From Podarcis gaigeae (Eukaryota), in the NCBI GenBank assembly GCA_964106915.2, contig OZ066914.1: a stretch of 64,000 bases of DNA, one strand, 5' to 3'. Made by a program: the position numbers and the translations under genes. The notes beneath the pieces were generated by a model, which was not told the origin of the DNA, made no database searches, and saw only the letters and a list, made by a program, of their open reading frames with translations. Of the stretch, positions 1-64,000 are shown piece by piece. Position 1 is the stretch's first letter, and each line of letters starts with the position of its first letter.

Positions 1-661
1 AATCTCCTTAAAGCCACCATCAAATCATCGGTCACCTCTGTGTCCATAGTCTGAGATTTGTGGGTGGTTTTGTTGTCATCCTATGCAAAAATCATGAGGC
101 TCCGTGTTTTAAATAAATGTTTTTTGAGGTAATAGGAAGCAACACACCTGTGATAGTTACTCTTCAGTCTGTCAGTATAAGCTTTAATCATGGGGGTTGG
201 GGTGTGTGTGGCTTGTATAAAATCATGCACATTCAAGAGGATACATTTAAAATTTACTGGATCTGATTTTTGCTCATGGAAAAGTAAAGTGAATTTGAAG
301 GTGGGCACATGTGCTTCTGTCTGTCTTGGGAGAGAGGAAAACAGGAGTTGGTTCTTATTACAGTCTCAACATTCCAAATACTTCCTTGGGCCTAGAAGGG
401 TTGGTGGGCTCTTATTAAAAGAATATGAATGAAGACAGATGATGCTGAGGCTAGAATAGGATGCAACCTTTTGGGAAGCAGGAACTTTCATTTTGCACAA
501 TCCTTTGGTCACTAATAGCACTGAACAGGAAACTGTAGATTTGATTATGATTACACAACAGCCATGGAAAGTCCATTTGAGCTTTAGGTGTTGTAAGCAT
601 GTGCAAATGTTTCCAATGTTAATTCTCATTTGTTTGTTTGAAAAAATTCTCTCCCCTGCAG

Positions 662-895
662 GCAAGGGATTGTAAAGTCGCTGGAAATGCTGAAGATGCA
701 ACTAGATATGGCAAGAGAGCCAAGATTCTGAATATCGTTGCCATAGTTCTGGGTGTCTTGTTGTTCCTTTTGCTCTGTGGCTTGATTGCCAGTGTTTTAA
801 TAGCTTTACAAGAAAGAGTCCAGAAGTTGTTTAATGAATACAAAACGAACATGGGGGATGTTTTTGGATCAGGGAGTGGATCTGGGGCATCCTAA
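662..895 (+). CDS. IFITM-like gene A, exon 2 (exon 1 lies upstream of the window)
   Basis: Acceptor ctcccctgcag at 651-661, then ARDCKVAGNAEDATRYGKRAKILNIVAIVLG..., the CD225 intracellular loop plus TM domain. Stop at 893-895; AATAAA at 1248-1253. The 3'UTR is homologous to those of the other IFITM copies. Confidence 0.9.
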   Translation, partial: ARDCKVAGNAEDATRYGKRAKILNIVAIVLGVLLFLLLCGLIASVLIALQERVQKLFNEYKTNMGDVFGSGSGSGAS

Positions 896-2192
896 ACAAA
901 TCTTTAAGCACTGGCTATCCTTTCTTCTGCTTGTGAAAGTGCCTGCCCTGCTTGTTCATTTGCCAAGGCATGAGACCTTCTGCAAAGCAGTACTACTCGC
1001 ATTTATGAAGATGTACTGCCACTGATTGCCTGCCATCCAGTTTGAGATGTTTATTGAAAAAATGCAATGCTTTTATGAGCTGTGATTTCTCTGTCCCAAG
1101 CTCTGGATTTGTAGAATTTCCAGTTCTGTTACTCATGGGAAGTGCCATATTCATTTGGTTTTTCAGTATTTTGGCAAGTTTCCAATTCAGTATGTGTATT
1201 AGAGCTTTCCTTGATTGAAATTTTACATTTGATGTGAATTCTAAGAAAATAAAACATATTTTGTTATTCCGTGTAAAGTTACTCTGTTAATCACCCATCA
1301 GAGGGGCATCTTTTCCAACTGGCAGTTTGTTGAGCTCCACCAAGACCCAGCCAGCTCCTCTTCCAATGTTGACAACCTTGGCTGTCTCCTCCATTGAAAA
1401 TGAGGCTTTCACACTACTTCCCACGGCCTGTGGAATTGGACGGAGCTCTGGCAGGAAGAAAGAGAATGCCAAACAGTGAAGCAACAACCGTGTAGTGTGG
1501 TTGGCTTTGCTGCTCATTTGGTTTTTCCGCTTGTTCACTTGTCCAGGTAAGAGGGTACTGCTAGTTTGGCCCAGCTCAGATAACTTGTTTCTTGTGGAAA
1601 TCCAGCCCAGGACTAGAGAAGGATGAGAGAGGGAAAGCTTTTAATCACCCCTTCTCCGTCTCCCTCTGACTACACAATGTTGTCCAGATGGGGAAGCTTG
1701 CACACTTGACATGTGAAGGGGTGGGACAAAAGGAGTTACTCAGAAATCCAGCAAAGATGAGGATATCAAAGTTTTGGTGCTGGCATGTGGCTGGAAAACG
1801 TGGATGAAGAGATGGACAGAGGAGATTATAGGGTTGGATGGGAAGGTGAGAAGGGGGGCACACTAGAACACAATCTATTTGGGAACTGTTTGAATACAGT
1901 CCACTCTGTTTTTTGGAAATTATTCTCTTTATTTCTGCGAGGCCAAGAGATGGGTCTTGCTGTCTGGACAGCCCAGGACATCCATGCACACTGCCCAGGC
2001 TTCTGTCCTGGGGAGGTTACTTCAGTGCTGCTAACACAGCGGTTTGACTTCATCCTCAGAGGCACACTCCATCATCTCTTGAGAAAGACAACAAGAACAA
2101 GAGTACCTAGGAAGCTAGTTTTTAGTGTGAAAAATGGGATCTTTATTCCCTCTATATTAATTTGCTTGAATGAGAAAAGGGATCATTAAATT

Positions 2193-2600
2193 TTAAATCA
2201 GTTTCCACAATCTTTCCCAATCTTCAAATATATTATGACCTATGTCTTGTGCCCATTTAATCATAACTGATTTCACCTCCTCATCTTTTGTTTCCCATTC
2301 TAGCAGAATACTATATGCGCCTGTCAGCAACTTTACTTTCCCTTCCAGAACTTCCTTCTGAAATCTAGATGTCGTGTAACTGAATCCTTTCTTATTGTCT
2401 TCTTTGTAAATCTCATGTAATTGCCAATAGTGTAACCAACTCCGAAAATGCTCTTTTATTTCCTCATAGTCTCTTAATTTCCATTTTCCTTCTTGGTCCT
2501 TTAACAAGTCAACATACATGAGCCACTTTCCTTTCTTTCCAAGTAGTTTGAGCAGTAAAGCTTCATGTGGTGAAAGCCACCAAGGGGGTCTTGTGTTCTA
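2193..2600 (-). mobile_element. L1-clade LINE ORF2 fragment
   Basis: ORF 2193..2519 (VKSVMIKWAQDIGHNIFEDWERLW) is clearly homologous to the L1 ORF2 at 35464-36954. Confidence 0.8.
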
Positions 2601-4689
2601 GTAAAGTGCAGCTTTACTTCTTACACTTTCCCATTCAGCTAACGTTAAAACAAAAGCAATAAAACTGTATTAATATAATATAAAGAATTAAATGAATTAT
2701 TCCAGAGAAAGCAATTCAGTTAGTTACTAGCTACATTTAATTCCCAGCATAAAAAAAAAATATCTACAGTGGAAAGTCCAGAATTCTGAAGTAGTATTCC
2801 AGATAAAAGTCCAACACTTTCAAACAAAAGTTATAGGTCTATAAGTAAAATTAGTATTACCAAGGGGCAAAAGAAAAAATTAAATTAGGAAGGATATAAG
2901 TAATAGAAGTCTAGTAATGGGCTTTTTTTCCCAGCCAGAACACACTGTCAGACCTTGGATGGAAGTTGGCGTGGCACATGTTTTTGGCACTTTTTAAGGT
3001 AGCCCGATGTGGCGCATATTTTTGGTGCCCCCCCCAAAAAAGTTCAACAACTTTGGCACTGCCACCCTTAAATCAAGTAAAGAAATAAAAACACATAACT
3101 AACTGACCAACTGCATCACAGATAGCTTGGTTCTGTGCCCCCCAACTTAAATTCTGGCTAAACTCATGAGTCTAGTCAGAGTTTTGGGCAAGATCTGTGA
3201 AAATGGACCTTGGAAGGAAGTAGTTTGTGACAGATTCTTGGCCATGGAAACAGAAAAGCTGCAAAATTAAGAAAAGCGTGAAGAACTTAGATGGAAAATC
3301 AAAGAAGACATTGGTCAACATCAGAACCCCTAACAAATAGGGGAAACTGTCTGAGAGTGTGTGAAAACATACTTGGAAGCAAATAATTCCTCCCCTGAAA
3401 GGATTCAGTGTCCATGAATGTTATCTTCTCACTAATGCAAGGACAAAATTGTCCCACTCTTGCCGAAGAAACAGCACCAAGAAAGCCAGAGATTCTCCCA
3501 CCCTTGTCTGTGTGTCAGTAGAAATTCTGTTGGCAACTAATTATAGTCCAAAACATTTCTTGCATTCTGACTGATTCTCTCTAGTTGCCCCTAAATAATT
3601 TCCTCCTCTTTAAAATGTTGTCCTCTATTAATTTATGATTCCAAGCAAGATCCTAGGTCTTATGTCTTTCTTTTAATCTGAACCCTTCAACGCCCTTATT
3701 CAAAGTTACCAGTGGTGCCATTATGAACAGACCATTGGGAAGAAGTCTGAGGCCCCAGCCCAAATGGCCACCTGCGTAGCAACCGCTGCCGGTGCCTGGG
3801 GCAGGGCATGCCACCAGAGTGCTGTCTTATTTTTCAAATGATGGACTGACTGTGATTGAATTATGTGAACTGTGAACTTCTGGCTACTTTAGATGACAAC
3901 TTTGAGCTAAGCCTCACTTTCCCCCCAAATTCTGACTGTGAAAAGTTAAAGTGCAGCTTATATTTGCGACCATGCAGTATGCAGCCAGGAGCGTGGGGCA
4001 AACAGCACCAGGAATGCGGCAAAGTGGCGCCCACCCTGCATGTAGTCCTCCGTCCTCTCCCCCAAATGCTGGGAAGGGAGAGAGCGAGGAAGGGGAAAGT
4101 CCGCTGGCAATGCAGCGCAGCTCCCCCCCCCCCCCCAGTATGCAGCAAGGAGCAGCAAGGAATGGAGTGGCTTATATTTGGGTGTTTTTTTCCTCTTTTT
4201 TTCTTTTTCCCCTTACAATTTTAAAGGTGTGGGTTATATTCGGGCCAATACAGTATATTGGCCTATTGCTACCTCTTTTTCTTAATGGTGACATGGACCA
4301 TTCATAACATAGGAATATTTTTCCCAACTGAGGGCAGTAAGTGAAGACAAGCTACAACGATTAACTATAATGTTATTCACTGCTCCTTCTCAGGCTGCAC
4401 AGAAAAAGCATTTCTGAAATTAATTATGATTGTGCAGATAAAATGTAAATGATTGAATTCTACAGGATGGACTATTAGTGTGTGAAAGCAGTACAGATCC
4501 AATGATCTCCAGACAAGCACCTTCAGATGATGGAGATGTCAGGTGCCATCCTGACGCCCAGGGTTCTTCACTTGGTCGCAAGTGGCCAATAGCCAGGTGC
4601 AAAATGTTCCTGGTGCCTGATTAATTTAGACCATGACTTTATTATGATGTCAGAAGTACTTTTACAAGCTACTAAACCACCCACTAATA

Positions 4690-5340
4690 AGAACAACAGG
4701 TCATAACTGTAAAGGACTACGGTCTATACTTTATAACATTAGCAGAGGGAAAGCAGGTACATATGAGGATTTTAAATCAACTTGGGAACAAGATATTCAA
4801 ACTACACTTCAACCACAACAGTGGGAAGCTATTTGTATCGAAGCTCCATTTAATTCTGTCCCACCAAGGATTAAAGATAGCTTTATAAAACTCATTTTAC
4901 GTTGGTATTTTACTCCTTCCAAGTTAAATAGAATTAACTCAAATTTGCTTATCATGTGTTGGAAGAAATTGTGAAAAATGAACTTTTTATCATATACAGT
5001 GGTCTTGTAAAGAAACATTTAACGTTTGGTCTGAAGTTTTCAATGTGATGGGGAAAATAACTAATCAAAAAATGCAAGCCAATTGTCTTCATTGTTAATT
5101 TTTGATGATTCCTCACAAACTATTTTCTTTATTTAATAATGATTTGTATTGTGGCAGACAGAAAAGTAAAAGCAGAACACTGGAAACAATATTCAATATT
5201 TACTGAATCTATGGTATAAGAAACTTTGGCAAATCGCATTAATGGAAAACCTGGCTTTTAAATAGAAAGCACAAAGGAAATGACCAGAAGCGGTCAAGAT
5301 TTACACTACATGGTACAAGTTTATTGAACTTATGGCCTCA
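4690..5340 (+). mobile_element. Degraded L1-like ORF2 C-terminal fragment
   Basis: Broken reading frame containing ..KLILRWYFTPSKL..MCWK.., similar to the MIYRWYMTPVKL..CWKC region of L1 ORF2. Boundaries approximate. Confidence 0.55.
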
Positions 5341-5864
5341 CTCCAGTAGCTCACTTCATCTTCCTTCAACACACGGAATTGTGCTGATAATTACTTTTGT
5401 CTTCTCAGAAATCGCACGACAGAACTGACCATGATCTGTATAACATATGTTACGATATGCTCTGGTCTTCCTTCCTGTTTTTTCCTGACATGCTGTCTAC
5501 CCTCTCCCATACCTTTCTTTTGTTTTGTCGTCATCGTTATGCTGTTACTTTATGATTATACATATATGCACTACCTAAAACGTTTAAACCTCATTAAACA
5601 CATCACAGAAGAAAGAAAGGTATATAGTATAGTATGCATGCAGCCATAGTAAAGACAGCTCACCAGTCTTTGATGGGGGAGGGGAGGGCGGCTCTGTAAA
5701 CAATGTTTTTGTTTAATGTTAAAACCAATCCTGGAATTGAAAAATGCCGCGCAGAAAAGCAAATACTACTAAATGACCAGGCGGAAACCTAACTTGTCAA
5801 ATACTAGATTCAGGTAGGTATCCGTGTTGGTCTGATGCAGTCGATATATAATTTTTTTAAAAAA

Positions 5865-5998
5865 GTCCAGTGGCACCTTAGAGACCCACAAAGTTTGTTC
5901 TTGGTATAAGCTTTCATGTGCATGCTTATACCACCTGTGCATGCACACGAAAACTTATACCAAGAACAAACTTTGTGGGTCTCAAGGTGCCACTGGAC
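5865..5998. mobile_element. Inverted-repeat remnant, probably Penelope-like element ends
   Basis: Arms of about 60 bp (gtccagtggcacct...gtgcatgc and gcatgcac...aggtgccactggac) are near-perfect reverse complements. The sequence resembles squamate PLE termini. Confidence 0.55.
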
Positions 5999-6539
5999 AT
6001 TTATTTTTATTTTTTTATATTTTGGCAAATATTGTCCAACCATTCTTGGAAGGATTCAAGCGTCACTAAACTTGAAATCTGGGAATAAAAGGAATACTGG
6101 AATTAGGCAGCCGAAATCTGACCTTCCTGAATCAAAACGCAAAGCAGCATCATGATTCCCTTGCCAGCCTGGCGTTCCTTTCCCTTCCCATCACGAGGCT
6201 ATTTTACCTTTGGGAGAAAAGCCACAGCGCCCGGAGTTAGAGCACTGATGCAGGAGAGAAGAAAGCAACTTCCGAGTTTTGTTCACTGCTCGCCTCCTAA
6301 TTCTGAGTCCACCGCTTAGACAGCAGGCTCTTTCCTCTCCCCAAAAAGCTTTCCCGCCCACCCCCAGGGGCTCGCCAAGTCTTTGGCCACCGCATATTAA
6401 AGTCTCACGTGGCGCGGATGACACTTGTTGAAAACCTACAGAGATTTCGTTTTGACTCTGAATACAACGCCAGCACTAAGCTCAAGAAGAAAAAGCGAAG
6501 AGGGTATTTGGGGAGGGGGTACAATAGTACAGGATCCCA

Positions 6540-11350
<4,811 letters not shown>

Positions 11351-12411
11351 TTGTAGTGTTGGCTCAGTGGCAAATTGAGAAGGCAGAATATTTCCCCCAG
11401 CATTATAGCATTGCTTGTAAGCTTGGGCTTGCCTTTGCTTCTCTGAATGTACTCAACCTGCTCATCCACTTGTAAGGAAGGAAGCATTCAACACAAACCT
11501 GGTACTTATGGAGATGCAAAAAGGTTGAGGCATGTTTGCCTACAAAGATGACTAGATGACCCCTAGGGTCCCTTCCAACTCCACAGTTCTATGATTCAAT
11601 GAAAGATGGAGGAGAGACTCAGATGTCATCTTGAAATTCACCATCCAGTTTAAGATGCTCATTGAGAAACAAAGTTTGTTTGATGCTCTTTCTTTGTTCA
11701 AGATCTGGATTCTTGGCCTTCCTTCATCCTGTTGCTCATGAAATTTAATCATTTTATTTTTTTTATTGGTTTTCCAGTTCAACAGGTTTCTCACTCAAGA
11801 TGTGTACTGCAGCCTTTCTGTATTGAAACATGAAGTCTGGGGTGAATTCTGAGCAAATAAACACATGTCTACCTTATTCTGCACCATTTGCTTCCTTGTT
11901 GGTATAAAACTTAAAACATTGAGGCTCCCCTTATGTAGGATTCTTCAACATTGTGGTTTCATGGGCCAGACTGGAAGCAACTTGTAGATTCGTGTAATAT
12001 TCTGATGACTGATGATATCGTGCAATATTTTTATACATGAATAAAAAAAATTAAGCTGGGAGGTCAGTCATTTAGGGGATCCAAATATCCCTAGATCCAT
12101 TAAACATTTTAATATATGGGACTACTTAATTCTCTTGGAAACACACACACGGCATCTTTTAATTAAAATGGCCCTAGGTGTAAGAATTAGCATTGCCGAC
12201 TGTGTATCTTCAGCCTAGAATTAAACCACAGGTGAAAGCACACACTCTCATGACAGATGTGTACAGATGTTGCCTTCTATCTAAAAAGGTTCACCCCATG
12301 AGAGAAATGTGCATGTTGGGAGAATCTTGCTCATTTCTTCTCTTGTATACCTCCTTAGGGGATCATGCCTTAGTAGCTGAGAAACATTTGTGTTGTTACG
12401 CCATCAGCATA

Positions 12412-12611
12412 TAGGCAACTCCCAATTTACGTGGGGGTAGCATTCCAAGGCATCAGATGTTTAAGTAAAATTTCGTTCATTTGAAGCACCATTGAGAAAG
12501 CCTGCAAACACCCCGTTCTGCCCCTTTACGTGACATTTTTGGGTCACTTCTGGGTTCGATGCGATGCACGTGCGCACACACATATCAGTTGTCGTAAACG
12601 GTCACTGCCTG
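12412..12611. mobile_element. Tc1/Mariner (Tigger-like) MITE
   Basis: Imperfect TIRs taggcaact..ttacg and cgtaa..actgcctg, flanked by TA. Absent from the paralogous segment at about 18113. Confidence 0.6.
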
Positions 12612-12930
12612 TATATGATGCTTTACAGAGAAGACATGTTCTTGCTCCAAGGGGCTTACAATCCTAAATGTTGCCTTCTAATGGCCTCTCCCTGCCTCAG
12701 TGCTGGCAGTCTTTCAAATTTTTAGGTGGCCTGGTGCTATGTTTATTTGTGCTTATAATTTGATGATTGCCAGATGCTGTTTCTGGTAGCAGCAGCTATC
12801 ATTCCACTTTGTTATTAAGCCTTTGAGAACTTCCCTCTTCTTTAGGGAAGGGGAAATGGTTGCCCTCCGGATGTTGGATTTTGAGATTACAGTACTAGGT
12901 ATGCGTCCAAAGCCAAGTGTGCACCCCACC

Positions 12931-13266
12931 GCTTTGAGACAATCTTTAAACCTCTTTTGTTGACCACCAGCATTACGCTTTCCATTTTTAAGTTTGGAAT
13001 AGAGTAGTTGCTTTGGAAGACGATAATCTAGCATCTGTACAACATGACCAGTCCAACGAAGTTGATGTTGAAGAATCATTGCTTCAACACTGGTGATCTT
13101 TGCTTCATCCAGTACACTGATATTAGTTCGCCTGTCTTTCCAAGTGATGTGTACATGTGGGTCCAGAATTTGCCTCCACAGTCACTTACAGATTCATTGT
13201 TCAAACCATGTTTATGGAAGACAATCTTACTCAGCTACGGGTGATCACCAAAGAAGAAAGAAGAAA
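12931..13266. mobile_element. 5'-truncated RTE-clade LINE with internal inversion
   Basis: 12931-13155 encodes the RTE ORF on - (ILQHQLRWTGHVV..RLPKQLLY..RFKDCLKA). 13157-13266 is the RTE 3' end on + (CGSRI.LHSHL, gaa-repeat tail). Flanks are accccaccgct and accccactgct. Confidence 0.8.
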
Positions 13267-13865
13267 ACCCCACTGCTCATGTGTATTCATGCACACACTA
13301 CCAAGAGGTTTAGGAGCTTCTGCTTTAAATATATGGCATGTACACAGCCTTATTTGGACCTCTTTATCCTGGCTTTTCACACTTGAGATGCATATTTTTA
13401 GGACCCATCTTATTTCTGTGATTTTAAGTTGTTTCAAACTATTCACTAAATCTGTTTTAAGTGTCCCCTGCCCTGGGATATTAGGATGAAGGGTGGGTAA
13501 ATATAGTGATGATGATGATAAATGATAAATCAAATAAAGAGGAGATTATAGTTGCTAAACAACAGGCAGAAAAATGATTAAGGGGGTTCACCAAGATGCT
13601 CAGCAGTTTTCAAATGGTCTGAGAGTGGAAAGTTTGGAAATCAGTGTTGTTGACAAAGCAGCATCTGGGAGATCCTTGGCCACGGCTGATCCCAGAACGG
13701 AAAAGGGCGTGGAGAGCAACAGATAGCCAGAGGCTGCAGGAAAATAATAGAAGTCATTGCAGCAGCTGCTCGCCTCCCAATTCTGGGAAGCGCAAAGCGA
13801 GTCCATCGCGTGGTGAGTAGCCTCTCCCAAAAAAACTTTCCTGCCCACCCCAGAGACTCCCGAGG

Positions 13866-13929
13866 CATGGGGTTCTGCACCCCCTAACAAAAGCTTGTCC
13901 CCACAACAAAAATCCTGGCTACGCCCATG
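13866..13929. mobile_element. Internally deleted hAT MITE in the promoter of gene C
   Basis: catggg...ctacgcccatg with TSD tcccgagg/tcccgagt; missing from the homologous gene B promoter at about 6370. Confidence 0.6.
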
Positions 13930-14310
13930 TCCCGAGTTGTTTGGCCACAGCATATTACGGAGTACGGACCCAGGTAGCGTAGATTACACTTGCTGAAAGC
14001 CTAGAGAGATTTCCTTTCCTCTCTGAAGACAAGCCAGCAGGAACACCAAGCCGATAGTAAGGGATCAGAAAAGGAGGGGTGCACATCGCCACCTGCTTGT
14101 TGTATACAATAAGGGGGGTTCCGTTTCCTCCGTTTCTACTTGCTACAACTGGAAGCAGGTGGCTTCCAAGTGGGCTCAGCGTGCAATTACGTCCCCCTCC
14201 CTCCACCGCTGCGCTCCTTCGGTTTCGTCTTCTCCAAATGAGGCTCAGGGAAGCGCCCGTCCCAGCCCCAAGGCGGGACCCGCTCTCTCTCTCTCCCTCC
14301 CCTCTGCTGA

Positions 14311-15681
<1,371 letters not shown>

Positions 15682-16316
15682 CAGCAATGGTGTAGATGAA
15701 GAGGAATGGCCACTGAATGTTGGCTCAGTGGCAAAGTGTGTGAGGAATATTTTCCCCAGCGTTATAGCACTTCTTGTAAGCTTTTGTTGCCTTTTCTTCT
15801 CTGAGGGTACCCACCCTACTCTTTCACTTGCAAGGAAGGAGGCATTCTACGACACCTGGTACATCCTGCATTTCTGGAGATATAAAGGTCTCAGCACTGT
15901 TTGCCACGAAGGTGGAAGAGAGACTCTGATGTCATCTTCAACTTTGCCATCCAGTTTGAGACTTTTATTGAGAAAATAAAGTGTTTGTATGAGTGTTTTT
16001 TCTTTGTCCAAGATTCGAATTTGTGGCCTTGCCTCTTCCTGTTACTCATGAGATCTAAGCAGTATTTTTTATGATCTGTTTTCTACTTCAACAGATTGAT
16101 CACTCAAGATGTACACTGGGAGTTTTTCTTTATTGAAACATGAATTATGGGATGAATTTTGAGCAAATAAAACTAAGTCCTTATTCTGTGTGAACATTTT
16201 CTTGATAAAATGATTGAACATTTTTCAGGATCTAAAACATTGAGACTCCCCTTTGTATAGTTCTCCAGCATTAATGCTTTACAGGCCTACATCCATATAT
16301 TATCATGACTTTTAAA

Positions 16317-16365
16317 TGAATGAATGAATGAATGAATAAATAAATAAATAAATAAATAAATAAAT
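16317..16365. repeat. (TGAA)n(TAAA)n microsatellite
   Basis: Visible tandem tetramers. Confidence 0.8.
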
Positions 16366-16518
16366 GGGGGGGGATTAACTGGGGGACCATTAATTTAATG
16401 GAACCAAATGAAAGAGCATGATTTTGTATGTATGTATGGTAACTAAAAGGGTGTCAGATGTAAGAAATCACTCTTGTGTGTACTTTCAGCCTAGAATTAA
16501 ACCACTAAAGAAAGCACA

Positions 16519-17315
16519 CTTCTTCTTCTTCTTTGGTGATCACTTATAGCCAAGAAAGATTATCTTCCATGAAAAAGGTCTCAATAGTGAGTCTGTAAGT
16601 GACTGGGAGGCCAATTCTGGATCCCTACGTCCTTCCACAGTGGGGACATAGGTTTCCTGGAGGGAGTTGATCACAGTGAGGGCTTGCCAAACATGCCTTC
16701 TTCTTAGCTCGTTTCTCCTTGCCCTGGGTTTGTGCTGCTTCAAAGTCCATAACACCTTTGGTAAAGGCTGCTCTCCAGCTGGAGTGCTCACCACAGGCCA
16801 GTGTTTCCCAGTTATCAGTGTTTATGTTACATTTTTTTAGATTTGCCTTTAGAGCATCTTTAAACCTCTTTTGTTGTCCACCAGTATTTCGCTTTCCATT
16901 CTTGAGTTGGGAATAGAGCAGTTGCTTTGGAAGATGATAACAAGGCATCCAAACAACATGACCAGTCCAACAAAGTTGATGTTGAAGAATCATTGATTCA
17001 ACACTGGTGATCTTTACTTCTTCCAGTACACTGATATTCATTTGCCTGTCTTCTTAAGTGATGTGTAAAAATTTTCTGAGACACCATTGATGGAATCTTT
17101 CAAGGACTTGGAGATGGCATTAATAAGTGGTCCATGTTTCACAAGTGTACAGTAAAGTTAGTCCCGGTCCTCAAACACTCTGTGCTTCAGTTGAGACTAA
17201 GTTGTGCTTGCAGAGCTCAGGTGATGCTGGATTCCGGCATCAATGTCAGTCCTTGTGGAAAGATAACTGCCCAGGTAAGAAAAGTGATCAACACTTTCCA
17301 ACGTTACACCATTAA
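16519..17315 (-). mobile_element. 5'-truncated RTE-clade LINE
   Basis: ORF 16625..17041 is the RTE C-terminus (LPKQLLYSQLKNGKR..LCPHCGRT). Upstream RT sequence (VDHFSYLGS) extends to 17315; (ctt)n tail at 16519. Confidence 0.88.
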
Positions 17316-18415
17316 GTTTTCCAGTTCAACAGGTTTCTCACTCAAGATGTGTACTGCAGCTTTTCTGTATTGAAACATGAAGTCTGGGGTGAATTCTGAG
17401 CAAATAAAAACATGCCTACCTTATTCTGCATCAATTGCTTTCTTGTTGGTTTAAAACTTAAAACATTGAGGCTCCCCTTTTGTAGGATTCTTCAATATTG
17501 TGGTTTCATGGGCCAGACTGGATGCAACTTGTAGATTTGTGTTATATTCTGATGACTTTTTACATGAATAAATAAAAAAAAATTAAGCTGGGAGGTCAAT
17601 CATTTAGGAGATCCAAATATCCCTAAATCTATTAAACATTTTAATATATGGGACTACTTATGGTAATTCTCTTGGAAACACACGCACGGCATCTTTTAAT
17701 TAAAATGGCCCTAGGTGTAAGAATTAGCATTGCCGACTGTGTATCTTCAGCCTAGAATTAAACCACAGGGGAAAGCACACACTCTCATGACAACAGTGTA
17801 CAGTTTGGATGGTGGGTTGATGCTGCCTTCTGTCTAAAAAGATTAGCACTATGAGAAAAATTGCATGTTGGGAGAAGCTTGCTCATTTCTTCTCATGATC
17901 TCCTTGTAGGATCATGCCTTGCTGGTTGAGAATCAATTGCGTTAGAATCATGGAACTGTAGTTGGAAGGGACCACGAGGGTGATCTAGTCCAACCCCCTG
18001 AATTGCAGCATTCTTTTTGCCCAGTGTGGGGCTCAAACCCACAACATTGAGATTAAGAGTCTCCCGCTCTACCAAGTGAGCTATGTGGATTGATTGTTGT
18101 TATGCCATCCACGTAAATGATGCTTTACAGAGAAGACAGGGTCTTGCTGCAAAGGGCTAACAGTCCTAAATGTTGCCATTTATTCATCTCACTTCCTTGT
18201 GCTCTTTAAAGAAATGTGTCTCCCAAATTTTGATGAGGGCAGTGTCATGTTTATTTGTGCTCAACATAATTTGATAAATGCCAACATGCAGTTCCATTCC
18301 ATCAGTTCACGGTGCTGTTTCAGGGAACTGCGGCTATCATTCCACTTCGTTAGAAGCCACTTTTTAAAACGTCCCTCTTGCTTCAAGGAAACTTGCGGCC
18401 TTCCAGATGTCGGTA
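17316..18415 (+). pseudogene. Orphan duplicate of the IFITM-B 3'UTR end, polyA signal and downstream flank
   Basis: Near-identical to 11769-12875 of the gene B unit (gttttccagttcaacaggtttctcactcaagatgtgtactgcagc...). AATAAA at 17403-17408; no coding exon attached. Confidence 0.75.
17944..18084 (-). mobile_element. tRNA-Lys-derived SINE with CR1-derived tail
   Basis: The minus strand reads atagctcacttggtagagcgggagactcttaatctc...gagccccacactgggc, followed by the CR1 3' end. Confidence 0.75.
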
Positions 18416-18898
18416 TTCTCACTCCAAACACCCTGCAGTCAATATGACCAACTGTCAGGGATGGTGAGCATTGTTGTAGACTTGAGACAAGTCCTGCTTT
18501 TTCAAAGCTGGCTGTTGCTCACTATAAAGAGGAAGCCTCAGCAAACGATCTGGGAGCAGCCTTTGAGAAATGATTCTTGTCCCTGCGCAGGTGAATAAAT
18601 TCAGCCTTCCTCGGAAAGAACCCGTGTCTGTCGTTATTGACTGGGAGAAATCCGGCAACAACCTTATTACTGTAGTTGCTTGTTACCTAAAAGCTCCCCG
18701 GACGCTGGGTGCTTCACTAAGTAGGGTCTCCACACCACGCGCCACCCCCCCACCCCCCACAGGTGTGCTGATCCTGAGCTCGCCGGCTCCAAGGAACTGT
18801 CAACATTTATTATTTTAGCGGGGTTGCTACCACCGACGTTTCGTGTTCCGGAGCAAACTGTCGGAGCACCACAGCTTGCTGCCTGCTTCTCCTATCTA

Positions 18899-18911
18899 AG
18901 TTTCGTTTTCC
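18899..18911 (+). promoter_or_regulatory. Consensus ISRE in the promoter of gene D
   Basis: AGTTTCGTTTTCC matches AGTTTCNNTTTCC; about 190 bp upstream of the ATG; CCAAT at 19006-19010. Confidence 0.75.
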
Positions 18912-19098
18912 TACCAAATCGGTCCCCGCTCTAACTCGCCCCCGGCCGCTTTCCTCCCTCGCGGTTTTCTCAGAATCGAAAGCGGCGGCTTCTCTCACGC
19001 GCCGCCCAATCAGGACCCGCCCTTGGCCCGCGCCCGCCGCGCCCCATTTCGCCTCAGCGGCCGGCCGCCGCCTCCCGCTCTCGCAGCCTCGCGTCGCC

Positions 19099-21140
19099 AT
19101 GCAGCCCGTGTCGTCGCCGGTTGCCCTCAGAGTGGCTCCGTACGACCCGTACAGGCCCCGTACGCCGCCCCCCGCGAGCCCCTACCCCTACCCAGTGGCC
19201 TGCGTCGTCGTCCAGCCCCCGCAAGACTTCGTCGTCTGGTCGATGTTTAGTTTAACCTTCATGAACCACTTCTGCCTCGGCTTCGCCGCTCTCATTTTCT
19301 CCATCAAGGTGAAGCCGCCCTTCTCCCCCACACACGAAAAAAAGGGCGGGAAAGCGCCATTATCTCACTAACCCAGTTATTTGCCCCCCACTTCCGGTTT
19401 TCTGCCGTCCCCCAGTCTTGGCTCCTTTTCCTCCCCATGGGACTGGATAGCATTTCTGCCTCCGCTTCTTGCTTTACTCTCATTTTCTGGGGCAGACGTC
19501 ATTCTTCTTCCACCCCATTCACTCATGTCTTGGTGTGGGCCACTGACCCCTTCCCTTTCCTAGCAGCATTTGGCTTTAACAGCTCTCCCCTCATTGCCTC
19601 TGTGATGGGGGGGGATCTCTACCTGTTAAATTTCTGCCCGTCACACAGCTGTCACAGAGGCCCCTACCCCAACCGTGTTAAGCCTAAACTAAAGCGTTCT
19701 CTCCCTACCCCACTTTCCAAGGGAGTTTTCATTCCCCTCACCCATGTCATCTAGCTAAGGATGGGTTGATTGATGGTAGGAACCAGGCACTGCTAGGCTG
19801 CAGGATGGAGTCAGAGGCCTTTTAACACACCTTAGCTGCAAACAGAGGTGAAAAGATGGGTGCTCTATGTACTTTTCATTGCATGTGTATAAGATGGCAT
19901 TATATATATATATATATATATATATTGTCACAAAAAGGCTTGCTCTGGAAGGCTTAAAACAAAGTGCCACCAGCTTTTGTTTAATCGTCTATGAACCAAG
20001 GGCCTACAATGGCGTACAGTATAAATTCAAGCAATGCCATTAAAACAAAAATACAAAAACCAAATGGAATTAGGGAATTTCGTATTTTCTGTACTGTACC
20101 TTTCCTGTGATGCTCCCACAAATATTTCAGTAAATTATAGATCTTCTCCAGTGAGAAGGGGCCAAACAAGGCAAAATGGGCAAAAAGTTATTTTTTGGTA
20201 AAAGCTCCCTATTACCAACAGGCAATGAGGTAGATATGTTTATACTATCAAAAAAAAAAGGCTGCCTCATTTATTCACCCCAAATTATAATGTACTGTGG
20301 AGATTAGAAGACATAAATGCCATTTGACCAATAGCACTTTCTAATATGTGCTGTGGTCTAAACCACTGAGCCTAGGGCTTGCTGATCAGAAGGTCGGTGG
20401 TTTGAACCCCGGTGACGGGTTGAGCACCCGTAGCTCGGTCCCAGCTCCTGCCAACCTAGCAGTTCAAAAGCACGTCAAAGTGCAAGTGGAAAAATAGGTA
20501 CCGCTCCGGCAGGAAGGTAAACAGCGTTTCCGTGTGCTGCTCTGGTTTTGCCAGAAGCGGCTTAGTCATGCTGGCCACATGACCCAGAAAAACTGTCTGC
20601 AGACAAACGCTGGCTCCCTTGGCCAGTAAAGTGAGATGAGCACCGCAACCCCAGAGTCGTTAGCGACTGGACTTAACTCTCAGGGGTCCTTTACCTTTCA
20701 TATGCGGGCAGTGTATCAGAATATAATTGCCAAGTAAATCATTAGTATTTGAAAAGAGTACTATCTCATTGCTAACAAGGATGCTGCAGTGGTAACACTG
20801 AGCAGGAAGTTCTTGGTTTGAAATGATCGCACAACAACCACAAAAAGCCCATTTGACTTCCAGTTGTTTAAAGCATGTGCAACGATATTTCTACTGCTAA
20901 TTTTCTTTATTTTTTATTAAAAATACATATTTTTTCTCTCTACCTCTGCTTCAGTCAAGGGATTGTAAAGTCATGGGAGATAATGAAGGTGCAGCTATGC
21001 ATGGCAGGAAAGCAAAGTACCTGAATATCCTTGCTTTGATAGTGGGAATCACATTCTTCATTAGTATGGTCGCCGTGTTTGCGTTTGATCCACCACCTTT
21101 CCATAGAGCAGTGAAAGCAATACTGGAGAGATATCAATGA
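19099..21140 (+). CDS. IFITM-like gene D (exons 19099-19308 and 20955-21140; 131 aa)
   Basis: Exon 1 ...PQDFVVWSMFSLTFMNHFCLGFAALIFSIK|gtgaag; exon 2 ttcag|SRDCKVMGDNEGAAMHGRKAKYLNILALIVG...ERYQ*. AATAAA at 21618-21623. Confidence 0.92.
20350..20697 (+). mobile_element. Sauria SINE
   Basis: gctgtggtctaaaccactgagcctagggcttgctgatcagaaggtcgg...caggggtcctttaccttt, the typical lacertid Sauria SINE. Confidence 0.88.
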
Positions 21141-24100
21141 TTCGAGCTGGCTAAGTTGGAACTTGTGTGTTAAGGATATTCTGCTCCGTACTGTATTTAT
21201 ATCCTTAGTGTGCATTGGCTGCACTTTCTTCTGCTTTGATTATACCCACTTTGCTCTTAACACTTGCAAGGAATGAGACAGTCTAAAGAAGACAGGACAT
21301 CCGGCACATCTGAAGATATAAAGGTTTATGCTCTTCTTTGCAGCTCTACAATCCCACCTTGTTTACAAGGACTATGTAAGGTTAGAGTGATCATCCTCAA
21401 CTTCTTTATCCAGTTTGTGTTTCTCAATACCTGTCTCAATGTTTGAGTGATGTTTTATCTGTCCTAAAGTCTGGATTTGTGGCATTCCTAGTTCATGATG
21501 TTGATGGGAACCATCACTCTTTCTGTTTCATTTTTCAGGATTTTCACAAGTTTCTCAATTAAAGTGTATTAGAGCTTTCATGTATTGAAATATGAAGTCT
21601 CTGGTGAATTCTCTGCAAATAAAGCCATATCCTTCTGATTCTGTGGAAACAGTTTTCTTGTTGGTAAAAGCAGTTAAAACTATTCAGGACTGAAACATTT
21701 AGGACCCCCATTGCATTTTTAAAAACATTAGTGTTTGGGTAGTTTTTTGATTCCCCTATCAGGGTGAAACTATGTATTAAACTAACGTTGCATCTTTCAA
21801 CTAGAAAGGTTAATGCTTTTGAGTTTTTTAAATCTTAAGAATTTGCTTGGTAGAATGTGGCATTCAACCTTTTGGGACCCAGCATCATCATGGTCATACT
21901 GCTCATTATTTAACAGTGTTCACTTAACAGCTCCATTCAGCTGTAGCTAGCATACTGCTCTGATTAGAAATCAGTGTTCCTCAATCTGTTGGGCCTGGGT
22001 ACATTTAGCATTGTGAAAAAGTGATGTGGGCACCACCACAAAAAAGCAAGAAGGTAAAAGTGGCATCTAGCAAATAAAACATTGATCCTCTTGTATGATT
22101 ATTACATGAGATGCCCTGTAAACCACTATCAAGTTAAAGCTTACATTGGTGTCTGCTGACTCTGCAGTAAAATTTAAAGACTGGCTGTTTACTACCACCA
22201 TGGAACAAAAATGCACTGCAATAGCACAAAAACATGGATCCAAAGCACATGTTCTCATGAATTTTCATAATTTTTAAAACAGGTGTTCCAAACAGAATCA
22301 CCATCAAATCACAGTACACATCTGTGGACACAGAGGTATTGGAGAAAATGCATTGTAAGAATCTTTAGTATCCATGCCTCCGGTCAATGTTTTGTGCCAT
22401 TGTGGTATTGACAAGTTCTGGATTTGTAATTTTTACTATGTGGTGCACTGCATTGTTTTAATTTGATGGTACAAAGAAGCTGTGCCTCTGTATGGGAGGC
22501 TCCCTTCCTCATCATGTGATAGACATTTTATAATCCCCCAAAATGGTTGCTGCATGATTAGATGGAAGCTGACCTATACAGGCCACTTGGGTGTCAGTGG
22601 TGGACAGTGAGAGTCTTGCTAGCACCATGTTGAAGGATGCCTAAGTTAAGAAGATAGGACTCTGTAAAACAGATTATCTACATCTTGAAAGTTGATAGGT
22701 GCTCCTATGATGGCCTAAATAAATAAAAGCATTTCTGTAGTGGTTAAAAGAGGAAAAGATGCATTCTAATGGGTTCCCCAACAGCTTAAGCAATCAAATC
22801 CCATCTATACATTTTCACTGTGAAGCACATAAGATTTCATCTTTAGTTGCACAAAATTATTTTGCATATGTAAGGCTGTGCAGTATAGCTCCCATGAGAT
22901 TCGTGGAGCATAGCCATTTATGGCCCTTTGGAGTTGACTGAGGGCCATAGGATTGGCCCTACTGTTAAATGGAATGAGGTTACTTCACACAGCCTATGTC
23001 TTGTGGGAGGCAGGGAGCAGCAGAGTGGGGCTGGAGGACAGAGCTAGCCTGATGCACTCTGTTCCAGTGGATACTGCCCTGTTGGCAGGTGTTTGAAGTA
23101 GGATTTAACTTCCAGTCTGTTCAGAAATTGGGCGGTCTTGGTGGTGGGACAGTCTTGTCATAGGAATATAGGAAGCTGCCTTATATTGAGTCAGACCATT
23201 GGTCCATGTAGCTCAGTATTGTCTACACTGACCGGCAGCGGTTCTCCATGGTTTCAGGCAGGGGTCTCCCAACTTTACATGGAGATGCTGGGAACTGAAC
23301 CTGGAACCTACTGCTTGCAAGGCAGACTCTTGTCATTTGCCTTGGTTCATCTCTCACATTGTCCACAAAGGGGCTTGCAGGGTTGCAGAGATTTGAAGAG
23401 AGTTCAGAATACATGTGGACTAAGTTGCTTGAAGAAGTGAAAAAGGCAGAAGAAGCTACAATGAGCTACAATGAGAATAAAAACAATCACAGTGGAGGAG
23501 AGGGTAGCCTTCATGTTATACCCTCACACAGTGATCATACAGCAGCAGCAACTGCTCCACAGCCAGGGGGGGTGACAGAGGAGGAGACTGACTATTTTGC
23601 CCTAGACTCACTCACCTGGGAATCACTTAGTAAGTGAATTTCATCCCCTTCTATTTGTAGTTTAAAACTTTGCCTAGAATTGTATCCCTATATGAATAGT
23701 TCATCTTTCCATTTTCCCCCTTCATAAAATAAATAATTGCTCTTGTTTTTATTAACAAGTGCTCTGTCCCTCCATTCCATATGCATCAGGAGAGGATATG
23801 TAGGTATTGTTACTTTGGTGGGCTGCACTGGGGCTAACAGACTGAATTCTGGTAAGATGGAGGTCCATACCTGTAGCTGGTATGTGGCCTTTGACAGAAA
23901 TAAGTTGTCCCACCTCTGGATTTGTAACTTTTCATTTCTGACCTCACTACTTTTCTCTCTCCCCCCTGCACACCCCCCTACATGTCTAGTAAGGAAACTA
24001 ATTCACACATCTGATCAAGTGGTGTTCAGAAGTCTATCCCATACCATAATACCATTGTTTAATCTTAAAACCCTCTACTTTTTGCTTAGCCTTCTTGCGC

Positions 24101-25607
24101 TTTTTCTTCTAGCCACGTGATGGAGCCAAAGAAAAGAGACTGGGAGAGCCTGATGTTCTAACATTTATACTGTACTGTGGTTATATATATAACCTTGACT
24201 TGCAAGCTTTTGAGCTTCTTTCACAGGTTACTTTTATAGCAGAGACCTGTGTTTATACAGCTTTGAGTTTTATAGGAAGACCAGTAAGGGAAAAGTCTCA
24301 TTGACTTGTAATAGCTGTAAGAAAGAAAATGCCTCTTCTGTGCAACAGATACAGGGGTGAGTTCTATCCTCCTTTGCGCTAGTGTGGAAAGCCTGCCACC
24401 ATCATACTGTAATTCCTCCTTCTTCATTATTAGGGCCAAAGGGGTGCAGTTCAGTTGGTCAGATCCACTGGCATCACAATGGACTGAAAGATCCTTGTCA
24501 CGAAGGAAGGGCCACCTGCTGCAGTAAACAGAAATCAGTTGTAGGGCAGCTCAGCAAATAATTTCATACATAAATCCAGTTGACTGAATTTCTAAAGACA
24601 CGGAGCTTGTTTACTTTTAATAGTTGTAGGGAAGGGTTTTGTTTCTTCTCTTTTTGGCAAGCAAAGCGACTCAGGCGGGGATGATAAAAGCTGCCCTTGA
24701 TTAAAAAAATCCCTACAGAATCTTTGTCCTTTAAGCTTAGGACCGAGTTATAAGGTGACAGTCCTAAACAATAAGCATGATTGCTTGTTATGGAGGGTGG
24801 GTGATATTGGTGTCTGGACTGAGATCTCTCTAGTGCACAGAGAGGAGAGAGGTGCTGGGGAAAAGAGAGACAGGTAATGGAGACTCCTGGTCCATTTCCA
24901 TACATCTTTGCATTTCTTCTAGCCCAGCGTGTTCTATTGCCCATAGAGATCTGAAACACAGGACAGTTCTCTGCCTTTCTTTTTTGGGGTGCGCACACTT
25001 CACTGTCAGATTCACCATGACATAGTATGATAACCCTTGCAGTTATGTTATTGTTGGGTAAACCAATAGCTACCACAGTTACAATTTTTTTTTTCAAGTT
25101 CTACTAGCAGCAGCAGCAGCAGCAGAAGGAGAAGTACAAACATCAGCGGTGTGCTAACAGCCATACATGAGTGATATAGAGCCAAACTGACTACAATGCA
25201 GGAGATCCCTTAACTGTAAAACAGGTACACTGTTCTAATGTTATTATTAACAGTGGCAGTAGGAGGAGAATGTCTTTAAGGCTTCATATTCTAATGCAAA
25301 GCCCTTCCTCTAAATTGCCCGCAAAGCTCAAGTTATCCCCACAGGAAGGAAACACAGGTGCAGCTCAACTGTTGTAGCTGTTTTCCCCACTTCACCCTCC
25401 CAGGGGCTGATAGCAGCTTCAAGAAAGTGATTTGACTCCAGGAAGTAATGCAGGGGGAGAAGTTAAACACCTGTACCTCATGCACTACAGCTCTGATCAA
25501 AGGGTTCAGCCAGACTAGCTTGCCTCACCGCTTCCCCCCAGGGAATCCCAATCTTTACAGCTGAATCAGAGCAAACATCCATCAGGTTTTCTCAGGAGTG
25601 AGGTTGG

Positions 25608-25846
25608 TGCCAACCTAGCAGTTCGAAAGCATGTCAAAGTGCAAGTAGATAAATAGGTACCACTCCGGCAGGAAGGTAAATAGCATTTCCGTGCGCTGCT
25701 CTGGTTCGCCAGAAGAGGCTTAGTCATGCTGGCCACATGCCCCAGAAGCTGTATGCTGGCTCCCTTGGCCAATAAAGTGAGATGAGCGCCACAACCCCAG
25801 AGTAGGCCACGACTGGACCTAATGGTCAGGGGTCCCTTTACCTTTA
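25608..25846 (+). mobile_element. Sauria SINE, 5'-truncated
   Basis: Same body and 3' end as the copies at 20350 and 44311. Confidence 0.85.
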
Positions 25847-26521
25847 TTGCTCAACAGCAGGATTTCCAGCAGTGGGGCAAGGGCATGCCTAGAAAGCCTA
25901 GAAAGCATGGGAGAAGTGGGAAATTTCTTGGACCCTGTGTTTTCTAGGCACAGGACAAGCACAATTCTAGATGAGGTCAAAGTTAGAACTCACAAGAAGG
26001 TAAGAAGAGCATGATGGATCAAGCGAATGACCCAGCCAGCCCAGCATCCTGTTCTGACAGTTCTGACCCAAATGCTTGTGGGAAATCCTCAAGTAGGACC
26101 AGAGCGCAAGAACACTGCCCTACCATGTTTTCTAGCATACTGCTTCTGACCATGGAGGCAGATCATAGTTATCATCAATGGTAGTCATTGGTAGCCTTCT
26201 CCTCCATGAATTTGTCCAATCCTGCTTTAAAGCCATCCAAGATGGCGGCCATCACTGCCCCCTGTGAGGTCAAATTGTAACACCCTTTCTTTTAGCGGTT
26301 GTTTTTTTTTTTAAATGTAAGTCAATAGCACAAACACTTTGCATCTTCCTGGTTCAGCCCACCATTTCTACATTTTGCAATCTACATTAAACAGTCCTCA
26401 TCTGTTTAATATAGATGGTGAAATGCAGAGATGGTGAGCTGAACCAGACACAATGCAGTCATCAGCTGGCTTTTTGCTTTGTTGTTTTTCAAGCCCTGCC
26501 AAAGCAAGGCCTCAACAAATT

Positions 26522-26590
26522 AGAAGAAGAAGAAGAAGAAGAAGAAGAAGAAGAAGAAGAAGAAGAAGAAGAAGAAGAAGAAGAAGAAGA
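26522..26590. repeat. (GAA)23 microsatellite forming a SINE tail
   Basis: Pure AGA/GAA run of about 69 nt. Confidence 0.95.
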
Positions 26591-26823
26591 GTTTGGATTT
26601 GATATCCCGCCTTTCACTCCCTTTAAGGAGTCTCAAAGCGGCTAACATTCTCCTTTCCCTTCCTCCCCCACAACAAACACTCTGTGAGGTGAGTGGGGCT
26701 GAGAGACTTCAAAGAAGTGTGACTGGCCCAAGGTCACCCAGCAGTTGCATGTGGAGGAACGGAGACTCGAACCCGGTTCCCCAGATTACATGACTACCGC
26801 TCTTAACCACTACACCACACTGG
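26591..26823 (-). mobile_element. tRNA-derived squamate SINE (MIR/L2-tail type)
   Basis: The minus strand starts ccagtgtggtgtagtggttaagagcgg...gggttcgag (A and B boxes) and contains a tgaccttgggccagtcac core. Confidence 0.7.
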
Positions 26824-27176
26824 CATGAGTTGAAAACTCATGAATCTTTAGTAAAAGGTGAAAGTTTTATACGATCTATACAAAGCGAAACCAGAGTATG
26901 TCAGCTGGCTTTTAAAACATTGTAACCTACAAGTGCAAGGGGAAAACACTGGAAGGGAAAGAAGCAGGAGACATTTCTGCAGGGATGGGGTAAAAACCCC
27001 TACAAGATAAGGTTTGTTAGCTCTGTCTGCCCTTACCTGATGACCTCACACATATGAGAGCACTTGCCCTGTAAGTAGCACCTTGTCGTGCTCCAGTTTG
27101 TATCTGTCCTGTACTTGCCTTTGAAGACAAGTGCCTGAATTGCTGGAGCAATCTGAGACGGCGTTGGGCCAACACC

Positions 27177-27355
27177 AACCACAGGGTTATAAAAAGCACT
27201 CCTTGTCCAAGGGAGCGAGGGCAGGCTTGGAAACCAAACAGTTCTCTCAGTCCTGGCAAAGCATTTCTGATAACCACAGTCAAACCAGAGCTGCAATTTC
27301 CCTGTTTTATATATAGATGGAGATGAATCTGTGCCTTGGCTGGGCACTATATAAA
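27177..27355 (+). promoter_or_regulatory. IFITM5 promoter: two RUNX (AACCACA) sites and a TATA box
   Basis: AACCACA at 27177-27183 and 27272-27278; TATATAAA at 27348-27355, about 100 bp upstream of the ATG. Confidence 0.6.
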
Positions 27356-27451
27356 CGGCTGTCCCTGCCTTCCCCCGCTCACAGGCTGCCACTGCTAGGA
27401 AACAGTGTGATTCCTCCAAGGAAACTGTGTGTGATTCCTCCAACTGGAGCC

Positions 27452-29943
27452 ATGGACACTTCTTATCCTCGTGAAGACTACCTGCCCATGTCTTCCCGTA
27501 AGCAGGAACCTTCTCCAACGGTCATCACTGTCAAGCCTCCGGTGGTCCCCCGCGACTATATGATTTGGTCCGTATTCAACACCATCTACATGAACCTGTG
27601 TTGCCTTGGCTTTGTCGCCCTTGCTTATTCTGTCAAGGTAGGAAGATTCTCCACTGGTTCTTATCTCTTGGGCCCTGCACTGGGGCTACATATTTGCCCG
27701 GAATGGCCCCTCCAGAGAATTCTGGTTGAGAGCAATTCCCAGAGGGTAGCTGTGGTATTTGGTGGCATCAGTTACACAGAATCTGCTATGGAACCTTAGA
27801 GATAAGGAGGAAAGCATTTCAGTCTATCTTGGGGTAGTGGACATATCTAGGCATAATGATGAAGAGTGCTGTGAAACTCCAGAGCCTGTCTCTTACTGTT
27901 TCATACAGCAATTCCATTCCATAGTTCCTCTTCTAAAAACAACAGGACAGATTGCAATCCTGAATTTAAGTTTTAAAATGCTGCTTTCCCCAGGGGATTG
28001 TAGCATGCATTTCAAGTGGGTCCGGTATAATATTTTTTCCATTTCTCTCTGTTCTCTGGATTATGAAGCACTTTTAAAAAGGCAAAGGAAACAGAAGTAG
28101 AAATTGAAGTAGAAATATCTAGTAATCGAGGAAATACCACAAAGTCACTGCACCATAACCTGGTCATATGTGAAACTGCTGGAAGGAGAATTGAATTCCT
28201 GGATAGCTGTGGTTTTTCATGAAAGTTTAAAGAGCAAAATACAGGATAACAGAGACAAAAATTTACACTTGGTGCAGAAATGTGACTTCAAGAATCACTC
28301 GATGGCTACTAAATGTTATACCTGATAGAGCACATGCTTCAAACAGTTCATTTTTATGCAGATGACATTTCTCAGTATGTAGCTGCAGAAAATAAATTTG
28401 GGAAGGAACCAAATTCTCCCCACCTCTATGTACACCAGTCTTTATAGCTTATTGTTTGTAATATTGTATTGTTCAGCGTTTTAAGAGGTGTGACACCCAA
28501 AAATATTTCAAGGAAATGTTTCCTGGTATGGAGATTAATGGGGAGAAAGTCTTAGCTACTGCATATTGTGAACTAGGCTGTTATTTAAAGGTGCAGGAGT
28601 AGCACCAGCAAAATAAAGAAAGAAGTTAGCTATCCTGAAGTGAAGCAAAGATTGTAAAGGACACACAGGGGCAAGAGTACAATAAAATGTATAGGATCAA
28701 TTTGTGGTGTGTCATGCCGTTCCTTCCATTCCCACTGGCTCAGGCTGATTTGTTGATAGTTCATTAAATTGTGTAATTAATAGTCTGGAGAGAGGAAATG
28801 GGATTAAGAGTTGGGACAGGCTATTGTAAAGGCACTGTAACCAATATTTCAACACATTCCCGCATGCGGAACTACTGCTAAGTCAGTGATTTATCCAGAG
28901 ATAAGAAAGCTACTGTACACTCTCTTTGGTTTGTGATTGATGTAATGATTGTAAAAAATTATTTATGTATTTATTAAATTTGTTAGTCATTTTGTCTTGC
29001 CCAGGGCAACCCAAAATGACTTACAAAGAATTAGGTTGGCATTTAACATAACAGGAAATAAACAGCAGTAACATGTAAGTGACCAGAATGTCTCTAGACC
29101 TGGAAAAGGAGTTTGGAAAGCCAGGCTGGAGAGATGGGTGTGGTTTGGGAATCAACGTTATGTAGCGAATAGCAGAAGTAAAATAGGTCACTGGTTCTAG
29201 AGAGCTGGAACGAGGATGTGCCATACTTCTGTCCCTGTGAAAGCTCCAGCTTGTGCATCCACTGGCCTACTGAGCATCCACTGGCCTATAAGCGCATGGA
29301 GCATCTTATGCTGCCACTTTGGGACTTCTAGCACTAAACGGATGTGTATGGAACGCAGCAACAAGTGCTCACTTTAAGGCAATGCCAGCTTGTTTGGGCT
29401 TCTGTAAACCATTCCTACATCTGGATGGTGTCACGTGTGCCAACCATCACCCACCCAATTTGCTTTGTGAACTTCAGGGGAACAGAATGCGGACTGACCC
29501 CAATACCACAGGCACTGTGTAGACTAAAGAGACTGACCAAATCCAGCTCCCAAATATGCGTAGCTGTCTTGACATAGTTGCTTCTAACATTGTGACTCCA
29601 GTTTTGGGTGTTGTCCTTCTCAGTTGTGTTGTTCTGCTCTACACAGGGGGTTTCCCTTCCCCATCGCTTTCTTTCTGTGTAGCCTTACTAATACTCTGTG
29701 CCTTTTCCTTCTTCTTTTTTGAAGGCACGGGATCAGAAGGTGTCCGGTGACCTGGAAGCTGCCCATCGCTACGGATCCAAAGCCAGGTGCTACAATGTCC
29801 TTGCCACAGTGTGGAATGTGGTGCTGCCGCTCATGCTCATTGCTCTGGTGATCACGGGCGTCCTCCACCTCTCCAAGCTGGCTCAGGAGTCCATGGACTT
29901 TTTGGCTTACAGACTCTTTCCTAATGATGATGACAAGAAGTGA
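27452..29943 (+). CDS. IFITM5: Interferon-induced transmembrane protein 5 (BRIL); exons 27452-27637 and 29725-29943; 134 aa
   Basis: Diagnostic N-terminus MDTSYPRED; S40, C50 and C51 conserved; exon 2 [24 protein letters not shown]...[12 protein letters not shown]...DDDKK. Tail-to-tail with PGGHG, as in mammals. Confidence 0.97.
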
Positions 29944-32900
29944 GCCGAGGGTCTCGAGCATTCCTGCGAATGTATTTTTGACCATTAATATGGCTCTTTA
30001 CTGAAACTGTCAACTGGTGTAACCCAACCACTATGCACTACAAAACACCTGTTAGCTGTAATTCAGGTCATCTGGTGCATTATACTGATGCATTAATGTA
30101 CCTTGGAACTCATCTCCCAGGTCACCCTTTGGGGTTGCAGCAGACGAAGAAATTAATCCTTGGCGTTCTTCATAAACTCACGGCTGAGCTGCCCATCACA
30201 GTGTTTGTTCTCTCTGTCTCTCGTCTTCCTCTCTGCTGGGCTTTCACACACTTGGTAAACATGCAATAACCATACAGAAAGCAGATAGCCCAAGATATAC
30301 TGATAAAACTATTAAATATACTTGTGTAAACTGCATACTATATTTACACCATGCATATTATTTGTCTTTTATTTTTGCTAGTTTGTGTGTTTTCAGTGTA
30401 GTTTCTATCTGCAGGAGGTTTGTATGAATATTAGTGAACGTATGTTGAGGCATATGTGTTAAATTATACAAAAAATATGATATTTATTCTTTATTGGACA
30501 GCTATTCAATCTGTTATTAAATAATTAGTTTCCATGGTGACTGCTGATTGGTATATGTTCAGACATGTTGTGGCTTATCTACAGAGACATATTTAATCTA
30601 TTAGGAAGGATCCTAAAGTCACCATCTTTTATCTTGTATTAACAAATCAGGTGGATAATAATTACCCTAGAACCTTTTTATGTTTCCTTAGGTACAAACC
30701 TTAGAACATTCTCTTTAAAGCTGCATTTTCTTCTTCCCTGACTCCAGTCTATCTTGTTACTATTTAAGTACCATAATTAAATAATTCTACAAGTTACCAT
30801 TCTGTTGTGCAAGTCTGTATTAATAGAAACAAAATGGGTTGTGTCACCTGGGTTTTCAACCTGTATTTCACAGCAATAAGAACTGGACACCCATTTTAAT
30901 ATTAACACAAACACAAGGCTTTGATGGGTTCACTCAGGTCCAGAAGCACAATGCCTGTGGGCAACTTTTCGGAATGGCCCTTCATTTATGCAAACACTCC
31001 TCCATATCTACAGCCTTGAAGGCTGCAGCCACAAAACAAACATGTAAGCATGAGATTTTATGGAACAGTGGGAGGAATACAGACACGTGCCAATTGACTT
31101 GGCCAAGGTGAGAAGAGGGCACAGGAGACGGTGACAGAAATGAGTTTGGCAGAAGCTTCAAGTATCCTCAAAGTACAATCATATACATATCCACTCCTAT
31201 GGTCAGTGGGGCTTCCTCCCAAGGAAATGTACATGGGCTTTCTACTTAAATCTATATTTAAAAGTGAGGTCATCATGGACCAAGAATGCATCATGGACCA
31301 AGAGTCTCACTTCTCTAGAGATAGCTTGTTTTAGATGGGCATGTGCTTGAAGAAACACCCCAAACCATTTGAAAACATTCAGACATGGTCTGTGCTGGTT
31401 CAGATAGCTTTAGACCTGGCCAGCTTTATTGGTAGAAAGTCCAAAACTGGTGCAAGTCCAAAACTGTGAGCATTCACCCTTATGTAATGAGGTGCTCATG
31501 ACCTCTCAGTTCGGCTTTCATTTTGAATGCTGAGTTGGGGAACCTTAAGTCTATGAGCTGCAGGTGGCCCTTTAGGGCTCAAAGATCTCCCCAGGCTCTA
31601 CTCATCCTCACTGGTTCTGGCTCCTAGCCAGAGTGTCCCTGGCTAGAATGTGTCCTTGTTCTCTGATAGTGCTTCTTGCTTCTCCGGACAAATGACTGAG
31701 AGGCGTGCAGATGCCTGTGGAAACTAACCCCCCGTACAGAAAGAAAATTTGTGTTCCTTGCTCTGCCCACATTTGCCTCTGGCCCTGTCCAACACTGGCA
31801 TGCAGCCTCTGGAAAGGAATGCGGCCCTCAAGCTGAAAAAGCCCCCCCCCCCCCCCCGCAGCAAAGGCATAAATGCAACATCTGCACATATTTCCGTGAG
31901 TCGGTTTACACCGGTTTGCTGCTAATACTCAAACCTGGATCCCAATAGCAAAGTGCAAACACTTGCATGTAATCGTTCCTTTGCTGTTTGCATGTGCTGT
32001 CAGGCAACCGTCTCACACCTTGCTATTCTTGCTGATCAGAGTCCTTGATAAATAAATGCACCTACTTTCACAATGAAGCAATTACAGTGGCACAAACATG
32101 GCCTTCGAGGAAATGACTTGTGGTAATTTACCAAGCAGGGACGGATGCCAGCAGTCTCACACATTCATATATTATCTTTCTCGGTTTACATGAAATACAG
32201 AGTTAACAGCAGTGCGAAAACTCATCTGAAAAAGTAAAGATAAATGCAATTAAATAATCACAAAGGTATCTGTATATATCTGCATTCCTGACCTACTATT
32301 GATATATAGGTACAAAATAACCAAAGCATCACATGCCAGGATATTTCTGCCTTGCTTGGCCATTTTGTATTTCTCAGAAGATGTTCTGCTAAATGGCTAT
32401 TGGTTCACAACCCCTGGATCACATTCCTCCAAGGCTGACCTGTCATTATATTCCTGGCTACATTTAAGAACAGGGACTGCAGTGTAGTGCAAAACTGTAA
32501 TTTAAGAGTTTTGCCTCTCTCTCCCCATGTCAAGTGTTCATGTACTGCTGTTTGTTCTAAAATAGTTCCCTAGCATAAAAAGGCAGCTTTCATCTTTGGT
32601 CACACTCCGGTCGTCTGTCCTGGCCATTATCTCTTATGCCTGCCAGGGTGGCAGGTTTCCCACAGAACAAGGTTATTTCAATCCAGGATAATAGCAGTGA
32701 AGTTCTGCACTTTGAAGCCTTTGTGGCTAACTGCGTTGTGGCCTTGCTTTAACATTGCACTCCCATGTTTTCAGCATGTTTTTGCTTGATGGTGGCATGA
32801 AATTGCAAGTAGTGCTGAAAGCCCTGGGACAACAACAGTGTTGTTATTATCAGCTATATATTGCAGCCTGTGGCTTTGGAAAACCAATGGGATGTGCCAT

Positions 32901-33169
32901 CCACTAATAGAACTCTTTCATTAGCATCTTGACTGAGTGAAACAGAAAGCTAATTGGGTAGTGCACAGACACACATCTTTCAGCGGGCAGAATTTCTGCT
33001 GAAGCACTTTTTTTACCTTTAATTGGAGCACGTATTCCTGATTTTCAGATTGGTGATAATATTTTTTGGTTTGTGCAGGACTTGCTTCTACTAGTTAGTG
33101 AAGTTCACCCCCCATTTAAGGACGAAATCCTGTGCATACATACTGGTAAAGCTCTTATTAGTTCCCGCG

Positions 33170-33800
33170 TCTAGGAAATGGGGAGCTGGCCTGTTCTGAA
33201 TGAAGTTGCATTCCCCCTGAAGGAGCAGGTTCGTCGCTTGGGGATGCTCCTGGATCCAGCTTTGTCCCAGGAGGACCAGGTGGCTAGGAGTCCCTATTTC
33301 CAGTTCCAGCTATATCAGTTCCTGGACTGGGCTAGCTTTGCTGATCCATGTGATGGTAACCTTACCTCCTAGCTAGATTACTGTACTGCACTCTACATGG
33401 GGCTCTTTGGAGGTTGTAGTGGTGCAGAATTCTGCTGCTCGATTAGGGAGGAGGGTGTCAAGTCAGTCTCCATGAACTGCATTGGCTGCCTATTCATTTC
33501 CAGTCTTACTTTAAAGCATTGCATTGGTTTACAAGGCTCTGAAAAACTGGGACCCAAGTACCTGATGGAGCATCTCATCCAGTATGCGCCAAACTGACAG
33601 CTAAGATCTCTATGGCAGGTGTCTTCTCTACTTCAGTTTCACAGTTTGCTTAAGCAGCACCTTTCCCCCACAGACTTTTGGGCCCTTGTGAGATGTGAAC
33701 TGTTTGGTTTAGTTTATCTTAAGTATTTTATTGCTGCTATTGGTTTTAGTTGTGTGTCATCTGATATTTTATTGTATACTTCTATGTAAGCTGCTCTAGG
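33170..33800 (+). mobile_element. Degraded L2/CR1-group LINE 3' fragment
   Basis: ..LPLKEQVRRLGMLLD..-like RT remnant and an L2-type 3' tail. Boundaries approximate. Confidence 0.55.
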
Positions 33801-34124
33801 ATTTATTTTTATCAAGAGCAGTATAAAAATGAGATAATAAATAAGACCATTGACCACTGTGCAACTTGCATCTGAGTAAACATGCATAAAATTGAGGTGC
33901 AAGACTCTGAGAATGAAAACAAAGCTGTTTGCAGGTCTTCTTAACACCTTCAAGACCTTTGGCAAGGTCTGCTGTTATTCTGAGAACAGTGACCACACTC
34001 TAGCTAAATTTAGTCCCATTGAAAGTAATGGGACTAAAGTTAGTCACATTGGTTTAAGTGGGACTTATAGTCTGATCTCTGTGCATGTTTGCTCAAAAGT
34101 AAGTCCCATTATTCCCAGTTAGGG

Positions 34125-34274
34125 CAGTGGTTGAGCTTCATGCTCCGGCACTGGGGGGGGGGAGGGGCGGGGCTGGTGGGTGTCCTGGGGGCGGAGCGCA
34201 GCCGCGATGGCACCCTGGGGATCGCATTGCCGGGGGTGGTGTGCTCCCCCCGCACTTCTCTTCTTCCGCCAGTG
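34125..34274. mobile_element. hAT MITE
   Basis: Ends cagtgg and ccagtg; perfect 8-bp TSD agttaggg (34117-34124 and 34275-34282). Confidence 0.75.
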
Positions 34275-35076
34275 AGTTAGGGTATATAGGACTACCACCT
34301 AAGCCATGACCAATTTAGCTGGTTCTACTCGAGAAATGGTAATTCAGAATGGATTCCTTCATCCTTAATCCTCTCCCACTGAAATCAATGGGATTCAGAA
34401 GAAGTCCCTTACTTTGGTTGGGTTGTACCCAACACAGGTATCTCTCAGGCCCTTTAACATGGGGAACTGTGCTGATTACATAGAAGGCCTCTGTCCTGGT
34501 TTGCAGAGTCCCCTTTAAATAGAATTGTTCTCATCTTCAGTCCAGTACTTTCCTGAACCTCTAAGATCCCCAGTCCCACAGATGTTCCCCCTTGGTAGGT
34601 CATTCTTACATGTACATGCATAGAATTGATGTCTAAGTGTGAAATGAAACCTGCATCCCTCAAGCCAACTATAAAAGGGGGAAAGAACAAGTTTGGGGGA
34701 GAGGGTTCCCTCCCACTGACCCACCCAGCCAATGTGGTTTTCTGATGATTAGGGGCTATGAGTGGTTTTGTTTTTTTGTTTTTTTAAAAAGACAGGTCTT
34801 GATTCTCAGCCAGACTAATTACAGGGCAGAAAGCCTCGTTTCTCTCCCTCCTTAAACATTCCCACATGCTGACATGAAGCTTGCAGTCTTTTTATACATC
34901 TGTGTTGGTTTGGGATTTCTTAAATGTGTTTGAACAGAAGCTCCTCCTTTGCCGATATTTAGTTTTTTTGTCCACATGCCTTGTGTGTTAACACGATACC
35001 AGGTGGGTGAGAGAAAGAGACGCAGGCAATACATCAAGTGCAGAAACGAGGCACATTATTTGCTGTTTGGTCTTTT

Positions 35077-36954
35077 ATTTATTTTATTTTTTAATAATAT
35101 TTTTTATTGAGTTTATGAAATACAGAAAAAAGAATAGAAAACAGATTATAGGAATAAAATAGAAAAGTTACAAATTTCCATGTTCTTTTTTCCATCAAGT
35201 CTAATGGACTTCCCCGCATCCTCCAAACCCTGCATTCTCTGTGGTACAGAACATCAGCAATTTGTTAACTTGTTTCAATACTTATTGTATCCTTCATTTT
35301 ATCATGTTACCTAATTTCAAAGATGTTATAACCCAAATCATATACATTTTCATTTAAACACAATAAAGTTATTTCATTATTCTACCTCTGACTTCTTGTG
35401 CCTTAATTTCCATTTCATTAATTTACCATTGCTGAAGCTAGAATTTCCTAAACGGTGCATTTTTTAACATTCATACAGCTTATAATGTTTTTTCAAATAG
35501 TCCTTAAATTTTTTCCAGTCCTCCTCAATTGTTTCTTCTCCCATGTCTCGGATTCTGCCAGTCATTTCGGCCAGTTCCATATAGTCCATCAACTGCGTGT
35601 GCCATTCCTCCAGCGTGGGTAGATCTTGTGTCTTCCAATGCTTTGCAATCAGGATCCTTGCTGCTGTAGTGGCATAAATAAAAAAAGTTCTATCTTTCTT
35701 AAACACTCTCTGGTCCACCATGCCCAGGAGAAAGGCCTCCGGTTTCTTAGGTAAGGTAAATCTAAGTACCTTTTTTAGTTCATTATGAATCATCTCCCAA
35801 AAGGCCTTCACTTTCGGGCAGGTCCACCAGAGGTGAAAGAATGTCCCTTCCGCCTCTTTACATTTCCAACATTTATTGTCAGACAGGTGATATATCTTAG
35901 CAAGCTTGACTGGGGTCATGTACCACCGGTATATCATTTTCATAATGTTTTCCTTCAAGGCACTACATGCCGTAAATTTCATTCCGGTGTTCCATAACCT
36001 TTCCCAGTCTTCAAACATAATGTTATGCCCCAAATCCTGCGCCCATTTTATCATGGTGGATTTGACTGTCTCATCCTGAGTATTCCATTTAAGCAGCAAG
36101 TTATACATTCTCAAAAGTAGTTTATTCTTTGGCTCTAACAGTTCTGTCTCTAGTTTCGATTTTTCCACCTGGAATCCAACTTTCTTATCCACTTTAAAAA
36201 CCTCCTGAATTTGTGCATAGTGCAACCAATCTCGCACCTTGTTTTTTAGTTTTTCCAAGCTCTGCAACCTCCAATTGTCTCCAATTTTTTCAATTATTTC
36301 CCCATATTTAGGCCAATTGGCCTCCATGTTAAGTCTCTTACGTGCCTTGGCCTCCACCGGTGAGAGCCACCTCAGAGTCTTACTCTCCAATAAGTCTTTG
36401 TATTTTGTCCAGACCATCAAAATTGCTCTTCTGACAATGTGGTTTTTAAACAATTTGTGCACTTTAACCTTGTCATACCACAAATATGCATGCCACCCAA
36501 AAGCATTGTCGAACCCTTCCAGATCTAGGACATCAGTGTTTTCCAGTAAAATCCAATCTTTCAACCAGCAGAAGGCTGCAGATTCATAATATAACCTCAA
36601 GTCTGGCAGGGCAAATCCCCCTCTTTCTTTCGCATCAGTTAATATTTTAAACTTTATTCGGGGCTTTTTGCCCTGCCAAACAAACTTGGAAATATCCTTC
36701 TGCCACTTTCCAAAACATTCCACCTTGTCCACGATCTGTAGGGCCTGAAACAAAAATAACATTTTCGGCAATACATTCATCTTTATAACTGCTATTCGGC
36801 CCAACAAGGAAAGTTTCAATCTTGACCATATTTCCAAATCTCTTTTAATTTCTGACCAACATTTCTCATAATTATCTTTAAACAAATTCAAATTTTTGGA
36901 GGTCAGATACACCCCTAGGTATTTTACTTTTTTAACCACATTTAGTTCTGTTTC
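35077..36954 (-). mobile_element. Young 5'-truncated L1-clade LINE (ORF2 C-terminal half intact)
   Basis: Open frame of about 497 codons (35464-36954) with KYLGV and the CCHC-like CWKC..FFHLWWTC motif; 3'UTR and A-rich tail; flanked by 146-bp direct repeats. Confidence 0.92.
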
Positions 36955-38980
36955 TGAACAGAAGCTCCTCCTTTGCCGATATTTAGTTTTTTTGTCCACA
37001 TGCCTTGTGTGTTAACCCGATACCAGGTGGGTGAGAAAAAGAGACGCAGGCAATACATCAAGTGCAGAAACGAGGCACATTATTTGCTGTTTGGTCTTTT
37101 AAATGAGGTTGGAAAGCATATTGAGGCCCCAACTTTAAGGAGCCTCTAAACACCTTCAGAACAACTCCAGAAAGACAAACAGAACCATTTCAAATTCCAC
37201 CTATATGACCTGGTGACATAGATCAGGTCAAGCCACAGATGGACACCTTGCAAAACTCTCCTCAGCAATTGAGCTCACTGGGTGGCTTTGGTCAAATCAT
37301 TATCTTCCACCTGAACAAATCACATAGGGTTGATGTGGAGGGGCAGGGAGAGACATTACGCCTTGTAGTTTTACAATAATTGCTGAATCAGCACAACCTT
37401 GAACAGCAGGAGCAAGCAACTTTTCTTTCTTTCTGTTGAGGGCCTCATTCCCTCAGGGGCAATTCGTTGAGGGACACATGTCAGTGGCGTGTAGATTCAG
37501 AACCAATTATATGTGGAGCCAGAGACAAGTGCTTTGGATTAACTCAATTGAAATGAAGACCCCCCCCCTTTGCTTCAGTTTGCACCATGGTTCCCTTGTA
37601 TTACAATTCCCAGTGCTCCTCAGGTCTACTCAGCACACCCCATGGGGTTTGAAAAGCTTCATCGCCATTCCCCTGAGTTAAGAGGCTGTGTCTCTTCCTG
37701 GAGGTTGTAGGTGCATCTTTAACCATCCTGATGAGGTTGCATTGCCAATCTGTGAGCCCTTTCCTGCTGGGCAAGAAAGAAGCACCCCATCCTGGTACAC
37801 TGTTTCCAGCATCTAAGGATCCCCTTGTGGTAATGTTTTGCAGGTGCCAGGTCTGCACTGTTTGGCCTGAAATCTTACAAACACACTCCAGCACTGCAAT
37901 GATCTCTTATGTAGGGCATCCCAAGCAGGGCCGTCTTAAGCATATCCAGCGCCGTGGTGCAAAGATCCCTCCACCCACCCACCCCCCATTTCCCAGAGTT
38001 GTCAAACTTTTCTAAGGGGTGGAACCACTGGACTTACTCCCAAGTAAGCAGGTGTAAGATTGCAGCCTTTCGTGCTGCTTCTCCTGCATTCTCCCTGTTC
38101 CTTCTCCTCACTTTCCTCAAAATGTGAAATCCTTGCACCTAATAGAAAAAAAATAATCTACTGACAGGGTTAGGGTTAGGGAGCTCACCCTGTCACGGGG
38201 ATTTGAACCACTGACCTTCCAATTGGCAAGCCCAAGAGGCTCAGTGGTTTAGATCACAGGAGGGGGTGGTGGAAAATGTCCTCTGCCTCCCTCACAGCCC
38301 CGATCCCCAGCATGGTGGCAGCGTTCAAGCAGGAAAACATGCTGGCGGACATGCTCTCCGGTGTCGGGGCACCCAAGAAGACAGCCCAGAAAGGGCTTCC
38401 TTTCGCCAGGAAGCAGGAGGAGGACAACGACTGGGAGCAGGGCTGTCTTTAGCAGATGCAGAAGCTTGGGAAGGAAGCTGTGTGTGTGCCTGCCAGCCAT
38501 ATTGTTAGTGGGGCGCAGCTGGTGGGCATGCAGGGAAAGGGGAGGCAGCTGGCAAAGCCGCACAGCTCCCCCACTTGCTGGGGCACCCCTGAGAGGCCGG
38601 CGCTCCTGTGTGATGAACCACTAAGACCAATGGGAAAGACGGCTCTGATCCCAAGGCTTGTATTATCTCAGAAGAAAGGCACGACTTCAGTTTGTATAGT
38701 TACGACATAGGAAGCTGAGATATACCTGTTCAGAGTAGTTGTCCATCTAGCTCAGTGTTGTCTACACTGACTGGCAGTGGCTCACAGCAGTAGCTCGCAG
38801 CAGCAAAGCACCTGCTCTGCTACTGAGCTACTGTCCTAGCCCTTTGTTCCTCAAATGATGCTTGGGGTTGTTGCTTGGAGCCCTGAGTGCCTGGAAAACG
38901 AAGTTGCCTGGCAGCTCTCGTCTTAACTCACTGGCTGTTCAGGGCACACATGGCTATGAGAAAGTAACTTCAGCTTGAAG

Positions 38981-39115
38981 CAGGCACAGGCAAACTCGGC
39001 CTCCAGATGTTTGGGGACTACAATTTCCACCATCCCTGACCGCTGATCCTGTTAGCTAGGGATGATGGGAGTTGTAGTCTCAAAACATCTGGAGGGCTTA
39101 GTTTGCCTATGCCTG
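38981..39115. mobile_element. hAT (Charlie-like) MITE
   Basis: TIRs caggcacaggcaaact and agtttgcctatgcctg; perfect TSD gcttgaag. Confidence 0.85.
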
Positions 39116-39438
39116 GCTTGAAGCATTTGGTTTGCTGTCCAAATCTCCCAGACAGCTATTCTTCCCAGCAGGGGCGCCGACTTATAAAAAATATTGGGGG
39201 GGCCCATACTGGGGTCCTGCCCCGGGAAGTTTTCTAAGATCCGCTCCCGGCCCGTTGCTGCTGCTGCCGCCCGCCTCGTGGCCCCCTCGCCAGCTGAGGG
39301 AGGGAGAGAGACCGAGAAGGAGAGAGATGCGTGGTGGGCAAGGCAAGTGCCCGCCGCGCCTCGCCTCCCACCGCCCCTCGTGCCGGCCGCCCCCTCCCCT
39401 CCCTTCCCCGCCCGCACTCGCTCGCTCGCCCTCCTCAC

Positions 39439-39547
39439 CCCAGCTCTTGGCCGTTCGCCCCAGGAACTCGCCGCTGTTGGGGTTGTAGATGAACCTCCGC
39501 CACTCGGCCATAGACTGGCTGAAGGGCTTCTCCTCCTCCTTGGCCAT
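39439..39547 (-). pseudogene. ATP1B3: Captured first coding exon of Na+/K+-ATPase beta-3 subunit, with 5'UTR and intron-1 start
   Basis: [37 protein letters not shown]|gtgagg: 109 coding nt with a phase-1 donor, matching ATP1B3 exon 1. No further ATP1B exons were seen in the window. Confidence 0.85.
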
Positions 39548-39586
<39 letters not shown>

Positions 39587-39898
39587 CTGGAAAGAGAGAG
39601 GGAGCTCGGCGGTTCGCGGGCGGCGGTTTTTCCTCTGCCGAAACAACAGCGGCTCCTCAGAACCGCTAAGTAACTCTCCCTCAGGCGCCCGGCGGGAGAG
39701 CAGAAGAGAGGAAAAGGAAAGAGGGGCTGGGCCAGTCGCACGCACCGAGCAAAACTACTCGCGCCGCCTCTTTTACTACCGTAATAATTATTTGTTTTAA
39801 CTCATTACTGAATGTATTTTAAAAGGTAACTATCAGCAAACAAGGAAAATAAAAAATACCAACATAATTTTGTGATTTTACAAAGCATAATATAACTA

Positions 39899-40906
39899 CC
39901 GTATTTTTCGCTCTATAACACGCACCTGACCATAACACGCACATCGTTTTTAGAGGAGGAAAACAAGGGGAAAAAACATTCTGAATGAAACAGTGGATGT
40001 ATCATTTTTGTGCTTCATGCTGTGGCCACAGACATGTGATCTGATGGTGAATTTGGGGTGACCCAATGCAAAAATCCTGAGGATCCATGTGGATCCATGT
40101 TTTGTAACCACGTTTTTGCACCATTGCAGCCCCAGGCAACAGTGGGTGCGTGATTTTGGGGGGGCAGGCTGTAGCCATGGACATGCTATGTGCTCTGATG
40201 GTGAATTTGGGCTGACCCAATGCAAAGATCCTGAGGATCCATGTTTTGTAACCACGTTTTTGCACCATTGCAGCCCCAGGCAACAGTGGGTGCGTGATTT
40301 TTGGGGGGCAGGCTGTAGCCATGGACATGCTATGTGCTCTGATGGTGAATTTGGGCTGACCCAATGCAAAGATTCTGAGGATCCATGTGGATCCATGCTT
40401 TTTAACCACATTTTTGCACCATTGCAGCCCCAGGCAACAGTGGGTGCGTGATTTTGGGGGGGCAGGCTGTAGCCATGGACATGCTATGTGATCTGATGGT
40501 GAATTTGGGCTGACCCAATGCAAAGATCCTGAGGATCCATGTGGATCCATGCTTTTTAACCACATTTTAAGTGGGGAGGGAAGGAAAAACACAGAAGGGA
40601 CACGGAGCAGGAGAGGGGTGTGCAGAGAAGCAGCTGGCTAAGAATGCAGGAGAGGGGTATAACAGGAGGAGGGAGGAAAGGAAGGCAAAAGTTTTCCCTC
40701 ACCTACCCACCCAAGTCAGCCAGCTCGCGCGCTCTCTCTCGCTCTCTCTCTCTCCCTCCTGCACGGAGCACAGAGACACACTCTGCTTTCCCTCTGCCTG
40801 GAGGGGAGGGGCTTTCCCTGCTCTTTGTTCCGTTTGAGCAAACACGGCAAGGAAACAGAGGAGGGTGGGCAGTAAGACCCTGAGGCAGAATGCCGGAAAA
40901 ATACGG
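39899..40906. mobile_element. Nested Tc1/Mariner (pogo-like) non-autonomous element
   Basis: TA|ccgtatttttcg ... cggaaaaatacgg|TA: 11-bp matching termini with TA target duplication. Confidence 0.75.
40043..40568. repeat. Tandem repeat with a unit of about 154 bp, 3.4 copies
   Basis: gatggtgaatttggg recurs at 40043, 40197, 40341 and 40495. Confidence 0.9.
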
Positions 40907-43900
40907 TAATAATTTTCTTAAATTATTGGGGGGGCAGAGCCCCCCCAAACGAATTTTTGAGGGGGCTCGGGCCCCCTCAGGCCCCATGGAGTCGGCGCCT
41001 ATGCTTCCCAGTGTGGAAGAACAAAATGATAAAGGAATTAAAAATGAGAAAGTGTGTGTGTGTAGGTGTGGTTTTGCTAGCAAGGAAGGAGGGACCAGCA
41101 GCCCCAGGGTCAAGCTGAAACGCAAAGTCTGTGAGAGAAGAGAGTCTGGAATGTATAGCCTGTGTGTGAATAAGGCAAGGACTGGGATCCTTGACAAGGA
41201 ACACAGAGGCTCCAGCTGTCATCTCAAGGATTGCTTGCTAAGGAAGTCTGTTGAATAAACAAGAGGGAGGGGAAAAGATGAAGAACAGAAGATCTTGTTT
41301 TACATTCTTGAAGATTCTGTTTTACAACCTTGATGTCACAAGGCTGCGTATGGAAAACTCCCACTTTTGCCATGTGTGTAATCTTTTGTAAGGTATATAG
41401 GGCTTTAAGGGGTAGTAACTCTTAGGAGGGACACGCTGTGCTCCTTGTGGGGTAGTTTGTCCACCTTTTGGTCCCCATCCTGCACTCCACTCTCTCCTGT
41501 GACTCCTAGAAGCTGTCAGCTTGCGACAGCAGCCACACCCCAGGAACTGCTTCGACTAAACTGCCGGCTAAACCAGGTGAGGGTAATCAATGGGTCTCAA
41601 ACGCTCAGTGAGTTAGGGATTTCCCCTGCCTGCAAAGATGGGCTCCAGTGAACCGAGACCAATAGTGGGTCCAGTGGTCAAGAAGGCAGTTTTTGCACAT
41701 GCTGGTGGGGCTTGTCAACCTGAGAAGGCAGCCCATCTAGGAAAAAGAAAACTCTGATCCTAAACCTCTACTGCTTTGTGGGATATCTTCAGGAAAAGAA
41801 ATGACCAGGAGTAAACTCTACACAAATCCAGAATGAAGTCCCTAAGATGGTTGTATGGCATCTTGTACACCTCCTTCTGGCAACTCCCGTAGCCAATAGG
41901 TATTTGGATTCAACTGGCTGGGCTTGAACCCCAAAAGTCCCCCAACACAAGAGTGGAGGCTGAGATGAGGGAAATATTATAGAATGCTTTGCAGCCAGTA
42001 CAGTGTCAACCAAAGTTTGGCAGGTGGCTATCAGAGAAAGCCTCTGTGGCTTTAGGATGCCCTCTTCAGACAGGTTTGCCTGGCACGGGGATTGCAGTCT
42101 TTCCTGTCCCAGATGATCTTTTAATTTTTAATCTTACCTTCTTTAAAGAGCTTCTGTACTGCTGTTCCTCTCCCTTTTTTGTTTTGTTTTTTTTTAAACG
42201 TATTTTTTATTAAAGATTTCTTGGTTTACAAAAGTATGTGCAATGTCTCTTTTTTCAAGTTACATTTTCTACAGATCCATTTCATTTGTTGAGACATTAG
42301 TGTTACATTGGGAAGAAAAAGGGGGGAAGAGGTGGAGGGGGGCATGGTGAATGGGGACAGGGTCAGATGGCAAGGCTTCTATTCTACTTAATGTATGTGT
42401 GGGGTTTTATGTCAGCTTCGCTTGTGTGGGTTCACTTGTGTTCCTTTGGTGGTGAGAGAGATTGGGGTTGGCATAAGGTGTGGTTGTTTGTGATTGGCTG
42501 TGGTGAACTTTGTTTTCATGTGTGAGTGAGGTGGATGGGTATTTTTTAATTAGGTTAGCCATACTGAGTCATATGCTGTTGGTGGATTCTTGTCATCTTC
42601 TTGTTGGGCTGTATATGTGATAAAGGGGAGGGTGAAGGTGTCTTCTTCCATTTGTCCCCGTGTCAGTTTCAGTTTATTCGTTAATTTTTCTAATAAAGCT
42701 GTTTCCCATACTATCCTTTTTTTGGTTTTAACCCTGGATCTTATTTTGCTAGCGGTTTTGTTCCGTTTTAGTATTTTTTGTCTATTATATTTTATAATGT
42801 ATTTTTTGGGTCTTTTTCATGTAAACCACTGCAAAAACAACTAACAAAATGCTATATTCTACATAGCATTTTGCTCCACAGCCTCCATCCACTCTTTCTT
42901 CCTCTCCACCCGTTGTAACAAGCAGTGTGTATGCTGCACAGCAGGCGGACAGGCAGGCAGGCAGGCAAGGGGTGCCTGACCCAGCAGGACTAGGAAAAGA
43001 AACTGTGGACGCTTCTTGTCCCCTGCTGCCTTTGGAAATTTAAAAAAGGAATGTTCTCTTCATTTCCCCCCTGGCATTCCTAACCCCTGGCATTTACACA
43101 ACCCAGGTCAGGGTAAACAGATGACAGTACCATGCACAGCCTATTTCCTCTTCAGATGCTCCTTTCGGGCCTTCCCTTCCCTGAATCAGTGGTTTTGGTG
43201 CCATCGTGTGGTTGTTTTGTTGACTTTCAAAGGCTAAAAGTGGGAGGAAGCAACGCCCCCAAAGTTCCCTTAAATTATTCTCCCCCTTTGCCAACTGCTG
43301 TTCATGCAATGTTTCTACAACCGCCAAGCAACTCTCAGACAGTATTCCACTATTTGGAAGGAATGAATGGTTTTCTTCATCCTGCTGAAAGATTGCAGCG
43401 AGCAACTGTGTTGACCCTGAAATTCAGATTCCCTTCCTCTGCCTTCTGACATTGTCAGGACATAGCCAAAACATCAGGTTCAGGAAGGTCTGTGTAGCTG
43501 GTGGAGGAACAGGATGTGGAAAATAAGCTCTCATAGCATATGCAAAGAGAGACTTCTCTTAACCGCTGACTAACCAAACAGTGAAAATGCTCTGGAAGGC
43601 ATGTAAATGCCTTTTTGGTAGTCAAGATAACCCTGGGGCTAATTGGTGCAAGCTGTAAAATGAGATCATATGTGCTTATCTGCTTGCTTTGAAGCCTTAG
43701 TTTTGATTTAGCGAGTTGGGAGAGGGGAGGCTGCTATTCATAGTAGGTCAGTTATTCCCTTATCTGAGAGATGGATGAGAACTGGAAAGAGGCTTCTAAA
43801 CCGAGTTAATTGGACTGTTGATGCCAGCATATGCAGCTTGCTTTTTGTATAAGTAACGCTTAGCATATGAGCCTCTCAAAGACAAGATGTGGCAAATGCT

Positions 43901-44310
43901 TGCTGTTTCGGCATCCATCCCAAGTCTGTAAAGGTAGCAAGGTCTTCTGCACTGCCTTGCAAGTTTCCATCTGGGAAACCTGCTGAAGAACCTTTGGAAC
44001 TGTCAGAGGAGGAGGTAGGAAGAAATCCTTGAAAATGCCAGCCTCGAGGGGTTCAGTTCTGGTCTGAAGAAAGACTACTACTGACTTGCAGTTTTATTTA
44101 TTTATTTCATAAAATGTATATACCACTTGACTGTCAAAAAATTCTAAAAGTGGTTTACACTCCCCCATATATAGGGGGAAATTGTGTACATTTGAAAACG
44201 TGGGCAGCATTAAGATAAATTCAACAGTGTAAATAAGTTTTGATAGATGTAATAATGGAATACTGAATGGTTTAGTTTATGTAAAATATGCAGGGATTTA
44301 TGTTATGCAA

Positions 44311-44661
44311 GGACGTGGGTGGCGCTGTGGGTTAAACCACAGAGCCTAGGACTTGCCGATCAGAAGGTTGGCAGTTCGAATCCCCGTGACAGAGTGAGCT
44401 CCCGTTGCTCAGTCCCTGCTCCTGCCCACCTACCAGTTCGAAAGCACGTCAAAGTGCAAGTAGATAAATAGGTACTGCTCCGGCAGGAAGGTAAACGGCG
44501 TTTCCGTGCGCTGCTCTGGTTCGCCAGAAGCAGCTTAGTCATGCTGGCCACATGACCCGGAAGCTGTCTGCGGACAAATGCCGGCTCCCTTGGCCAATAA
44601 AGCGAGATGAGCACCGCAACCCAAGAGTCGGTCACAACTGGACCTAATGGTCAGGGGTCCC
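44311..44661 (+). mobile_element. Full-length Sauria SINE
   Basis: Complete head to tail; TSD tttatgttatgcaa on both sides. Confidence 0.9.
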
Positions 44662-45204
44662 TTTATGTTATGCAAAATGAACCATGGAAAGAGAAGGAGG
44701 GATGTCATTGATACATTTTAGAATATTCATTTAAACAACCTTAAAGTAAAACAGAAAATTTAATAAAAATTATAGGGTGGGGAATATAAGTGGTTTACAC
44801 TCCCCCCTCCCCTCCCCCAATGCTAATCACAATGTACCATAATCAACTTAACAGGAAAGTTTTTGGGATTTCTTCAGACTAGCTGCTCGCCCCTCCCTCC
44901 ACAAAAAAGAAAAGAAAAATAAGTTCTTTTCCTTTTCTCTCCATTGCAGAACCTTTCTGTCCAGGAAGGAAGCCACATCTCTAAGGTTGTCAGTGGTGGT
45001 GGGTGGGTGGGAATTTCAGCTCCCACTTCAGCAGGTTGGTTATATACACAATGAATGCGGTCAAGAACTCAAGATTCAGGCTCTTCAGTATTGCTGCATG
45101 CTAACATGAACCACAAAGCCTCTAAGATACTACTGGCTGGCTGCTACGGTTGCAAAGGCCTGGTAGTTTTTTCATACTTGTCATAGAATCAAAACAAGCT
45201 GGCT

Positions 45205-48200
45205 TTAAATTGTCTCAACCTTCTGGATCCAGCCTGCGGCTGCAGGGAAGGAGATACTCTGTCCTGAAATAGAACAGAAAGCACACAAGCTGTCAACTCT
45301 TCTAGTATCATCATCTTTTTAGCCTTCTATATAGATGCTGCAGAGGATCAATAGGTCTCCTGAGGTAACAAATTATTCCACCTATATTTAGCTTGTCTTA
45401 GGGCGTAAATATTTAGGGAAGTGGATCCAACAGGTTGGTTGCAGCTTGAACAGGAGGCATTTCTTAAAACCACCACCAAGGTGGTGAAACCTTTCCTTGC
45501 CATCTTTGCTATATACCAAGGGTGGTGTTCAACTAGGTTTTCCTCAGAGTAGGCCCACTGAAACAAAGGAACATGACTACACCAGGCCCATTAATTTCAA
45601 TGGGTCTACTGTAGTTCAGTACCAACCCAAGAATATACCTCAATTTGTTAAAACATTCAGCTAAGTGGGAGGGGATCTCCCTGTCAGCAACAGGAAACCT
45701 TGATAATACCAGCTATAGGAGATGATGCTGTACCTTCATTTAAGGGAAGATGCTCGCCCGTTCCTGCCAGCACAGCCTCCAGACCAGGTGGCTGTAGGAC
45801 AGAGGAGGCCTGTGTCACTCGGATGGTGACATCTTCTTTGGTAAGGGTGAAATCCAGCTTGCTTCCTAAGTAGCACACGCCGGTGATCTTTAGTTTCTTT
45901 ATGTCATCTGGACAGATGGGGTCAAACTTCAGGTGCTTCTTTGTGATCCTAAAGGAAGTAGAGGAAGACTTCCTGTTGGAAAGTCAAGAAGGCACCCTAC
46001 TTCTTTTCCCTCTCACTTTCCACACCCCACATTCACAATGGGCTGGACAGCTTAGTATGGTTCCTGCCAGTTGTGCAGGCTGGCAGAGATCAGAAGCAGC
46101 CATCAAAGATGGACTGTGGCAATTAGAACCCACCTGGGAACTATCTGACGGTGCCCCAGCAAAGCTACCACAGAGATTAAATCCCCCCCCCCCACGTCTC
46201 CTTCTGTTGATTTTGCTTCTGTAAATATTAATCTTCATTTTGACAACTGCCTTCTGCCTTTTTAATACCAGCATTCTAACTGTGACAGATCAATATAAGT
46301 AGAAATCTATATATACTTTATCAACACAATGCTGATTATGCAAAAGCACTGAGGCTCCCAGGCATAGCTGAAGGCACCTGAGGACAGACCAAGAAACACC
46401 CTTAGGAGGGCATTTTCCCACTTCCTCTCAAAACCGGACCTGATTTGAGTACTTCAGCCATTTCCTGTTCTTTCTTAACTTAGAGGCAGCTTCGTGGTTA
46501 TTTTTATCCGAGTGCCGAGAGGCTCTATCCCACTTCAGTATTGACTCAATCTTTGTTAGGACAAGCTTTGTGGCTGCAACTAAGTTTCCCACACATGTTG
46601 ATTGCAAATAAACCAAAAACCAAAAAAAACCCAAAAAACCAAGAACGCCTCTGCTATTCCTCCCACCTCAGGCCAGCCAAACTTAAATCACACTAGTCCA
46701 GAGATAAAAGCCCTTCCTCCTAATAACATCTCTCCACTGGAACTGTTTGCTTGTGTTGCCCTGAAATTTGGGTGATGCACCCACAACACTTTCCTCAGTA
46801 TGAAGATCAGATTGGGGACAAATCAGGGGGAAACTGGATTACTTCAATCTCGGAGCCAGGGGGTGTACAGGCTTTACTGGGGCAGGCTAGAGAGTGACTC
46901 ACCATGGTCCAATCCGGCAAGAGTAACCATTTAAAACCAGCCCCCCCATCCCTATTTGAAGCTCTTTGTCAAGTTGCAATCACTCCCCAGTCATCCAGCA
47001 GGGTGGCAGGGACAAGGAGGGATGGGGATTCATCTTTCCTGACTCCAACAAGTCATTACAGAGGCAACAGGTGGAACCTGCAGCTCATATGTGATTCAGT
47101 TTCCTGATGTAGTGAGCACCTTTTTGATAGGAGCTGCCATTCTTTTTATTCCAATGGACTTCAGGACCCTGTACATTCAGCAGCATAGCTAGCTGCTTGG
47201 GTGCCCAGTGTGGCAAGCATGGGGGGGGGGCAGGGCACGCCAGAGTCCCACTGGCTGAGCCCCATTCCGCTCTGACGCCCTGCAAGCCCACGTTGCTTTT
47301 TTGAGCAGCGCAGAGCCTGCCGGGAGTCTGGCCTTCGCCTCCCCCTCAGCTGTAGCGCAGCTGAGTGGGAGGTGGCAGGCAGCATGGAACCAGCAGGCAA
47401 CCGAGCCACTGTGTCACTCCCATGGGAGACGTGTGGCTCGGGTGCAGTTAAGTGCCACCCCCCACGGTGTGGCGCCCAGTGTCCCCTTCTCCCCCCGTCC
47501 CCTAGCTATGCCTCTGTGCACATGAACATTATTGTTAATACAGTTTGCACCTGAATCCAGTGTATCCATAAACGATAGCCTGCAGAAATCCACTCATCCC
47601 TGTAAGGAAGTTCACAGCTCCTGATCCATCAGCGTTCTCCACCCAGATCTGAGAGAGTCAGAGAAATTTTTTTTTCAAGGATGTTGTTTGGAAAGGGTAC
47701 CTACAGGGATCAAATTTTAAGAAGGGATTAGGAAGGTTTGACTTGCCTGACCTTGAATGGCTCAGTGATATTGCTGAAACATTTGTTCAGTTGCTGTTGG
47801 GCTCTTCCGGTCTCCTTCAGCTCCAACCAGCCAATAGCAAACATGCTCTGATGGAGAAAAGGAACCAACCAGTGAGGGCCCCAGCAGCCTCATTCAGATA
47901 AATTCATTTCAGCAGCAAACCCATGGAAGACCCCGCACTGAAACCGTTTGAGGTTTCCACCCTTTTCAAGACAAGGTTTTTTACCCAGGTCATAGCTGGC
48001 CCCTGAGGGTCAGTCACTGGTTCATACATCTCTAGGTCATTCCTTCTGACTTCTGGGTCCATGGGATGCATGACAGGGAATCCAAGCAGGACGACATCAG
48101 CCTGTTTCACTTGCTCACCTGAGGAAAGAACAAGAGGCAAGATAGACATGTGACCCCGGCCCACGTGCTTTATGGTGAATCGTACTGGAAACGGAATTGC

Positions 48201-51200
48201 CAGACTACCTTGGGTGACAAGTAGCCTGTAATTTTCCTGTTAACAAGGAGGTATGATGAACAGCAGGCAAAAATTCTGCACTTGCAGCTCTTCCACAATG
48301 CATTTGCACTGGCTGTGCAGCAATTAAAAGGGCCTAGGAGCCCTGCCAGTGACCTTTTTCTGGGAGTCCTAGGAGACAGCTACCAGATATTTTTTAGTCA
48401 TCACCCTACAAAGGTGAGATCATGGTACAGTGATTATGCGAGAAAGCCATTCTTCAGCAATACATTCTCTATGAGACAATAAGTGGCTCATCATTGGCTT
48501 GATATTGCTTTATATAATAACAGCTTTTCAACTTAAGAATATTAGCTGGCCTGAGATGCCACGGTGGGCAAAATGCCCCAATGCAGCTCCCCCTCACATA
48601 TCCCGGACCCTACCTGTGCTGCCAGTCCCGTTGATGCAACTGTACCCTTACCTGTGGCTGCACCTGCGCTGCTGCCATGATGCAGTGGTGAGGGTGCAGC
48701 GGGCACAACAGCTAGGACAACAGTGCGGGAAGCCCCAATGGGGCTGGCTGTGGTGCCATGATGTCGTTTGGATCCATCACTTGGGGCAAATGGCTTCACC
48801 TTGCCTCATAAACCAGTTGCACTCAGGGGGCAAGACAAGTGCCTTCAAGGTGGTGAAACTGGATTTGGAGGATGTGTGAGGGAGGATGCATGTTCTCTAA
48901 GATGAATTCTCTTACCCCCCACCCCTCGTGTTACTTGAAACTGCTGAGTGTGTGTATGTGTGTTCGTGCAGACTAACAGACTCCTCAGGGAGGAAGCTGG
49001 ACTTCAATATGTGCCTTCCAAGGTCAATTCCCTTCCTTCCCCCTCATCTTCCAAATTGTGGAAAGAGAGGCGGTGTGTCTCCTCTGAACGCAGGAAACTC
49101 CACTTTTGCTGCCAAATGTAATGTCAACTTTGGCAGCGGAGGGTTTATGCTTCTCTGCTGTTCCCTGCTGCCAGTGTTCTGGGGTGGCATGAGGGAAGTG
49201 TGCATGGAGCACAAGAGACTGCAGTGCCAGAGCCATGCAAAGGTCCCAGGTTCGATCCCTGGCAAACCCAGGCAGGGCTGGGAGGGACTCCTGCCTCAAA
49301 CCTTGGAGAGACAGTGCTGGTCACAATATACAATACTGAGCTAGGTATAAAAAAGCTTCCTGGGTTCCTTGCCTCAGACTCTGCTACTCTGAGGTTTTTT
49401 GGGGAGCTAGGGTCTAAATACACTGGGGGTTCTCTCTGGTATGTGGGAAATCACTCCTATCCTCTGCCCATTTTGGTGCCCCACACGTTTGCACACGGAA
49501 ACCCATTTTACTAGCAAGGCAAGTGACACTAATGTGAAGACTTTGACCTGCACAACAACTGTTATAAAGGGTTAGGGCCCACCACACACTCCCTTGTCAT
49601 AAACCGACTCACCTGGGCAGTACCCATCATACTCTGGGTGGTAATTCCTGCTTTTATCAAAAGGCACTTTAATTTTCTTCTGAACTTCCTCCCACTCTTC
49701 AGGGATTGGAATATGCAACTGAGACCCCAAGTCAACCGCAAAATTCAAGCTGGAAAGCAGCAAAGAGAGGTAAAAAAAAAAAAGCTTTACAAAAAAAAGT
49801 GAAGAAGGAGAGAAAGAGTTGGGCTAGCAGGGCAAGGCTGAGAGCTACAAGGTGGGAAGCTTTAGGGTGCTTCTGGACTGCTTCTATTTTTGTGTGGGAT
49901 TCGGTCACTTAGTGGCAAATTCATGTTGCACAATTAAAGATGACTTGGAGGTCTTGCACAACAAAGCCCACCTCCTCCCCCAAATTGAAATTGTGGCAGA
50001 AAGGAAAGTCATGGGGAAATGTATTGGAAAGTGTGGGAGTAATGGTGCTTGATACGAGGTTTTGTAAGCTCCCCACAAACTAATCTGATTGAACGCTCAT
50101 TGAATAGCCCATGTCATCTGAGCTTTCCGCAAACAAATCAGGATGAATGTGGAAGCAACCTCCATGTTTTAAAAGGCATCAATCAAGCTGTCAAAACCTA
50201 AAGGAACTGTGAAGGAAAATGTTGGCGGGGCAAACAGGAAATGCAAATGGTCAGCCTAGCTCACACATCACACCATGGCTGAGCACTACTGTGCAGGCTC
50301 TGCGAGACGAGACTGTGGCCGGCTGGTTTGCTGCTGTGCCACACTGAGCTAACCCATAGTTAAGCTTTTTTTAATGGAACATGGAGCAAAGTTGTTTGAC
50401 TTCTTCCTGCAGCTAAACTAATCATTTAGAGCTGAGCTGTCCTTTAGGCAATAATCAGTATTGGAGGTAGGAATCAGTACTGATGGTTAATTCTGTAAAG
50501 AGATTTTGTTTTGTGTTGTTTGGTCTAATTTGAAGATCTTGCTGAGTTATTAATTTATTATAACAATTATTTCATTGTTGTTTTATCCCCTGCATCTTCT
50601 TCTATTCTGGTGCTACCTTATGCAGTGAATTTTATGGCCTTTCATAATTTTATGGTCAAGCAGCCTGCTATTTGGCAGAAAAGTGGCACAAACCTTCTGA
50701 AAATAACTTTTAATTAATAAATTAATTTATGGATTCCTTTGCCTGTATCCATCACCCAAGCATGAAGAAGAAGAAGAAGAAAGTCAGAAACCGGAAGAGC
50801 ATAGAGAGAAAATGTCATCAATTCGGCAAGTCCCTTACCTCCTCTGGGCAATGACATTGGTATAAACAGAGTTATCTACAGCAGAGTGATATTCATCAGG
50901 GGGCAGGACACCTAGAAGAAGGCAGAACATGGAATCACTTCCTGGATTTTTTGAAAATTCAGAATGAGCCCAAGTCAAGAAGTCAGATTCCAGGAGCCAA
51001 ACAAATGTTGCAGGTTAAGTCTATTGTGCATATACTTGTCTATTTTGCACTTCTTGCATATATCTGCTGTTAGGTATGGGATGCGGCAAGGAGTCATGCA
51101 GATAACTAAGCCCCACTTAGTCAGCAGTGGAACATGGCAAGCTGCTTTATATTGAATCAGATGGTGGCTCCAGCTGGCTCTATATTGTCTGCTCTACAAC

Positions 51201-54200
51201 GGCTGGGAATGACTCTCCAAGGTTTCAGAAGCAAAGGTCTCTCCTCGCCCTACCTGGAGATTGGAGCTGGGACCTTCTGCATGCCAGGCAGGGGCTCTAC
51301 CCCTGAGCTACAGTCCTTCCCTTCTATAGCCCCTCTGAGATTTTAGCAGTCACTGCAAACATAGTTCCAAGAGGCTAGAGATGTGCCTTAGAGAAAGGGC
51401 ATGCACACGGGCATGTATAATGTCCTGGTCAAAGCTCCTGCGCAAGCACACTCACTGCATTTTGGACACAGACGGACAAACTGTTTCGTCCCAGCATTGA
51501 GTTGGTGATGGTGGTGGGGAACCTGTTCTTCCAGTTTGCACATGTGAAGAAGGGCAGGGCTGAGGGCTGACAGGTTGGTCCTTGTGACATACACAGAGCC
51601 ATCTCTCCTGCTCCCCCAGAATTGTGTCTGGCTTCCCCTCAGAGGATTAAGGAAAGAGGCCAGAAAACCAAACCCAAATCACTTTGCACCTGAATGAGAA
51701 GTGTAATAGTAGTAGATTGCAGGCAGCTCAAGAGGCAGCACAGGAAATGCAAAAGTCGGTGTATGTCTTTTTGGTGAAGGAGGAGTCCCCCTTGCGCATA
51801 TTTACCAGGGATGTGGTAGCTCTGGTCTTCTGGGTTCCACACCACCCGGCTGCACCAGTACTGAGCCACAGCATGGACCACCTCCCAGCCTCCTGCCTGA
51901 TGGAAGAGCTCCAGGTCCTGGAACAAGACAGGAAAGAGGGGCTCAGAGGGCCACTGAGCTCCACGTTTCCATCCTAGAACAGGATAACATCAGCTGGATA
52001 GCTCAGTTGGTTAGCGCTTGGTGCTGATAATACCAAGGTTGCAGGTTCGATCCCCATAAAGGCCAGCTGCATATTCCTGCATTGCAGGGGGTTGATCCCT
52101 TCCAGCTCTATGATTCTGTGATCATGGTTCAGGGGGAATGAGAGGTAAATATCCGAAGATGCATTAATTGGAAAGAGGAATACGACACTGTCTTCAGAGA
52201 TGAAGCTCTCTCGATTTCAAAAGCAGGTCCCAAGGCTAGAGTTTTATTCATTTACCGGCAATGCCATACAATATGCCCAACACTTACCTGAGTGAAGTAG
52301 TAATACTGCTCAAATGCCAGCAAAACATCTCCATTGATGTGAATTTCTTCGTTTCCATAAACCTCCTCAGGGCACACCTCTCGGCCTGTTGCTGCACTCT
52401 CCCAGGGGAACTTCGCACCCTGCCACAATCAAATTGAGTAACACTCAAAAGAGATGATAATTCAAATGGTGATTCTCTGTGGGCAATTTCTGTGGGCAAT
52501 TTCAAACTCAGGACAACCTTGCACTTTAGCCGCTGTTGAAAGTCATGCGTACTAGACACTGTTTGTGACTCGCTTTGTATAATCCATTTGAAACAAATCA
52601 GAATGGTCCCATCTGCACTATACATTTAAATCAGAATCGTACCACAGTCATGGCTTCTCCCAAAGAGCCCTGGGAACTTTAGCAAAGAGCTACAATTCCC
52701 AGAGTGGTTTACTTATCATTTCTCTTTCCATGGGAACAAAACGCCATACCCAGGATTATTTTCTTACTAGCTGCATTGTGCAGTGTGGATGGGAAGCAGT
52801 GGGATATTATCAAATATGATGAGTGGAAAAAAATAAGAGTGCATGCACCCTCATGGGTCGATCTCTCTCCATCTCTCTTTTTAGACCTGAGCAATCCCTT
52901 TGTCAAGTAAGGTCCCCATTCTGTTCCTATTGCTCCTACCTTGTATCCTTGCTCCTGTGCGTTGCACAGAGCTCCTCCTAGCGTTCGAATCCGGTATTTC
53001 AGGATAGCAGAAGCTGCTTCCGGATAGAAAAGCAAGATGTTTGGGTACATCCAGGTATCCTGCGTTTAACGACAACATCACACATTATTATTAGATGGAG
53101 AAGCTCATAATCCTTCTAGCTCACCACCACTAACCTGGTCATAAAATCTGTATGTTGATTCTTCCTGAAGCTTTTAATGATGTAGGATAGTGGAAGCCCA
53201 CATAAGATGCTCTCTTAACAATGTCTAGAGAGCCACAGGTTCCTTGCCCCTGTATTAGGGGATAGTGCCCATGTCTGACTTTTTAGAGAGGTATATGCTA
53301 CAGATTTTCCCTTCCATGGCTTAAAAAAAAATACATGTTAGTTCAGTGGGGTGTATACAAGATAGTGTTCAAGAGCTAAAAACAGGTAACCTCTGGGATT
53401 TGTGAAAGGCTGACACCTACATACGTTTTAATACAGGCTGATCTTTTTACTCGAAGTCTATGTCCTTTTTCTTTGGTTTTCTTGAAGGGTTACCTCCAGT
53501 CTAGGAACCCCTTTAAATTTCTCCAACCTATAGTTCCAATTTCATTTTCTGGCATCTTTAGTTTAAAAGATCTCAGTCTATAGGACTGGAAAAATCTCTC
53601 TGCCTAACATCTTGGAGGGACTGGGTTAGATAAGACTTATAGTCCAACTCAGTTTCCTTGATTTTGAACAAGTCTTTCATGATCACTTACCACAAGCTGT
53701 GTATATAACACCACAATACTTCATTCTGGAGCTAGTTACACTAAACTTAAATAATATAGCACACAGAGAGAAAATTCTGCAGAATTCATGCCACCTCCTG
53801 TTCTTTATCTCTCAAAATTATATACAGTGGTACCTCGGGTTAAGTACTTAATTCGTTCCGGAGGTCTGTACTTAACCTGAAACTGTTGTTAACCTGAAGC
53901 ACCACTTTAGCTAATGGGGCCTCCCACTGCCGCCACGTCACCGGAACACGATTTCTGTTCTCATCCTGAAGCAAAGTTCTTAACCTGAAGCACTATTTCT
54001 GGGTTAGCAGAGTCTGTAACCTGAAGTGTATGTAACCTCAAGCGAATGTAACCCAAGGTACCACTGTACTCTGGAAAGCCAAAATTTGCCCAAGCAACCA
54101 AAGAATAAGCTCAGTTCGGGGCTATGTCTTCCCTACTGGCATCTCCTGATTTCTGCACTTCATCACTGGAGACTGGAAACTGGAGACACAGTAGTGCCTT

Positions 54201-56380
54201 TTGGATCACCTGGTCCCAGAAGACATGGCCCCAGTAATCTTCACTCGAGGTGCCATTAGAAAGGCCTCCAGGGCTAATTCCGGAGAACGGGAAGTCAGAA
54301 GAACCCAGGGGAGGAATGGCACTCAGCAGGTAATAGAGGCATCCATAAACAGCCTGGCTCAGTGAAAGAGGTCCCTCAACTTCCACACAGCATCCTTTCC
54401 AGAGGGCTGTCCACGCCTGGACGTGAGACACATACAATGAACGAGAGACAATCAGTGACATTCCTTCACTAAAGCTCCTTTTCACGTCCTCTTCACTCTC
54501 TGCCACGGCTGTGAGGAACTCCCAGGTCTTTTCCTTCTCCTCCTCAGGGAGGGTCACTGCTTGTAGCACTGGGGTCCAGATCACGTGTACAGTAGGCTGA
54601 GGGCCACCCTCCACCTCAGGGACCAAAGTCTTTCCATAGATGTAGCTAAAGGAGAGAGGGAGAGAAAAGCTGCAGGAAGGAAGACCTTATGGTTCTTTCA
54701 TCAGATCAGAGAATCACACAAGGAATTCAAACCCCATCTCTAACTCTACCATTAATCCTGCCACTGGTTTCCTAGCTCCCATCCACATCCTGCGCAAAAT
54801 CTTTGTCCTCCTTACTTTTCAAACTCTCCGTGTCTTTGCCCTACCTCCAAGGCAGATATTTTGGACTACAACTCTTTTGGACTACAACTCTCATCCTAAG
54901 AACATAAAAATATATCAAGATATACATGGTAGATCTTCTCCCCCCTTAATCTGCCAACATCTTCTGAATGGGGCTGCCATTGTTCCTTGGGCTTGCCTGT
55001 ATTCAAACACAGGGACATAAGAAGTTGCCTTCAGGAACGCAGATCATTGTTCCATCTAGTTTGGCACTGTTTCAGGCAGAAGTCTTTCCAAGGACTCCCT
55101 GGAGATGCCAGAGACCTGGACCTTCTGCATGCAAAGTATGTGTTCTACCTCTGAGCTATGGCTTCTCCTCCAAACCACAGGAAGTACTCATTTCTTTCTG
55201 CCGCTGTCTTTAAATCTCAGGGGAAGGAGGACAACACAAATCTGACCAAATCTTCTCATGATGATACTCACTGAGCTCCCTGGAAATCTGCCCCTCTGTG
55301 CAAGTCCAGGTCTGGACTCTCAGGTGTGAATTGGGTCTGTAGATTGACAATAATGGGTTCGCCTTCAAGCGTTGACCTCTGGATGGTTACGCTGAAGGCC
55401 AGAAGGTGAACAAGGGATTGGTGGGCATAGATCCTGTGAGTGGCTGTATAACCCGGAGCCTGGATTGTGTGGATATAGGTCCCTGCAGGAAAAAGGAAAG
55501 AAAATGATCCATGTGAATTCAGATTCTTACACTTTTATTTACGTTTAAAAGAAAGCCTAACACCACAAATTTCACACAAGGTCTGTCTGGTTCAAAGTTC
55601 ACTTTTGGGACAAGAACATCTAAACACAATCTACAACTCTAAAATGATATACTTGGACAAATAATGAGGTTAAAAAAACCCTTTGTTTTGTTATTTACTG
55701 AAATAAGAATTATATCAGGCACCCTATGGAATTGAAAAAATGTCTAGTAGCCCAAGAAGACAGGAAAACTTCCAGATCTTACAACACATTGTACTGGAAA
55801 AATTGATTACATTTGAATCCTAAGTTTCCTCTGGAGTGGTATATTTTGGATTCCATTTAAGCTTTATTTCAAAACTGGTTGATAGACTACAATTAGCTCC
55901 CAAAAAACTTAGTGAACTTTGTGCTAAGTGGGAATTTAAATCCAGGACATCCTGAGCCCAATACCAGCACACTCTATTCAATGTTCACCTTTGTCTCTTT
56001 AAAAGTAAGAGCTTCCTTTTAAAACAATGCCCATGCTCAGTGCAAGCTAAATAACCTAGCCCCATCATTGTGGCATTGCTGCATTTGCAATGAAAAGCAA
56101 GAAAGGAAGGGCAACAACACTGTTGACACTTACCTGTCCTGGTGTCCAACGAGAAAGTCTCGGTCAGGCTGTCCTCAGCAGCCACACTCATTTTGACATT
56201 AATAGGGCTGGGAACATCAGCACGATGACAGTCCCCGACTGCTCCATTATACACCCCGTTTACATGCAAGATGTCCCTGTAGACACGAGTGCCCAGGTAG
56301 GCGTTGGTCACCGTGGCAAGGAGACGGGGGTCAGAGGGCAAATTGCCAGAGGTGAACACAGCAGGATCTTCCTCTGCCAT
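45205..56380 (-). CDS. PGGHG: Protein-glucosylgalactosylhydroxylysine glucosidase (ATHL1), GH65 family; about 689 aa
   Basis: 13 GT-AG coding exons with consistent phases: 56134-56380, 55272-55482, 54210-54645, 52940-53059, 52288-52419, 51806-51917, 50839-50911, 49613-49749, 47985-48118, 47752-47847, 47551-47648, 45734-45948, 45205-45263 (2070 nt). Motifs [31 protein letters not shown] and [16 protein letters not shown]. Confidence 0.96.
47178..47516. mobile_element. hAT MITE in a PGGHG intron
   Basis: Termini cagcagcatagcta and tagctatgcctctg; degenerate TSD tgtacatt/tgcacatg. Confidence 0.55.
51996..52121 (+). mobile_element. tRNA-Ile-derived SINE with CR1 tail
   Basis: ggatagctcagttggttagcgcttggtgctgataa...gcaggttcgatcccc, then cccttccagctctatgattc. 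Confidence 0.7.
53825..54066. mobile_element. Tigger/pogo-type MITE
   Basis: TA|cagtggtacctcgggtta ... taacccaaggtaccactg|TA. Confidence 0.88.
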
Positions 56381-58315
56381 GGCAACATACCACAGGCAGC
56401 TGAAAACAATGTGATGGCACACAGTGAATATTTCATCAGATGAGAAATGTTATGCGTGTAATCACAATACTCAGCACTAAGGCACACAAAATGAAATGTA
56501 AGCTCGGAGCTGGATGGAGGCATGAAAAATGTTCTTATACGGAAGTCGAAACATTGTGTTGCTGTGCTTAGGCTGATCAGGCAGAGAGGAAGACAGGGAT
56601 TGTCTCAGATAATAATTTTGAAAATTGGATCTCTTCTCATCTCTTCAGGACAAGATGGACCTGCTCAATTTCTCTCTTCTATGCGGTTTTAACAGAGAGG
56701 AATCCTGGCTTCTTTGGCATCTGGCTGTCCACTGAAGGAGGGAACTTTCTCAGAGAACAATGCCCTGCGACTCCAGTCTCAGTCTCCCACTCAGCCACAG
56801 GAAGCTTGGTTGTGCCCAAGGACTTGAATGTCCTTCCTCCCTTACTGGCAAGATTCTCTCTTACGAAGATGAAACCAAAAGGAGAGGACTGATCTTTCCC
56901 TCACTTTCCATAGGTCAGAAAAAAAGGTTCCTGCTCATGCATATATGAAAATTTTCAAATACTAGATGCTAATGCAAAAACCTGTTTTTAAGAGTCATAG
57001 TTGTGACAAGATATGTTCCATTGCAGCAGTCTGACCATGTAAGAACTCGGGCATCTGCAGGATTTTTTCCAGGAGAGATGCAGCAAAGTACAAAATGTAC
57101 ATAGATACATAACTAGTGCCAAAGGACAGGTCTATCATTTCTGGTAGATCTGGTGACTAAGTGGTGGTGAGGCCTGGGGACCACATCTACTAAGCTGAGT
57201 AGTAAGTGCCTTTGAGGAACTAATATACCATAGTTCTCCCATTCTGTTAATTTTTCGATGGGCAGATTTACTGATCATTGCAGACTTGCTGTTTTGACAA
57301 TATTTTTCCACCACAACTGAAACGCTTCAGTTTTTTCCCTGGCTCCCTTTGCCCTGCACACACTTAATTCATTGCACTGCTGCTCCAAATAACACCACAG
57401 TCCCCTCGCATTTTCCCTTTTAAAAACAGAAGAAAACGTGGGAAGAGTACACTGCAGGGCTGCCACTCTCTACTGCAGCACCAGCAAAATGGGTATATCA
57501 CTGGTCTGTTTCTTAAGGCTAATGTACTCTCTGTTCTCTCAGCAATATTATCTTTGTTATTACAGGGTGAGTCCTTTAAAAGAGGCCCTGTGGATACAGA
57601 GTACACATGTTGCATGGGGCCTCTTTTAAAAGGCTCACCCTGTATTAGCATGGCAATTTTACAAGAAGAAAATCACATGTATGGAAAATAAGCCCAGAAT
57701 ACGAAAGCTCAATCACAGCTACAATCTACGGTATTTCTGACTTTCCCCAATGGAACAGCAATCACTCCCCTGTCCAGAAACACTCACTCCAAAAGGTCAG
57801 CGAGCGGATGGGGGGCGCTCAAAAAATTAACCAGGAAATTTCTACTCCACCTTTCTTTTGGTTAATTGGCTAGCTCCGATTTCTTATTGTTACGACTTCA
57901 TTCATTGGCTACACACAGTGAAAGGCGGGAGCAAAGTTAGTTTCTTAAAAAAAAAAAAAAAACACCTCCCATCTCAAATGTCACAAGCTTTGCTGCGATT
58001 ATTATTGAAAAGTTGCTTCCCCTCTCTCCACTGCCATGCTGGCAGTTTGGGGAAACTCCGCTTCTCTCACTCAACAGGTATAATAACAACACTTTCCTGG
58101 CGATTTTCCTGCAAAAAAGCTCCCTCTGCTCGTCCGCGCTGAGGATCGAGCAAAACACGCACACGCGACATAGACATTTAACCATCTTAATGTAGGTGTT
58201 AAGCAATTCCATAAATGTCTACTCAGAAGTAAGGGCCATTGAGTCAGATCGGGCTGACTAGTCCCAGGTAAGTGCAAGCCTTGGAGTAAGCCCCATTTGG
58301 ATCAATGGCACTTAC

Positions 58316-58515
58316 CGCGCTAAAAGACGTGGCGAACTGGAGGCCAGTTCATACTACAGTACAGGCAAAGAGGGAACGGATGAGTTGCCTCGGGAAAACA
58401 ATGGTTGGGTCTTGCCTTGAATCAGGTCGCTGAGATCCGGACAGTCCTCCGGATTGCTGCTGGAGGTGGAGCCGCCGGAGGACGACGGGGGCGGGGAGAT
58501 CGCAGAAGAGGGATC
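58316..58515 (-). other. Candidate non-coding 5' exon of PGGHG
   Basis: CpG-rich 200-nt block with a pyrimidine-rich acceptor (ccttctcctccctcctgggcttccag) and a strong donor (GCG|gtaagt). Stops in all three frames. Confidence 0.45.
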
Positions 58516-61500
58516 CTGGAAGCCCAGGAGGGAGGAGAAGGAAATACGTTTAACTTTTAAAAAAGCAATAACAACTTCCAGCCGGAGATAATTAACTTCG
58601 CGTGTGTCCTATAATATTGTAATCTGAGCAAGGGAAACATAGCAGGGTACACAGATTGCGCCGAAAAAGATTTAATTATCTGGTTAATCACTTTTTCGCA
58701 CGGAGAGGAAATTTCCCGCTTAGTGTCCTGCGAGTCAGTCAGCAAAGAGATCAAGGGAGAAGCAGCAAACAATAAAGAGCGAAAAAACAGCAAAAGGCAA
58801 GGAAACCAGGAGTTCCAGAGCAAAGAAACATATGCAACAGAGAAATTCCCGTGAAATAAAAGATTCATTCCCTTCACACCTGAGGCTGCCTACAGACTAT
58901 ACATTTGAAGCACATCCTTCCGGATCCTGGGAACTGTAGTTTACTACTCCCATATATTGTATGTATTGCACATTGTTCCCAGCACCCACAACAAACTACA
59001 GTTCACATGTTTTTTTGGTGTGTGAGATTTAAGGGGGGGGGAACCTGGATGAATCTTCTGGTACCATCAAGATCTACCTTGGGATCTGCTGCCCCTGTGG
59101 ATCCCGCCACCTGAGGCAGTCGCCTCACCTTGCCTTATGAGTGGGCCGGCCCTGGCACCATGATACAAGTTTTTGTGGCGGGTAGGTGGACTAGAGTCCA
59201 CATTATGCTTTAGTAAACATGTTAGTGAATAAGTTACCACAGGACTCTTGGTTGTTTGTACTGCAGTGGGTCTGGGAAATGGGTGGAAAAGGGACAAAAA
59301 GAGGGAAAAAACTCTTTTCGTTTTGAAAATGAATGTCCTTCTTTTGTGCCTGGAGCACACCATTTGCCTCCAGGAAGGCAAGTCCAGCAAACATCTTGTC
59401 TATTCTGTCTGGTAGATCAGTTTCTGTGGTGCCTCTAGTGATGTGATGCCAATTTTTAGGGGTCTCTCTTCCTGGACTACTTTTAAAACCATAGGCTTGG
59501 AAAATGTTTAAGGGCAATGAAATACACAGTAAGCCTGCAACTTATTCATCTTTAATTTGTACTCATTCTTCTTTACATGCTTGCCATTTTTTTAAAAAAA
59601 CAAAACAGAAATTTAAAAAGGGGCAGGCACCCAGGAAAAAAGACTTTGGCAATCCCACTTGCCCTTGAACCCAATGTGTTTTTATGAAACACAATATTGG
59701 CTTTAGGTGTGATCCATGGAAAGTAACCACCAGAAAAGTTGAAGGCATACTCCCAAAGCATAGTCATTTTAAAGAAGAAAGTCCATATGCATTTGAAGAT
59801 GACGTATGAAGTGTGTGCGCTGCGTGTATTTTCACTTTTTAAAAAAATAACTTTACTTTGTTACACCTTCTCTTTGCCCTTACTCTGAAGAAGTAAGAGC
59901 ACAGTGGTCATTGGGCCCCACAAATAACTCAGAGATGCATTTTAAATAAAAGCACACATTCTACTCATGTAAAAACATGCTGATTCCCAGACCGGATGTA
60001 GAAGGCAATTGGGCCGGATCTGGCCCCTGGACCTTAGGTTGCCTACCGCTGCTCTACACCATTCATAACCCGCCTCTATTATGCCCCTGGTTTCTTGCCT
60101 GTTTTCTAAACTGTTGGGGCAACATTGCCCCAAATGTTGTAACCTTTCTTCATAGGAGTTGCTGAAATCCCTTGATCATTTTGATAGACCATGCATGCTG
60201 TTATCCTTGCCTCTAAATGTGCTTGTCCCCCTCAGGTTGCTCCATTCTTAGTTCCATGCTATTGGTGGTTGGCATCTCTCATCTGTTCTTCCCACCTACC
60301 CATCACTATCTGAGCTGGACCTGGGAATTAACCTGCAGAGAGAGTCAGGAATGATGCTGATGGCTGAGGGGGTGAAACACCCAGAGTGCAAGACACAGAA
60401 ACTGGTGTAAGTGATGGGTTAGCATTCTATTTCTGTGTTTGCTATTTCTGCTAGAATCATAAAATCCTGTGCCTGACCCAGTTCATTACAAAGAAAACGT
60501 CATCTTCTTTTACTTGGTTCCTGTATATTTATGTATCTTTTTCAATCATTGCTGCTAAAAATGTGGTTTGGACAAACAACTCATACTCTAATAGCCCACC
60601 GGTCCCAGTGTGATGTTTCCAAACATCTTTCTAGAAGAAAATATAACTATTCCAGATAAAAATCAAAGTATTGCTTCACTCTCTTTCTTCTGCTACATGC
60701 TGGCCAACACCCAACAAGAGAGCTGCCCGCCTGCTATTCTGTGTGTTTCTCTGAGCCAATACCTCTTTGTTAGCTGCATATGTAAACAGTGGTAAAACTC
60801 TTTTACAGCCAACTCATTACAGCTTCAAATTGTAATTTAGTTCTACTGTTGTATGAAAAAAACACCATGCTTAATGGAAAAATACAGAAGCTTTCTTTAC
60901 AATGCAAACTAAAAATGCAGCAGTTTATTTACATTAAACATAACTTTAATACTGTATAATGCAAGGAATCCCAGAGGTGCTGCCACACTGAAAGCTCGAA
61001 CTTCTTTCAGATGTGGAGTGAACATCATATGGTCATTGCAGGAGTGCAAGGTCTGCACAGCAAAATGGTCAGGTAGGCACATGTGGTGGGGAATCCCTAA
61101 GGTAAACTGGTCTCAAGCTCTTAAAGAGCTTTCTATAGAATAGTAAGACCTTGAACTTGACAGCCAGTGCAGGTCTTTGAGCGGAGGTATGATTTGGTGG
61201 CAGGATCTCTCTCCTGTCAGCAGTCATTCTACACTAACTACAGCTTCCAGGCAAGCTGCAAGGGAACCCATCCCCCCCCGCAGTGCGTTGCGGTACTCTT
61301 AACCTTGAAGTACAGTATAGTGACTCTTCACCTAAAGGGAGCAGCCTAAAATGGGGCAGCTCAAAAAAGAGCTGAAACATTTGGTTTCCTGACTTGGGAG
61401 TGTGTGTTTCAGTGAGAGGGGGCAATTCATGTTTGCAAATACCCAGTTCAGACAAAAAAATGCATGCAGCAACTGAGATCCTGCAAATCACAGTCCGTCT

Positions 61501-61559
61501 GTGAACAGCTCCTAGGGAGAGGCAACAATTATTATATATAGGACCTCAGGCTAAGTATC

Positions 61560-62200
61560 CCGGGTTTCTTTTTCTTTTTGCGGGTGGGTAGGCAAACTCC
61601 TTCCTCGCTGTGGGCAAGTTCAGGGAGGGCAGGCGACTGTTTGGGCGAAGAGGGGCTCTGGATCTGGAGCGCAGCAACCTGCGAGGCAAGGCCGTTGCCT
61701 GCTGCGTCACCAGCGCTGTGCGTGCCTTTCGCGTTTATGGGAAAGTGACGCGCCTGACTCCTTAAAAGTCCAGAAAAAACCCTGGCGGCACTGCGAGGAG
61801 AGATGGGCGCTGGAGCAGCGGGAAGCCGAGCGGTGAGATGCGCCCGAGTGGCCGCGCCTGCTTTTTCTGCCCTTCCCTCAGCTGGGCCCTTCCCCCGCTG
61901 TCGTCTGAACCGGCCTCGCGGCTCAGATCTCCCGAGTCTGGGCTCTTCCCTTCTCACGTCGCAGCCTGGAAAAAGGGGCGTGGGGTGGAGGCGAGAGGGG
62001 CCACGATTCTCACCCCTCCTCGATCTGAGGGGGAAGCTGCGATGTGAGAAAGGCACTCTGCGTGGTCTCAGAGACCTGTTGCGTCATTAGTGCATCACGT
62101 GATATCCCAGGGCAAGGTTTTTGTCGCTTTTCTGAGCATGTAGCTGTGCGGTTTGGAAAGATGAAGATGTGCGGCGTTAGACGCGCGTGTTTATTAAGCA
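61560..62200. promoter_or_regulatory. CpG island, likely the PGGHG promoter, possibly bidirectional
   Basis: CpG-dense. Minus-strand donor GGG|gtgaga at 62013/62014 and plus-strand donor GCG|gtgaga at about 61833; TCACGTGA at 62095-62102; TTGCGTCA at 62079-62086. Confidence 0.55.
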
Positions 62201-63367
62201 CTTAAATAATAGGCAGTGTCAGGGGCACAATGCGTTCAGTTGTCGTGTTTAAACTGCCGAAGCCCGTATTGAAACACCACTATCTTTTGGGCGGGAATAT
62301 CTTCTTTCATCTTCGGGCAGGTAACGCTTCATCACCTTCTTAACGCCCTGAAAGCGCCCTTCTTCTTGCACCTGTTGCTGAACTAAAGGAATATCCATAA
62401 AATAATCATCCTGTATAGCAGATAAGAACTACTGACTGCCTACTGTGGAGAAACCACAACTGACACAAGGTGTAAGAAAGGTGCAAAGCAAGCTTTGTAT
62501 CCTTTTGGGGTTATTTCTCTCTTTCATAATGTGTCTGAAGGGAAATTTGTGAGGTGGGAAAACCTGCTTCTAAAACCTATGCCAGGGCTCAGTTACAGTG
62601 TTGAAGAATACTTCCTGCTAATCTCCTTAAAAAATAAATAAATCCCCACATTTGTTTTAGTTATTGCTCTTAATTGATTTTTTTTCTTTTACAAACATGC
62701 ATTTTCTTTTTATTTCTGTTAATCTTTGAATGTTTCAAAAAACTGACATGGGGGAGTGGGATAAAATGGTTTTATAAAAACCATGTTTAAGACGTGCTGG
62801 CTTGTTTACATGCTTGCTTGCTTTCTGTATGCAGGAGGAGAGTCAGCCAGTGTTTCTTTTCTTAGGAGTATTGCAGGGAAGACACTCTACACATCATGCT
62901 CAGGGCATGTTGATATAATAATTACTTTGTTTTAGCCATCATCTGAAATGTGTGTGTCATTAACACTGATGACTAAGATTTCAGAACCTGCTTTCCAATT
63001 TCCAGATAACAGGTTTTAGTTTATCACAATTAATTTAATTTAAATATTTACATCCTCTCTTTCTACCCAAGGCAGGTCTTCAAGGGGATAACAACATGAC
63101 TGAGTCACTGCAAATAATTCCACAACTAAAATAAGAACTAACCCATAATAGTCAGTCAGATCAAATAAATGCCACTGGAAGCCTAAGGAAAGAAGACATT
63201 TTAACTTGTTGTGCCCAAGCTTAGTAATACCAAAATGTTTTAAATTTGTCCAGTAATTGCTTTTATTTTGAGTAAGCGCTGCAGATTTGTTAGGCGCTGG
63301 TGAAATATGGTCAATCCTATTGGCCTTGGTTCATAACATAATGGCCTTACTAATGGATATTTCTGTT

Positions 63368-63513
63368 CAGTGGCGTAGCGTGGGGGTGCAGGGGGCCCCG
63401 GCCGCACCGGGCGCAACATCTGGGGGTTAGGGTTAGGGTGCGCAAATCCACGGGTTAGGGGGCACAAATTACTTGCCTTGCCCCAGGTGCTGACAACCCA
63501 CGCTACGCCACTG
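63368..63513. mobile_element. hAT MITE
   Basis: TIRs cagtggcgtagcgtggg and cccacgctacgccactg; direct flanks ttctgtt. Confidence 0.8.
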
Positions 63514-63639
63514 TTCTGTTCTAATGGAAGCTTCTCAGCAATCTTCAAGGCCTGATCCCTGCAGATGAAAATGAAGTAATCTAGAATTATGTTAAGGGAA
63601 CATGCTAGGTAATTTATTGGATTGTTCCATGGGGATAGC

Positions 63640-63779
63640 CATGGGTGTAGCCAGGATTATTGTTTGGGGGGGCAGGCCTTTTGTTGTGGGCAGAATCTGA
63701 GTTTGCTATGTATTTTTACTGAATTTTATCATTTTAGCAGGGGCAGTTGCCCCTCCCTGCCCCTCTGGCTACGCCCATG
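63640..63779. mobile_element. hAT MITE inserted into the head of a tRNA-derived SINE (63631-63907)
   Basis: TIRs catgggtgtagccag and ctggctacgcccatg. The SINE continues ttcagttggttagagcatgg..., ending in a CR1 tail. Confidence 0.65.
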
Positions 63780-64000
63780 GTGATGGTTCAGTTGGTTAGA
63801 GCATGGTACCGATAACACTAGGGTTGCAGGTTTGATCCCCATAAGGGACACCTGAATTGCAGGGGGTTGGCCTAGATCATCCTTGGGGTCCCTTCCAACT
63901 CTATGATCTCTTTAGCTTGCTTTTCACAATCTCTAAGTAACAGCTTTTCATCTTTTTGTGTGGCCCCAGATCTGAGAACAGAGTCCTTTTATGAGATCGC

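Follow-up and report, generated by a model that had tools for sequence, protein, structure and literature searches.

The window, a 64,000-nucleotide stretch of Podarcis gaigeae DNA (contig OZ066914.1) without any N, was nearest to Podarcis, with a distance of 1.7–3.1% in the IFITM5 region. IFITM5 is located on the plus strand at about 27455–29943. A minus-strand gene, which we take to be PGGHG, has an exon with GH65-type motifs and its last exon near 45.7–46.0 kb. A CpG-island fragment of ATP1B3 lies between hAT-type ends about 4.7 kb past the end of PGGHG and 9.2 kb past the stop codon of IFITM5, and the whole unit was inserted here with an 8-bp TSD. The cargo is antisense to IFITM5 and faces it, the orientation already reported in the first-pass annotation. 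The features are as follows.

39161–39168, plus strand: left TSD, 8 bp, second base T and seventh base A; present as a single copy at empty orthologous sites
39169–39240, plus strand: hAT-type left end, 72 bp; TIR at 39169–39182; very high depth in every DNA run
39241–39438, minus strand: captured start of ATP1B3 intron 1, 198 nt including the GT donor (39438–39437); alignment extendable to 39236 with one mismatch; native RNA reads splice here to exon 2
39439–39547, minus strand: captured first coding exon of ATP1B3, 109 nt from the ATG at 39547, 36 codons plus 1 nt; frame open, with K6E and a synonymous change at R18
39548–39773, minus strand: 226 nt of captured ATP1B3 sequence ahead of the ATG, covering the 5′ UTR and core-promoter region; (CT)n expanded at 39551–39585
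39774–39790, no strand assigned: filler at the capture breakpoint, reproducing left-flank sequence of the MITE site, three bases of MITE end (CCG), TA and right-flank sequence; parent-type contigs of run X6 diverge left of 39791
39791–39896, no strand assigned: AT-rich interior of the hAT-type parent, missing from native ATP1B3; abuts 40907 in MITE-free copies
39897–40908, no strand assigned: nested Tc1/mariner-type MITE (39899–40906) with TA duplications at 39897–39898 and 40907–40908; tandem array at about 40034–40568
40909–41003, minus strand: hAT-type right end, 95 bp; TIR at 40990–41003; a contig of run X2 enters it from the right flank
41004–41011, plus strand: right TSD, pairing with 39161–39168
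8684–8904, no strand assigned: separate short MITE with CpG-decayed related TIRs and a 7/8 TSD

The element occupies 39169–41003 (1835 bp) and is bounded by two perfectly identical copies of CTTCCCAG. Its TIRs are 14 nt long and identical at 12 of 14 positions, so the length, the perfect TSD and the inverted ends given in the first-pass annotation were all recovered by measurement. Two pairs combining a TSD with at least 12/14 TIR identity occurred in the window and none in 40 order-2 Markov shuffles. An 8-bp TSD and short TIRs are the marks of hAT elements, and the hAT assignment rests on these because no transposase coding was found in the element. With reference to the terminal motif YARNG, as given in PMC3014272, the left end (CAGGG) fits and the right end (CATAG) deviates at position 3. 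An Rfam search of 37000–43000 gave no match.

The cargo, about 530 bp on the minus strand (39241–39773), is the 5′ end of ATP1B3. The 36-residue exon peptide matched the Pfam family Na_K-ATPase (E = 6e-8) and, among PDB structures, matched the beta-3 subunit best (E = 2e-12), followed by H/K-ATPase beta (E = 6e-5) and beta-1 (E = 0.007). It was 97% identical to ATP1B3 of Podarcis lilfordi. The identification as ATP1B3 thus stood, as did the described CpG-rich block with its 5′ UTR, (CT)n tract, exon, GT donor and about 200 nt of intron 1. The exon had also been called undamaged. Its reading frame is indeed open, but it carries K6E, at a codon that is K in all 13 orthologues aligned, besides the synonymous change at R18. 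This exon encodes the cytoplasmic N-tail only; the transmembrane helix of ATP1B3 begins in exon 2. Read without splicing, the frame has 121 codons and extends into the hAT left end. The observed/expected CpG ratio was 0.80 in the cargo versus 0.32 in the window.

Native ATP1B3 was compared in five lacertids (P. lilfordi, Zootoca, Lacerta agilis, P. muralis and P. raffonei). At all five loci the alignment covers 39773 to 39241/39236, with an abrupt end on either side. The cargo differs by substitutions at 1.9–2.2% from P. muralis and P. lilfordi and at about 5% from Zootoca and Lacerta. In line with the first-pass annotation, which expected the native gene elsewhere, each of five assemblies has ATP1B3 and IFITM5 on separate chromosome records. 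As in a Pack-TIR, TIR-element ends flank host non-TE sequence with an identifiable parental copy, the native ATP1B3 of relatives. RNA 5′ ends of native ATP1B3 in a related species map to 39680 and 39702. The cargo stops short of the native CCAAT, GC box and CRE, which are 33, 26 and 15 nt past its breakpoint and were not captured. The start region is thus inside the cargo and the nearest activator motifs are outside.

The analysis covered DNA runs of a second sample of this species (X2) and of two relatives (X4 and X6), together with assemblies of related lizards. The orthologous site was empty, with one copy of CTTCCCAG, in P. muralis, P. raffonei, L. agilis and P. lilfordi. The exact empty joint 39160>41004 was present in X4 and X6 and was not seen in X2, where a contig links the right flank to the element end. 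In the Zootoca orthologue a deletion covers the insertion site. No TE was found at the orthologous site in six relatives. Because the relatives have empty sites and X2 has an occupied-site contig, the insertion is real, recent and lineage-restricted, and it is not the fill-in of an old shared element. The single TSD copy in four assemblies and the empty joint in two runs are what the first-pass annotation had expected in related lizards.

From left to right, the element consists of the 72-bp left end, the cargo, 17 nt of filler, the AT-rich interior, a nested 1008-bp MITE and the 95-bp right end. The nested MITE makes up 55% of the element and contains a 144/154-bp tandem array. TA on both sides and an 11-nt TIR core mark it as Tc1/mariner-type, presumably of a Tc2/Kanga-like subfamily. 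The MITE-free joint 39896>40907 was present in X2, X4 and X6 at depths of 28, 133 and 3776, which confirms the nesting. To judge from its sequence, the filler resembles an excision footprint or a templated insert of the nested MITE site, and on a reading made after the fact it suggests a break associated with the nested MITE as the event that set off the capture. The separate MITE at 8684–8904, noted previously for its related ends, was indeed present. It was rejected as a cargo-free parent, since it shares no internal similarity with the Pack element and is a relative by TIR only.

Contig depth pointed to many copies. In X2 the flank contigs had depths of 9.1–9.9. One cargo contig (39241–39353, depth 2315, no differences) starts exactly at one breakpoint and another (39596–39773, depth 2050, one difference) ends exactly at the other. 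The ratio of cargo to flank depth was about 215–245 in X2 (half that if the flank contigs are single alleles), about 19–20 in X4 and 13–47 in X6; contig depth is not copy number, and these ratios give the order of magnitude only. Changes at 39313 and 39348 were on deep contigs of X2 and X6 and a change at 39496 on deep contigs of X2, X4 and X6; all three are absent from the five native genes, which are those of relatives, so some changes counted as derived could predate the capture. The changes at 39412 and 39634 are private to the copy in the window. A contig of X4 spans the same junction at 39773. In X6 a contig (13x) extends 385 nt past 39773 with sequence unlike the window, and this may be a longer form of the element. 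The hAT ends reached thousands of times the flank depth, and cargo-free relatives are far commoner than cargo copies. By this depth-based estimate, cargo copies number roughly 100–250 in this species and tens in the two relatives. The capture is thus probably high-copy, in support of the multiple copies predicted by the first-pass annotation. Deep contigs ending at the breakpoints, with diagnostic changes in common, indicate one capture followed by amplification. The simplest reading is a single capture before the species split (or a spread by introgression) and then unequal bursts.

We therefore consider it very likely that the element belongs to a multicopy, non-autonomous Pack-hAT family that captured the 5′ end of ATP1B3 at the DNA level. 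Support for the DNA-level capture by a non-autonomous hAT-type element that had been proposed comes from the empty orthologous sites, the location of native ATP1B3 on another chromosome, the intron sequence that was kept and the abrupt breakpoints. In an ancestral Podarcis, a small hAT element would have acquired a single copy of the ATP1B3 fragment, as DNA; the likeliest mechanism is template switching or gap repair after a break within the hAT element, and the nested Tc1/mariner MITE may have caused this break. The composite would then have been mobilised in trans by a hAT transposase, to its roughly 100–250 copies here and tens in the two relatives. Most copies are probably passengers.

Other origins were weighed against this one. 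That the block is the native ATP1B3 promoter, or a product of mis-assembly, has practically no probability in spite of its nearly intact CpG island and exon. The first-pass annotation had itself named downstream exons, a mis-assembly or a best match outside the ATP1B genes as findings that would overturn it. No further ATP1B3 exon was found in the 64-kb window, the native gene is on another chromosome, the TSD is clean, relatives have empty sites, the best match is beta-3, and an independent sample (X2) has a contig that enters the element end from the flank. Insertion of a retrocopy into a hAT element, whether from processed or from partly spliced RNA, was likewise rejected as highly improbable. 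The 5′ breakpoint does lie within about 70–90 nt of the native RNA 5′ ends, as a retrocopy might, but the cargo reaches upstream of those ends, keeps 198 nt of intron 1, and has no exon 2, poly(A) or inner TSD. The retained intron had been used to the same effect before. Helitron capture was rejected too: TIRs and an 8-bp TSD were found in place of TC...CTRR ends, a 3′ hairpin and insertion without a TSD. Filling of a gap in a resident hAT, independent of transposition, would give a single-copy Pack-TIR made in place. This is the commonest route in vertebrates (PMC8277862), and the short filler at one junction would suit it. We think it very unlikely here, since no TE was present at the orthologous site in six relatives, the parent gene is on another chromosome, cargo depth is 13–245 times that of the flanks, and the diagnostic changes are common to species in which the site is empty.

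Compound (macro) transposition, in which the DNA between two hAT insertions, one in the promoter and one in intron 1 of ATP1B3, was carried along and the inner ends were lost by later deletions, is an unlikely source, although not as remote as those above. The two mismatches between the TIRs would agree with it, and so would the contig of X6 that runs 385 nt beyond 39773, by which longer forms may exist. However, no hAT TIR was found at or near either breakpoint of native ATP1B3 in the five lacertids, the element has no inner TIR, and the moved DNA would need repair from the homologue because native ATP1B3 is intact. A separate matter is whether the cargo itself drove the amplification of the Pack-hAT family, by a CpG island that keeps germ-line copies unmethylated and open, and thus better transposase substrates, or that acts as a promoter source. 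Low CpG decay in the cargo would favour this, and bat Helitrons with promoter or first-exon cargo attain higher copy number (PMC4224331). Against it, cargo-free relatives are far commoner, with hAT ends at thousands of times flank depth, and we regard it as possible but doubtful.

Transitions had occurred at 0 of 88 CpG bases of the cargo by a three-way count (1–2 by inspection) versus 13 of 82 in the flanks, a weak test of CpG decay since the branch includes time as the native island. Other substitutions amounted to 1.0% in the cargo versus 1.7% in the flanks. The base counts hint that the copies are mostly unmethylated in the germ line. The copies would then scatter a seemingly mostly unmethylated CpG island together with an ATG and a splice donor, and could supply an alternative first exon only where a copy lies in sense within a gene or upstream of it. 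In the window there is no same-strand host exon downstream of the cargo and only cryptic acceptors are present. By its sequence, the copy here could at most give a non-coding or a short 121-codon transcript. In an RNA run (X23), 482 of 483 reads at 39496 carried the native base and 396 reads spliced from 39438 to native exon 2. As this run comes from another species, it confirms the donor and says little about the copies. Chimeric transcripts starting from the cargo cassette are speculative.

Both the class of element and the type of cargo are already known, and in its working the element is comparable to a Pack-MULE or to HelibatN3. Tan et al. (2021) covered 100 animal genomes and described 370 Pack-TIRs, of which 208 are hAT and four are multicopy (PMC8277862); wall lizards are not named in the main text of that paper. 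One of their elements, Pack-hAT-N8_XT of Xenopus tropicalis, has three copies with 291 bp of CAPSL 5′ UTR (PMC8277862). The lizard element resembles it in its non-autonomous hAT ends around a host 5′ fragment, its TSD, a distant parent and an empty orthologous site. It differs in its presence in several species, at about 100–250 copies by depth here, and in its cargo of a coding exon, a donor and a CpG island. As with a multicopy Pack-TIR, no cargo-free TE was found at the orthologous site and the parent is distal. In bats, Helitrons have multiplied promoter and first-exon cargo into thousands of copies (Thomas et al. 2014; PMC4224331). Among them, HelibatN3 of Myotis carries the NUBPL promoter, 5′ UTR, exon 1 and part of intron 1 in about 1000 copies (PMC4224331). 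Here too the 5′ end of a gene was amplified to high copy in a vertebrate, but HelibatN3 is a rolling-circle element without TSD or TIR while the lizard element is cut-and-paste, with TIRs and an 8-bp TSD. Rice Pack-MULEs are likewise TIR elements with GC-rich gene sequence that raises GC at the insertion site, yet they belong to the Mutator superfamily of plants, with long TIRs and 8–11-bp TSDs, and have expression data behind them (PMC5861414).

In lizards, Novick et al. (2011) describe the non-autonomous Anolis families hobo_AC and the orphan hAT-N6 to N8_AC (PMC3014272). These families, like the present one, incorporated extraneous DNA and nested TEs, kept their mobility and make an 8-bp TSD, but the DNA reported as incorporated is mostly TE fragments (PMC3014272). 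The TIR of our element is not in the TIR table of that source. In the literature covered, outside which lay most subscription papers, Repbase and Dfam, nothing relevant was found on ATP1B3 capture or on Podarcis Pack elements. What is unusual is the scale for a vertebrate TIR element and a cargo with a coding exon and a donor.

The vertebrate Pack-TIRs described are nearly all single-copy repair products. A wider reading is that wall-lizard hATs systematically capture housekeeping CpG-island 5′ ends, leaving tens to hundreds of unmethylated, species-specific copies, some of which serve as first exons or antisense promoters. We hold this only tentatively and think it rather unlikely. If true, it would mean that an amniote has a Pack-MULE-like cut-and-paste system that is still active. 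By the depth estimate the ATP1B3 element has spread one CpG island over a hundred or so sites or more; with roughly tenfold differences in number among close species and empty sites in relatives, this amounts to a natural experiment. The copies could test whether CpG-island sequence alone prevents methylation and starts transcription, and could show with what frequency a mobile ATG-plus-donor cassette turns into a new first exon. They will also interfere with read mapping at ATP1B3 and with copy-number and methylation calls there.

The features of the window considered here, around and beyond the non-autonomous hAT-type Pack element that carries the captured ATP1B3 5′ end (the cargo), are as follows.

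600-21200, plus strand: tandem cluster of IFITM paralogues
35078-36948: LINE-like fragment with a 515-aa ORF on the minus strand
37926-38647: second hAT-type element, 722 bp, with TSD and TIR
38981-39115: hairpin MITE, 135 bp, with 8-bp TSD GCTTGAAG
39774-39790: filler adjoining the cargo breakpoint

The filler matches a join of the nested Tc1/mariner-type MITE's site that resembles an excision footprint. In run X6 (DNA reads of a relative), a 584-nt contig at 13x flank depth matched the window at 39596-39773 and extended a further 385 nt beyond the breakpoint, where it was dissimilar to the window. This contig possibly represents a subfamily whose ATP1B3 promoter is longer or whose interior is different. 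The nested MITE (39899-40906) reached tens of thousands x flank depth. Its two ends match each other over only about 11 nt, and it may itself be chimeric, with parts from two Tc1/mariner MITE families.

The 722-bp element is flanked by a perfect TSD, ATCCCAAG, and contains a SINE-like piece at 38179-38259. Its TIR resembles the type of the orphan lizard families Anolis hAT-N6 to N8. The insertion was found in P. muralis and P. raffonei and was absent from L. agilis. The 135-bp hairpin MITE, 45 bp from the Pack element, has an empty site in L. agilis. Together with the Pack element, these make three hAT-type insertions of differing ages within 3 kb.

The LINE-like fragment was absent from P. 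muralis, P. raffonei and L. agilis, and its ORF had no Pfam match. It is bounded by a 153-bp direct repeat (34925-35077 and 36949-37101, 97%), which is unusually long. In the IFITM cluster, three paralogues each have their own CpG island, at about 6.5-7.2, 14.1-14.6 and 18.6-19.3 kb.
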